IMG/VR virus record: IMGVR_UViG_2693429700_000015
Direction: 5' to 3' (one strand)
Length of the DNA stretch: 4,612 nt
Source: a virus
Taxonomy: Duplodnaviria > Heunggongvirae > Uroviricota > Caudoviricetes
The notes under the pieces: model-generated
What the model saw: the letters and a program-made list of their open reading frames with translations, nothing else
Databases searched by the model: none
What the model was told of the DNA's origin: nothing
Shown: one piece after another, positions 1-4,612 of the stretch
How the letters are laid out: each line of letters begins with the position of its first letter
Position numbering within the stretch: position 1 is the stretch's first letter
Position numbers and translations under genes: made by a program

Positions 1-87
1 CTGTGAGTCATATTCATCCTGACTTTCCAGAACCATACGAATCGCCCGCTGACGGACTTCGGGGGAAAAACGAGTATTTTTAGTCAT
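1..87 (-). CDS. IS3-family transposase OrfA, N-terminal part (partial, runs off window start)
   Basis: Reverse-strand translation from the ATG at 87-85 gives [29 protein letters not shown]..., which matches the N-terminal helix-turn-helix region of IS3-family OrfA proteins as I remember them. Not in the ORF track because it is cut by the window edge. Confidence 0.8.
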
Positions 88-141
88 CCTGTTTACCTCT
101 TTCTCAGGGAGTTTAGTCTCCAGGATTTCCGGGGCGGTTCA
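1..141 (-). mobile_element. IS3-family insertion sequence, left end (terminal inverted repeat plus start of orfA); element continues beyond the window start
   Basis: Reverse complement of 88-141 reads TGAACCGCCCCGGAAATCCTGGAGACTAAACTCCCTGAGAAAGAGGTAAACAGG followed by ATG: a TGA-starting terminus typical of IS3-family ends, running straight into a transposase orfA start. From memory this resembles IS629/IS1203-like elements; not verified. The element boundary (TG terminus) is at position 141. Confidence 0.8.
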
Positions 142-576
142 TACGTCAGCAAAATAGCGGAAAAGGCCGGGGACTCTCCAGCCAAGTTCATCACTGAAGT
201 TAATAAGCTGAAATCTCAGTCAGGCGGTGAAATTTACAACACTATTTTTTCTGGAAAGCACATGAAAGAGCTTGATGCTCTTCATGAAGTTCTACAGCAA
301 ACAGCAAGGTCAGACACCGCAAATGTAGTAACTCAGACGGGGCAATTGCAAGCCAACAGGATAAGGACGATTGGCGCAACTGCGACCCTTGGTGTATCAC
401 TGGGACTTGAGGCTGGTTTCGGTGCAATCATGCGCTTGTATGAGTCCAAAGCAGCAAGGAATGCTCTCTTACGTCTGGCAAACACCAAAGCAGGAACGCC
501 AGCCTATGAAAGAGCGTTAAGTAACGCTGCAAATGCCGTCAGGCCGCTGTTTGCTACTGAGGCAACACGGCAGTAA
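142..576 (+). pseudogene. 3' fragment of a gene apparently truncated by the IS insertion; product unknown
   Basis: The reading frame of track ORF 262..576 stays open with no stop codon all the way back to the IS boundary at 142 (40 further codons: [47 protein letters not shown]...). No convincing Shine-Dalgarno precedes the ATG at 262. Consistent with the C-terminal 144 codons of a longer gene whose 5' part was separated by the IS. Product not recognised. Confidence 0.45.
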
Positions 577-600
577 CGTATGGGAAATTGGATTCAATCG

Positions 601-990
601 CTAACATTTTCTTTTTACTTTTCCAACAAAAGCTTTGGTTGAATCCATATTTCCATAACCGGAAATGGTTTTTGACATTAAAACTGTTCCAGTAGGATGT
701 ATTACCCATGAGTCGATAACGCGTTGAGTTTCGCCATTCGCGCCGATTCCTATGATGGAGTTTTTAGACAATTCTTTGTAAGCCATGCCGCCCGCATCTG
801 TCCCAGAATATGTGATGCTGGCATCTTCACCGCTTGTCTTAATGATGAATGTTCCACTAAAACCATCTTCTTCCGGATGGAAATTATTTCGCTCTGAATA
901 GCTTATTCCGCGCATATCTCCAACGACCCAGCACTCTGCTGTAGCCCCAAAAGATATGAATAAGAACATAGCAGCAAGAAATTGCTTCAC
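601..990 (-). CDS. hypothetical secreted/periplasmic protein with Sec-type signal peptide
   Basis: 129-aa ORF with GTG start at 990-988 preceded by a strong Shine-Dalgarno (GGAGG at 1000-996, 5-nt spacer). The N-terminus MKQFLAAMFLFISFGATA-E has a basic residue, a hydrophobic core and an A-x-A cleavage motif. The mature protein has one Cys near its N-terminus and one at the extreme C-terminus. Family not recognised. Confidence 0.6.
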   Translation of the reverse strand: MKQFLAAMFLFISFGATAECWVVGDMRGISYSERNNFHPEEDGFSGTFIIKTSGEDASITYSGTDAGGMAYKELSKNSIIGIGANGETQRVIDSWVIHPTGTVLMSKTISGYGNMDSTKAFVGKVKRKC

Positions 991-1052
991 ACCAACCTCC
1001 TTAGTTTTGAGCAGGATACCAGATGATACTTTATTGGTGGAGTGGTGTGTGA

Positions 1053-1227
1053 AAACGTGTCAACGACAAACCATCCACAACTTGGACGAATGATTTAGCA
1101 AAAAGTGCTATTTTTGGTGTTTGGTGTCATAGAAACGTGAATAGCTTACTTTTCAACATTGCATGAAACTTGCAGGAAATGTGACATTACCTTATAGGTA
1201 ACTTCGGCGAAAATGCAGTAAATGTGA
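1053..1227 (+). repeat. recurring AAANGTG(A) motif, at least 5 copies, in the divergent intergenic region
   Basis: AAACGTG at 1053-1059, AAAAGTG at 1101-1107, AAACGTGA at 1133-1140, AAATGTGA at 1177-1184, AAATGTGA at 1220-1227. The last three are spaced 44 and 43 bp apart. Far more copies than expected by chance for a 6-specified-base motif in about 350 bp. Confidence 0.35.
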
Positions 1228-1364
1228 AACGTAATGGTTTAAACATGTCGCTAAAGTGGTTGTAAGTTAGCCTCCGAAGGATTGCTGATAGCTTTGTTAT
1301 AGTATTAAATGACATTTGACATAGTTGGATACTTAGCTGCGGCTATCAAGATGGAGGTATGTTT

Positions 1365-1808
1365 ATGCTCACTTGTTTTGATGTCGCCGACTACTTCTTG
1401 GCGCATTGCGATGAAGAAAGTGGCGACATTATCTCTAACCTAAAAATTCAGAAGTTGACGTATTATGCCCAAGGGTTTTCTCTGGTTCTTCTGGGTAAGC
1501 CGCTATTTAATGAGAAAATTGAAGCCTGGATGCATGGGCCAGTAGTTCCTGAATTGTATCGTAAATATAGGGACTGTGGTAACGGCGCTTTACCTGCGCC
1601 AGAAAACTTTGACGCTAAAAAATTCAGTGAAGATGAAATTGAATTGCTGGATGAGGTGTATAAAGTTTATGGTCAGTTTTCTGCCTGGAAACTGCGCAAT
1701 ATGACTCACGAAGAGCAGCCATGGAAAGATGCTTACATTGAGGGTGCGGTTAGCCAAGAAATCACACTTGATTCTATGAAAGGTTTTTTCAAAACGTTAA
1801 TTAACTGA
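1365..1808 (+). CDS. Panacea-domain (DUF4065; GepA/SocA-like) protein, putative antitoxin of a PanA/PanT-type module
   Basis: The segment KIQKLTYYAQGFSLVLLGKPLFNEKIEAWMHGPVVPELY matches the conserved core of DUF4065/Panacea proteins as I remember it (KLQKL-Y-AQ ... PLF-E-AW-HGPV). Start chosen at ATG 1365 (GGAGG at 1353-1357, 7-nt spacer) rather than the track ATG at 1359, which is only 1 nt after the Shine-Dalgarno. A TTGACA hexamer lies at 1316-1321 inside a tandem TGACAT-T-TGACAT, about 45 bp upstream. Confidence 0.75.
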   Translation: MLTCFDVADYFLAHCDEESGDIISNLKIQKLTYYAQGFSLVLLGKPLFNEKIEAWMHGPVVPELYRKYRDCGNGALPAPENFDAKKFSEDEIELLDEVYKVYGQFSAWKLRNMTHEEQPWKDAYIEGAVSQEITLDSMKGFFKTLIN

Positions 1809-1813
1809 CGTGT

Positions 1814-2236
1814 ATGTCTAGAGTTAAGGGAAGAATAAAACAGAGGGATAAAGAGAGCTCTGCTACTGTTGGCCTCTCTATCCATCACGAATCTCATGAT
1901 GTAGACAAAAGTCCGCCTGTATTTTCTCTTAGATACCTACAAAAGGGGTATTGCCTAGATTGCTGCCAAAAGCATGAAAAGGCAGCATTTGCAGATAGGC
2001 TGTTCAGGTTAAGTCAGATGTCATGGGATGAGATACGAAAATCTGATAAACACGGGCTTGGGACGGAAAAAATTGCCAGAAACGCGATAAAGGCTCCGAT
2101 TCCTAAGCATGTTACTCAAGATGTGGATTTCATTGCGTTCAGATTTTGCTCTAAGGCACCTATGGTTGGTTATAAGATAGGAGCCACTTTTTATGTCTTA
2201 TGGCTCGACAGGGAGTTCAAGCTATACAAGCACTAA
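1814..2236 (+). CDS. hypothetical protein; candidate toxin partner of the upstream Panacea-domain protein (family not recognised)
   Basis: 140-aa ORF starting 5 nt after the Panacea gene stop (operon arrangement) and ending at a strong terminator. No Shine-Dalgarno at the 1814 ATG, so translation would need coupling; an alternative internal start at ATG 2018 (AGGT 8 nt upstream) would give 73 aa. Basic N-terminus, Cys cluster (CLDCCQKH), C-terminus GYKIGATFYVLWLDREFKLYKH. No family recognised from memory. Confidence 0.5.
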   Translation: MSRVKGRIKQRDKESSATVGLSIHHESHDVDKSPPVFSLRYLQKGYCLDCCQKHEKAAFADRLFRLSQMSWDEIRKSDKHGLGTEKIARNAIKAPIPKHVTQDVDFIAFRFCSKAPMVGYKIGATFYVLWLDREFKLYKH

Positions 2237-2237
2237 T

Positions 2238-2263
2238 AAAACCCACCGTCAGGTGGGTTTTTT
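2238..2263. terminator. bidirectional rho-independent terminator shared by convergent genes
   Basis: AAAACCCACC (2238-2247), loop GTCA, GGTGGGTTTT (2252-2261), T-run to 2263: a GC-rich 7-10 bp stem flanked by an A-run upstream and T-run downstream. It sits between the stop of the + strand ORF (2236) and the stop of the - strand ORF (2280). Confidence 0.75.
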
Positions 2264-2279
2264 GTTGGAGATAAAATGG

Positions 2280-2483
2280 TTAACCAAATCGATCCTTAAA
2301 GCGTCTATCGCTGTTGCGTCTCTCCATTTTACTGTTGCAGTACGGACAAAGATGCTGTTTCTTTCCATCGATAGTCCATGTGAAGTACTTTTTCTTAAAT
2401 CCAGCACCACAGATATCGCAACTTCTTGGTTTAAACATGCTGGCTATGAAGACAAGAACAACAAATCCTATGATCCATTCCAT
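2280..2483 (-). CDS. small membrane-anchored zinc-ribbon protein (67 aa), function unknown
   Basis: N-terminal hydrophobic helix (EWIIGFVVLVFIASMF) followed by CxxC...(17 residues)...CxxC (CDICGAG...CPYCNS) and a basic tail. Ends at the bidirectional terminator. Shine-Dalgarno is weak (ACAGG about 10 nt upstream). Confidence 0.5.
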   Translation of the reverse strand: MEWIIGFVVLVFIASMFKPRSCDICGAGFKKKYFTWTIDGKKQHLCPYCNSKMERRNSDRRFKDRFG

Positions 2484-2624
2484 ATCATGTACCTGTTTTA
2501 ACTTTATTTTTTGTTTTTTAGGGATTAATCAGAAACTTTATCTTGCGATTAAGCAAAGCTACTAGCTAACAAAAGAGTGCGTATACAATCAATCGTTTCA
2601 CATCAACCTCAACAAGGAGAAATC

Positions 2625-2810
2625 ATGACCATAGAAGAACGCCTGAACAACATTGAGTTGAACCAAACCCTGCTTGACCAGCGACTTTCAGATCTTGAGC
2701 TTAAAGATCTTGATGCGCAAATATCAGAAGCAGAAGCCAAGCTCTCCAGCCTAAACCACCGCAAGAAGCAAATCCGCAACAGAATTACTCAGGGACGCGG
2801 AAGCTGTTGA
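2625..2810 (+). CDS. small coiled-coil-like hypothetical protein (61 aa)
   Basis: ATG at 2625 preceded by a strong Shine-Dalgarno AAGGAG (2614-2619, 5-nt spacer). Sequence MTIEERLNNIELNQTLLDQRLSDLELKDLDAQISEAEAKLSSLNHRKKQIRNRI has heptad-like Leu/Ile spacing. A TACAAT -10-like hexamer lies at 2584-2589. The track ORF start at 2577 (GTG) lacks a Shine-Dalgarno and would contain this promoter-like element. Confidence 0.5.
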   Translation: MTIEERLNNIELNQTLLDQRLSDLELKDLDAQISEAEAKLSSLNHRKKQIRNRITQGRGSC

Positions 2811-2994
2811 GGTGGGATGCTAGGTCTCTATCGTTAAAATCAAGGCTGCTAATCATTTCATTGTAAATGGCGTTTTTATCTTCCATTGGCAGTCTTGAGT
2901 AAACCAGACACAGAGCATATTTCAGGGAGTTTAGCTCTTTCTCTAGCTCTTCCTTGCTTGACGTTTTTGACTTAATAAACTGTTTTTTATTCAT
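2785..2994 (-). CDS. hypothetical protein (69 aa) translationally coupled to mnt
   Basis: Its start ATG (2994-2992) overlaps the mnt stop in an ATGA arrangement, with AAGGA about 6 nt upstream inside the mnt 3' end. Hydrophilic, no transmembrane segment, family not recognised. Its 3' end overlaps the convergent 2625..2810 ORF by 26 nt. Confidence 0.5.
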   Translation of the reverse strand: MNKKQFIKSKTSSKEELEKELNSLKYALCLVYSRLPMEDKNAIYNEMISSLDFNDRDLASHLNSFRVPE

Positions 2995-3239
2995 TTTGCA
3001 TCCTTACCATACATGGTTTTCAGTGTTTCAAGCAGCGCCTCTTTGAATTTGTCAGCTTCTTGCTGAGCAAATGACTCAACTGACTTTGGCGACCTATCTT
3101 CATCAATCGCGGCTTGCAAAATCATGACGATCTCGGAGTTAACAGAGCGACCATTTTTTGATGCTCTGACAGCAAGAGCCTCGCGCAAAGATTCAGGGAT
3201 TCTTACCGTAGTTGGAGAAATTGACACACCCTTTGCCAT
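2991..3239 (-). CDS. mnt: Mnt-like ribbon-helix-helix repressor (immI region)
   Basis: 82 aa. TTVRIPESLREALAVRASKNGRSVNSEIVMILQAAI is an Arc/MetJ-type RHH motif (beta-strand, G-R-S-x-N-S-E helix). Length and C-terminal helix (FKEALLETLKTMYGK) parallel phage P22 Mnt (83 aa, C-terminus ...VFDTLKDLYKK) as I recall it. Transcribed divergently from the arc-ant pair, as in P22 immI. Confidence 0.8.
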   Translation of the reverse strand: MAKGVSISPTTVRIPESLREALAVRASKNGRSVNSEIVMILQAAIDEDRSPKSVESFAQQEADKFKEALLETLKTMYGKDAK

Positions 3240-3259
3240 AGCACACCTTTGGTATTCAA

Positions 3260-3271
3260 TTTGATATCAAA
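3260..3271. promoter_or_regulatory. 12-bp perfect palindrome TTTGATATCAAA in the mnt/arc divergent control region; candidate operator
   Basis: Perfect dyad symmetry, located 21 bp upstream of the mnt start codon in the 114-bp region separating two RHH repressor genes. RHH dimers and tetramers bind symmetric operators. Confidence 0.4.
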
Positions 3272-3288
3272 GTGTATGCAAAAGAAAT

Positions 3289-3317
3289 TTGACTAGATAT
3301 ACTCACTTTGCTATCTT
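3289..3317 (+). promoter_or_regulatory. putative sigma70 promoter for arc-ant (Pant-like)
   Basis: TTGACT (3289-3294), 17-bp spacer, TATCTT (3312-3317), about 35 bp upstream of the arc Shine-Dalgarno GGAGGG (3344-3349). The spacer contains CTAGATATACTCAC, a possible repressor binding region. Hexamer match is moderate. Confidence 0.35.
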
Positions 3318-3353
3318 TTGTATTCGAAAAGAGTCGTTTGTGCGGAGGGTAAC

Positions 3354-3506
3354 ATGGAGAAAGAAATAAGTAAGATTTTGGTAAGGATGCCGCAGTCGTT
3401 AAAGGACGCTATCGGTAGCAGGGCAAAGGAAGAATGCCGGTCGTTTAACTCGGAAGTGATTAAGCGGTTGATAGACAGCCTGAAGAGAGAGGGGATAACG
3501 GTGTGA
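3354..3506 (+). CDS. arc: Arc-like ribbon-helix-helix repressor
   Basis: 50 aa. ILVRMPQSLKDAIGSRAKEECRSFNSEVIKRLIDSLKREG aligns motif-for-motif with P22 Arc (FNLRWPREVLDLVRKVAEENGRSVNSEIYQRVMESFKKEG) as I recall it. Start at ATG 3354 with GGAGGG 4 nt upstream; the track TTG start at 3318 is rejected. Confidence 0.8.
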   Translation: MEKEISKILVRMPQSLKDAIGSRAKEECRSFNSEVIKRLIDSLKREGITV

Positions 3507-3738
3507 TTCGCTTGGATGCAGTAGTCAAAGAGATTGCGATTACCATTTTAAGACCAAATTTTGTTCATGGCGAATCATTTGGCACGAACGAAAAATTGAG
3601 AAGAGAAAGAGTATTCAGTGGCAAGCGCACATTTTCAGAAGTGATGCTTGATGCGGCAAAGAAATCAAAACAGTGAAGCCCCAACTGCGGTAACAGTCAG
3701 GGCTTCGGTTGTCGGTAAATTCGTGGAGAAAAACCAAC

Positions 3739-4533
3739 ATGAATAGTATAGCAATTTTAGAAGCAGTGAACACCTCTTACGTACCATTCAACGGTCAGCA
3801 AATTATCACCGCCATGGCTGCCGGAGTTGCATATGTTGCGATGAAGCCAATCGTTGAAAACCTTGGAATGAGCTGGTCAACGCAGCAAACAAAACTCATG
3901 AAGCAGATTAGCAAATTCAACTGTGTTCATATGAACATGGTTGCCGCTGATGGGAAGCTTCGTAAGCTACTCTGCCTTCCTTTGAAGAAGTTAAATGGAT
4001 GGCTGTTCAGCATCAACCCCGAGAAAGTTCGAGCTGACATCCGCGATAAACTGATTCAGTACCAGGAAGAATGCTTTACTGTACTGCATGACTACTGGAC
4101 AAAGGGAAAGGCAGAAAATGCACGTAAGAAAACATCTGTTGATGACAGGACTCCGCTTCGTGATGCTGTAAATATGCTAGTCAGCAAAAAGCATCTAATG
4201 TACCCAGAAGCTTATGCAATGATTCATCAGCGTTTCAATGTGGAAAGTATTGAAGAGCTTGATGCATCTCAGATACCGCAAGCCGTAGAGTACATCCACA
4301 GGGTAGTGCTTGAAGGTGAGTTCATCGGCAAACAAGAGAAGAAGCCCAACGGGCTTTCCGCAAAAGAAACAGACATCCTTGTATGGCTGTGGGATTATGC
4401 CAACCGCTCACAGGCATTATTCCGCGAACTGTATCCGGCGCTGAAACAAATTCAATCGAACTATTCCGGCAGATGTCATGACTGCGGTTATGAGTTCTCC
4501 CGTATTATCTGTATTAGCTCAGACCTGATCTGA
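3739..4533 (+). CDS. ant: phage antirepressor (P22 Ant-like, N-terminal P22_AR_N-type domain)
   Basis: [21 protein letters not shown]...[12 protein letters not shown]...[27 protein letters not shown]...[16 protein letters not shown] matches the conserved N-terminal domain of P22-type antirepressors as I remember it. It lies downstream of arc in the same orientation, as in immI. Start taken as ATG 3739 (GGAG at 3725-3728) rather than the track TTG at 3709. Confidence 0.75.
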
Positions 4534-4568
4534 CAGTTACCGGTTATTTATACAGGTATCTGTCAGAT
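4528..4568. other. imperfect inverted repeat immediately after ant stop; possible terminator or regulatory hairpin
   Basis: ATCTGACAGTTACC (4528-4541) and GGTATCTGTCAGAT (4555-4568) are reverse complements at 13 of 14 positions, separated by a 13-nt AT-rich spacer. A second small hairpin CAGAT-TAC-ATCTG (4564-4576) follows, and a T-run sits at 4584-4589. The T-run is not directly adjacent to the stem, so terminator function is uncertain. Confidence 0.3.
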
Positions 4569-4612
4569 TACATCTGGCTTAAATTTTTCTCGGCCCAGAT
4601 GCGCTTTCCATC

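Follow-up and report, generated by a model that had tools for sequence, protein, structure and literature searches.

Does the insertion sequence (IS) at the edge of this prophage fragment split a gene, and if so, is that insertion what inactivated the phage? The window, meaning the whole stretch of 4612 bp analyzed here, opens with an IS end that abuts a reading frame. The first-pass annotation took this frame for the 3' part of a gene cut off from its 5' part by an IS3-family element, and suggested that the prophage is probably defective if the interrupted gene encodes a structural or ejection protein. The window is the entire contig CYAS01000125.1 of the Escherichia coli assembly GCA_001283645.1, in reverse complement (L010), and its proteins are deposited under Escherichia coli as CTT85840.1, CTT85855.1 and CTT85949.1. 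The assembly broke at both ends of the contig because both fall within repeated elements. The features needed for the argument are as follows.

1-141, minus strand: left (IRL) end of an IS1203/IS629-type IS3-family element, 100% identical to annotated IS1203 copies
1-87, minus strand: start of the transposase gene orfA (29 aa, by translation), reading away from the gp16 fragment
129-141, minus strand: core of the terminal inverted repeat, TGAACCGCCCCGG; the identical 13 bases open both ends of the reference element
142-144, plus strand: TAC, right-hand copy of the target-site duplication and also codon Tyr497; intact alleles have a single TAC
142-576, plus strand: codons 497-640 and the TAA stop of a 640-codon gene for a P22-gp16-family DNA-ejection (DNA transfer) protein, left as a 3' fragment
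262-576, plus strand: public CDS CTT85840.1, 'DNA injection protein', 104 aa, starting at internal Met537
4510-4612: end of an IS481-family element (TGTATTAGCTCAG... or TGTATTAGCTCAGACC...), with the transposase C-terminus ...DGKRIWAEKNLSQM and its stop on the minus strand

The first 141 bases are one end of IS1203, which belongs to the IS3 family as an isoform of IS629. They are identical (141/141) to copies annotated as 'IS3-like element IS1203 family' transposase, and align without a mismatch to the final 141 bp of the reference IS1203, a complete 1310-bp copy that interrupts espY2 in an O157:H7 genome (L014, 432-1741). The stretch contains the terminal inverted repeat, the leader and the first 29 orfA codons; the rest is cut off by the contig end. 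At window 141 the element ends in ...GGCGGTTCA (in a longer reading, ...CCGGGGCGGTTCA). IS3-family termini are imperfect repeats running from 5'-TG to CA-3', and TGAACCGCCCCGG is found accordingly at 129-141 on the minus strand; in the reference element the same motif stands at both ends, flanked by a 3-bp duplication, CTT. Since the identical ...GGCGGTTCA terminus adjoins unrelated DNA in three other sequences (L012, L001 and L014), position 141 is the true end of the element, as the first-pass annotation had it. The orfA start lies ~55 bp inside IRL. Its match to positions 1-24 of the HTH_Tnp_1 profile is weak (E=0.0011) and falls under the Pfam cutoff because just 29 aa are present. Elements of this family have overlapping orfA (HTH) and orfB (DDE) frames linked by a -1 programmed frameshift. 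Such a frameshift is annotated in the CDS of the reference IS1203; of the window's own copy, the first 29 orfA codons are assembled.

On the other side of position 141, the alignment with intact gp16 alleles sets in precisely at base 142 (...GCAGCT/TACGTCAGC, with the slash marking the junction), which corresponds to codon Tyr497. The 144 codons at 142-573 have 77.8% identity to the last 144 codons of P22 gene 16 (tblastn, E=1e-61); that gene occupies 11484-13313 of P22 and encodes 609 aa, and the match spans 12879-13310. Closer relatives are the 'DNA transfer / injection protein' of Salmonella phage vB_SemP_Emek (91.7% identical) and 640-aa 'DNA transfer protein' alleles (>99%). The fragment also matches PHROG 770, 'DNA transfer protein', at profile positions 508-663 of 668 (E=2e-56). 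Uninterrupted 640-aa gp16 alleles, at 97-99.8% DNA identity, are found in four E. coli prophages (L002-L005), in which the gene order gp7, gp20, gp16 is as in P22; one of them, L003, serves below as the intact reference allele for the rebuilt gene. For the 104-aa call, a precomputed match to PF26808 is available. The Pfam scan does not return PF26808 even for intact 640-aa gp16, and the NCBIfam scan finds no gp16 family, so the gp16 assignment draws on precomputed hits, PHROGs and BLAST.

The position of the fragment agrees with this assignment. In P22, gp16 is the last of the ejection genes gp7-gp20-gp16, and homologues of gp7 and gp20 lie upstream in the intact relatives L003-L005. The fragment sits just upstream of the accessory sieA/immI (mnt-arc-ant) region, and the first-pass annotation was right to place it at the edge of an accessory region. 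Members of the gp16 family have a full length of ~600-640 aa, and codons 497-640 are all that the window holds. Judged by sequence and synteny, 142-576 is best described as a fragment of a gp16-family member and not as a functional one.

A different reading takes 262-576 for a real short gene, with its natural start at the ATG at 262 and the IS merely lying upstream; the first-pass annotation had named a natural start there as the observation that would count against a split gene. The public record does annotate a 104-aa CDS at exactly these coordinates, and a weak GGAA motif precedes the ATG. Frame 1, however, is open from base 7 through the TAA at 574-576, its first in-frame ATG, GTG or TTG is the ATG at 262, and this codon is an internal one, Met537, of the intact 640-aa protein (P22 gene 16 encodes 609 aa). 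The intact homologues that were retrieved have ~496 more codons upstream, similarity runs through 142-261, and the short forms retrieved are fragments or frameshifted copies. We therefore give the short-gene reading next to no credence; because its ATG is Met537 of the intact protein, the 104-aa CTT85840.1 is a gene-caller artefact, and the public 'DNA injection protein' is flagged here as mis-annotated. Expression of the fragment is not to be expected either: there is no start before Met537, a consensus scan of window 1-1400 finds no sigma-70-like promoter, and the IS transposase reads away, so the fragment is presumably a dead pseudogene remnant.

If the IS divided gene 16, then the 5' part should be found next to the other end of the element. 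After a simple insertion that duplicates 3 bp, the upstream frame would be expected to read ...AMRAAY and to meet the TGA of the IS terminus directly thereafter. The corresponding 497-aa N-terminal product is absent from the protein collection, as are variants predicted for other duplication lengths; this is because an older IS at nt 1014 of the gene (discussed below) removes the true start, and the gene caller begins at Met394. What is present is CTT90504.1, a 104-aa protein that runs from Met394 and ends exactly at Tyr497. It is encoded on a single 726-bp contig, CYAS01000190.1, from the same assembly as the window (GCA_001283645.1). This contig (L017) has three parts:

1-124: right (IRR) end of IS1203, ending in ...GGGGCGGTTCA
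125-602: gp16 nt 1014-1491, ending in ...GCGTGCAGCTTAC
603-726: IRR end of IS1203, inverted, beginning with TGAACCGCCCCGGGTTTCC...

Every IS base in the contig is identical to the reference IS1203. The upstream junction, ...GCAGCTTAC/TGAACCGCCCCGGG, is at the other IS end, and the gene 16 sequence that the first-pass annotation expected beyond it is there, covering nt 1014-1491. CTT85840.1 and CTT90504.1 are pieces of one split gene called as separate CDSs.

The two junctions also carry a target-site duplication, which had been proposed as a check with a length of 3-4 bp. The left TAC is at 600-602 of the 726-bp contig (...GCAGCTTAC/TGAACCGCC) and the right TAC at 142-144 of the window (GGCGGTTCA/TACGTCAGC); in terms of the element termini, the left junction reads ...GCAGCTTAC/TGAACC... 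and the right one ...GGTTCA/TACGTCAGC. Taking out one TAC copy restores gene 16. When 125-602 of the upstream contig is joined to window 145-576, the resulting 910 bp differ from the intact L003 gene by 1 base. A duplication of 3-4 bp is reported for IS629 (PMC3271280), and the TAC on both sides has the short length seen in the IS3 family. Since the TAC flanks the element on both sides and the gene continues exactly from one contig to the other, the window junction reads as the product of simple transposition with a 3-bp target-site duplication.

The possibility that the junction is an assembly chimera, with a short-read assembler misjoining the IS end to prophage DNA, needs to be weighed here, given a contig of just 4.6 kb that begins and ends within repeated elements. 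A misjoin is exceedingly unlikely, however, in view of three observations. The independent Logan assembly of run ERR134522 (L011), for which another assembler was used, has the identical 141/142 junction; the element stops at its true terminus; and the reciprocal junction, with the target duplication, is found on another contig.

A more serious alternative is that an IS-mediated deletion or rearrangement produced the boundary at the IS end, such that the DNA on the far side of the element is not the 5' part of gene 16. A precedent is offered by E. coli OkiPb01684, whose genome is complete (NZ_AP042519.1, L001) and in which an IS3-family element lies by a gp16 3' fragment with a truncated coat gene opposite, i.e. 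a deletion. In O157 genomes, moreover, matching duplications are kept at only 21 of 47 IS629 sites (PMC3271280), no upstream virion proteins could be tied to the window's assembly, and the two contigs end inside the repeated IS, with the physical link between them unseen. Even so, we consider this alternative improbable: the complementary junction in the same assembly combines a matching TAC with exact continuity of the gene, neither of which a deletion boundary would predict, and any rearrangement could only postdate a simple insertion. That both contig ends belong to one physical copy, a single 1310-bp element, is something we infer from the contig ends; later recombination between IS1203 copies could have separated the two.

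The preferred reading is that IS1203 very probably transposed into gene 16 of a resident P22-like E. coli prophage, splitting the ejection gene. The 1310-bp element would have inserted between gp16 nt 1488 and 1492, duplicating the target TAC, with IRR facing the 5' part of the gene, IRL at window 141 facing the 3' part and the transposase genes reading away from the 3' fragment. Codons 1-497 would thereby be parted from codons 497-640. The upstream frame would stop immediately at the TGA of the IS terminus, and the downstream 144 codons would be left as a dead remnant without a start codon or promoter of their own.

This was apparently not the first insertion into the gene. At its left end, the 726-bp contig shows IS1203 joined to the gene a second time, at gp16 nt 1014, and the window's genome has a 478-bp stretch of gene 16 enclosed by two IS1203 copies in inverted orientation. 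The nt-1014 junction also closes contigs L006 (from GCA_001285905.1), L009 and L012 (from run SRR31139755), representing at least three other isolates, and in all three contigs gp16 is uninterrupted across nt 1489-1491. Two of them, L006 and L009, match window 142-4509 with 1 differing base in 4368 (99.98% identity). From this distribution we infer that the IS1203 at nt 1014 is the older one and that the window insertion is a later second hit, 475 bp downstream: an ancestor would first have gained IS1203 at nt 1014, and the window lineage would later have gained the inverted copy.

The later insertion appears to be private to the window's isolate, at gp16 nt 1489-1491. The window's junction is absent from 5426 complete E. 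coli genomes (megablast of 1-600), and the 40-bp junction has 0 exact matches in GTDB species-representative genomes, among which the source strain is not included. OkiPb01684 was considered as a carrier of the same junction and rejected, as its IS sits at a different gp16 site. A substitution marks the prophage lineage: Leu565 (TTG, window 346-348) replaces Ser (TCG) and is common to the window, L006 and L009. In the 120 best-scoring gp16 homologues, mostly intact 640-aa alleles, this residue is Ser in 117 and Leu in none (0/120). In comparison with P22 gene 16 and the 640-aa alleles, Ser565Leu is private to the window's lineage.

What lies beyond the older junction was addressed by several searches. 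The N-terminal products predicted for it (339, 353 and 354 aa) are not found in the protein collection, and a homology search with an N-terminal construct for this junction returns no matching fragment. Likewise, gp16 nt 1-1013 and the upstream virion genes are not found in the assembly, by tests that depend on exact matches and are correspondingly weak; no accession from GCA_001283645.1 is listed for exact L003-type virion proteins. The best 120 matches to intact gp16 consist of near-full-length proteins and contig-end partials only, and a search with gp16 residues 339-497 gives only unrelated frameshifted or partial fragments. A deletion at nt 1014 is plausible by analogy, because the OkiPb01684 IS beside a gp16 3' fragment borders a deletion into the coat gene.

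The consequences for the phage follow from what is known about gp16 in P22. The proteins gp7, gp16 and gp20 are needed for delivery of P22 DNA into the host (PMC8402733). Because gp16 is required for this step and gene 16 has been split twice, published P22 genetics would make the prophage defective, with no infectious virions formed. The suggestion that an interrupted ejection gene renders the prophage defective is thus supported, and each check proposed with it came out in its favour. It needs one refinement: sister isolates share the nt-1014 junction without having the insertion at 141, so gene 16 was already split, and the window's insertion is therefore not the inactivating event. Compared with P22 gene 16 and the 640-aa alleles, the window keeps 22% of the gene (144 of 640 codons), without a start codon or promoter.

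A bearing on the downstream genes was also part of the original question. Their order is as in P22: after gene 16 comes a minus-strand ORF at the sieA position, then extra cargo, a Mnt-like gene, Arc and Ant. The cargo block at 601-4509 comprises a presumably secreted protein encoded where P22 has sieA, followed by a SocA/Panacea pair and by mnt, arc and ant. It is best seen as belonging to a remnant that is decaying or domesticated rather than to an inducible phage. Similarity to L006 and L009 ends at 4509, where the IS481-family element begins; this element cuts ant at codon 257 of 300, in contrast to L006 and L009, which have an intact 300-aa Ant. The 4.37-kb block from the partial gp16 to the partial ant is bracketed by two different insertion sequences, and the insertion in ant is a further hit, at the opposite end of the cargo block.

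Within the block, some observations can be made in passing. The minus-strand gene at 601-990 encodes a 129-aa protein with an N-terminal signal-peptide-like segment (MKQFLAAMFLFISFGATA) exactly at the P22 sieA position. It matches PHROG 2651, has no Pfam, NCBIfam or PADLOC match, and might have an unrelated exclusion function. The gene at 1359-1808 encodes a SocA/Panacea-domain protein (PF13274, E=2e-24), followed after 5 bp by a gene for a 140-aa partner (1814-2236) that matches PHROG 8366 and, weakly, both NCBIfam MAG6450 and the PADLOC NsnC profile, the latter in its C-terminal part. The two genes, inserted after gene 16 and ahead of mnt, resemble a toxin-antitoxin or defence module.

One more reading is that the gp16 C-terminus, 104-144 residues long, has been retained because it is made from the ATG at 262, and that it acts as a decoy against ejection by an incoming P22-like phage. 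The P22 changes that escape SieA, G532W and P546S, map within the gp16 region kept here (PMC10461980). If the decoy reading were true, the fragment would act with the neighbouring cargo genes, and the IS hits in gene 16 (at three independent sites in related prophages) would reflect selection and not chance. We regard it as very doubtful and keep to the reading of the fragment as a probable dead remnant.

Set beside known systems, the insertion of IS1203 into this prophage is an event of an already known kind, part of ordinary prophage decay. IS629/IS1203 is reported to be among the most prevalent insertion sequences in E. coli O157:H7 and is a documented driver of prophage and genome diversification; it has a preference for prophages, and in O157 genomes 62% of IS629 copies are in prophages or prophage-like elements (PMC3271280). 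The window resembles the IS629/IS1203/IS3411 isoforms in E. coli prophages in its terminal 141 bp and its termini (TGAACCGCCCCGG...CA), and shares with them the 3-bp duplication and the prophage-gene target, so there is no difference in kind. Knowledge of IS3-family elements and of gp16 is unchanged by the result; its value is as a small worked example in which stepwise, IS-driven prophage decay is rebuilt from short-read contigs.

A close parallel is again OkiPb01684 (L001 4870-6762), in which a 3' fragment of gp16 is likewise bordered by an IS3-family end of the same kind and orientation. Its IS site is 192 bp upstream of the window's site, and beyond the IS there is a truncated coat gene and a deletion of several kb, whereas the window shows a simple insertion with target duplication. 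The OkiPb01684 IS is an independent event in gene 16 that goes together with a deletion, and the prophage there is cut by IS100 and IS1 as well. Another IS1203 left end is found in the assembly of SRR31139755, where L012 1-28 abuts window position 2475, inside a 67-aa zinc-ribbon-like ORF (2280-2483, minus strand). It adds one more independent IS hit to those in this remnant.

Follow-up and report, generated by a model that had tools for sequence, protein, structure and literature searches.

The window, a 4,612-nucleotide stretch of tailed-phage DNA (IMG/VR record IMGVR_UViG_2693429700_000015), covers the immI/sieA region of a prophage of the P22-like (Lederbergvirus) type and carries, next to gene 16, the 129-aa gene that is the subject of this analysis (Table 1). 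The gene is convergent with the gene 16 remnant across a stop-to-stop gap of 24 nt and diverges from a Panacea operon across an intergenic region of 368 bp. Its location within a P22-like prophage agrees with the initial annotation, which had described the gene as prophage cargo. An IS1203/IS3-family element has cut gene 16, and this prophage copy is therefore defective.

Table 1. Features of the window, with predicted subfeatures of the 129-aa gene.
Feature	Position	Strand	Basis or remark
IS1203/IS3-family element end	1..about 146		interrupts gene 16
gene 16 3′ remnant (P22-type DNA-transfer/ejection protein)	127..576	+	phrog_770 'DNA transfer protein', E=1e-38
CDS of putative secreted protein of the Hex family (phrog_2651), 129 aa	601..990	-	ORF list; phrog_2651, E=9.5e-60
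Invariant terminal cysteines	C20, 931..933; C129, 604..606	-	
Mature domain E19..C129, 111 aa	604..936	-	predicted eight-stranded up-and-down beta-barrel
Putative Sec signal peptide MKQFLAAMFLFISFGATA, codons 1-18	937..990	-	predicted signal peptidase I cut after ATA
sieA-type leader including AAGGAGG (996..1002)	991..1021	-	blastn against P22
Panacea/SocA antitoxin gene	1359..1808	+	PF13274, 2.2e-24
Partner gene of Panacea antitoxin	1814..2236	+	phrog_8366; weak MAG6450 match
Zinc-ribbon protein, 67 aa	2280..2483	-	
mnt-like Arc-family repressor	2991..3239	-	
arc	3318..3506	+	
sar antisense RNA	3672..3738	-	Rfam, 87 bits
ant	3709..4533	+	

The ORF is intact and runs from a GTG start codon (988..990) to a TAG stop codon (601..603). 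The strong Shine-Dalgarno sequence reported in the initial annotation is present as AAGGAGG, the reverse complement of positions 996..1002, with a spacer of 5 nt to the GTG. A clade of relatives at 88% identity has ATG at the same codon, which confirms the position of the start. A check of conservation also favours the ORF: 82 copies from the window and related loci comprise 37 distinct nucleotide alleles, all of them intact (37/37), with a dN/dS of 0.12-0.28 over the whole gene and about 0.13 over the mature part. The ORF is a real and conserved gene under purifying selection.

Family phrog_2651 and phage 434 Hex

We found that the 129-aa protein matches phrog_2651, a family listed as 'unknown function', almost from end to end (E=9.5e-60; protein residues 14-129 against profile positions 1-116 of 117). 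An exhaustive profile search of 1.84 billion representatives returned 118 clusters at E<=1e-3, almost always 120-140 aa long, and 101 of these, with 18-61% identity to the 129-aa protein, were used for the family alignment; all 101 remote homologues match phrog_2651. Scans of the protein and the 101 members against Pfam, NCBIfam and PADLOC gave no meaningful match, PDB sequence searches with two family profiles gave none, and we found nothing on phrog_2651 in the incomplete literature collection searched. The initial annotation, which did not recognise the family, was thus in line with Pfam and NCBIfam, but the family does exist as phrog_2651 and includes Hex of phage 434. Close relatives form a small enterobacterial group: only three of 50,697 records in a phage collection carry the close family at E<=1e-5, 97 IMG/VR stretches contain it, and the cassette occurs in 147 of 5426 complete E. 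coli genomes, where every copy among the matches listed is named 'hypothetical protein'. Carriers of the gene include E. coli O111:H- 11128 and ST131 PA45B.

The relationship to Hex was recovered by three comparisons. Relaxed tblastn gave full-length matches at 26-27% identity in 434, lambda imm434, Sf6 (gene 38), HK446, HK633, Sf101, Huey and Chlobot; end-to-end alignment of a profile of the close clade with 434 Hex gave an hhalign probability of 98.2% (E=5.9e-14, 128 columns); and BLASTP aligned the two proteins at 27% identity, with 434 Hex itself matching phrog_2651 at 1.4e-58. The 434 and lambda imm434 matches are annotated in GenBank as 'repressor protection protein' and the Huey homologue as 'PagP'. 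434 Hex, which reads MIRIAALLSILLTTSANS↓ECW...FVGDVVGTCNQ, resembles the 129-aa protein in size, in its predicted signal peptide and AxA↓E-C-W junction, in its C-terminal cysteine and in the motifs ETW/DSW and FVGxVxxxC, although the two are only 26-27% identical. Judged by sequence, the 129-aa protein belongs, as a divergent member (27% identity), to phrog_2651, the family of phage 434 Hex.

Both genes would be prophage accessory genes in slots expressed during lysogeny, and they differ in where those slots lie: hex immediately follows cI within the PRM operon of lambdoid immunity regions, whereas the gene studied here is in the sieA slot beside gene 16. Most of the tblastn matches are annotated beside or overlapping a prophage repressor gene. 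Homologues lie directly downstream of prophage repressors in 434, Sf6, HK446, HK633, Sf101, Huey and the contig L097, with immediate adjacency confirmed for 434 and Huey, and the Sf6 homologue lies between the PRM/OR and OL/PL signals.

Published work on Hex presents a different picture of the protein. The gene is named for 'heterologous exclusion' and is co-transcribed with cI from PRM, and the authors proposed that Hex inhibits RecA-stimulated cleavage of the repressor (Shkilnyj et al. 2013, PMC3564112). As relayed in that paper from Susskind and Botstein (1980), Salmonella lysogenic for lambda imm434 excludes P22, an effect that is missing when the prophage is hex- (PMC3564112). The relayed account does not state the stage at which hex excludes P22, which could be after injection (PMC3564112, citing Susskind and Botstein 1980). 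The biochemical work assumed a 158-aa hex ORF, never discussed export and used a 6-kDa fragment, sHex, because full-length Hex was toxic on over-expression and was not obtained (PMC3564112). The first residue of sHex, E43 of the 158-aa ORF, is E19 of a 134-aa ORF and coincides with the predicted signal-peptidase site ANS↓EC; its last residue, N79, falls half-way through the predicted barrel. The start of sHex at the predicted cleavage site is a noteworthy coincidence and not proof of processing. The published function is cytoplasmic, acting on RecA and repressor, and is at odds with the export signals described below; in the same incomplete literature collection we found nothing on Hex as an exported protein.

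Export signals, cysteines and fold

We computed hydrophobicity, charge and the -3/-1 rule directly for the 129-aa protein and the 101 family members. All 101 members have a hydrophobic N-terminal core, preceded by K or R in 99. Counted from the conserved cysteine that follows, position -2 is alanine in 78% of members and position -4 is A, S, V or T, a predicted AxA↓x-Cys junction that follows the signal peptidase I pattern. The only invariant columns of the alignment are those of C20 and C129. The C-terminal cysteine is followed by 0-3 residues before the end of the protein in 89 of 101 members, and about half of the family has a second cysteine pair with a spacing of exactly 10 residues. As derived here, the family is characterised by a predicted Sec signal peptide with an AxA↓x-Cys junction and by a C-terminal cysteine within 0-3 residues of the end, and the 129-aa protein and 434 Hex both fit this description.

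In the 129-aa protein, the n-region is basic (K2), the 12-residue h-region FLAAMFLFISFG has a mean Kyte-Doolittle value of 2.3, and the c-region A-T-A leads to a predicted cleavage at ATA↓ECW. Relatives in the 88%-identity clade carry a different, mosaic but equivalent signal peptide, MKLIIAMAFLVFSFSVSA. These results agree with the Sec signal peptide called in the initial annotation and move the cut by one residue: the mature protein most likely starts at E19 (ECW) rather than at AECW, and it ends in KRKC as originally given. The predicted mature form has 111 aa, a mass of 12.0 kDa, a pI of 6.1, a GRAVY of -0.35 and a highest 19-residue hydropathy of 0.77; its earlier description as Gly/Ser/Thr-rich is borne out by 36 G, S or T among the 111 residues. 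The cleavage-site residues T-A-E-C do not form a lipobox ([LVI][ASTVI][GAS]C), and only 2 of the 101 members have a lipobox-like motif; a lipoprotein of the Llp, Cor or Ltp kind was rejected on these grounds. The gene very probably encodes an exported Hex-family protein, and its product would be periplasmic.

AlphaFold2 with the 101-sequence alignment produced a model with a pLDDT of 94.4 and a pTM of 0.82, all five models scoring at least 93, and a shallow alignment gave a pLDDT of 84.5. In the model, a signal-peptide helix is followed by an all-beta, eight-stranded up-and-down barrel, as expected from the beta-rich fold suggested in the initial annotation. By DSSP ranges, strand 1 spans residues 19-32 and the final strand residues 117-128, and most predicted strands have 5-9 residues. 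The extents of the first and last strands fit an antiparallel register of i+j=149, which would place C20 opposite C129, and a disulfide between these cysteines closing the barrel seam is therefore plausible in the model. The initial annotation had proposed that a terminal cysteine pair could link the two ends of the protein, and both cysteines are invariant in 101 sequences. Structural comparison revealed no specific relative; the barrel is of a generic type that does not point to any binding partner. Foldseek found nothing at E<=0.001 among the BFVD viral structures, where the best matches are uncharacterised phage proteins. A match to PhiA ranks below about 30 unrelated barrels.

The sieA slot and its leader

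In P22, gene 16 and sieA converge across a 22-nt gap, and sieA is preceded on its own strand by orf59a and mnt. The 129-aa gene converges on gene 16 in about 75 of 80 IMG/VR loci and occupies the position by which SieA is recognised, between gene 16 and gene 9 and convergent with gene 16. Its upstream neighbour varies among the 80 loci and can be mnt directly, a homologue of P22 orf59a (14 loci, 98% identity), the Panacea pair or other cargo. The initial annotation described the gene as divergent from the Panacea operon; this is true of the window and is not conserved, with a Panacea neighbour in only 11 of the 80 loci. We rejected the Panacea link as a functional clue on the same count and regard it as incidental. 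The informative neighbourhood is gene 16 together with the sieA expression slot.

The leader and GTG of the gene (988..1021, 34 nt) are identical to the P22 sieA leader and start codon at 33 of 34 positions by blastn. Nearly all of 81 loci have this leader module in front of the gene, and homology to the window ends 24-42 nt upstream of the start codon in most of them. Fourteen of the 81 loci match the P22 PsieA region over the upstream 85 nt (81-85 of 85), and two match the 106 nt before HS1 sieA type B (scores 96 and 86 of 106); the window shares only 31 nt of the sieA upstream region. The 85-bp and 106-bp segments gave functional single-copy sieA expression (Leavitt et al. 2024, PMC10883804). 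A promoter scan found no consensus sigma-70 promoter upstream of the gene in the window, and TGGTATCCT at the start of the leader might, speculatively, be an extended -10 element.

The same leader module precedes HS1 sieA type B and gene 14 of epsilon34, which stands behind the same leader and GTG and encodes an hkcB-like protein with one N-terminal TM helix and a coiled coil. By tblastn with P22 and HS1 queries, no locus of the 129-aa gene contains a type A SieA at E<=10 or a type B SieA at E<=1. The gene replaces sieA exactly, including the translation signals and, in some prophages, the promoter segment. The cassettes found behind the leader are SieA type A (3 predicted TM helices), SieA type B (an additional predicted TM segment), the hkcB-like protein (1 TM helix) and the predicted secreted protein studied here. 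On the evidence of these alignments, the slot swaps at least four unrelated cassettes exactly at the leader/GTG boundary, all four with products that are predicted to be targeted to the envelope. The absence of sieA from loci of the 129-aa gene could also simply reflect that one slot holds one cassette.

A search for further loci with family sub-alignments gave one viral and three metagenome loci, and a word-indexed homology search with the broad profiles yielded few distant members. Among the distant members whose context was examined, one of 25% identity (P0135, locus L087) has on one side a Head_binding tailspike gene and on the other a 753-aa gene in the gene 16 position, itself located after Inj_translocase and P22_gp7 genes. 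On a human-gut contig (L098), a 53%-identity homologue converges on gene 16 after gp7 and gp20 genes, and in Rahnella a homologue has a Head_binding gene and an integrase as neighbours within a decayed prophage. In L097, a member with four cysteines is flanked by a CI-like repressor before it and an integrase after it; another belongs to the early region of a phage some 42 kb in size (L090); and a mobile element that encodes AlpA, a PyocinActivator-domain protein, a DUF927 protein and BstA carries a further one (L089). Accessory or exclusion genes expressed from prophages typically lie in such positions. The family also has members in phages other than P22-like ones (434; L090), and what it acts on therefore need not be the P22 ejection proteins.

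Superinfection exclusion and alternative roles

We propose, as a reading that we consider evenly balanced, that the 129-aa protein is a periplasmic superinfection-exclusion factor against P22-like phages, a Hex-family protein expressed from the prophage as a replacement for SieA in the sieA slot. Evidence that points to exclusion comprises the homology to Hex, the identity of the slot, the expression signals, the mutual exclusivity with sieA, the contexts of distant members, the envelope-targeted cassettes behind the same leader, and the predicted export signals with their cysteines. Weighing against it are the cytoplasmic role that the sole biochemical study gives to Hex, the unstated stage of the relayed P22 exclusion, the promoter scan that found no consensus in the window, where just 31 nt of the sieA upstream region are shared, the generic fold, the members outside P22-like phages and the simpler, one-slot explanation of the mutual exclusivity. 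A role in superinfection exclusion in the broad sense is one that we slightly favour, and a specific block of DNA delivery in the periplasm is a possibility to which we give rather less than even weight. If the protein does exclude phages, the stage affected is likely DNA delivery rather than adsorption or receptor masking. Among the roles listed in the initial annotation, the 'immunity' or exclusion type is thus favoured by context.

In the proposed mechanism, Sec export and processing by signal peptidase I would yield a periplasmic protein of about 12 kDa, an eight-stranded barrel with its first and last strands probably stapled by the C20-C129 disulfide. The lysogen would most likely make the protein constitutively from the prophage, since the gene uses the sieA slot, the sieA leader and the GTG start. 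As the most probable mode of action, the periplasmic protein would then hinder the trans-periplasmic DNA-delivery apparatus of incoming P22-like phages, with the ejection proteins gp7, gp20 and gp16 or the cell-wall-penetrating parts of the virion as candidate points of action, and in doing so would functionally replace the inner-membrane protein SieA. In P22, SieA resides in the inner membrane and excludes superinfecting phages by blocking the injection of their DNA (Leavitt et al. 2024, PMC10883804). The two proteins share locus, orientation, leader, Shine-Dalgarno sequence, GTG start and a predicted envelope destination. They differ in that SieA has 3 predicted TM helices (type B one more) and the motif FxRYPxEAxxFNK, whereas the 129-aa protein lacks the motif and any sequence similarity to SieA, has as its sole hydrophobic segment a putative cleavable signal peptide and is predicted to be soluble and periplasmic.

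Envelope proteins that exclude superinfecting phages include T4 Spackle in the periplasm, the lipoproteins Llp of T5 and Cor of phi80 and N15, the surface lipoprotein Ltp and the inner-membrane protein gp15 of HK97. The protein proposed here would resemble them as a small exported phage protein that blocks entry; we detected no sequence relationship to any of them, and it has neither a lipobox nor a membrane anchor. To our knowledge, none of the five is a disulfide-stapled eight-stranded barrel. A role near that of Spackle is part of the best-surviving alternative, namely a periplasmic hydrolase inhibitor of the lysozyme/transglycosylase (PliC/MliC) or protease (AprI/ecotin) kind that protects the envelope of the lysogen. 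Such an inhibitor could act on host lysozyme, with effects on fitness or virulence, or on the cell-wall hydrolases of virions, which would itself be superinfection exclusion comparable to that of Spackle. PliC and MliC are likewise small periplasmic eight-stranded beta-barrels, and MliC proteins carry the motifs SxSGAxY and YxxxTKG. However, both motifs are absent from every family member, 0 of 101 members match Pfam MliC (PF09864) or Inh at E<0.01, and the family profile aligns with E. coli MliC at an hhalign probability of only 2.2%. We rejected kinship with MliC/PliC on these three results, which also leave the lysozyme inhibitor named in the initial annotation without support from sequence or motifs, and we consider a hydrolase inhibitor of any kind unlikely.

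Another alternative is a periplasmic barrel that binds a ligand, as lipocalin, avidin, FABP or hemophilin do, and that would serve the physiology of the host as a lysogenic-conversion factor unrelated to phage defence. Pfam and PDB searches revealed no sequence relationship to those families. The strict placement of the genes in exclusion and lysogeny slots, together with the Hex phenotype as relayed from the 1980 work, points instead to phage-phage conflict, and we regard a ligand binder as improbable.

The cytoplasmic role published for Hex itself is a further alternative, being the conclusion of the sole biochemical study of a family member (PMC3564112). Transferred to the 129-aa protein, 'repressor protection' would mean binding to c2 or cI repressor, dampening of RecA-stimulated autocleavage and stabilisation of lysogeny. 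Deletion of hex raised spontaneous phage release about 30-fold in recA+ and not in recA- cells, and sHex inhibited RecA-mediated cleavage of the 434 and P22 repressors in vitro (PMC3564112); the GenBank label of 434 Hex states this function, and the 129-aa gene does reside in a P22-like prophage. Against this, all 101 members have a predicted signal peptide with an AxA site, and the sole invariant residues are the cysteines at the two ends of the mature form, hallmarks of an exported, disulfide-bonded protein, a possibility that the study never considered (PMC3564112). The active fragment, E19-N79, begins at the predicted cleavage site and covers only the first half of the predicted barrel; it was purified with guanidine hydrochloride, and the full-length protein was toxic when over-expressed (PMC3564112). 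In 434, hex adjoins or overlaps the 3′ end of cI, and the deletion could therefore alter cI expression in cis. These points make repressor protection quite improbable as the function of the 129-aa protein.

An eight-stranded outer-membrane barrel of the PagP, Lom, Ail or OmpX kind, to which the 'PagP' label of the Huey homologue would lead, was rejected as very improbable, since the predicted mature protein is only 111 residues long with the GRAVY and pI given above, most predicted strands are short, no member matches Pfam outer-membrane-protein or PagP families, only 2 of 101 members end in an aromatic residue, which forms part of the BAM beta-signal, and cysteines, from which outer-membrane proteins are typically nearly free, are the invariant feature of this family.

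A periplasmic exclusion factor in the sieA slot would be of a kind that is already known, a prophage exclusion protein of the Hex family. Relative to the incomplete literature collection searched, three elements appear to be new: export as a family trait, occupation of the sieA slot by a family member and the exchange of cassettes behind a conserved leader. The export signals found throughout the family put a question mark over the only published mechanism for Hex. A more sweeping generalisation, which we put forward tentatively and consider doubtful, is that Hex proteins form a widespread and unrecognised class of soluble periplasmic, disulfide-'cyclised' barrels that intercept phage DNA delivery and are interchangeable with SieA behind one leader, and that the published cytoplasmic mechanism is not that of the native exported protein. 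The trans-periplasmic conduit formed by the ejection proteins of short-tailed phages is poorly understood, and a soluble periplasmic exclusion factor, if the proposal is correct, would be a handier tool than a membrane protein with which to trap and study it. The shared leader and GTG document a site of cassette exchange. sieA is present in only 22 of 66 sequenced P22-like phages (PMC10883804). HS1-type sieA occurs in 21 complete E. coli genomes against 147 of 5426 for the cassette of the 129-aa gene and, if the exclusion reading is true, the exclusion slot of E. coli prophages may hold the Hex-like cassette more often than sieA.

A conserved leader in front of exchanged cassettes

Comparison of the sieA slot in different P22-like phages reveals a conserved leader, ...(TATCAT)CTGGTATCCTGCTCAAAACTAAGGAGGTTGGT-GTG, positioned upstream of four unrelated ORFs that encode SieA type A, SieA type B, the epsilon34 hkcB-like gene 14 product and the Hex-like protein. 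The Hex-like gene, P22 sieA and epsilon34 gene 14 each have their recombination junction at the GTG codon or no more than a few bases from it; SieA type B shares the leader only as far as the Shine-Dalgarno sequence, beyond which it has a spacer of its own and starts with ATG. The products of all four leader-linked ORFs are membrane or secreted proteins. In the 88%-identity clade of the Hex-like gene (IMG/VR loci L071-L082), the upstream region differs and carries its own Shine-Dalgarno sequence, TAAGGG, and this clade has therefore departed from the shared sieA leader. A near-consensus promoter-like site (TTGACA-16 nt-TATCGT) lies ~140 nt upstream of the ATG in these loci.

Coordinates of features in the window and in related phage records
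Feature	Record	Position	Strand	Evidence or description
IS1203/IS3-family element, left end	window	1..146	-	orfA N-terminus
Gene 16 (ejection protein), 3′ remnant	window	127..576	+	
Conserved leader and GTG, Hex-like gene	window	988..1021	-	
Panacea/SocA-domain antitoxin	window	1359..1808	+	PF13274, 2.2e-24
140-aa partner of Panacea antitoxin	window	1814..2236	+	phrog_8366, 1.3e-75
67-aa ORF	window	2280..2483	-	N-terminal hydrophobic segment, CxxC...CxxC zinc-ribbon
sar antisense RNA, canonical, P22 immI type	window	3672..3738	-	Rfam RF00262, 87.1 bits, E=3.9e-18
Conserved leader, P22 sieA	L096 (P22)	~2803..2836		
Conserved leader, HS1 sieA type B	L101 (HS1)	just above 26101		
Conserved leader, epsilon34 gene 14	L106 (epsilon34)	2501..2540		
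hex	L102 (phage 434)	2429..2905		
Hex homologue	L104 (phage Huey, PQ850609)	2001..2405		downstream of repressor

The Hex family and its annotation

The published active fragment of phage 434 Hex, sHex, comprises E43-N103 of an assumed 158-aa ORF (PMC3564112). The start of sHex coincides exactly with the predicted signal-peptidase site ANS|EC of a 134-aa Hex ORF, and of the predicted barrel the fragment spans just the first half. The Hex paper makes no mention of a signal peptide and reports that over-expression of full-length Hex is toxic (PMC3564112); the cytoplasmic RecA model of Hex may need re-examination. The Huey homologue is annotated as 'antimicrobial peptide resistance and lipid A acylation protein PagP', probably an automated call from generic eight-stranded-barrel similarity, and no Hex-family member has a Pfam PagP match. 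In a rough megablast census of 5426 complete E. coli genomes, 147 carry the Hex-like sieA-slot cassette, 207 carry 434-type hex adjoining a LexA-family repressor, and 21 carry HS1-type sieA; the listed matches to all three are annotated as 'hypothetical protein' throughout.

Neighbouring genes and state of the prophage copy

The region's identity as immI is confirmed by a canonical sar antisense RNA, which lies in the interval separating ant from the arc-distal ORF. Gene 16 is broken by the left end of the IS1203/IS3-family element and retains only approximately its last 150 codons, and thus this prophage copy cannot produce infectious virions; the Hex-like gene beside it is intact. The partner gene of the Panacea antitoxin begins 5 nt after the antitoxin gene and is presumably the toxin gene in a TA pair of Panacea type; its product has a weak, below-cut-off match to NCBIfam MAG6450 (1.9e-05). 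Of the 80 IMG/VR loci that have the Hex-like gene, 11 also contain homologues of both members of the pair. Just past the pair, a hairpin-like sequence followed by a T-run occupies window positions 2238..2265, where the terminator scan lists no site. The 67-aa ORF, which gives only weak Pfam Zn_ribbon matches, is kept at 98-100% in two related loci (L003 and L017).

Follow-up and report, generated by a model that had tools for sequence, protein, structure and literature searches.

A predicted MarA/SoxS/Rob binding site in a conserved non-coding element upstream of a Panacea cassette in a P22-like prophage

The spacer between a leftward secreted-protein gene and a rightward Panacea operon in the viral DNA analyzed here (4,612 nt in full, hereafter the window) carries on its minus strand (1092–1111) a predicted marbox/soxbox (ATAGCACTTTTTGCTAAATC) that is, judged by its likeness to sites bound in vivo, very likely a real binding site for MarA, SoxS or Rob. 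The spacer (358 bp; 991–1358, or 991–1364 with the second ATG, used in RefSeq, as the start) is composite: a junction at its left end provides the ribosome binding site (RBS) of the leftward gene, and perhaps its −10 element, and a conserved element with a putative weak promoter serves the cargo on the right. With moderate confidence, we favor the reading that the spacer is the control region of a moron and that the predicted marbox, the one element of a recognizable kind in it, links transcription from the region, whichever promoter it serves, to host stress. Binding of MarA, SoxS or Rob to the marbox as a monomer would tie transcription of the region to stresses such as oxidants, salicylate-type drugs and bile salts. 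The conserved upstream element (1098–1310), which travels with different, mostly toxin-antitoxin, cargo genes, would end in a weak sigma-70 promoter (TTGCTG-17-TTAAAT) with a start site near 1317, and a cargo-specific leader with the TAGCTGCGGCTA palindrome would come next, after the promoter. We document here the motif statistics, the quality of the marbox, the membership of the element in a family, the boundaries of the cassette and the lack of strong promoters and RNA signals. An earlier note made from the letters alone had proposed that the spacer is regulatory DNA, a view borne out by its non-random, conserved motifs.

The window is a portion of a P22-like (Lederbergvirus) prophage. A DNA-injection gene, present with its 3′ end, stops at 576 and is followed by the leftward secreted-protein gene (601–990, minus strand), which codes for a protein of 129 amino acids (phrog_2651, function unknown) with a signal peptide (MKQFLAAMFLFISFGATA). 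The junction (991–1028, minus strand) contains the leftward RBS AAGGAGG (996–1002) and a candidate leftward −10 element (TATCAT, 1023–1028) and is common to many left-hand genes and right-hand cassettes. On the other side of the spacer, the plus strand encodes the PanA antitoxin (1359–1808, likely start codon at 1365), which has a Panacea domain only, and a putative toxin of 140 amino acids (1814–2236; phrog_8366, no Pfam match). The right end of the cassette is a terminator hairpin (2236–2265) that is also found in phages without the cassette. Farther downstream is the immI region with the Mnt-like and Arc repressors, the sar RNA and the antirepressor Ant. The sar antisense RNA (Rfam RF00262, 87 bits; 3672–3738, minus strand) lies between the Arc-family gene pair and the antirepressor gene, an arrangement typical of the P22 immI region. 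A search of 5,426 complete E. coli genomes found the spacer itself in 85 of them, and five phage records, which include Emek, phiv205-1, EC.P3 and E212, have it as well; identity is 93–99% throughout, and none of these copies is annotated.

The boundaries of the cassette among approximately 100 related viral contigs indicate that the Panacea operon and its whole upstream region behave as a moron. The conserved junction runs to about 1021–1043 and is followed, depending on the phage, by more than 15 alternative cassettes. Some phages have 142–1043 joined straight to the terminator (2236–2265) with no cassette, and others contain 982–2263 and lack the secreted-protein gene. In this P22-like prophage the moron occupies the position between the DNA-injection gene and immI: it is a discrete insertion between conserved phage genes with a terminator at its end. 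The only candidate for a promoter of its own in the lysogen is the weak, conserved TTGCTG-17-TTAAAT. As in the morons of lambdoid phages, which comprise a promoter, a gene and a terminator between conserved genes, there is a conserved junction, a terminator and an absence of the insertion from otherwise similar phages. In contrast to lambdoid morons, an upstream element of approximately 210 nt is conserved here across cargo and phage types (P22-like, HK639 and SW-37). We considered and rejected two loci (L004 and L186) as independent modules; they retain only the left part of the spacer through secondary deletions (1220–2655, and from 1163 into a ClpP-like gene). We also observed that the junction sequence CACACCAACCTCCTTAGTTTTGnGCAGGATACCA(GATGATA) (window 991–1028; loci L036–L115) is a hot spot for cargo exchange, with its many unrelated cassettes, and that the same RBS and GTG start serve several different small leftward genes. 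For example, L004 (2790–2990, minus strand) has, in place of the secreted-protein gene, an unannotated ORF for a 63-amino acid membrane protein with the same leader and GTG start.

The marbox is an asymmetric sequence with a 20-bp consensus (AYNGCACNNWNNRYYAAAYN) (PMC2064960). The minus strand of the window (ATAGCACTTTTTGCTAAAT) agrees with all specified positions of the marbox/soxbox consensus AYNGCACNNWNNRYYAAAY, and one such zero-mismatch marbox (1093–1111) was found in the window versus 0.01 expected. On a scoring matrix built from 86 in vivo sites of MarA, SoxS, Rob or RamA (ChIP-seq), the window marbox reached 17.5 bits, which ranks it third of 87 against the in vivo sites, and none of 300 shuffles of the window scored as high. 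The site also contains a palindrome (TAGCA-N5-TGCTA) and shares GATTTAGCAAAA with the marbox of the mar promoter. Furthermore, it holds the second of five AAANGTG copies (1101–1107, plus strand) that the earlier note had read as a cluster of protein binding sites. This copy is thus explained: on the opposite strand, the marbox has its GCAC recognition element and its A/T spacer there. The other copies all scored 5 bits or less on the same matrix, and none of them qualifies as a marbox. Copy 2 therefore lies in a consensus marbox that the note had missed; the remaining copies are neither marboxes nor sites for the cAMP receptor protein (CRP).

The marbox block is also shared with other loci. 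The only long spacer block in common with an 82%-identical Panacea relative (L029) is the 15-mer GCAAAAAGTGCTATT, and a scan of viral contigs with this 15-mer retrieved more than 120 loci in settings that were clearly non-random and promoter-proximal. Only L003 (3080–3110), from E. coli HH97, has a variant in which the marbox is disrupted (GATCTAGAAAAAAGTGC, 6.3 bits). No toxin gene is annotated downstream of its Panacea gene, and this cassette may therefore be in decay. Directly beyond the marbox of the window is a tandem 7-nt repeat (TTTGGTG TTTGGTG, 1113–1126), which overlaps a second marbox-like sequence on the minus strand (1112–1130; two mismatches, 7.4 bits).

A close version of the site lies under a peak of SoxS and RamA binding in Salmonella. 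The sequence GCACTTTTTGCAAAA was found under a ChIP-seq peak for both regulators at SL1344_2584 (PMC10268841). It is identical to GCACTTTTTGCTAAA of the window at 14 of 15 bases and is a version of the window’s conserved block that stands upstream of the dinI homologue in Gifsy-1 and Gifsy-2. Like the window site, the Gifsy site is in a prophage and upstream of an accessory operon; unlike it, it lies 6 nt upstream of a clear promoter (TTGAAT-17-TATACT) with a LexA box. We found the same arrangement of core and dinI-homologue promoter in L181 (1809–1900), in approximately 25 similar loci and in Gifsy-1 (NC_010392, 37001–37372); the LexA box (TACTGTGTTTATATACAGTA) overlaps the promoter, and the site coincides with the published peak. 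The presence of a marbox core and a LexA box at one promoter suggests dual SOS and SoxS/RamA input. Compared to the marboxes of the mar/sox/rob regulon of E. coli and Salmonella (e.g., marRAB, micF and acrAB), the window site has zero mismatches and a top-three score but is located in a prophage moron in which only weak candidates were found for a promoter with canonical class I or class II spacing.

Class I sites are those in reverse orientation about 53–85 bp upstream of the start site, and class II sites are those in forward orientation about 30–55 bp upstream. On the minus strand, the class II spacing offers no good −10 element, the hexamer at 18 nt being TGGTTT, and no leftward TAnnnT occurs 17–19 nt from the marbox in the window. 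The best rightward candidate of the class I type (GTGTCA-17-TACTTT) would place the marbox center at about −58, but this candidate is a weak one, and the majority haplotype has a damaged version of it. The distance from the marbox to the candidate start site of the cargo is approximately 215 nt. No strong sigma-70 promoter was found on either strand of the spacer, with best scores below the shuffled median (on an approximate matrix), which fits a dependence on an activator. Overall, scans with a promoter-finding program and with the approximate matrix gave nothing strong or consistently placed besides a weak candidate in conserved blocks B7/B8. This candidate for the promoter of the cargo operon (TTGCTG-17-TTAAAT; 1282–1310, plus strand) corresponds to blocks resembling TTGCTN-17/18-TAnnAT in the family described below, whose members diverge by cargo type just beyond them. 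This pattern points to the blocks as a putative, weak cargo promoter. On visual inspection we also dismissed TAGCAC...TTGC as a sigma-54 site, since its spacing is 9 nt rather than 11. In addition, an element of the L206 type had no match among the 5,426 complete E. coli genomes.

The region from the marbox core onward is a member of a conserved non-coding family (1098–1310, plus strand; profile match at 1098–1286, with blocks B7/B8 extending to 1310). We assembled the family from 13 loci retrieved in the 15-mer scan and 43 retrieved in a scan with a different conserved block. The element is 210–330 nt long and non-coding, is also present in phages HK639 and SW-37, and precedes, in different members, at least five kinds of unrelated cargo: the Panacea type of the window, a second Panacea family, an HK639_17-like protein with a YafO-family toxin, and at least two other types of small ORF. 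A profile built from the other cargo types only matched the window at 1098–1286 (E = 7.9e-12). Conservation is highest in the marbox core and then in 1185–1220, which includes an inverted repeat (TTACCT-TAT-AGGTAA; 1187–1201, plus strand). For example, of 42 family members that were found with a pattern excluding GCAAAAAGTGC, 41 have this sequence unchanged. In most members the marbox is a weaker variant (GCACTTTTTGCACAA; 9.2 bits, rank 65 of 87), and in these the block overlaps a possible leftward −35 element (TTGCAC-17-TACAAT/TGGAAT). Because the weaker variant predominates, the conservation of the block may reflect more than MarA-type binding, such as a leftward −35 element.

Phage HK639 has the full element (L354, 2380–3910; 15.06–16.59 kb) in an unannotated gap of 477 bp within the tail gene cluster. 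The two genes downstream of it, gp17 (phrog_8416) and one for a YafO-family toxin, are probably a toxin-antitoxin moron. In L138, L244 and L029, a 10-bp arm (CATTGCTCAA) near the cargo promoter pairs with an inverted copy located upstream (L138) or downstream (L244 and L029) of the −35-like block. Such palindromes at the cargo promoter are specific to a subfamily, and the window has no such pairing. In distant Panacea relatives (Gilliamella, Corynebacterium and others), the upstream DNA is unrelated and the motif is absent.

The AAANGTG repeats described in the earlier note are present at 1053, 1101, 1133, 1177 and 1220, all on the plus strand and with spacings of 48, 32, 44 and 43 nt. Dinucleotide shuffles of 1001–1358 had a mean of 0.32 copies on the plus strand, and none of 5,000 reached five, confirming the enrichment. 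After correction for the post-hoc choice of motif (any 7-mer with one internal N, on either strand), 14 of 2,000 shuffles reached five. Three further copies lie elsewhere in the 4,612 nt, on the minus strand, for a whole-window count of 8 versus 3.9 expected (9 of 200 shuffles reach 8). A sixth copy in the spacer has the related form AAnGTG (AAAGTG; 1253–1258, plus strand) and matches a conserved family block (TCGTCGAACGTG).

The copies differ in how far they are shared. Copy 1 (AAACGTG, 1053–1059, plus strand) is restricted to the window lineage and overlaps a candidate leftward −35 element (TTCACA; 1048–1053, minus strand). Copy 3 (AAACGTG, 1133–1139, plus strand) is AAAAGTG in most relatives and is not conserved in the wider family. 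Copy 4 (1177–1183, plus strand), which is GAACGTGACAAT in other family members, is in the first arm (1171–1184) of a 14-nt repeat (TGCAGGAAATGTGA). The second arm (1214–1227) contains copy 5 (1220–1226, plus strand), which corresponds to the family AAnGTG at +111 to +129. Family-wide, AAnGTG copies are located at about +4, +68, +111–129 and +154 from the start of the core. The phasing of 43–44 bp noted for the last three copies holds in the window but is lost across the wider family.

The conservation of these motifs also bears on the alternative that the repeats are remnants of local duplication with no function of their own, that the conserved DNA is mainly a homology linker for cassette exchange and that the marbox is inert. 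The 14-nt repeat at 1171 and 1214 can be viewed as such a duplication, only some lineages have the phasing and copies 1 and 3, and the many cassettes that follow one junction, together with the existence of deletion derivatives, suit a linker, as does the lack of a clear promoter at the canonical distance from the marbox. However, the marbox block is nearly invariant amid variable flanks and ranks at the top among sites bound in vivo. Furthermore, among 18 distinct versions of the spacer with 34 variable sites, none of the 30 specified AAANGTG positions varied, against approximately 2.9 expected (P of about 0.05), and one variable site fell on the N of the motif (1136, C/A). We consider an inert linker an unlikely explanation.

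The AAnGTG copies of the family also have a strand bias (51 on the plus strand versus 2 on the minus strand) for which the marbox model has no account. This bias favors another reading, in which plus-strand transcription of the conserved element yields a small RNA or a long structured leader, with the AAnGUG copies as signals at the RNA level. Likewise, the inner pair of the TTACCT/AGGTAA hairpin is U·G in 7 of 14 members and pairs on the plus strand only, and some members fold well (z = −4.9 for L244 and −2.9 for HK639). Against this, the z-scores are inconsistent among members and close to zero in the window (0.07 on the plus strand and 0.11 on the minus strand), RNAalifold found no consensus structure among 14 family members, and covariation in the hairpin did not exceed that of shuffles. 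The suggestion that the spacer could hold a small RNA fared no better in an Rfam search of 1001–1358 (no match at E ≤ 1) or in a scan of the spacer, which returned no convincing promoter/terminator pair, no terminator and no strong upstream promoter. We regard an RNA-level role for the repeats as unlikely.

Two of the repeats had also been likened to CRP half-sites. The sequence AAATGTGA, present at 1177 and 1220, equals the left half of the CRP consensus. However, no second half-site within three mismatches of TGTGA-N6-TCACA is present at 1180 or 1223, and matches to this pattern (three mismatches or fewer) number 14 in the window versus 20.6 in shuffles. The family, moreover, does not keep the copies as TGTGA. 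CRP binding at these copies is extremely improbable.

The remaining alternative is the one advanced in the earlier note, that the repeats are operators through which the PanA antitoxin, or a PanA-toxin complex, regulates its own operon. Type II antitoxins commonly autoregulate, and two features close to the cargo genes have the appearance of operators. The first is the tandem TGACAT-T-TGACAT (1310–1322, plus strand), present as described with a TTGACA at 1316–1321, which lies at the candidate start site. The second is the palindrome TAGC-TGCG-GCTA (TAGCTGCGGCTA; 1334–1345, plus strand), which is perfectly conserved with the cargo type of the window. It belongs to a leader specific to this cargo type: 25 nt (1334–1358), including the RBS GGAGG (1353–1357), are identical in distant relatives with the same cargo, and this leader is the only part of the spacer that tracks it. 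The near-palindrome TACCTTATAGGTA of the earlier note is also found where reported (1188–1200), within TTACCTTATAGGTAA at 1187–1201. Readings of the palindromes as sites of the AraC, SlyA or MqsA type presumably fit poorly, or fit in some members only.

Several observations argue against autoregulation through these repeats. A Pfam search of the window PanA returned the SocA_Panacea domain only (residues 30–123 of 149) and no helix-turn-helix (HTH) or other DNA-binding domain; the HTH is carried by some PanA proteins only (PMC8832971). The window operon resembles PanA-PanT type II toxin-antitoxin systems in that a Panacea-domain protein is followed by a small putative toxin, but its PanA has no HTH and its upstream region is common to non-Panacea cargo. 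The location of 1098–1310 upstream of unrelated cargo types means that the repeats, whose DNA (1098–1286) is shared with that cargo, cannot be Panacea-specific operators. The TGACAT tandem, in turn, is specific to a haplotype and unconserved: 4 of its 13 positions differ between the two main haplotypes, whose PanA proteins are identical, and it is absent from the 82%-identical relative L029 and is not conserved in L244. With neither a recognized DNA-binding domain in the antitoxin nor repeats specific to it, we judge autoregulation by PanA very unlikely.

The marbox core is also frequent in phages of a different kind: many of the 15-mer matches fall in the Drexlerviridae (T1-like phages). We collected 126 distinct T1-like copies, which vary at the degenerate positions of the marbox consensus. 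A −10-like hexamer is located 17–19 nt downstream, with no −35 element, in 98 of 111 distinct copies, as in class II geometry. In phage TLS, a 21-nt intergenic direct repeat (aaATAGCACnnnTTGnTAAAA) was described whose function was left open and for which marboxes were not mentioned (PMC11447400). The minus strand of the window at 1113–1093 (AAATAGCACTTTTTGCTAAAT) agrees with 16 of the 17 specified positions of this repeat; the marbox at 1092–1111 is also one instance of it. Like the T1-like copies, the window copy is oriented in the direction of transcription, towards the leftward gene. The T1-like copies, on the other hand, are followed at 18 nt by a −10 element and are approximately 76 nt from the start codon, whereas the window has TGGTTT at 18 nt and the GTG start approximately 102 nt away, so it shows neither the position nor the −10 element of the phage repeats. 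Our literature search found no papers linking T1-like phages with marboxes. Several T1-like loci contain multiple marbox-like 20-mers, among them L196 (7357–7375 and 8277–8295), L175, L121, L233, L223 and L226.

Other phage copies of the core occupy distinct positions. In L188 (1240–1349, minus strand), L137, L166, L201, L145, L142, L151, L171 and L180, the core precedes TTGAAA-17-GATAAT by 14 nt. Downstream of it come a short terminated RNA and a cluster of tRNA genes, and a DUF968 gene and an ORF of 205 amino acids are upstream. This looks like the late promoter region of lambdoid phages with a marbox in the class I position. In L158 (4676–4700), L131, L140, L162 and L194, 25 nt equal to window 1090–1114 form the 3′ end of an ORF (...DDLAKSAIFSK*) and are directly followed by a sequence resembling a Fur box (GATAATGAAAATTATT).

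The functioning of the marbox would mean that a prophage toxin-antitoxin cassette, probably anti-phage, and its neighbor respond to oxidative, antibiotic and bile stress, linking the host stress regulons to prophage accessory genes via SoxS, MarA or Rob. More tentatively, and with less than even confidence, we propose that the element of approximately 210 nt is a portable stress-responsive module that joins the toxin-antitoxin and defense morons of many temperate phages to the Mar/Sox/Rob regulon, and that the same marbox, arranged as in class II, serves most promoters of T1-like phages. If so, phage transcription would depend on Rob, MarA and SoxS as general host factors, and the question published on the 21-nt repeat of T1 and TLS would be answered. 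The marbox sequence offers a concrete and testable answer to that printed question, and the conserved non-coding element could help find new defense and toxin-antitoxin cargo in phage genomes.

Follow-up and report, generated by a model that had tools for sequence, protein, structure and literature searches.

The minus-strand open reading frame (ORF) 2280-2483 of the window, by which we mean the whole stretch of 4,612 nt that was analysed, is almost certainly a real gene. We use "ZR" as the label for the 67-aa membrane-tethered zinc-ribbon protein that it encodes. Judged by its gene content, the window corresponds to immI, the "ant moron" region, of a P22-like prophage of E. coli, and comparison of gene order across related loci indicates that the conserved association of ZR is with the mnt-type repressor operon of immI, the Panacea neighbour being incidental. 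Taken as a whole, the data are best explained, tentatively, by a lysogen-expressed cargo gene whose product would act from the cytoplasmic side of the inner membrane, with superinfection exclusion or defence as its possible task. Prophage genes that are expressed in the lysogen decide the uptake of other phages and plasmids by the bacterium, and the immI/ant-moron slot beside mnt is known to house genes of this sort, e.g., SieA in P22.

Conservation and coding capacity of the ZR reading frame

The 67-aa frame that had been picked out in an earlier note on this DNA is present as an ATG-to-TAA ORF on the minus strand and is conserved. The features of the gene and of its predicted product are the following.

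2280..2483, minus strand: ZR coding sequence, ATG 2483-2481, TAA 2282-2280, 67 aa, product MEWIIGFVVLVFIASMFKPRSCDICGAGFKKKYFTWTIDGKKQHLCPYCNSKMERRNSDRRFKDRFG
2491..2494, minus strand: weak Shine-Dalgarno-like AGGT, AGG core 2494-2492, 8 nt ahead of the ZR ATG
2433..2477, minus strand: transmembrane (TM) anchor, codons 3-17 (WIIGFVVLVFIASMF), predicted single helix, N-out/C-in
2337..2420, minus strand: C4 zinc ribbon, codons 22-49, CDIC-N20-CPYC, with the beta-hairpin YFTWTIDGKKQHL between the knuckles
2283..2336, minus strand: basic C-terminal helix, codons 50-67 (NSKMERRNSDRRFKDRFG), motif M-x-R-R-x-S...F-K-D-R-F-G

The decisive evidence that ZR is more than a chance ORF is its conservation. 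Full-length homologues with identities of 58-100% were found at ~75 loci across Enterobacterales. A search of 5.8 billion proteins gave 17 clusters of ZR proteins that match over the full length at 66-96% identity, tblastn with ZR gave matches in Klebsiella and Edwardsiella phage records, and pattern scans located 74 loci (26 in species-representative genomes and 48 in viral contigs). The host genera include Yersinia, Serratia, Morganella, Proteus, Photorhabdus, Xenorhabdus, Dickeya, Erwinia and Enterobacter, among others. With the exception of 3 of ~80 loci (two truncated and one frameshifted), the frame is intact from start to stop at the same positions. The exact 67-aa protein has been called on 425 contigs, and it is deposited as "hypothetical protein".

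The pattern of substitutions is that of a translated sequence. Among 31 distinct 204-nt sequences, 40, 31 and 65 of the 67 columns are variable at the first, second and third codon position, respectively, and the Nei-Gojobori dN/dS for the ZR frame, calculated for the non-saturated pairs, is 0.056. For four other frames at the locus the values are 1.3-2.5, and the value of 0.19 for the codon-antiparallel frame is a known artefact. The pN/pS of ZR over all pairs is 0.19. It is 0.27 for the TM codons, which reveals purifying selection, and 0.17 for the remaining codons; the value in the membrane-anchor codons argues that the N-terminal helix is translated. Full-length homologues, an intact frame and a dN/dS of this size dispose of the reservation, made in the earlier note, that the ORF might turn out not to be conserved. 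In addition, ATG-initiated ORFs of at least 60 aa with a CxxC-N10-30-CxxC pattern and a hydrophobic 15-mer are expected by chance at 0.0015 per window, as estimated from 2000 simulated windows of matched dinucleotide composition. Many ZR homologues of other lineages have a stronger GGAG/AAGGAG sequence at an equal distance from the start codon.

The same note had allowed that the real gene might be one of the plus-strand ORFs 2193..2501 or 2314..2565, in which case the ZR ORF would be spurious. Existing annotations lean that way: in E. coli UMNK88, RefSeq (PGAP) places a 309-nt ORF on the plus strand (WP_158414285.1), and the ZR strand is blank in the three complete E. coli genomes inspected (UMNK88, UMNF18 and ETEC1738); the RefSeq records of UMNF18 and ETEC1738 have nothing annotated at the ZR site on either strand. 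By the comparative data, however, the antisense ORFs are already refuted as real genes. They (reverse frames 0 and 1) contain 1-4 stops in diverged homologues in which the ZR frame is open; their dN/dS values are ~1.3 and 0.19 (the lower one reflecting the codon-antiparallel artefact), versus 0.056 for ZR; and they match no NCBIfam family. Moreover, the 2193 ORF would cross the terminator hairpin described below and overlap the end of gene 1814-2236. We consider the probability of a spurious ZR ORF to be negligible, and the annotation, which omits ZR from three RefSeq E. coli genomes and has an antisense ORF in one of them, needs correcting.

Predicted architecture of ZR

Residues W3-F17 are uniformly hydrophobic (mean Kyte-Doolittle value of 2.66), and the segment is flanked by the acidic E2 on its N-terminal side and by the basic K18 and R20 on its C-terminal side. 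The AlphaFold2 model of ZR, which was based on an 18-sequence alignment and has a mean pLDDT of 82, contains a helix at 2-16, strands at 34-38 and 41-45 (pLDDT 84-88) and a second helix at 47-66. Hydropathy and model both bear out the single N-terminal TM helix that had been proposed for this protein. Zinc-thiolate sites need the reducing environment of the cytoplasm. From this requirement and the positive-inside rule we infer an N-out/C-in topology, which would make ZR a bitopic inner-membrane protein with a cytoplasmic zinc ribbon. The periplasmic part would then consist of only Met-Glu, and the ribbon would begin four residues past the membrane.

The cysteines of ZR are at positions 22, 25, 46 and 49; C22 is invariant and C25, C46 and C49 are kept in at least 90% of the sequences. 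They form two CxxC pairs, as had been reported; the spacer between the pairs, previously given as 17 residues, is in fact 20. Having two CxxC knuckles and, in the model, a beta-hairpin, ZR has the attributes of a C4 zinc ribbon and probably binds zinc. The part beyond the helix is very basic: residues 18-67 contain 14 K+R versus 5 D+E (net +9), and the tail (residues 50-67), whose basic character had already been recognized, has a net charge of +4. Invariant or near-invariant positions in the N-terminal part and the ribbon are W3, P19, the four cysteines, F29, K30, K32, Y33, T35, W36, I38, G40, K41, K42, Q43, L45 and P47, and those conserved in the C-terminal part are N50, K52, M53, R56, F62, F66 and G67.

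Genetic organization of the window

The genes and signals surrounding ZR in the window are listed below.

1359-1808, plus strand: Panacea antitoxin-like gene
1814-2236, plus strand: candidate toxin gene
2238..2263, both strands: hairpin flanked by an A-run and a T-run, probably an intrinsic terminator acting in both directions, stem 2242-2247/2252-2257, loop GTCA
2625-2810, plus strand: 61-aa coiled-coil gene
2785..2994, minus strand: 69-aa gene of unknown function (phrog_16466), with a 4-nt overlap between its start and the mnt stop
2991..3239, minus strand: mnt-like maintenance repressor, 82 aa, Arc/ribbon-helix-helix (RHH) family (Pfam Arc, E = 9.6e-11)
3354-3506, plus strand: arc, divergent from mnt
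3672-3738, minus strand: sar antisense RNA (Rfam, 87 bits, E = 4e-18)
3739-4533, plus strand: ant, divergent from mnt

Ejection-protein genes (Inj_translocase, P22_gp16 and P22_gp7) are located upstream of the ZR region, and the Ant and Head_binding tailspike genes downstream; ZR thus resides between the ejection and tailspike genes of a P22-like prophage, in keeping with the earlier assignment to a prophage accessory region. The plus strand corresponds to the direction of the late operon, and ZR, the 69-aa gene and mnt oppose it, like mnt, orf59a and sieA do in P22. The arrangement of the window from mnt to ant also agrees with that of P22 immI. The mnt-like gene is probably the first gene of a transcription unit that ends after ZR, and the 69-aa gene probably belongs to the same unit; in related prophages its slot is occupied by genes of 105, 122 or 178 aa instead.

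We screened the window for signals that could delimit this unit. No terminator-like hairpin followed by a T-run was detected between mnt and ZR, and consensus scans of the minus strand upstream of ZR (2484-2640) gave no convincing sigma-70 promoter. A GC-rich hairpin (2242-2257) is located 22 nt past the ZR stop codon and 5 nt past that of the convergent gene 1814-2236. RNAfold predicts that it folds on both strands (-18.6 kcal/mol for the plus strand and -15.4 kcal/mol for the minus strand), so the proposal that ZR and the candidate toxin gene have a bidirectional terminator in common is structurally plausible, and the hairpin may plausibly serve both the Panacea/toxin unit and the minus-strand ZR unit. 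A stricter terminator scan of the window did not list it, and Rfam gave only sub-threshold matches at the hairpin, to the terminator ends of sRNAs. GC hairpins are present past the ZR stop codon in several other lineages. Among 62 distinct regions downstream of ZR, a crude detector of hairpins plus T-runs recognized a terminator-like site in only 17; as this detector misses many sites, the count serves as supporting evidence only.

The absence of a terminator between mnt and ZR and of a promoter of its own, together with the hairpin that follows, makes it most likely that ZR is transcribed from the mnt promoter and is a product of the lysogen. A distance of 301 nt separates ZR from the minus-strand gene that precedes it, and the plus-strand gene 2625-2810, which lies between the 69-aa gene and ZR, leaves read-through not assured. 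A transcript from the mnt promoter would run through ZR, end at the hairpin 2242-2257 and be made in the lysogen like that of P22 orf59a. We regard expression of ZR in the lysogen as likely.

P22 orf59a provides the closest positional parallel. It occupies the same slot in the same orientation, downstream of mnt and antisense to the late operon; in the P22 annotation it is followed by the terminator assigned to mnt (mnt, orf59a, terminator); and it encodes a small protein of unknown function that is presumably made in the lysogen. The two proteins themselves have no sequence relationship: that of orf59a is a hydrophilic protein of 59 aa without membrane segment or cysteine pairs, and tblastn did not detect it at any of the ZR loci. 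The spacing also differs, as orf59a directly follows mnt in P22, whereas in the window two other small genes are located between mnt and ZR.

ZR is associated with mnt-type repressor genes rather than with Panacea

In the earlier note ZR was presented as converging on a Panacea operon. This adjacency holds for the window; it does not extend to the other loci. At all of 21 near-identical P22-like loci, ZR occurs together with the divergent 61-aa gene. On the convergent side, the Panacea pair is present at only nine of them, and a P63C-domain gene or other cargo takes its place at the rest; no Panacea gene was seen at the other ~70 ZR loci. ZR shows neither conserved co-occurrence nor co-orientation with the Panacea antitoxin gene, which is on the opposite strand. 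A tie between ZR and the Panacea pair is contradicted by this synteny. That ZR would be a third functional component of the adjacent Panacea toxin-antitoxin system, as its adjacency and the shared hairpin terminator in the window might suggest, is highly improbable given the opposite strand and the distribution of the pair.

The gene found with ZR across lineages is a different one. At 31 loci of other phage lineages, an Arc/Mnt-family repressor gene precedes ZR at a distance of 0-37 nt; this repressor gene itself is divergent from a small Arc-like gene and one or two antirepressor genes. In most lineages outside the P22-like one, ZR directly follows the mnt-type gene. Nine of ten scanned proteins encoded upstream of ZR match Pfam Arc (E values from 7e-10 to 4e-20), and one of them also matches Repressor_Mnt. 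In 14 P22-like loci and the window, ZR is located 508-744 nt downstream of mnt on the same strand. In the window, ZR has the position of mnt-operon cargo: it is at the ant moron site, on the same strand as and downstream of mnt, and is followed by a hairpin. The closeness of ZR to mnt is partly unavoidable in P22-like prophages, because their late region offers no cargo site other than the ant moron.

ZR in other genomic contexts

In myovirus-type contigs, recognized by baseplate and tail genes, a block of leftward ant and arc and divergent mnt followed by ZR is inserted antisense among the tail genes, and in one such contig the gene directly upstream of ZR encodes a CI-like repressor (HTH_3 plus Peptidase_S24) in place of mnt. 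A 5.1-kb Klebsiella plasmid has ZR after a TraY-type RHH antitoxin gene and relE, and on an IncF plasmid of E. marmotae it is present among hypothetical genes, near a reverse-transcriptase gene. Finally, at 25 chromosomal loci of species-representative genomes, ZR stands alone among ordinary host genes without an Arc/Mnt neighbour (neighbours were identified by eye). These chromosomal singletons imply that ZR needs no phage context.

The various contexts bear on two alternative roles. One is that ZR serves the immI switch as an accessory: a membrane-tethered factor that would modulate the Mnt/Arc/Ant circuit and thereby adjust induction, e.g., by sequestering or stabilising the antirepressor or repressor. 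The repeated linkage of ZR, across two virion types or more, to diverse mnt-type genes (76-152 aa, with differing C-terminal halves) agrees with such a role, as does the presence of an antirepressor gene within ~1.5 kb in nearly all mnt-linked ZR loci. It seems nonetheless quite unlikely: P22 immI functions without ZR and has an unrelated gene in the slot, ZR also follows a RelE module on plasmids and a CI-like repressor, all 25 species-representative chromosomal copies are singletons with neither Arc nor Ant in the neighbourhood, and relatives of ZR occur in distant taxa with other architectures.

The other is that ZR acts as a small membrane toxin, or as an abortive-infection effector, and would damage the membrane once it is triggered. 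ZR is indeed small, single-pass and hydrophobic, and toxin-antitoxin modules are present beside it in the window and on the Klebsiella plasmid, with the reverse-transcriptase gene close by on the IncF plasmid. Yet it is the zinc ribbon and tail that are conserved most, not the helix; no candidate antidote partner is conserved; ZR is apparently co-expressed with always-on repressors; and the Panacea pair is missing from most ZR loci. We consider an effector of this type very unlikely.

ZR belongs to an unnamed family of juxtamembrane zinc ribbons

A profile search for ZR against 1.84 billion cluster representatives yielded 300 matches with E <= 0.001, of which 71 had E <= 1e-10. Among the best 150 of these 300 matches, 143 have two CxxC pairs, with a spacer of exactly 20 residues in 131 of the 143. 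In the same best 150, the hydrophobic helix usually ends 2-5 residues ahead of the first cysteine (one preceding helix in 65 and two in 55), and the tail past the last cysteine has a median length of 19 residues. The core of the family reads K-[RK]-x-Y-x-W-x-[IL]-x-G-K...C-P-x-C-N. With a gap of four residues between helix and first cysteine, an N20 spacer and an 18-residue tail, ZR fits this definition. On the evidence of these alignments, the proteins form a coherent, unnamed "juxtamembrane zinc ribbon" family, which is characterized by a TM segment, CxxC-N20-CxxC and a basic tail. Its members are encoded on prophages, plasmids and phage-like contigs in distant taxa. The contigs that carry distant members are mostly short, and no recurrent partner gene was observed on them.

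In longer family members the module follows signal-peptide-bearing SH3, Sel1 or LprI-like regions, or precedes SHD1 or HIRAN. A Pfam scan of 30 such members identified SH3_3/SH3_4, Sel1, SHD1 and HIRAN as partners and no enzymatic or known defence domain. One family member is fused to the DNA-end-binding domain HIRAN and another is encoded three genes from a HIRAN gene; these two cases are a hint, and only that, of a connection with DNA ends.

In the curated collections searched, no family model matched ZR at or above its threshold. Against Pfam, ZR gave only sub-threshold matches to generic zinc fingers, the best being Zn_ribbon_8 (PF09723; 16.9 bits, cut-off 34.4); DZR_2 (PF18912) scored 15.4 bits (cut-off 27), and the NCBIfam model TIGR00270 (aMBF1 N-terminal ribbon) 22.8 bits (cut-off 110). 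The weak alignments to generic zinc-ribbon models cover residues ~21-58. Like ZR, these models (Zn_ribbon_8, DZR_2 and TIGR00270) have two CxxC knuckles around a beta-hairpin; unlike ZR, they describe soluble domains that lack the anchor, the fixed N20 spacer and the motifs K-[RK]-K-Y-[FY]-T-W-x-I-[DE]-G-K-K and M-x-R-R-x-S. Names of cluster members such as "aMBF1", "Nob1" and "pyruvate formate-lyase activating enzyme-like" stem from this weak similarity. A PHROGs scan of ZR gave one weak match, to a PHROG of unknown function, and a PADLOC scan gave no match. Foldseek comparison of the AlphaFold2 model with PDB and BFVD returned nothing at E <= 0.001, the best matches being generic treble-clef, FYVE or ZZ fingers, and the ZR profile gave only chance C2H2-linker matches among PDB sequences. 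No paper on the ZR protein emerged when the literature was searched by topic and accession number; papers on epsilon34, P22 SieA and Edno5 describe the region and not the ZR gene. The earlier statement that such proteins are largely uncharacterised therefore stands: wherever ZR is named it is a "hypothetical protein", and no curated family reaches it.

The properties of the family are also relevant to the idea that ZR is a lysogenic-conversion factor, altering host physiology by binding anionic lipid or a host inner-membrane machine (protease, transporter, secretion or division component). A juxtamembrane, highly basic zinc ribbon (net +9) would suit this task, the fusions to extracytoplasmic SH3, Sel1 and SHD1 resemble trans-membrane anchoring or signalling proteins, and stand-alone chromosomal copies of ZR exist in many genera. 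Set against this, no conserved host partner gene adjoins ZR in any context, the family is enriched on mobile elements, and no similarity to any characterised regulator was found. In our judgement a conversion factor is unlikely, somewhat less so than an immI accessory.

A possible role of ZR in superinfection exclusion

ZR looks like a protein with a function: it is under strong purifying selection, its unusual architecture is fixed, its diverged relatives on prophages, plasmids and chromosomes number in the hundreds, and it is attached time and again to always-on repressor operons. The kind of element, a lysogen-expressed moron at the ant moron, is known; the architecture of ZR is not.

The ant moron is a documented site of variable cargo (PMC2629481). 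In P22 it contains the gene for SieA, a prophage-expressed inner-membrane exclusion protein encoded on the same strand as mnt (PMC10883804; PMC2629481), and it has been shown experimentally that SieA blocks DNA injection through the ejection proteins gp16/gp20 (PMC10883804). With its inner-membrane location and its gene in the same ant moron, SieA is a functional model for the possible role of ZR. It differs from ZR in its size (~160 aa), in having several hydrophobic segments and its own promoter, and in lacking a zinc ribbon. When 93 loci were searched by tblastn with P22 SieA, which is one of three divergent SieA types, only P22 itself was found; the absence of SieA from ZR loci is compatible with an exclusion role but weighs little, because slots compete and one SieA type was tested.

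Other small, membrane-located exclusion proteins encoded by phages or prophages, often by moron genes, are HK97 gp15, T4 Imm and lactococcal Sie2009. ZR shares with them its small size and membrane location, a likeness by analogy only, and to our knowledge none of them has a cytoplasmic zinc ribbon.

ZR rides on always-on, autoregulated repressor and antitoxin operons and in the region of SieA, which favours a protective role in the carrier state; the feature common to its contexts would be constitutive expression at a low level for as long as the mobile element resides in the cell. In the mechanism that we envisage, ZR would insert in the N-out/C-in orientation and bind one zinc, and its very basic ribbon and helix would rest on the surface of the inner leaflet. 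From this cytoplasmic face, the ribbon might bind, e.g., incoming DNA or a component of the entry or ejection apparatus. Exclusion or defence is a speculative assignment, for which we see about one chance in three. Several observations speak against it. ZR would have almost no periplasmic exposure, and the known injection blockers are larger or multi-pass; PADLOC gave no match for ZR; the chromosomal singletons show that a phage context is dispensable; and the fusion partners SH3, Sel1 and SHD1 suggest a generic anchoring or signalling module.

A broader and still more doubtful extension of the exclusion role is that ZR is the founding member of a widespread mobile-element family that guards the resident element, its basic zinc ribbon capturing the ends of incoming DNA or the cytoplasmic tip of a conduit through which a phage or plasmid enters. 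If true, such a capture mechanism would differ from those of the known blockers, which face the periplasm or are multi-pass (SieA, Imm and HK97 gp15). For screens of exclusion and defence functions, ZR is a cheap and well-defined candidate.

The immI region

Two features in the window bear on the immI region:

3672-3738, minus strand: sar antisense RNA (Rfam RF00262; score 87.1 bits, gathering threshold 43; E = 3.9e-18)
3503-3676, plus strand: 57-aa gene between arc and ant, matching phrog_17642 (unknown function)

The sar RNA is a clear match, with the arc-side genes on one side and ant on the other, and it confirms that the P22-type immI region in the window is complete. The GTG start of the 57-aa gene overlaps the stop of arc. 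This is a difference from P22, which has no gene between arc and ant at the corresponding place.

The gene divergent from ZR and the database annotation

The gene encoding the 67-aa membrane-tethered zinc-ribbon protein (ZR) has a divergent neighbour:

2625-2810, plus strand: 61-aa coiled-coil-like gene (phrog_7586) with a good ribosome-binding site (AAGGAGA)

An AT-rich spacer of 141 nt separates the two genes, and the 3' end of the 61-aa gene reaches 26 nt into the 69-aa gene convergent with it. The 61-aa gene is present beside ZR in all 21 of the 21 P22-like loci, and it accompanies ZR in none of the non-P22-like lineages compared. If ZR is read from the promoter of the repressor gene mnt, transcription of the 61-aa gene would run head-on against the mnt-ZR transcript.

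In the RefSeq (PGAP) annotation of E. coli UMNK88, the ZR region is covered by an antisense ORF, WP_158414285.1 (L001 3994-4302, corresponding to window 2193-2501, plus strand), which is not conserved. The RefSeq annotations of UMNF18 (L002) and ETEC1738 (L003) contain no gene across ZR. The three RefSeq annotations probably amount to one mis-annotation and two omissions.

Exchange of the neighbouring cargo

Two cargo features were considered in the stretch that runs from ZR to the last of the ejection-protein genes:

1814-2236, plus strand: candidate toxin gene, 3' of the Panacea gene (phrog_8366; PADLOC NsnC match)
601-990, minus strand: 129-aa ORF matching phrog_2651 (unknown function), with a signal-peptide-like N-terminal segment

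The candidate toxin matches the C-terminal part of the NsnC model (E = 1.8e-7), and its score against NCBIfam MAG6450_fam (25.1 bits; cut-off 40) is sub-threshold. Comparison of window ~600-2240 with L032, L034, L035 and L086-L091 revealed that this cargo is exchanged between otherwise near-identical prophages. In its place stands a 322-aa P63C-domain gene, a gene of 143 or 164 aa, or the Panacea pair, of which there are two variants, at 100% and 70% identity. The hairpin between the candidate toxin gene and ZR, or a site near it, seems to mark the recombination boundary. The T-run adjoining this hairpin (window 2258-2263; an A-run when read on the minus strand) varies by a single base from genome to genome (L002, L003), which explains why matches of both 421 and 422 bases were obtained; the ZR ORF is unaffected. 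The 129-aa ORF lies beside the point where the ejection-protein gene ends and runs opposite to the late operon; it is possibly another cargo gene expressed in the lysogen.

Relatives of ZR in other contexts

HIRAN domains occur with distant ZR-family members in two cases (P0081; L095 3592-4059; L097), too few to interpret. One is a TM-ZR-HIRAN fusion whose gene lies just 3' of a phage tape-measure-like gene; in the other, the unfused HIRAN is three genes away from the family member.

The 5.1-kb ColE1-type Klebsiella plasmid pKC25-20651D, on which the Rop protein is present, carries a ZR homologue (87% identity to the Klebsiella-type representative) immediately 3' of a TraY-type RHH/RelE toxin-antitoxin pair (L092, 159-880).

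Follow-up and report, generated by a model that had tools for sequence, protein, structure and literature searches.

What is the small gene that starts on the stop codon of mnt, and does it belong to the repressor whose message it appears to share? The question arises in a stretch of 4,612 nucleotides (the window) that represents, in a P22-like (Lederbergvirus-type) prophage from E. coli or Salmonella, the 4.6-kb immI (secondary-immunity) region, where a reading frame of 69 codons (ORF69) directly follows the gene for the Mnt repressor. We take the plus strand to be the late-operon strand because gene 16 is read in this direction, as is the tailspike gene in relatives. The features of the window are as follows:

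1 to ~145: end of an IS3-family (IS1203/IS629-like) element
262-576, plus strand: 3' end of gene 16 (ejection protein)
601-990, minus strand: gene for a secreted 129-aa protein
1359-1808, plus strand: gene for a Panacea-domain antitoxin
1814-2236, plus strand: gene for the 140-aa partner of the Panacea-domain antitoxin
2238-2265: bidirectional hairpin terminator (fold z -3.5 on the plus strand, -2.4 on the minus strand)
2280-2483, minus strand: gene for a 67-aa protein with a zinc ribbon (weak zinc-ribbon matches only) and a TM segment at its N-terminus
2625-2810, plus strand: orf61, a 61-aa coiled-coil gene (phrog_7586)
2785-2994 including the stop, minus strand: ORF69, 69 aa (ORF list, dN/dS, phrog_16466 and AlphaFold2 model)
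2991-3239, minus strand: mnt, 82 aa, an Arc-family RHH repressor and the first gene of the leftward operon (PF03869)
3240-3353: divergent control region (Pant/Pmnt) separating mnt from arc, from which the mnt-ORF69 transcript presumably arises
3354-3506, plus strand: arc
3503-3676, plus strand: 57-aa ORF
3739-4533, plus strand: ant

The upstream 82-aa ORF matches PF03869 (E 9.6e-11) as well as a FitA-like RHH family (E 2e-8), and its product is 37.5% identical to the Mnt of P22. The gene is also divergent from arc-ant, as it is in P22 and epsilon34, and it is the combination of the Arc/RHH match, this level of identity and this orientation that justifies the name mnt, which had been given to it by an earlier reading made from the sequence only. 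On the minus strand the junction of the two genes is GGTAAGGATGCAAAATGAATAAA, and in a longer reading ...GGTAAGGATGCAAAATGAATAAAAAACAG. The ATG of ORF69 (2994-2992) overlaps the TGA of mnt (2993-2991) to give an ATGA overlap at 2991-2994 (minus strand), and a Shine-Dalgarno motif, AAGGA (3005-3001, minus strand), is located 6 nt 5' of this ATG, inside the last codons of mnt (..GKDAK*); the frame closes with a TAA at 2787-2785. Both the overlap and the upstream AAGGA, which the earlier reading had described, can be read directly from the letters. As the Shine-Dalgarno motif and the start codon are built into the last codons and the stop of the upstream gene, ribosomes finishing mnt can therefore restart on ORF69.

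The encoded protein of 69 aa (8.1 kDa, pI 6.6) is as hydrophilic as had been claimed, with a GRAVY of -0.69; we looked for a TM segment or a signal peptide and found none, the highest 19-residue hydropathy being 0.25. The AlphaFold2 model, built on a 15-sequence alignment (pLDDT 84, pTM 0.59), displays three helices at residues 14-33, 37-48 and 53-64 that pack into a bundle, preceded by a disordered and basic N-terminus. ORF69 is predicted by this model to be a soluble three-helix bundle.

Within the window there are 49 ORFs of at least 30 aa, and the length of ORF69 alone is not beyond chance. It is therefore conservation, and not length, that lifts it above this background. When compared with four alleles of 76-84% protein identity, ORF69 gave dN/dS values of 0.06-0.12 at a dS of up to 1.6, and across 17 close alleles 14 polymorphic codons were synonymous-only versus 4 that changed the amino acid. 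The frame was intact at 68-69 codons in 48 out of 48 E. coli/Salmonella loci examined, and also in all 38 IMG/VR viral contigs. More distant homologues (33-50% identity, 63-71 aa) were found in Providencia, Proteus and Enterobacter, and also in Rahnella. Three subfamilies have in common the pattern E-x-L-x-K-E-I-x-x-L-K...L-P-x-E-x-K...S-x-D-x-x-D-x-D-L-A-S-x-L-N-x-F, and residues L24, L35, S50, D55, D57 and N63 are invariant in the family. Loss of the frame in homologous prophages had been named as the finding that would speak against the gene; what we found is a frame kept in every E. coli and Salmonella locus examined, under a purifying pattern, and homologues reaching down to 33% identity. 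Judged by this pattern of substitution, ORF69 is a real and conserved prophage gene.

The protein had been called unrecognised, which is accurate for its function and inaccurate for its annotation. ORF69 is already entered as "hypothetical" in RefSeq (WP_001036008.1), in Salmonella phage Emek (orf69, AFM54336.1) and in Escherichia phage Kapi1 (Kapi1_062, 100% identical; the Emek and Kapi1 copies together span 98.6-100%), and it matches the phrog_16466 HMM over residues 1-69 of 69 (E 4.6e-51). No functional annotation is attached to phrog_16466, WP_001036008.1, Kapi1_062 or Emek orf69, and no paper citing accessions of the family was found in the literature searched. The ORF69 family is one of conserved 69-aa proteins, catalogued as phrog_16466 with its function unassigned there. 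Its distribution is sparse, with copies in 74 of 5426 complete E. coli genomes (~1.4%) and in the cultivable phages Kapi1 and Emek.

The homology and structure search that had been proposed for this protein returned few relatives, and neither solved nor predicted structures gave a match of any weight. When 1.84 billion representative proteins were searched exhaustively by profile, the ORF69 relatives were again few (7 at E<=1e-3), and to these index-based profile searches added the Rahnella homologue and a few metagenomic members; by homology and exhaustive profile search we found no domain fusions and no relatives outside the Enterobacterales. Searches of Pfam, NCBIfam and PADLOC gave nothing beyond chance, with no families at E<=0.1 among the PADLOC-DB 2.0 component HMMs and no toxin domain detected in Pfam or NCBIfam. 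For a role as DNA-binding regulator, we looked for a basic recognition helix and for a fold match to DNA-binding families and found neither. A pattern scan of GTDB genomes yielded no confirmed relatives, a result that marks the limit of the pattern method. Several candidates were set aside: two matches of the exhaustive search (P0047 and P0050) are low-complexity repeat proteins, and a segment of the eIF4A DEAD-box helicase retrieved by PDB profile search (E 9e-4, 36 residues) is a chance local match, rejected because the segment sits in a RecA-like domain, which is impossible in a 69-aa helical protein. P22 ORF59 occupies the same position as ORF69 yet is unrelated (hhalign probability 0.2%), and the pid ORFan locus of P22 was checked and is not the same region.

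How firmly is ORF69 tied to mnt? We found the ATGA junction to be kept in 55 out of 58 fetched loci with an ORF69 homologue, spanning five genera, with an AAGGA-type Shine-Dalgarno motif preceding the ATGA wherever the junction is kept. The gene upstream of it is far less constant, since the junction is joined to at least five different ones. These are Mnt alleles 100%, ~64%, ~55% and ~37% identical to that of the window and, in Emek-type phages, a 77-aa membrane protein (orf77) that is inserted between mnt and ORF69 with the junction kept. All of the upstream genes in E. coli and Salmonella end with aagga-N6-ATGA at this point, and in Proteus, Providencia, Rahnella and a metagenomic P22-like contig this same junction is preceded by other Mnt alleles. 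A mosaic module at 2622-3008, common to the window, E. coli W4, Kapi1 and Emek, consists of orf61, ORF69 and the junction with its Shine-Dalgarno motif; a four-way DNA alignment places the right-hand boundary with Emek at ~3008, just past this motif, and megablast matches of the segment 2500-3300 break at ~3031-3072. Because the Shine-Dalgarno motif lies within the mobile module, the ORF69 cassette brings its own ribosome-binding site, and therefore also fixes KDAK as the C-terminal residues of any gene in front of it. Translational coupling, which had been proposed for mnt from the one junction in the window, gains its strength from the fact that the AAGGA...ATGA arrangement travels with ORF69, and the comparison supports selection acting on the coupling of ORF69 to its upstream gene.

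The reverse comparison, that of one mnt with different downstream genes, is equally informative. In Salmonella phage S.Kent 1-2-1 the mnt and orf61 genes are 97.6% and 98.4% identical to those of the window, and the arc-ant region is ~94% identical at the DNA level, while an unrelated 105-aa signal-peptide protein replaces ORF69 and forms its own ATGA overlap with mnt. DNA homology between the two phages ends precisely at two stop codons, that of mnt and that of orf61. We extended the comparison to occupants of this position in sampled E. coli loci with orf61, and found the same 105-aa secreted protein (L064, L066 and L068), a ClpP-like protease (L063 and L069; PF00574, E 2e-11), and a Rap1a/Tai-family immunity protein that is followed by a 104-aa ORF (L065; PF18602, E 1e-14). 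The first gene of each alternative cargo overlaps the mnt stop by either 4 or 1 nt, and the slot is bordered on one side by mnt and on the other by the convergent late-strand gene orf61, its constant far border. By the alignment of these loci, ORF69 is one of at least four alternative cargoes in a slot between the mnt stop and orf61. Since unrelated cargoes share the overlap, accessory genes can be exchanged at the mnt stop codon, which thus acts as a plug-in point. ORF69 resembles a moron in being present or absent between near-identical phages and in sharing its site with unrelated genes; the promoter and terminator of its own that are classically expected of a moron are not found in the P22-like loci, where there is no room for a promoter at ORF69 because of the ATGA overlap. 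No description of an mnt-coupled plug-in slot was found in the literature searched, and we consider this slot to be the most useful product of the analysis.

Does ORF69 nevertheless work with Mnt or within the immI circuit, whether as a co-repressor, as the toxin-like partner of an RHH 'antitoxin', or as an inhibitor of Ant at the protein level? The anatomy invites the idea, as an RHH gene with a small gene overlapping it by 4 nt is the classic layout of type II toxin-antitoxin systems, in which an RHH autoregulator is likewise followed by a small gene whose ATG lies over its stop. Mnt matches a FitA-like RHH family, the position beside mnt is kept across genera, and a failsafe against Ant would be biologically sensible. 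Toxin-antitoxin systems are however fixed cognate pairs with a toxin fold, whereas the junction at ORF69 takes other cargo, and our domain searches detected no toxin. Near-identical ORF69 proteins are moreover joined to Mnt alleles of as little as 37% identity and to a membrane protein, and S.Kent 1-2-1 possesses the same mnt and nearly the same arc-ant without ORF69. Periplasmic and secreted proteins are coupled in the same manner, and therefore the coupling serves expression and gives no sign of a complex with Mnt. Finally, some homologues have neither mnt nor ant nearby. In L072/L073, a P22-like prophage without mnt, arc and ant, the ORF69 homologue is divergent from the tailspike gene and has its own 185-nt upstream region with an AAGGAG ribosome-binding site; in Enterobacter kobei it stands by itself on the opposite strand of a siphovirus-like tail module, in an AT-rich gap with the tape-measure gene on one side and a DUF6246 gene on the other. 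No homologues other than those of L072 and Enterobacter are solitary in this way. Taken with the S.Kent 1-2-1 comparison, the mnt-free homologues argue against an obligate partner of Mnt, against the toxin of an RHH antitoxin and against a component of the Ant circuit, and we regard a partnership with Mnt or immI as improbable. The same evidence argues for ORF69 as an autonomous accessory protein, independent of any particular mnt allele.

A closer companion of ORF69 is the convergent gene orf61, the last 26 nt of which overlap the 3' end of ORF69 (2785-2810). This gene is itself under constraint (dN/dS 0.05-0.18), and its homologues begin with MTIEERL or MNFEERI. The convergent overlap measures 26 nt in E. 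coli/Salmonella, 10 in Providencia, 23 in Proteus and 10 in L072, and is lacking in L071. The two genes might be envisaged as a functional module, with ORF69 made in the lysogen neutralising or regulating orf61 made late, and with each gene exerting antisense control on the other by way of the overlapping 3' ends. Such a module would account for the presence of orf61 in all 48 E. coli/Salmonella loci with ORF69, for diverged pairs in Providencia, Proteus and L071 as well as in L072/L073, which lack mnt, arc and ant, for the movement of both genes as one mosaic block, and for the lack of a terminator between them. Against it, orf61 is the more widespread of the two (130 out of 5426 E. coli genomes versus 74 for ORF69, or ~56 more) and stands beside unrelated cargo without ORF69 (the 105-aa, ClpP-like and Rap1a proteins), the Rahnella and Enterobacter homologues of ORF69 lack orf61, and adjacency alone accounts for co-inheritance. 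We therefore think a two-gene module unlikely, with the reservation that the ORF69-orf61 pairing recurs in six of eight lineages and that ORF69 could be less than fully autonomous. The same overlap, lying in a region that is antisense to late transcription, is what would be said for an untranslated ORF69, the conserved DNA then being the mnt 3' UTR or an antisense or termination zone for orf61. This last reading is very hard to credit, given that constraint at the RNA level would not spare synonymous sites in the way that a dN/dS of ~0.1 at so high a dS records, that the frame, its length and its Shine-Dalgarno motif are kept down to the most distant homologues, and that the AlphaFold2 model is confident.

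Considered as a whole, the observations are probably best explained by ORF69 being an accessory ('moron') gene of P22-like prophages, coupled in a dedicated cargo slot that closes the mnt operon. As to what such a protein would do, our committed guess is that ORF69 acts alone and non-enzymatically in the lysogen's cytoplasm, where it would bind another protein stoichiometrically and so benefit the lysogen. The target might tentatively be sought in a protein of a superinfecting phage, which would make ORF69 an exclusion or defence factor; a host protein is also possible, if a little more doubtful. The phage's own late protein, orf61, would be an unlikely target and the Mnt/Arc/Ant (immI) circuit a still less likely one, with the remainder falling to something else.

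Prophage genes that are co-expressed with maintenance repressors have repeatedly turned out to be defence or fitness factors, and the suggestion that ORF69 is of this kind accords with its surroundings. The slot is shared with genes of the accessory, lysogen-benefit type (the Rap1a/Tai immunity protein, the ClpP-like protease and the secreted 105-aa protein), and sieA or Rap1a genes are found downstream in relatives. For a defence-type reading there is guilt by association, as one slot-mate is a type VI secretion immunity protein and the neighbours include the Panacea pair in the window and sieA or Rap1a in relatives; on this ground a defence role would be plausible. The fuller proposal, that ORF69 represents a new protective family which would, for instance, bind a superinfecting-phage protein or silence a host function required by such a phage, and that the mnt stop is a plug-in point for unrelated protective genes, is one that we can put forward only as a doubtful possibility.

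Known systems offer partial parallels. In lambda, rexA and rexB are co-transcribed with cI from PRM, and in mycobacteriophages defence genes are linked to the repressor. These resemble ORF69 in being non-essential genes on the mRNA of a lysogeny repressor that vary between related phages, and by riding on the maintenance-repressor mRNA such an accessory gene would be made in every lysogen. ORF69 differs from rexAB in that its repressor is the secondary-immunity Mnt rather than cI/C2 and in its stop-start translational coupling, and as a soluble 69-aa protein it has no similarity to Rex or to listed defence proteins. Another parallel is with small, entirely helical phage proteins whose action is to bind a host protein, such as Aqs1 of a Pseudomonas phage and Tip; they share with ORF69 a length of ~60-70 aa, a helical and cytoplasmic character and the lack of an enzymatic motif. 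This is an analogy only; no sequence or fold match of ORF69 to small helical host-binding proteins was found, and Aqs1 and Tip were not present by name in the libraries searched.

The parallel with sieA of P22, which had been drawn from gene position, is in part correct. P22 sieA and ORF69 do occupy the same interval between gene 16 and mnt, on the mnt strand. The proteins, on the other hand, are not equivalent, as SieA resides in the inner membrane and is expressed from a promoter of its own (PMC10883804), and has a PF26849 domain, whereas ORF69 has neither a TM segment nor PF26849. In L044/L045 a SIEA-domain gene is found downstream of an ORF69 allele, and so the two co-occur and do not substitute for one another. 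We place ORF69 with the prophage cargo that would be expressed with a maintenance repressor; its family is already catalogued, and the slot concept is, as far as we are aware, new. A bare ORF call has in this way become a defined and testable object, namely a conserved family without known relative. Should ORF69 have no phenotype, it would be one more small hypothetical protein; should the slot concept hold, the mnt stop would provide a simple landmark for mining P22-like prophages for genes that benefit the lysogen.

When would ORF69 be made? A Pant-like site, TTGACT-17-TATCTT, was found at 3289-3317 on the plus strand, and the position of the control region matches the annotated Pmnt/Pant of epsilon34. 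A consensus promoter scan of the window did not locate Pmnt, nor did it reveal a promoter internal to mnt that would be able to drive ORF69. From its anatomy, ORF69 would be expected whenever Pmnt is active, in the lysogen and during establishment, and its co-expression with Mnt in the lysogen, as the earlier reading had supposed, is what the gene arrangement would predict. Kapi1, whose ORF69 is identical to that of the window and whose mnt allele is different, provides stranded RNA-seq of a lysogen, MP1(Kapi1). According to that study (PMC12922286), mnt (Kapi1_063) was below the detection threshold, Kapi1_062 is absent from the study's list of unexpressed genes, and over this third of the genome the late strand gave an abundant antisense signal. 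In lysogens of these phages, Pmnt may accordingly have low or conditional activity. Inside macrophages the mnt operon of the LF82 prophage Gally was up 50-fold; Gally is without ORF69, and its expression data are not transferable as a proxy for that of ORF69.

The likely extent of the leftward transcript can be read from the structures around orf61. At the ORF69/orf61 junction there is no terminator or stable structure (fold z -1.2 versus shuffled sequence), and on the minus strand the first intrinsic terminator met beyond ORF69 is the hairpin at 2238-2265; we therefore infer that the leftward mRNA runs antisense across orf61 to this hairpin. The same hairpin recurs directly upstream of orf61 in Emek and L063, where it is the terminator of the upstream plus-strand genes. 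There it lies 16-38 nt before the orf61 ATG and so leaves no room for a promoter, and orf61 would be read mainly by antiterminated late transcription. During lytic growth this late transcription would both read orf61 and oppose expression of mnt-ORF69. In the window, the leftward mnt-cargo mRNA would also pass the 67-aa zinc-ribbon gene before reaching the hairpin. This gene, located between orf61 and the terminator on the mnt strand and absent from L063 and Emek, may be reached by the same leftward transcript as mnt-ORF69, or may have a promoter of its own.

The slot between the mnt stop and the convergent gene orf61, which in the window holds the 69-aa gene ORF69, carries other genes in several of the comparison loci (L numbers), and in two lineages an additional gene has been inserted:

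L062 1696-2013, alternative occupant of the mnt-coupled slot
L064 2696-3013, alternative occupant
L063 2764-3300, alternative occupant
L065 3113-3448, alternative occupant
L002 2994-3227, orf77, a 77-aa membrane protein between mnt and the ORF69 homologue in phages of the type of Salmonella phage Emek
L052 3702-3980, a 92-aa protein between mnt and the ORF69 homologue in Providencia

The alternatives are of three kinds, namely a 105-aa protein that is secreted (WP_000820796.1), a protease resembling ClpP and an immunity protein of the Rap1a/Tai family, and in all four loci the start of the occupant overlaps the mnt stop. Given the extra small genes of the Emek-type phages and of Providencia, the mnt operon therefore has room for two cargo genes in series. 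Whatever cargo follows mnt, orf61 is convergent to it. Further small genes of the window are as follows:

601-990 (-), 129-aa protein with a signal peptide, resembling Sf6 gp38 (phrog_2651)
1359-1808 (+), Panacea/SocA-domain antitoxin (PF13274, E 2e-24)
1814-2236 (+), 140-aa protein, next after the antitoxin (phrog_8366)
2280-2483 (-), 67-aa protein that has a hydrophobic helix at the N-terminus and a zinc ribbon of the form CxxC...CxxC
2625-2810 (+, late strand), orf61, conserved coiled-coil protein of 55-61 aa with the N-terminus MTIEERL (phrog_7586)
3503-3676 (+), 57-aa ORF (phrog_17642)

Present in 130 of 5426 E. coli genomes, orf61 also occurs in versions extended at the N-terminus, some of which are labelled ‘hemolysin XhlA family protein’ in RefSeq; Pfam XhlA matches orf61 at E 0.056 only. 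The zinc-ribbon gene is an insertion that separates orf61 from the hairpin terminator, is not present in Emek or in the E. coli locus L063, and its product has a best family match of only E 0.006. The antitoxin and the 140-aa protein, for which matches to NsnC and MAG6450 were both weak, probably form a PanA-type toxin-antitoxin or defence pair within the accessory region of ORF69. One more accessory gene, that of the signal-peptide protein, lies directly past the ejection-protein gene 16 on the opposite strand.

Between arc and ant, the Pant transcript carries a second small gene with stop-start coupling, the 57-aa ORF, whose GTG start runs into the arc stop in a GTGA overlap; in Emek this position is taken by an ORF of 73 aa. 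Both PHROGs (phrog_2685, phrog_795) and RefSeq phage records (NC_018275, NC_011976) give homologues of Mnt the name ‘partition protein ATPase’, apparently a misannotation that has been propagated, given that Mnt is an Arc/RHH repressor of 82 aa.

Away from mnt, a lone ORF69 homologue was found in Enterobacter kobei:

L055-L057, about 4001-4216, opposite strand, ORF69 homologue

It is flanked by a tape-measure gene and a DUF6246 gene in a siphovirus-like tail module, and the gap it occupies is the usual place of the tail-chaperone frameshift extension.

At the left end of the window lie the following:

1-145, terminal part of an IS3-family IS1203/IS629-like element
262-576, gene 16 C-terminus, 3' of the IS end

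The orfA of the element starts at an ATG at 93-91 on the minus strand (first 13 residues translated). Since homology to Emek begins at position 146 and is followed by the gene 16 C-terminus, the ejection-protein gene appears to be interrupted by the element, and the prophage may accordingly be defective. The numerous Stx-phage matches in the initial BLAST search are due to this same IS end.

What the first reader, a model, noticed from the sequence alone, without database searches (positions are those of the whole stretch)
2625..2994. Convergent genes with 26-nt 3' overlap (2625..2810 + versus 2994..2785 -)
Both ORFs have good translation signals (AAGGAG for the + ORF; ATGA coupling plus AAGGA for the - ORF) yet their 3' ends overlap by 26 nt on opposite strands with no terminator between them. 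If both are expressed, their transcripts are necessarily antisense at the 3' ends, allowing mutual transcriptional interference or RNA-RNA regulation. Alternatively one ORF is not a real gene.
Basis: seen in the sequence. Interest (0 to 1): 0.5.

Follow-up and report, generated by a model that had tools for sequence, protein, structure and literature searches.

The report
Two real, conserved, tail-overlapping phage genes
Two small genes of unknown function in the immunity region of a P22-like prophage face each other and share their last 26 bases; both are genuine, conserved genes, and nothing here shows that the overlap itself acts as a regulatory device.

Summary
orf61 (2625..2810, +) and orf69 (2785..2994, -) converge and share 26 nt, and no hairpin or terminator lies between them. 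Both are real genes. Each stays intact in five lineages that are 75-80% identical in DNA. Each shows purifying selection in its own frame only (pN/pS 0.20 and 0.14).

Remote homologues (orf69 about 40-50% identical, orf61 32%) in Providencia, Proteus and Xenorhabdus prophages form the same convergent pair, overlapping by 10 or 23 nt.

The window is the "ant moron" (immI region) of a P22-like prophage. orf69 is the distal, ATGA-coupled gene of the mnt operon. orf61 lies on the late-operon strand. In 16 of 64 viral contigs it starts 13 nt after an intrinsic terminator, so it probably depends on read-through, most likely antiterminated late transcription.

The antisense relation therefore very likely spans whole genes, not only 26 nt, and probably separates prophage from late expression. 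That is inference; I found no direct expression data for these two genes.

Inside the overlap the orf69 frame is conserved and the orf61 tail drifts. orf61 also occurs without orf69 (26 of 64 loci); orf69 was not seen without orf61, except two possibly chimeric 520-nt contigs.

Verdict: real, conserved, function unknown, modest interest.

The parts
2625..2810 (+). orf61: a 61-aa protein predicted to be one long alpha-helix (coiled-coil type). It belongs to PHROG 7586, function unknown, and lies on the late-operon strand.
   Evidence: ORF list. PHROG hit E 3e-44. AlphaFold2 helix 3-59, pLDDT 93.8. pN/pS 0.20, the best of six frames. 42 database homologues. Remote 60-aa homologues at 32% identity with an invariant MTxEERL N-terminus.
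2613..2618 (+). Shine-Dalgarno AAGGAG of orf61. It also marks the left edge of the orf61 mosaic cassette.
   Evidence: Sequence. Homology to Emek and Kapi1 starts at 2614/2615. Upstream contexts diverge just before the SD in 64 loci.
2785..2994 (-). orf69: a 69-aa protein predicted to have three helices. It belongs to PHROG 16466, function unknown, and is the distal gene of the mnt operon.
   Evidence: ORF list. PHROG hit E 5e-51. AlphaFold2 helices 14-33, 37-50 and 55-64, pLDDT 76. pN/pS 0.14, the best of six frames. Remote homologues P0091, P0092 and P0093.
2785..2810 (.). The 26-nt dual-coding overlap. It encodes the last 8 codons plus stop of orf61 and the last 7 codons plus stop of orf69, together with two bases of Asn63.
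   Evidence: Sequence. Within it the orf69 frame shows 16 synonymous and 10 non-synonymous differences (pN/pS 0.16). The orf61 frame shows 0 synonymous and 26 non-synonymous. 27% of columns vary, against 42% and 34% in the non-overlapping parts.
2991..3239 (-). Mnt-type ribbon-helix-helix repressor gene. Its TGA overlaps the orf69 ATG (ATGA at 2994-2991). Its last codons supply the AAGGA ribosome-binding site of orf69 (3005-3001).
   Evidence: Pfam Arc 9.6e-11 and FitA-like RHH 2e-8. Homologues in related loci hit PF11423 Repressor_Mnt. Sequence.
2238..2266 (.). Bidirectional intrinsic terminator hairpin (CCCACC-GTCA-GGTGGG, with a T-run on the + strand and UUUUAUU on the - strand). It is the first terminator a minus-strand transcript meets after orf69.
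   Evidence: Fold z = -3.5 (+) and -2.4 (-). The equivalent hairpin is annotated as a rho-independent terminator in Emek. In 16 of 64 IMG/VR loci it ends 13 nt before the orf61 ATG.
2280..2483 (-). orf67: a small protein with an N-terminal hydrophobic segment and a CxxC...CxxC zinc-ribbon motif. It lies between orf61 and the terminator on the minus strand and is absent from many related loci.
   Evidence: ORF list. Only weak zinc-ribbon Pfam hits. The same left context occurs in 12 of 64 loci.
3289..3317 (+). Pant-like promoter (TTGACT-17-TATCTT) for arc and ant. The divergent Pmnt and the operator palindrome (3247-3284) lie next to it.
   Evidence: Promoter scan. Palindrome. By analogy with the annotated P22 Pant, Pmnt and operators.
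3672..3738 (-). sar antisense RNA gene of the immI region. This is context: it shows the region already uses a dedicated antisense RNA elsewhere.
   Evidence: Rfam RF00262, 87.1 bits (gathering score 43), E 3.9e-18.

Best explanation
orf61 and orf69 are two real small genes of the variable 'ant moron' (immI region) that P22-like phages carry between the ejection-protein gene 16 and the tailspike gene.

**orf69.** It is the last gene of the prophage-type mnt operon on the minus strand. It is translationally coupled to mnt through ATGA and an AAGGA inside the end of mnt.

**orf61.** It lies on the late-operon strand and behaves as a self-contained mosaic cassette running from its Shine-Dalgarno sequence to its stop codon. 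It usually has no room for a promoter of its own. It starts either 13 nt after an intrinsic terminator or 27-44 nt from a divergent start codon. I infer that it is transcribed mainly by polymerase reading through from upstream, most likely Q/gp23-antiterminated late transcription on its way to the tailspike gene.

**Consequence.** No terminator separates the genes. A minus-strand transcript from Pmnt would therefore run on through the whole antisense of orf61 to the bidirectional terminator at 2238-2266. In other phages it would run into sieA or another prophage gene. Late transcripts would run antisense through orf69 and mnt. The antisense relation is thus gene-wide and probably separates prophage-state from late-lytic expression.

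**The 26-nt overlap.** It is an old, tolerated compaction. It has the same register in the Escherichia/Salmonella and Proteus/Xenorhabdus clades. It is paid for by the tail of orf61, which varies in sequence and has low model confidence, while orf69 keeps its conserved C-terminus.

**Shown:** the geometry, the coding status of both genes, the conservation, the mosaic boundaries and the absence of a terminator.
**Inferred:** which promoters drive each gene, when each is expressed, and any antisense effect. The protein functions are unknown.
For: **Context**
- The window holds Mnt, Arc and Ant domains and a sar RNA.
- Related loci show gp16 ... mnt-arc-ant-tailspike.

**Both genes are coding**
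- Both are intact in five lineages.
- pN/pS is 0.20 for orf61 and 0.14 for orf69, each lowest in its own frame.
- Both match PHROG families.

**Deep conservation of the convergent pair**
- Providencia: 10-nt overlap. Proteus and Xenorhabdus: 23-nt overlap.
- Alignments A3 and A4 run full length; the only gaps are 1-3 residues near the ends.

**mnt-orf69 coupling**
- The ATGA overlap with mnt, or with a second ribbon-helix-helix gene, recurs in nearly all loci.

**orf61 cassette boundaries**
- Several left contexts (terminator-adjacent, two divergent-gene types, orf67) combine almost freely with four right contexts.
- Right-hand junctions fall at the orf61 stop codon.

**Little room for a promoter**
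- The terminator T-run ends 13 nt before the orf61 ATG in 16 of 64 loci and in Emek.
- Only 27 nt separate the sieA and orf61 start codons.
- The scan found no usable sigma-70 match upstream of orf61 in the window.

**Junction and terminator**
- There is no terminator or stable structure at the junction.
- A strong bidirectional hairpin lies at 2238-2266.

**Evolution inside the overlap**
- The orf69 frame is under selection and the orf61 tail drifts.
- The orf61 tail has pLDDT 54-82.

**Literature**
[quoted passage not shown] - In the P22-like prophage BTP1, STnc6030, a long prophage-expressed RNA antisense to the adjoining injection and tailspike genes, excludes superinfection (PMC7067206).
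Against: - There are no direct transcription or translation data for these two genes.
- The only stranded RNA-seq of a phage carrying this exact pair is the Kapi1 lysogen study (PMC12922286). It did not detect mnt (Kapi1_063) above threshold and does not list 061 or 062 among the undetected genes. That does not fit simple co-transcription of orf69 with mnt in lysogens. Those cultures also showed lytic-gene expression from spontaneous induction.
- Pmnt was not found by the consensus scan in the window.
- A promoter for orf61 could lie inside the upstream gene or match the consensus poorly. One weak candidate exists inside sieA in L105.
- In every locus examined (about 50, three deep clades) orf69 had orf61 beside it; the only exceptions are two 520-nt contigs that may be chimeras. 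This could reflect a functional dependence that the compaction view ignores.
- In this window an IS1203-like element interrupts gene 16 upstream, so late read-through may not occur in this particular prophage.
Confidence: 0.6

Rival explanations
1. One reading: the 26-nt 3' overlap is itself a regulatory device. The two mRNAs pair at their 3' ends, or their polymerases collide there, giving mutual RNA-RNA control or transcriptional interference specific to this pair.
For: - The genes converge with no terminator between them.
- A 3' overlap is kept in all three deep clades.
- The overlap has fewer variable columns than the flanks, 27% against 34-42%.
- Precedents exist in the same phage group: sar/ant in this window, STnc6030 in BTP1, and lambda OOP against the 3' end of cII (both from PMC7067206).
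Against: - The overlap length and register differ between clades (10, 23, 26 nt), and Providencia is out of register with the others.
- Double coding alone can account for the lower variability of the overlap: substitutions in it follow the orf69 codon pattern (16 synonymous, 10 non-synonymous).
- The junction folds no better than shuffled sequence.
- orf61 keeps its full sequence next to three unrelated convergent genes, without overlap.
- With no terminator, the transcripts would overlap by hundreds of bases, so the 26 nt are not a distinct unit.
Confidence: 0.1
2. orf61 and orf69 are functional partners, a two-protein module. For example, a prophage-expressed factor and its late-expressed antagonist, or two subunits of one complex. 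Selection for joint inheritance would then keep them together, with the shared 3' end acting as a genetic lock.
For: - In about 50 contexts across Escherichia, Salmonella, Providencia, Proteus and Xenorhabdus, orf69-like genes had an orf61-like gene beside them, although the flanking genes vary widely.
- In Xenorhabdus the pair persists although mnt, arc and ant are absent.
- This happens in a region described as having very high gene flux, ten moron types in sixteen genomes (PMC2629481).
Against: - orf61 occurs without orf69 in 26 of 64 IMG/VR loci and in loci L115-L118, so it does not need orf69.
- The physical overlap alone explains why recombination rarely separates orf69 from orf61.
- No interaction test was possible, because no multimer prediction tool was available.
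- Neither protein has a family or fold match that suggests a function.
Confidence: 0.2
3. One of the two ORFs is not a real gene and is merely the open antisense frame of the other or of a neighbouring element.
For: - Both proteins are short and have no known domain.
- The antisense frame that shares wobble positions with orf69 also shows a low pN/pS of 0.195.
- Gene callers skipped orf61 in several loci.
Against: - The two ORFs share only 26 nt, so neither can be the shadow of the other.
- Each is intact in every lineage examined.
- Each has the lowest pN/pS of the six frames over its non-overlapping part.
- The low-scoring antisense frame of orf69 is closed by stop codons.
- Remote homologues keep their length and key residues at 32-50% identity.
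- Both have a Shine-Dalgarno sequence, and both are PHROG families.
Confidence: 0.02

Closest known systems
P22 immI region or 'ant moron' (sieA - hkcC - orf59a - mnt - arc - sar - ant, between gene 16 and gene 9)
   Same: The position and architecture match.
- mnt is followed on the minus strand by a small gene of unknown function.
- That gene converges on a plus-strand gene.
- The plus-strand gene starts 27 nt from the sieA start codon.
- arc, sar and ant follow on the plus strand.
- Late-promoter polymerase is reported to read through the moron to the tailspike gene (PMC2629481).
   Different: - P22 orf59a is not homologous to orf69 (E 0.59).
- P22 has no orf61 or orf69 homologue. A 125-aa ORF with an HExxH motif occupies the orf61 slot.
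- P22 places an intrinsic 'mnt terminator' between the convergent genes. Here there is none, and the genes overlap by 26 nt.
Cis-antisense RNAs of lambdoid phages: P22 sar (against ant), lambda OOP (against the 3' end of cII) and BTP1 STnc6030 (antisense to the injection and tailspike genes)
   Same: Transcripts from opposite strands overlap within a phage regulatory or moron region. STnc6030 lies next to the same genome slot and is prophage-expressed (PMC7067206). sar is present in this very window.
   Different: Those are dedicated non-coding RNAs with their own promoter and terminator. Here both strands encode proteins, and no promoter or terminator is associated with the overlap. No antisense effect has been shown.
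Phage Emek orf61/orf69 and phage Kapi1 genes 061/062
   Same: These are the same two genes at 97-100% protein identity, with the same 26-nt overlap. Both are already annotated as hypothetical proteins.
   Different: - The left flank differs. In Emek a terminator lies directly upstream of orf61. In Kapi1 a divergent signal-peptide gene does.
- Emek has a second ribbon-helix-helix gene between mnt and orf69.
- I found no description of the pair in the papers I searched (four searches).

Membership tests
P22-type immI region / ant moron | An Mnt-type ribbon-helix-helix repressor divergent from arc-ant | tested here: met
   Mnt-like 2991..3239 (-): Pfam Arc 9.6e-11. Arc 3354..3506 (+): 5.5e-12. 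Ant 3739..4533: P22_AR_N 2e-45 and P22_AR_C 3e-20.
P22-type immI region / ant moron | A sar antisense RNA upstream of ant | tested here: met
   Rfam RF00262, 87.1 bits against a gathering score of 43, at 3672..3738 (-).
P22-type immI region / ant moron | Location between the gene-16 ejection-protein gene and the tailspike gene of a P22-like phage | tested here: met
   Related loci show PF26808 Phage_P22_gp16 on one side and PF09008 Head_binding tailspike on the other. Emek and Kapi1 are classified as Lederbergvirus. Pfam gave no hit to the window's own gene-16 remnant at 145-573, but the matching E. coli record annotates it as 'DNA transfer protein'.
Dedicated cis-antisense RNA regulator (sar, OOP or STnc6030 type) | Its own promoter and terminator defining a discrete antisense transcript | tested here: not met
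   No promoter-like or terminator-like site at or near 2785-2810. The junction folds no better than shuffles. Rfam finds nothing there.
Dedicated cis-antisense RNA regulator (sar, OOP or STnc6030 type) | Both strands transcribed, with a measurable effect on the target | not testable with these tools
   The only indirect data come from the Kapi1 lysogen RNA-seq text, where mnt was not detected and 061/062 are not discussed. No supplementary tables are held.
Type II toxin-antitoxin pair (ribbon-helix-helix antitoxin plus a downstream ATGA-coupled toxin), considered for mnt-orf69 | The downstream gene belongs to a toxin family or has a toxin fold | tested here: not met
   orf69 has no Pfam, PADLOC or BFVD match. 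The model is a small three-helix protein.
Type II toxin-antitoxin pair (ribbon-helix-helix antitoxin plus a downstream ATGA-coupled toxin), considered for mnt-orf69 | Obligate co-occurrence of the two partners | tested here: not met
   Xenorhabdus loci L124 and L125 carry orf69-like genes without any mnt. Many loci carry mnt without orf69.
XhlA haemolysin family (the name NCBI gives to one orf61 homologue) | A match to PF10779 above the gathering score | tested here: not met
   E 0.056 and 14.1 bits against a cut-off of 34.7. The model is a single soluble helix.
PHROG 7586 (orf61) and PHROG 16466 (orf69) | A full-length profile match | tested here: met
   E 3.3e-44 over 1-61 of 61 and E 4.6e-51 over 1-69 of 69. 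Both families are of unknown function.

The most novel reading that the evidence does not exclude
orf61 and orf69 form a conserved two-gene switch. The prophage-state minus-strand mRNA (mnt-orf69) would carry the complete antisense of orf61 as its 3' untranslated or intercistronic part, keeping orf61 silent. The late-expressed coiled-coil protein orf61 would in turn counteract the prophage-expressed orf69, for example an exclusion or defence factor that must be switched off during lytic growth. The shared 3' end would act as a lock that keeps the two genes together in a region where everything else is shuffled.
Probability: 0.12. Interest if true: 0.55.

Novelty: new member of a known kind. 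Interest (0 to 1): 0.27.

Why it matters
The result settles the annotation question: both small ORFs are real genes and should stay annotated.

It also places them in the P22-type ant moron. orf69 is a cargo gene of the mnt operon. orf61 is a cassette on the late strand that probably depends on terminator read-through.

The one finding that goes beyond routine is the pair's persistence. It stays a convergent, tail-overlapping unit from Escherichia to Xenorhabdus, inside one of the most shuffled regions of these phages.

If that reflects function rather than physical linkage, it would be a compact example of prophage-versus-lytic gene antagonism built from two very small proteins. Stranded RNA-seq data that already exist for a phage carrying the identical pair (Kapi1) could test this.

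Otherwise it is an ordinary case of gene packing in a phage genome.

Tried and rejected
1. **Rho-dependent termination after orf69.** I expected the antisense of orf61 to be C-rich. It is not: C/G is 0.56-0.83 over 2805-2533 on the minus RNA.
2. **Recent overprinting.** I first thought the last 8 residues of orf69 were an accidental read-on into the orf61 cassette, because all mosaic junctions fall at the orf61 stop. A spurious ORF in the gp38 context also ends ...FRVPE. Remote homologues end ...LNVYR and ...LINSYRI, which align with ...LNSFRVPE. The C-terminus is therefore ancestral, and only 2-3 residues are extra.
3. **Homology of orf69 to P22 orf59a.** None.
4. **mnt-orf69 as a toxin-antitoxin pair.** Rejected; see the membership test.
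5. **Function by structure.** orf61 is a featureless single helix. A Foldseek search of BFVD with orf69 gave no hit below E = 1.5. Pfam and PADLOC hits for orf61 are weak coiled-coil noise.
6. **Promoter scans.** Scans of the window and of L105 and L190 found no more sites than shuffled sequence, and none conserved in position.
7. **Broader sampling.**
   - The metagenome scan and the profile scan of viral contigs returned only close relatives.
   - The genome scan gave three loci.
   - A scan with the Providencia orf61-like protein gave one locus.
8. **Kapi1 RNA-seq supplementary tables.** Not held.
9. **Terminator scan.** The scan missed the obvious hairpin at 2238-2266. Folding confirmed the hairpin.

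Full report
**1. The observation**

Reading the window and listing its ORFs confirms every coordinate.
- orf61 runs from ATG 2625 to TGA 2808-2810 on the + strand, with AAGGAG at 2613-2618.
- orf69 runs from ATG 2994 to TAA 2787-2785 on the - strand.
- The two share 2785..2810, 26 nt.
- The orf69 ATG overlaps the TGA of the upstream minus-strand gene (ATGA at 2994-2991). The last codons of that gene contain AAGGA six bases before the ATG.
- No terminator-like site was found in 2150-3400. Folding 2740-2860 gave z-scores of -1.2 (+) and +0.5 (-), no better than shuffled sequence.

**2. What the region is**

The window is the immI region, or 'ant moron', of a P22-like (Lederbergvirus-type) prophage.
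- Pfam identifies the gene upstream of orf69 as an Arc/Mnt-type ribbon-helix-helix protein.
- Pfam also identifies 3354..3506 as Arc and 3739..4533 as the P22 antirepressor.
- Rfam finds the sar antisense RNA at 3672..3738 (-), 87 bits.
- Pfam also finds a Panacea-domain antitoxin at 1359..1808, part of the adjacent accessory genes.
- Related loci place the block between the gene-16 ejection-protein gene and the tailspike gene.
- Phages Emek and Kapi1 carry the same two ORFs at 97-100% identity, annotated as hypothetical proteins with the same overlap.
- The first ~147 nt of the window are the end of an IS1203-type IS3-family element inserted in gene 16. This prophage is therefore probably defective.

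**3. Both ORFs are genes**

Protein searches found 42 relatives of orf61 and 46 of orf69.

I fetched the contigs of the most divergent orf69 relatives. They gave four further lineages (L105/106, L107, L108/109, L111/112) at 75-80% DNA identity. In all of them both ORFs are intact, mnt-ATGA-orf69 is kept, and the overlap is again 26 nt.

Nei-Gojobori counts over the non-overlapping parts gave these results:

| ORF | Own frame pN/pS | Other five frames |
|---|---|---|
| orf61 | 0.20 | 0.45-3.7 |
| orf69 | 0.14 | 0.195-2.7 |

The 0.195 value belongs to the wobble-sharing antisense frame of orf69. That frame is closed by stop codons.

Both proteins are PHROG families of unknown function, 7586 and 16466. 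AlphaFold2 predicts orf61 as one long helix (residues 3-59, pLDDT 94). It predicts orf69 as three helices with a low-confidence tail (pLDDT 76). No fold or family match suggests a function.

**4. The pair is old**

An exhaustive HMMER search with orf69 found 63-64-aa relatives at 40-50% identity (P0091, P0092). A profile search added Proteus and Xenorhabdus members.

Their contigs show the same arrangement. The orf69-like gene usually follows mnt with an ATGA overlap. It converges on a 60-aa ORF that is a remote homologue of orf61: 32% identity, an invariant MTxEERL start, and only a one-residue gap near the C-terminus.

| Clade | 3' overlap |
|---|---|
| Escherichia/Salmonella (this window) | 26 nt |
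| Proteus, Xenorhabdus | 23 nt |
| Providencia | 10 nt |

I compared the junction sequences by hand. The Escherichia/Salmonella and Proteus/Xenorhabdus overlaps are in the same register. The orf61 stop has moved by one codon and the orf69 stop by two. The Providencia overlap is in a different register.

In two Xenorhabdus species the pair is present although mnt, arc and ant are absent.

The remote homologues end ...LNVYR and ...LINSYRI, which align with ...LNSFRVPE. The overlapped C-terminus of orf69 is therefore ancestral, not a recent read-on.

**5. orf61 is an independent mosaic cassette**

- In 64 IMG/VR loci with orf61, 38 carry orf69 next to it. The remaining 26 have other neighbours.
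- In those 26, orf61 faces one of three unrelated convergent genes. These are a 105-aa secreted protein (9-nt gap), an Sf6-gp38-like protein (21 nt) and a 178-aa ClpP-like protein (77 nt).
- In these loci sequence similarity ends at the orf61 stop codon.
- On the left, similarity ends at the Shine-Dalgarno sequence. The left contexts fall into four main types that combine almost freely with the four right contexts.
- More divergent orf61 genes also occur without orf69 (L115-L118).
- I did not find orf69 without orf61. The only exceptions are two 520-nt contigs whose protein is an in-frame fusion and may be chimeric.

**6. Transcription logic (inferred)**

*orf61 has little room for its own promoter.*
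- In 16 of the 64 loci, and in Emek, the T-run of an intrinsic terminator ends 13 nt before the orf61 ATG.
- In other contexts the start codon of a divergent prophage gene such as sieA lies only 27-44 nt away.
- The scan found no usable sigma-70 match upstream in the window.
- orf61 therefore probably depends on polymerase arriving from upstream and passing terminators.

*The literature fits read-through from the late promoter.* Late-promoter, Q/gp23-modified polymerase is reported to transcribe through the ant moron to reach the tailspike gene (PMC2629481). [quoted passage not shown]

*The minus strand has no stop near the junction.* Nothing stops a transcript from Pmnt after orf69. The next terminator is the bidirectional hairpin at 2238-2266 (z -3.5 and -2.4), beyond orf61 and the small orf67. 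P22 instead places its mnt terminator directly between the convergent genes.

*Consequence.* If both strands are used, the complementarity covers all of orf61 on one side and orf69 plus mnt on the other, not only 26 nt. The likely result is separation of prophage-state from late-lytic expression.

*Precedents.* The P22-like prophage BTP1 makes STnc6030, a long prophage-expressed RNA antisense to the adjoining injection and tailspike genes (PMC7067206). sar is a dedicated antisense RNA in this same window.

*Caveat.* Stranded RNA-seq of the Kapi1 lysogen did not detect mnt and does not discuss genes 061 and 062 (PMC12922286).

**7. The overlap itself**

- Among the five lineages, 27% of overlap columns vary, against 42% in orf61-only and 34% in orf69-only sequence.
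- In the orf69 frame the differences are 16 synonymous and 10 non-synonymous (pN/pS 0.16, as in the rest of the gene).
- In the orf61 frame all 26 differences are non-synonymous.
- The orf61 tail reads QGRGSC, QGCGSC, RGCESC, QGRENC or RGCERC. The orf69 tail stays NSFR(V/I)PE in four of the five lineages; the fifth has NTFRIPE.
- Double coding is enough to explain the reduced variation. The cost falls on the low-confidence end of orf61.
- The junction has no RNA structure, promoter or terminator.

**8. Verdict**

What remains is two real small genes of unknown function on opposite strands of the P22-type ant moron. They are packed tail to tail without a terminator, and the arrangement has been kept since before the Escherichia-Proteus-Xenorhabdus phage lineages diverged.

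The layout belongs to a known kind: moron genes set against the late operon, and convergent overlap in compact phage genomes. The genes are already annotated in public records.

The long co-inheritance of the pair is the only feature that might hide something new. Physical linkage through the shared 3' end explains it adequately, but a functional partnership is not excluded.

Noticed in passing
window 1..~147 (minus-strand ATG at 87): The left end of the window is the end of an IS3-family, IS1203/IS629-type insertion sequence inserted into the gene-16-like DNA-transfer gene. This prophage is therefore probably defective, and late-operon read-through from upstream may be blocked. This segment is probably why the whole-window search matched 6,553 E. 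coli records; it matched 2,904 plasmid records when searched alone. The 29-aa N-terminus hits HTH_Tnp_1.
   Followed up: partly
window 3672..3738 (-) and 3503..3676 (+): A clear sar antisense RNA (Rfam RF00262, 87 bits) lies just upstream of ant. Unlike in P22, the arc-sar gap is filled by a 57-aa ORF (PHROG 17642, unknown function) whose GTG start overlaps the arc stop (GTGA).
   Followed up: no
window 1359..1808 (+) and 1814..2236 (+): A Panacea/SocA-domain antitoxin gene is followed 5 nt later by a 140-aa gene (PHROG 8366; weak PADLOC NsnC match, 1.8e-7). It is a candidate toxin-antitoxin or defence pair, ending at the bidirectional terminator.
   Followed up: no
window 2238..2266, and IMG/VR loci such as L014, L024 and L033 at about 2960-3000: The same hairpin terminator (CCCACC-GTCA-GGTGGG-T6) recurs in at least eight different upstream contexts, directly abutting the orf61 Shine-Dalgarno sequence (13 nt from T-run to ATG). 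In the window a ~345-nt segment carrying orf67 (2280..2483, -; hydrophobic N-terminus plus CxxC...CxxC) separates them.
   Followed up: partly
L113 (P22 NC_002371) 3850..4227 (+): The P22 reference record has no annotation for a 125-aa plus-strand ORF with an HExxH motif between sieA and orf59a. This is presumably the hkcC gene mentioned in PMC2629481. Its in-frame ATG (the fifth codon of the listed ORF) lies 27 nt from the sieA start codon, the same slot that orf61 occupies here. Its 3' end overlaps the annotated mnt terminator.
   Followed up: partly
proteins P0072 and P0073 (ENA contigs of about 520 nt): The N-terminal 62-63 residues of orf69 are fused in frame to the C-terminus (TTYYNMSSEKK) of the 105-aa secreted protein that neighbours orf61 in other phages. 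This is either a natural deletion that removes orf61 or an assembly chimera.
   Followed up: no
window 2596..2620 (-): The minus strand upstream of orf61 reads TTGAGGTTGATGTGA, which resembles the ribosome-binding site and start region of sieA in related loci (GGGAGGTTGGGATGAGTGA in L118). It may be a remnant of a deleted sieA-type gene.
   Followed up: no
Kapi1 (MT813197) genes 061-063, from the literature: Stranded RNA-seq of the Kapi1 lysogen reports that mnt (Kapi1_063) was not detected above threshold in either medium, which surprised the authors. [quoted passage not shown]
   Followed up: partly

Follow-up and report, generated by a model that had tools for sequence, protein, structure and literature searches.

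A P22-type immI cassette in the ant moron of an apparently defective P22-like prophage

The stretch of DNA analysed here (the window, 4,612 nucleotides) is one draft contig of 4.6 kb with IS repeats at both ends, and its positions 2991-4533 are a P22-type secondary-immunity cassette made up of mnt, arc, the sar RNA and ant. The DNA is very probably the immI cassette of a P22-like (Lederbergvirus-type) prophage, carried in the ant moron and expected to work in a P22-like manner, in a copy that is decaying. Nucleotide matches of 95-99% suggest that the host is Escherichia/Shigella. As a first-pass annotation of the same DNA had stated, the system is a known one: immI and the ant moron have been described, including in the APEC O1 prophage type (PMC2629481), and immI/ant moron are also treated in PMC8022706.

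Results

Divergent repressor genes, sar and ant reproduce the gene order of P22 immI

The cassette and the gene directly behind mnt comprise the following features:

2785-2994, minus strand: orf69, 69 aa, directly downstream of mnt (phrog_16466, 4.6e-51)
2991-3239, minus strand: mnt, 82 aa, Mnt-type ribbon-helix-helix (RHH) maintenance repressor
3354-3506, plus strand: arc, 50 aa, Arc-type RHH repressor, first gene of the rightward operon
3503-3676, plus strand: orf57, small basic ORF of 57 aa (phrog_17642, 1.3e-43)
3672-3738, minus strand: sar, gene of an RNA antisense to the leader and the ribosome-binding site of ant
3739-4509, plus strand: native part of ant, codons 1-257 of a 300-codon P22-type antirepressor gene
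3745-3773, minus strand: Psar, inside the 5' end of ant, with -35 GTGTTC, 17 nt and TGc-TATACT (hexamers read from the sequence)

The first-pass annotation had proposed a leftward Mnt-like and a rightward Arc-like RHH repressor in divergent orientation, followed by an antirepressor, in the gene order and orientation of P22 immI. The coordinates were exact and the scores of all three proteins lay far beyond chance, the order and orientation of P22 are reproduced, and all three proteins showed significant similarity to their P22 counterparts on alignment. The Mnt-like protein (Pfam Arc, 9.6e-11) is 36% identical to P22 Mnt over 74 aa (E 7e-14, residues 11-79); its best PDB match is the Mnt repressor structure 1MNT, aligned over residues 12-73 and hence well past the RHH domain, and its C-terminal extension can be aligned with the C-terminal region of P22 Mnt. 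The Arc-like protein (Pfam Arc, 5.5e-12) is 39% identical to P22 Arc (E 9e-10), has Arc structures among its PDB matches, and its ATG at 3354 is preceded by a strong Shine-Dalgarno sequence, GGAGG, at 3345-3349. The G-R-S-x-N-S-E signature that had been ascribed to both repressors is present in the Mnt-like protein (G-R-S-V-N-S-E), but the Arc-like protein reads C-R-S-F-N-S-E. The start of orf69 overlaps the stop of mnt (ATGA), which makes co-transcription and translational coupling of the two genes probable. Similarly, the GTG start of orf57 overlaps the stop of arc (GTGTGA).

The sar gene was recovered at full length by Rfam RF00262 (model positions 1-68; 87.1 bits against a gathering score of 43, E 3.9e-18). 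Its fold has an energy of -31.1 kcal/mol (z -6.1), its terminator hairpin (3675-3706) is invariant in six modules, and the Psar stretch has the same sequence as the annotated Psar of Salmonella phage epsilon34. The placement of ant downstream of arc was correct insofar as both belong to the same operon, but the two genes do not adjoin, since orf57 and the sar gene lie between them. The earlier annotation had overlooked sar and orf57, as well as the C-R-S motif of the Arc-like protein and the truncation of ant described below; the second IS insertion and the low identity of Mnt and Arc to their P22 counterparts (36-39%) had likewise gone unremarked.

Could the two RHH genes instead encode antitoxins or partition/centromere-binding proteins that lie next to ant by coincidence? 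The top PHROG name of both is 'partition protein ATPase', they show weaker Pfam matches to the FitA-like and HicB antitoxin RHH families, and a PanA-type toxin-antitoxin pair is located nearby. However, the structure matches are to Mnt, as far as residue 73, and to Arc; no toxin or ParA gene follows either RHH gene; and sar, Psar and ant are arranged as in P22, with a promoter spacer identical to Oarc at 14 of 19 positions. This reading is thus exceedingly improbable, and as no RHH protein of 82 aa can be an ATPase, the PHROG name is an annotation-transfer error.

IS elements interrupt ant and gene 16

The ends of the window contain:

1-141, minus strand: terminal part of an IS3-family (IS1203/IS629-like) element, with the N-terminus of the orfA transposase at 87-1 and an inverted repeat that ends at 141 (...GGGGCGGTTCA)
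142-576, plus strand: C-terminal 144 codons of a gp16-family DNA-ejection gene, the 5' part being cut off by the IS
4510-4612, minus strand: end of an IS481-family element, with the inverted repeat TGTATTAGCTCAGACC... from 4510 and the transposase C-terminus and stop at 4612-4568

Ant contains P22_AR_N (2.2e-45) and P22_AR_C (3.3e-20) and is 81% identical to P22 Ant (E 4e-168); a PDB sequence search with Ant gave no match. The claim of an antirepressor with a P22-type N-terminal domain thus held for the domain but not for an intact gene, as the ant ORF is cut by an IS. The truncated ORF (3739-4533, plus strand) encodes 264 aa, in which P22_AR_C is cut at profile position 63 of 73, and full-length ant (~300 codons) is absent from the window; Ant has 300 aa both in the prophage of E. 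coli S88 and in a sibling contig, IMGVR_UViG_2675903654_000024 (hereafter L013). Comparison with the intact ant of EC.P3 and L013 set the boundary between ant and IS481, and positions 4510-4533 are seven foreign codons and a stop derived from the inverted repeat of the IS481-family element. A point nonsense mutation in ant was also considered, given that BLASTP paired residues 258-264 (CISSDLI) with GIARDVL of P22; this pairing is due to chance, and the reading was rejected because the DNA shows that codons 258-264 are IS sequence. Removal of the last 43 codons may abolish the function of Ant.

At the left end, positions 1-141 are ~96% identical to IS1203-family copies, and beyond 141 the flanking sequence differed between all contexts compared. 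A boundary at 160-165, taken from IS1203 matches in E. coli, was spurious, as direct alignment placed the divergence of the flanks after 141. The gp16 frame is open from 142, PF26808 is listed for its product, and the fragment is 78% identical to residues 466-609 of P22 gp16 and 92% identical to gp16 of phage vB_SemP_Emek (Emek). At the right end, 4510-4612 is 99% identical to IS481-family copies. The junction between ant and IS481 had no exact match in GTDB species-representative genomes and was found in no complete E. coli genome.

As the window is an entire, short draft contig that ends in repeats on either side, and the sibling contig carries the sequence uninterrupted, one might suppose that the IS at the contig ends are assembly mis-joins and that immI is intact and working in an inducible P22-like prophage. 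However, each junction falls within the contig and coincides exactly with the terminal inverted repeat of its IS element. The 264-aa truncated Ant is also encoded in an independent assembly, the Logan assembly of run ERR134522; moreover, assemblers break at repeats and normally create no exact joins of inverted repeat to target. We therefore consider mis-joining highly improbable. The two insertions, in gene 16 and in ant, place the module in what is, to judge from the DNA, a defective prophage: with gene 16 split by the IS1203-like element, it would yield no infectious particles unless complemented.

The divergent control region resembles that of P22 with different candidate operators

The region between mnt and arc holds a predicted promoter and three symmetric sites:

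3240-3353, no strand assigned: divergent control region between mnt and arc
3260-3271: symmetric site 1, TTTGATATCAAA
3289-3317: Pant-like promoter, TTGACT (3289-3294), 17 nt, TGc-TATCTT (3312-3317)
3295-3316: symmetric site 2, AGATA-N12-TATCT, in the promoter spacer (Oarc position)
3314-3332: symmetric site 3, TCTTTTGTATTCGAAAAGA, immediately past the -10 (Omnt-like position)

In a consensus scan the Pant-like promoter scored 9/12 plus TG, and the 14/19 identity of its spacer to P22 Oarc occurs at the same offset. The symmetric sites are putative operators for Arc and Mnt. The P22 Omnt (AGGTCCACGGTGGACCT) is absent here and a different palindrome lies nearer the -10, the centre of the candidate Omnt being ~9 bp nearer the -10 than in P22; furthermore, the mnt-arc intergenic region measures 114 bp compared to 90 bp in P22 and has an extra upstream palindrome. 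In both repressors residues of the DNA-contacting N-terminal strand differ from those of P22, and with an identity to P22 Mnt and Arc of only 36-39% their operator specificity probably differs as well, which would make the cassette heteroimmune relative to P22.

No candidate for Pmnt passed the consensus scan of the region, and those picked by eye were weak, so none was assigned. A 12-mer, CACTTTGMTATC, occurs three times, always within the mnt-arc intergenic region; its count alone is not significant, since 14 of 200 shuffles reached three matches in the whole window. As a separate observation, the repressor classes in IMG/VR differ in their symmetric sites, which occupy the same three positions in each class.

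The module belongs to a variant common in E. coli prophages, 'class W', with a third symmetric site upstream of Pant and an obligatory slot for a small ORF, translationally coupled to arc. That slot, between arc and sar, is occupied here by orf57, whose product is identical at the amino acid level in S88 and DE17 (100%) and nearly so in phiv205-1 (98%), and a slot survey showed that it holds unrelated ORFs in sibling modules. Single-sequence AlphaFold2 modelling of orf57 gave a mean pLDDT of 57 and three weak helices, a model of insufficient quality for fold searching. It is doubtful that the third site and the arc-coupled slot add a level of antirepressor control not described so far, perhaps tied to proteolysis, in which orf57 would be a new regulator. 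At sibling loci, the slot was seen to contain ClpX-zinc-finger-like mini-proteins, often accompanied by a ClpP homologue encoded behind mnt; searching the literature for antirepressor modules with ClpX zinc-finger proteins returned nothing relevant.

Accessory genes fill the slot between gene 16 and mnt

The 2.4 kb that separate gp16 from mnt are the 'ant moron' slot of the literature, the site of sieA in P22 (PMC2629481). Besides orf69, it contains:

601-990, minus strand: 129-aa accessory gene with an N-terminal signal-peptide-like segment (phrog_2651, 9.5e-60)
988-1021, no strand assigned: conserved 34-bp cassette, upstream of the first leftward moron gene
1359-1808, plus strand: panA, 149 aa, putative antitoxin with a SocA/Panacea domain
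1814-2236, plus strand: PanA partner, 140 aa (phrog_8366, 1.3e-75)
~2238-2262: hairpin-plus-T-run terminator after the 140-aa gene
2280-2483, minus strand: 67-aa accessory ORF with a hydrophobic N-terminus and a CxxC...CxxC zinc-ribbon-like motif
2625-2810, plus strand: 61-aa accessory ORF, coiled-coil-like (phrog_7586, 3.3e-44)

The genes upstream of the cassette had been proposed to occupy the slot of sieA-type accessory genes. This was right for the position between gp16 and mnt, but none of the accessory genes is homologous to sieA. The 129-aa gene has the position and orientation of P22 sieA and is 99% identical to Emek orf129; its product gave E 1.1 against P22 SieA, showing no homology, and position alone is common to the two. 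By tblastn, the accessory ORFs of the window had no match in the P22 region. The 34-bp cassette recurs at 97-100% identity in P22, where it precedes sieA, and in epsilon34, where it precedes gene 14, although the genes that adjoin it are unrelated.

PanA matched Pfam SocA_Panacea (2.2e-24) and NCBIfam SocA_antitoxin (6.5e-17, under the cut-off of that family). The 140-aa ORF is co-directional with panA and starts 6 nt past its stop codon, so that a PanAT-type layout is present, with a Panacea/DUF4065-domain panA and an adjoining partner gene. Across loci the two proteins co-vary, with identities of 100%/100% (PanA/partner) in EC.P3 and 70%/57% in Emek and DE17. The partner is a candidate toxin. 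It matched NsnC (1.8e-7) and MAG6450 (1.9e-5, below the cut-off) weakly and had no Pfam or PDB match; PADLOC made no defence-system assignment apart from the weak NsnC match. Emek annotates a terminator at the position equivalent to that behind the 140-aa gene. The remaining ORFs are also closely conserved elsewhere: the 67-aa ORF, with weak zinc-ribbon Pfam matches only, is 98.5% identical in the ETEC4085 prophage, whereas the 61-aa ORF and orf69 are 100% and 98.6% identical to Emek orf61 and orf69, respectively.

The module is a mosaic found in P22-like prophages of E. coli

Compared to P22 immI, the window has the same gene order, orientation and protein families, sar with Psar, a predicted homologous Pant with an Oarc-like spacer, and the same site to the right of gene 16. 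It differs from P22 in the ORF between arc and sar, in the IS-cut ant and in having no homologues of sieA or orf59a. The sar-ant part is 84-97% P22/epsilon34-like. In epsilon34, where sar, Psar and arcO are annotated, sar-ant is 96.6% identical to the window; in contrast, Mnt and Arc of epsilon34 are of the P22 type, and its arc and sar are not separated by an ORF. With Emek the window has in common the end of gp16, the 129-aa gene, orf61, orf69 and the presence of an ORF between arc and ant. What sets Emek apart is a different Mnt, an Arc of the P22 type, an unrelated ORF of 73 aa and an Ant whose N-terminus is of the KilA-N type.

The whole stretch from mnt through arc, orf57 and sar to ant occurs at ~96% nucleotide identity in 76 complete E. 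coli genomes, including the prophages of S88, APEC O1 (the 'APEC-1' of Villafane et al. 2008, PMC2629481) and ATCC 11775, and in phage phiv205-1. In complete E. coli genomes the module is located between the gp16 and tailspike genes of argW-integrated P22-like prophages. In the prophages named above the surroundings can be seen in full, with gp16, the moron, ant, the tailspike and integrase genes and tRNA-Arg. They differ from the window in their intact ant (300 aa) and in the gp16-mnt genes: S88 has a toxin pair of the YafO family and, behind mnt, a gene of the ClpP family instead of the PanA pair and orf69. L013 differs from the window by a single base over 494-4509 (4015 of 4016 nt identical, 99.98%), and in it a full-length ant without IS is followed by a terminator and then by a tailspike gene (Pfam Head_binding, 5.5e-65, the P22 head-binding domain). 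The P22-like prophage context that had been predicted, with ejection-protein and tailspike genes on the flanks, is thus borne out: the late-operon location between gene 16 and the tailspike gene is seen on the left as the gp16 fragment in the window itself, and on the right in L013 and S88.

Selection might have kept the copy as a functional remnant, in which Mnt, orf69 and the PanA pair protect the host against superinfection by P22-like phages with the same Pant/operator type, or cause abortive infection, truncation of Ant being neutral or favourable. Differences from the S88 copy are mostly synonymous (8 synonymous and 2 non-synonymous codon changes in mnt, 9 and 1 in arc), the accessory ORFs are intact and identical or nearly so to those of viable phages, and P22 mnt is described as expressed from the prophage (PMC2629481). 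However, with only 1 nt of difference to L013 in 4 kb, the insertions are too recent for retention of these genes to bear on selection, and we regard host-driven retention as unlikely. A recently interrupted, decaying immI cassette remains the preferred interpretation.

Discussion

By homology with P22, the cassette would work as follows. Mnt made by the prophage would bind an operator at the start of Pant and thereby keep arc-ant silent. Upon infection or derepression Pant would fire, and Arc would then bind in the promoter spacer and shut Pant down. The sar RNA, transcribed from Psar inside ant, would pair with the ribosome-binding site of ant, and Ant, if made, would bind and inactivate the primary (c2-type) repressor. 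Decay of this copy consists in the removal of the last 43 ant codons by the IS481-family element and the splitting of gene 16 by the IS1203-like element.

The module itself advances no open question, and the main value of the analysis is one of annotation: the contig is recognised as an ant-moron fragment of a defective P22-like prophage, the misleading database name 'partition protein ATPase' is corrected for both RHH proteins, and the 2.4 kb upstream are marked as a cargo slot with a PanA-type toxin-antitoxin candidate. For researchers interested in antirepressor control, the class-specific operator sets and the swapped small ORFs between arc and sar may serve as modest leads.

The window carries a P22-type immI module

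The window is identical to the entire draft contig CYAS01000125.1 (assembly GCA_001283645.1; 4612 bp), and the Logan assembly of run ERR134522 holds nearly the same contig. Its genes were mapped from an ORF listing and family scans.

Features of the window
1-141: IS end, IS3-family, IS1203/IS629-like; transposase orfA N-terminus on the - strand
142-576, +: gp16 C-terminal fragment
577-2990: six small accessory ORFs
2991-3239, -: mnt
3240-3353: control region, 114 bp
3354-3506, +: arc
3503-3676, +: orf57, 57 aa (phrog_17642, 1.3e-43)
3672-3738, -: sar (Rfam, 87.1 bits)
3739-4533, +: ant ORF
4510-4612: second IS end, IS481-family

With an IS1203/IS629-like end at its start and an IS481-family end at its finish, the window is thus a draft contig with repeats at both ends.

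The first-pass annotation had read 2991-4533 as a P22-type immI region, and the ends of this interval coincide with the stop codons of mnt and ant. Each of the three proteins aligned significantly to its proposed P22 counterpart. The 82-aa protein matched Pfam Arc (9.6e-11) and P22 Mnt (36% identity over residues 11-79, E 7e-14), with the Mnt repressor 1MNT as its best solved-structure match; the 50-aa protein matched Pfam Arc (5.5e-12), P22 Arc (39% identity, E 9e-10) and PDB Arc entries; and the 264-aa antirepressor matched P22_AR_N (2.2e-45), P22_AR_C (3.3e-20) and P22 Ant (81% identity, E 4e-168). The gene order and orientation of P22 are likewise reproduced. The G-R-S-x-N-S-E signature ascribed to both repressors is present in Mnt (NGRSVNSE), whereas in the Arc-like protein C replaces the G (ECRSFNSE). 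Compared with E. coli S88, synonymous differences outnumber non-synonymous ones in both mnt (8:2) and arc (9:1).

The families that include Mnt and Arc, phrog_2685 and phrog_795, carry the label 'partition protein ATPase', which is a propagated annotation error. The same label has been copied onto mnt in the RefSeq records of phages Emek, epsilon34 and UPF_BP1.

The small RNA gene sar is full length at 3672-3738(-) (gathering score 43, E 3.9e-18) and its predicted fold (-31.1 kcal/mol, z -6.1) has both of the hairpins expected; the Psar stretch annotated in epsilon34 is identical in the window. Thus, the module has each of the four classical components of immI. It shows the sequence-testable hallmarks of P22 immI, with candidate sites for Pant and its operators; the exception is ant, which is not intact. 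Near-identical modules are present in annotated genomes already published, as well as in phage phiv205-1, so the module is already known.

The biology of P22 immI is summarised in PMC2629481 and PMC8022706, and the steps for the window module are taken from P22. Mnt made by the prophage would repress Pant; upon infection, Pant would transcribe arc-(orf57)-ant, and Arc would then shut off Pant. In addition, sar would block translation of ant, and Ant would inactivate the primary repressor.

Candidate operators are specific to each Mnt/Arc class

The control region contains a Pant-like promoter at 3289-3317 (TTGACT, 17 nt, TGc-TATCTT), whose spacer is identical to P22 Oarc at 14 of 19 positions at the same offset and includes AGATA/TATCT arms (3295-3316). 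A 19-bp palindrome, TCTTTTGTATTCGAAAAGA (3314-3332), occupies the place of P22 Omnt but lies ~9 bp nearer the -10, and a third palindrome, TTTGATATCAAA (3260-3271), is without P22 counterpart. No Pmnt was detected by a promoter consensus scan. In IMG/VR, Mnt relatives can be sorted by their N-terminal strand into classes, each with its own divergent Arc. The classes share a promoter scaffold (...CAAAAAAATTTTGACT-17-TAnnnT...), but the symmetric sequences at three fixed positions on it are particular to each class (the window and loci L047-L058). Such class-specific sites on a common scaffold support these positions as candidate operators and support the window class being heteroimmune to P22 immI. 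In the L049 class the N-terminal strands of Mnt and Arc are nearly the same (RDISPLGIRIP and RDIAPLGIRIP), and the half-site GTGTAG is repeated at all sites.

The slot between arc and sar is exchanged among loci

With its start overlapping the stop codon of arc (GTGTGA), orf57 extends to the base of the sar terminator, and E. coli S88 carries it at 100% identity. A small ORF occupies this slot in all 34 loci with the E. coli immI variant of the window and in L047, extending from 4 nt ahead of the arc stop to the sar hairpin. The content of the slot is swapped, with at least six unrelated types across loci L013-L047: orf57, Cys-rich ORFs of 60, 61, 63 and 67 aa, and a membrane ORF of 89 aa. The 60-aa ORF matches Pfam zf-C4_ClpX (7.6e-11).

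Directly behind mnt, S88 encodes a 178-aa ClpP-family protein (8463-8999 of its locus; Pfam CLP_protease 2.2e-11); the S88, DE17 and EC.P3 modules have a ClpP-family protein here, whereas the window has orf69. The ClpP-family gene behind mnt and the ClpX-zinc-finger mini-ORFs behind arc in sibling modules hint at a link to proteolysis, which to our knowledge is not known from P22 work.

The repressor and ant parts of the mosaic meet at the sar terminator hairpin (GAAGCCCCAACTGCGGTAACAGTCAGGGCTTC, 3675-3706, 32 nt), and the P22-like stretch starts exactly there. As the hairpin is essentially invariant in six modules (one loop position varies) whose flanks can be unrelated on both sides, it is a likely recombination joint. 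The window is mosaic, its closest relatives differing segment by segment.

Closest relatives by segment
146-1746, gp16 end to PanA: Emek, 89%
981-2263, PanA and orf140: EC.P3, 98%
982-2816, PanA region through orf61: ETEC4085 prophage, 98%
2614-3013, orf61 and orf69: Emek, 97%
2993-3506, mnt and arc: EC.P3, 95%
3674-4499, sar and ant: epsilon34, 96.6%; P22, 83%

The gp16-mnt slot carries unrelated accessory genes

The upstream genes had been proposed to occupy the sieA slot of P22. The gene of a 129-aa secreted-type protein does match sieA in position and orientation, but the protein is unrelated to SieA, and the P22 and epsilon34 morons contain no homologue of any of the six accessory ORFs. 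Downstream of the gene for a PanA/Panacea (SocA-domain) antitoxin (within 1359-2262; 2.2e-24) comes orf140, beginning 6 nt past the PanA stop, and then a terminator. This 140-aa partner is without Pfam or PDB match, and its matches to NsnC and MAG6450 are weak. Between prophages the two genes vary together (versions at 100%/100% and at about 70%/57%), and they look like a PanAT toxin-antitoxin or defence cargo of the ant moron, with the partner as candidate toxin. PanA neutralises diverse, often prophage-borne toxins (PMC8832971). The slot also holds a 67-aa zinc-ribbon-like ORF (2280-2483, -; hydrophobic N-terminus, CDIC...CPYC) with weak family matches that is 98.5% conserved in the ETEC4085 prophage, the 61-aa orf61, and the 69-aa orf69, coupled to mnt by an ATGA overlap.

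A 34-bp cassette, CACACCAACCTCCTTAGTTTTGAGCAGGATACCA (988-1021), holds the ribosome-binding site of the first leftward moron gene and is 97-100% conserved before sieA in P22 and before gene 14 in epsilon34; the genes it serves are unrelated. The slot behaves like the 'ant moron' of PMC2629481, where ten types are described from sixteen genomes, the APEC O1 prophage among them.

Two IS elements interrupt the prophage

The placement in a P22-like prophage was borne out by the gp16 fragment left of the module and by a tailspike gene right of ant in the sibling contig L013 (IMGVR_UViG_2675903654_000024). The mnt-arc-orf57-sar-ant module occurs at ~96% identity in 76 complete E. coli genomes, including S88, APEC O1 and ATCC 11775, and the S88 P22-like prophage reads gp4, gp10, ..., gp16, moron, ant, tailspike, integrase, tRNA-Arg.

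Phage genes 16 and ant are interrupted by two different IS elements. Comparison with other copies set the IS1203/IS629-like boundary at 141, and the open frame from 142 comprises 144 codons corresponding to P22 gp16 residues 466-609 (78% identity; Emek gp16, 92%), so gene 16, which encodes an ejection protein, is split. Set against intact ant genes, the native part of ant stops at 4509 (codon 257), and an IS481-family terminal inverted repeat from 4510, 99% identical to E. coli copies, adds 7 foreign codons and a stop. Because of this truncation, the P22_AR_C match ends at profile position 63 of 73. The 43 missing residues are nearly invariant across Ant proteins with completely different N-terminal domains, which suggests that the truncated Ant may be impaired. 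The ant::IS481 junction was absent from the complete E. coli genomes searched and from GTDB representatives. L013 is identical to window 494-4509 at 4015 of 4016 bases, and next to its 300-codon ant stands a tailspike gene that encodes the P22 head-binding domain (5.5e-65); the insertion in ant is therefore recent, and the tailspike gene lay right of ant. The element thus counts as a defective prophage or a prophage remnant: ant is truncated, an IS lies between ant and tailspike, and gene 16 is split. The ORFs of mnt, arc and the accessory genes, as well as sar, are still intact. Altogether, the module is a routine prophage landmark; of added value are its IS-mediated decay and, as side leads from sibling loci, the class-specific sets of candidate operators and the swap slot between arc and sar.

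Follow-up and report, generated by a model that had tools for sequence, protein, structure and literature searches.

In phage P22, the promoter Pant is repressed by Mnt in lysogens and is shut off by Arc during infection (Susskind, Sauer, McClure, as cited in PMC2629481). The surroundings of these genes form a variable region in P22-like phages: the excerpts of Villafane et al. 2008 (PMC2629481) on which we draw describe an "ant moron" with ten types in sixteen genomes and high genetic flux. The window analyzed here, a stretch of 4,612 nucleotides from IMG/VR virus record IMGVR_UViG_2693429700_000015, is, by its sequence, the immI (mnt-arc-ant) region of a P22-like (Lederbergvirus) prophage. 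Among phage records, Escherichia phage phiv205-1 comes closest, with 96.4% identity across positions 3242-3800, and the window in full was not found in any complete E. coli genome. Its protein-coding immI genes and the promoter-like site between mnt and arc are as follows.

2991..3239, minus strand: mnt-like repressor gene, 82 aa, divergent from arc (Pfam Arc PF03869, 41.8 bits, cut-off 20.4; PHROG 2685, E = 1.1e-31)
3289..3317, plus strand: promoter-like site in the Pant position, TTGACT-17-TATCTT with TG (promoter scan)
3354..3506, plus strand: arc, 50 aa, a variant ending ...DSLKREGITV (Pfam Arc PF03869, 45.8 bits, cut-off 20.4)
3739..4533, plus strand: ant, coding for an antirepressor of 264 aa that is cut short at its C-terminus (Pfam P22_AR_N, 154 bits, and P22_AR_C, 72 bits; matching PHROG)

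The products of both arc and mnt exceed the Pfam cut-off of 20.4 for Arc/Mnt ribbon-helix-helix repressors (PF03869). The mnt-like gene has the same position as mnt of epsilon34, and 3289..3317 corresponds in position to the Pmnt/Pant/arcO features annotated in that phage. Reading by eye located an inverted repeat, AGATA-N12-TATCT, inside 3289..3317, which we infer to be an operator. At the left end of the window (1 to ~147), an IS3-family, IS1203-like element cuts the gene 16 homolog, and an IS481-family element from ~4505 (4505-4612) removes the ant C-terminus; likeness to intact ant stops at 4499. With IS elements at both ends and a truncated ant, the prophage copy in the window is therefore decayed.

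Several other ORFs lie to the left of mnt. A Panacea/SocA-like antitoxin-domain protein is encoded at 1359-1808 (+) (PF13274, 87 bits), and 6 nt after this gene starts another, at 1814-2236 (+), for a 140-aa protein (PHROG 8366) with a weak PADLOC match to NsnC (E = 1.8e-7); the two may be a toxin-antitoxin or defence pair within the "ant moron." The 140-aa gene converges on a 67-aa ORF (2280-2483, −) that has a hydrophobic N-terminal segment and two CxxC motifs, and between them lies a hairpin at 2235-2266 (CCCACC...GGTGGG) with A-/T-runs on both flanks and weak Rfam terminator-like matches. A 129-aa ORF at 601-990 (−; PHROG 2651) has an N-terminal hydrophobic stretch resembling a signal peptide; a gene annotated as a lipoprotein in the O104:H4 prophage is at the equivalent position. 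Finally, a 69-aa ORF (PHROG 16466; 2785-2994, −) overlaps the mnt stop. Where the window has this ORF, phiv205-1, EC.P3 and E. coli MS 110-3 carry a 178-aa ClpP-like gene, and the site downstream of mnt looks like another exchangeable position.

The initial annotation had drawn attention to an arc-ant gap of about 230 bp and had proposed for it an antisense RNA, an extra small protein or an attenuator-like structure. The gap is 232 bp (arc stop 3506, ant start 3739). An antisense RNA is indeed encoded in it, as already known biology: a full-length sar gene (Rfam RF00262) reads from 3738 to 3672 on the minus strand.

3672..3738, minus strand: sar antisense RNA gene, antisense to the ant ribosome-binding site (Rfam RF00262)
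3675..3706, minus strand: sar stem-loop II, an intrinsic terminator with a 14-bp stem and a 4-nt loop, then ACTGTTTTGA on the minus strand (terminator scan; Rfam structure line)
3725..3728, plus strand: ant Shine-Dalgarno sequence GGAG, 10 nt before the ATG (sequence; inside the Rfam sar match, under sar stem-loop I)
3745..3773, minus strand: Psar, the sar promoter, within the first ant codons (identity to the epsilon34 segment annotated as Psar)

The sar match reaches 87.1 bits, where the gathering score is 43 (E = 3.9e-18), and spans model positions 1-68 of 68. It ends one base short of the ant ATG and covers the ant GGAG at 3725-3728, and at the other end its U-tract probably continues to ~3667. 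Both expected hairpins form in the predicted fold of the sar strand, whose energy is −31.1 kcal/mol (z = −5.2; 0 of 200 shuffles equal it). The inverted repeat noted earlier ahead of ant, GAAGCCC (3675-3681) and GGGCTTC (3700-3706), is present and is the outer part of the longer stem of stem-loop II. Upstream of sar, the first 75 nt of ant (3739-3813) are identical to epsilon34 (L004, 1566-1640), where 1572-1600(−) is annotated as "located by similarity with P22 Psar"; the counterpart in the window, 3745-3773(−), was not called by a simple consensus promoter scan. We also detected sar at the same position in six relatives and in CUS-3. The identity of sar and of its hairpin is, in our assessment, virtually certain, and sar and its promoter region are intact in the window. 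Both sar and the terminator hairpin are textbook P22 biology. However, sar fills only the last 67 bp of the spacer and leaves the extra spacer length unexplained.

The remainder of the spacer is taken up by the 57-codon ORF at 3503..3676, which we call c57.

3487..3494, plus strand: GAGAGGGG, a Shine-Dalgarno-like run 8 nt before the GTG, also arc codons K-R-E-G (sequence)
3503..3676, plus strand: c57, a 57-codon GTG-start ORF, a cassette between arc and the sar terminator (ORF list; PHROG 17642)
3503..3519, plus strand: left copy of an imperfect direct repeat, GTGATTCGCTTGGATGC (alignment with relic locus L027)
3641..3654, plus strand: right copy of the imperfect direct repeat, GTGATGCTTGATGC (alignment with relic locus L027)

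The geometry of c57 was described correctly at the outset, as was the amino-acid sequence deduced from it: the GTG at 3503-3505 overlaps the arc stop TGA (3504-3506) as GTGA and opens a 57-codon frame that runs to the TGA at 3674-3676. The Shine-Dalgarno-like run said to lie about 9 nt upstream is also there, at a spacing of 8 nt, but because it encodes the K-R-E-G of arc as well, it is not independent evidence of a ribosome-binding site; it is kept, with minor variants, at the left junction of cassette-bearing loci. The description of the ORF as unannotated has to be withdrawn. It is already a CDS in phiv205-1 (QGF19908.1), whose protein is identical to c57 of the window; it has a RefSeq entry as a hypothetical protein (e.g., WP_000620145.1, from PGAP), and it matches PHROG 17642 over its full length (E = 1.3e-43). 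In O104:H4 genomes, c57 is intact yet uncalled by PGAP.

A comparison of spacer length with P22 and its relatives, as the initial annotation had advised, located the difference precisely. The insert is absent from P22 and epsilon34, and the similarity of these two and ~50 other phages begins exactly at window position 3674. The arc stop of epsilon34 is 6 nt from the hairpin (GCGTAAAGTTGAAGCCCC), and the insert in the window measures 174 nt, which makes the spacer longer by ~170 bp than in P22 and epsilon34. The extra length thus comes from a c57-encoding cassette of 174 nt, inserted with the arc stop on one side and the sar terminator on the other. The G+C content of the insert is 0.39, compared to ~0.43-0.45 in its flanks. 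A search for the insert in other contexts found it in no plasmid and in a single phage record; wherever it was found, it lay between arc and sar. At the relic locus L027, a deletion between the repeat copies has removed positions 3520-3654. What remains is an in-frame relic of 12 codons, VIRLDAAKKSKQ, which occurs in 6 viral contigs among the matches listed. c57 is dispensable, as this one lineage retains only the relic.

We then scanned IMG/VR for the sar terminator sequence, which returned at least 120 contigs, and identified in each the ORF that ends at the hairpin. Of the 120 listed contigs, 111 could be evaluated. The slot was empty in 65, with Arc itself ending at the hairpin, and held a cassette or relic in 45; the one other contig has a ribbon-helix-helix-like ORF at the slot that is maybe an alternative arc. 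The occupants, with the number of contigs among the matches listed, were as follows.

67-aa Cys4 protein: 15 contigs
73-aa ORF: 10 contigs
12-codon relic of c57: 6 contigs
c57: 5 contigs
74-aa Cys-rich protein: 3 contigs
89-aa ORF: 3 contigs
60-aa protein, one copy disrupted: 2 contigs
63-aa Cys4 protein: 1 contig

The slot is therefore occupied in ~40% of the sar-bearing relatives listed, by seven small ORFs that fall into four unrelated sequence groups: c57, the 73-aa ORF, the 89-aa membrane/coiled-coil ORF and the four Cys4 proteins. In BLASTP comparisons among the cassettes, c57 and the 73- and 89-aa ORFs were each unlike all others, and the Cys-rich proteins of 67, 63 and 60 aa were mutually similar, with the 74-aa protein marginal (E ~0.006 to 0.02). 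Phage vB_EcoP-611R6 carries the 73-aa ORF in its slot (PHROG 11805), and phage EC.P3 carries the 89-aa ORF (PHROG 27312), which has a transmembrane and coiled-coil pattern. By its PF06689 score of 43 bits (cut-off 27), the 60-aa cassette encodes a ClpX-type zinc finger, and a link of the Cys4 cassettes to ClpXP is possible. Among the Cys4 cassettes at L042, L022, L116 and L034, one exceeds the Pfam threshold for the ClpX zinc finger, and the others fall below it or have no score. We also observed, among the loci listed, a ClpP-like protease gene downstream of mnt at 12 of 45 cassette or relic loci and at 4 of 62 empty-slot loci.

All intact cassettes share the same junctions. They start at ATGA, a 4-nt overlap with the arc stop; GTGA is found only in the c57 family, the only one to start with GTG where the others have ATG, and the overlap is 8 nt in the Klebsiella allele of c57. 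The stop codon of every intact cassette is the TGA in TGAAGCCCC, located at the foot of the sar hairpin, and the A-run preceding this TGA is the U-tract of the sar terminator on the other strand. At the occupied-slot loci listed, the C-terminus of Arc reads DSL[KRM][KR]EG followed by three residues (in Klebsiella, VVCD). Each insert is one ORF across its whole length, a state that is retained in 0.2-1.2% of shuffles for the other six cassettes and in 5.9% for c57, with a product of ~1e-15. Cassettes occur with at least three arc types and at least three ant types. As they combine freely with these types, the conserved arc 3′ end and the sar terminator behave as recombination joints. That the insert is an exchangeable cassette is, in our view, very likely. 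A literature search found no description of a cassette slot inside the arc-ant operon.

The slot is also occupied in CUS-3, which in the excerpts of PMC2629481 is said to apparently lack arc. The CUS-3 locus (L129, 1298-1766) contains arc (46-aa core, unannotated), a 67-aa Cys4 ORF overlapping the arc stop, and a full sar (84.6 bits), and all three lie inside a feature annotated as "bsq2; boundary sequence." The presence of arc in CUS-3 corrects the published view of its absence.

Database searches placed c57 by itself. Neither HMMER among 1.84 billion representative proteins nor a word-indexed search found homologs beyond near-identical copies; four extra HMMER matches were to repeat proteins, with short matches summed, and were treated as spurious. 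c57 was not found in GTDB species representatives and had no match in Pfam, NCBIfam, PADLOC or the PDB, where the best sequence match, to the RRM of the cold-inducible RNA-binding protein, was at chance level (E = 0.34). c57 also falls outside the ClpX-type C4 zinc fingers (PF06689), as the window allele contains no Cys and has no Pfam match. A BLASTP hit linking c57 to the 63-aa Cys4 cassette (12/29 identities, E = 7e-4) was overruled by an hhalign probability of 0.2%. An AlphaFold2 model of c57 was poor (pLDDT 54) and inadequate for a fold search. On reading the sequence, we saw no slippery heptamer ahead of the arc/c57 overlap that could yield an Arc-c57 frameshift fusion, and a literature search found no paper naming the c57 protein accession.

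The extra small protein proposed for the spacer fits to the extent that the ORF accounts for the spacer length and is best read as a coding cassette, but its translation is unproven. Interruption of the 57-codon frame in close relatives had been named as something that would count against it. c57 is present in 93 of 5426 complete E. coli genomes, and all 93 copies are full length, with the frame intact and located between arc and sar; the frame is likewise intact in a Klebsiella aerogenes prophage, and one lineage has it reduced to the relic. However, the E. coli copies all share at least 97.6% identity, which makes their intactness weak evidence, and the insert could instead be a non-functional leftover of recombination, spacer DNA between arc and sar whose frame is open by chance or through recent ancestry. 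Consistent with a leftover, dN/dS for c57 is ~0.5 (0.28-1.1, up to about 1, on only 4-12 substitutions) and indistinguishable from the out-of-frame control, frame +1 being similar or lower; the 5.9% of dinucleotide shuffles of the insert that stay open in the c57 frame make the open frame only mildly unusual; and the GTG start, the failure to find distant homologs and the low-confidence structure model point the same way, as do the deleted relic and the few database copies that are frameshifted or carry an insertion. A mere leftover would fit poorly with the start and stop geometry that c57 has in common with six other clear-ORF cassettes (joint chance ~1e-15), with a codon-usage score that is highest in the c57 frame (+0.31 bits per codon, versus at most 0.04 in the other five frames), and with the spread of c57 over several arc and ant backgrounds. 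The frame has moreover survived 12 nucleotide substitutions in the Klebsiella allele, which differs at 8 amino acids (86% amino-acid identity). All 12 differences lie outside an invariant 63-nt core at 3540-3602 (codons 13-33, ...TILRPNFVHGESFGTNEKLR...), a distribution of marginal significance. Weighing these observations, we lean toward c57 being translated into a functional protein and regard a non-functional leftover as possible but rather unlikely.

Two other readings of the spacer dispense with a protein or give the hairpin a different role. The insert might act as a second regulatory RNA, or as an antisense promoter against arc, and a weak minus-strand promoter-like site (3573..3545, 9/12 matches) does lie within the invariant 63-nt core. 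Promoter-like sites are nevertheless at shuffle expectation (2 found versus a mean of 1.7), no significant structured RNA was found in the insert on either strand (z = −0.48 and +0.41), Rfam returned nothing in it at E ≤ 1, and the other slot cassettes share no sequence with the c57 insert, all of which make an RNA or promoter role improbable. Still less credible is that the hairpin at 3675-3706 attenuates or terminates the rightward Pant transcript and thereby limits ant, as the attenuator-like structure of the initial annotation would imply. The hairpin is strong, with 14 bp, and stands just upstream of the ant ribosome-binding site, but the plus strand after it reads GGTTGTCGG (onward GGTTGTCGGTAAATTCG) and contains no U-run. 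The U-run 3′ of the hairpin is on the minus strand, the scan calls a terminator on that strand only, and the hairpin matches stem-loop II/terminator of the Rfam sar model base for base; an identical hairpin is present in P22-type loci, where ant is expressed through it. The structure is thus the sar terminator.

We consider it fairly likely that the anatomy described here and the role of c57 as a translated cassette gene expressed from Pant hold together. In such a scheme, c57 would have no promoter of its own and would be transcribed from Pant as arc-c57-ant, with its translation coupled to that of arc, because no promoter was found from arc to c57, whose start codon overlaps the arc stop. 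The protein would then appear solely as a short burst, following infection or the loss of Mnt, alongside Arc and Ant, and would subsequently be shut off by Arc and Mnt. Exchange of cassettes would proceed by homologous recombination, bounded by the conserved arc 3′ end on one side and the sar terminator on the other. Each cassette would preserve the U-tract of the sar terminator and would also still bring a terminating ribosome to the base of the hairpin, as arc does in P22. In the window itself, a decayed prophage, expression of c57 may be irrelevant.

An early burst would argue against a defence gene expressed in the lysogen and would favor an early accessory role. That c57 is an early accessory protein for host takeover or counter-defence, dispensable for immI regulation, is a guess and a doubtful one; modulation of resident prophages would be a further candidate role. 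More speculative still is the proposal that the junction of the arc stop and the sar terminator is a dedicated cassette-exchange site, at which small proteins are loaded for the early, self-limiting antirepressor burst, and that c57 represents a new host-takeover or counter-defence family. If the exchange-site reading were true, the cargo would comprise the orphan c57, a membrane protein and free-standing look-alikes of the ClpX zinc finger, the last of which might interfere with ClpXP.

For the window itself, little is at stake, since its sar is textbook, its ORF is already annotated as hypothetical and its prophage is decayed. The slot is of wider interest as a precisely bounded site in a very well studied operon that holds at least four unrelated groups of small ORFs in ~40% of the listed relatives. 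It yields a list of small phage proteins expected right after infection, the timing of anti-defence and host-takeover factors, and P22 genetics offers a simple system in which these proteins can be tested.

Compared to the immI regions of P22 and epsilon34, the window has the same gene order and orientation, Arc-family repressors and a full-score sar antisense to the ant ribosome-binding site, and its Psar region and ant start are identical to those of epsilon34. It differs in that its arc and mnt alleles have diverged, its operator sequences are different, its ant is truncated by an IS element, and a 174-nt ORF separates arc from sar where P22 and epsilon34 have 6 nt. The "ant moron," as far as the excerpts of PMC2629481 describe it, concerns whole-gene variation around immI, whereas the slot reported here lies inside the arc-ant operon. 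With phage morons in the sense of Hendrix and Juhala, c57 has in common that it is extra DNA between genes that are adjacent in relatives (the slot being empty in 65 of the 111 evaluable relatives listed), of slightly lower G+C content, variable and dispensable. Unlike such morons, c57 is embedded in an operon, overlapping the arc stop with its start codon, and no promoter or terminator of its own was found; the only terminator is that of sar, on the other strand. The product of c57 is the same hypothetical protein as PHROG 17642/WP_000620145.1. Overall, the locus combines known regulation with a new orphan cassette in a known variable region, and the finding is a modest one.
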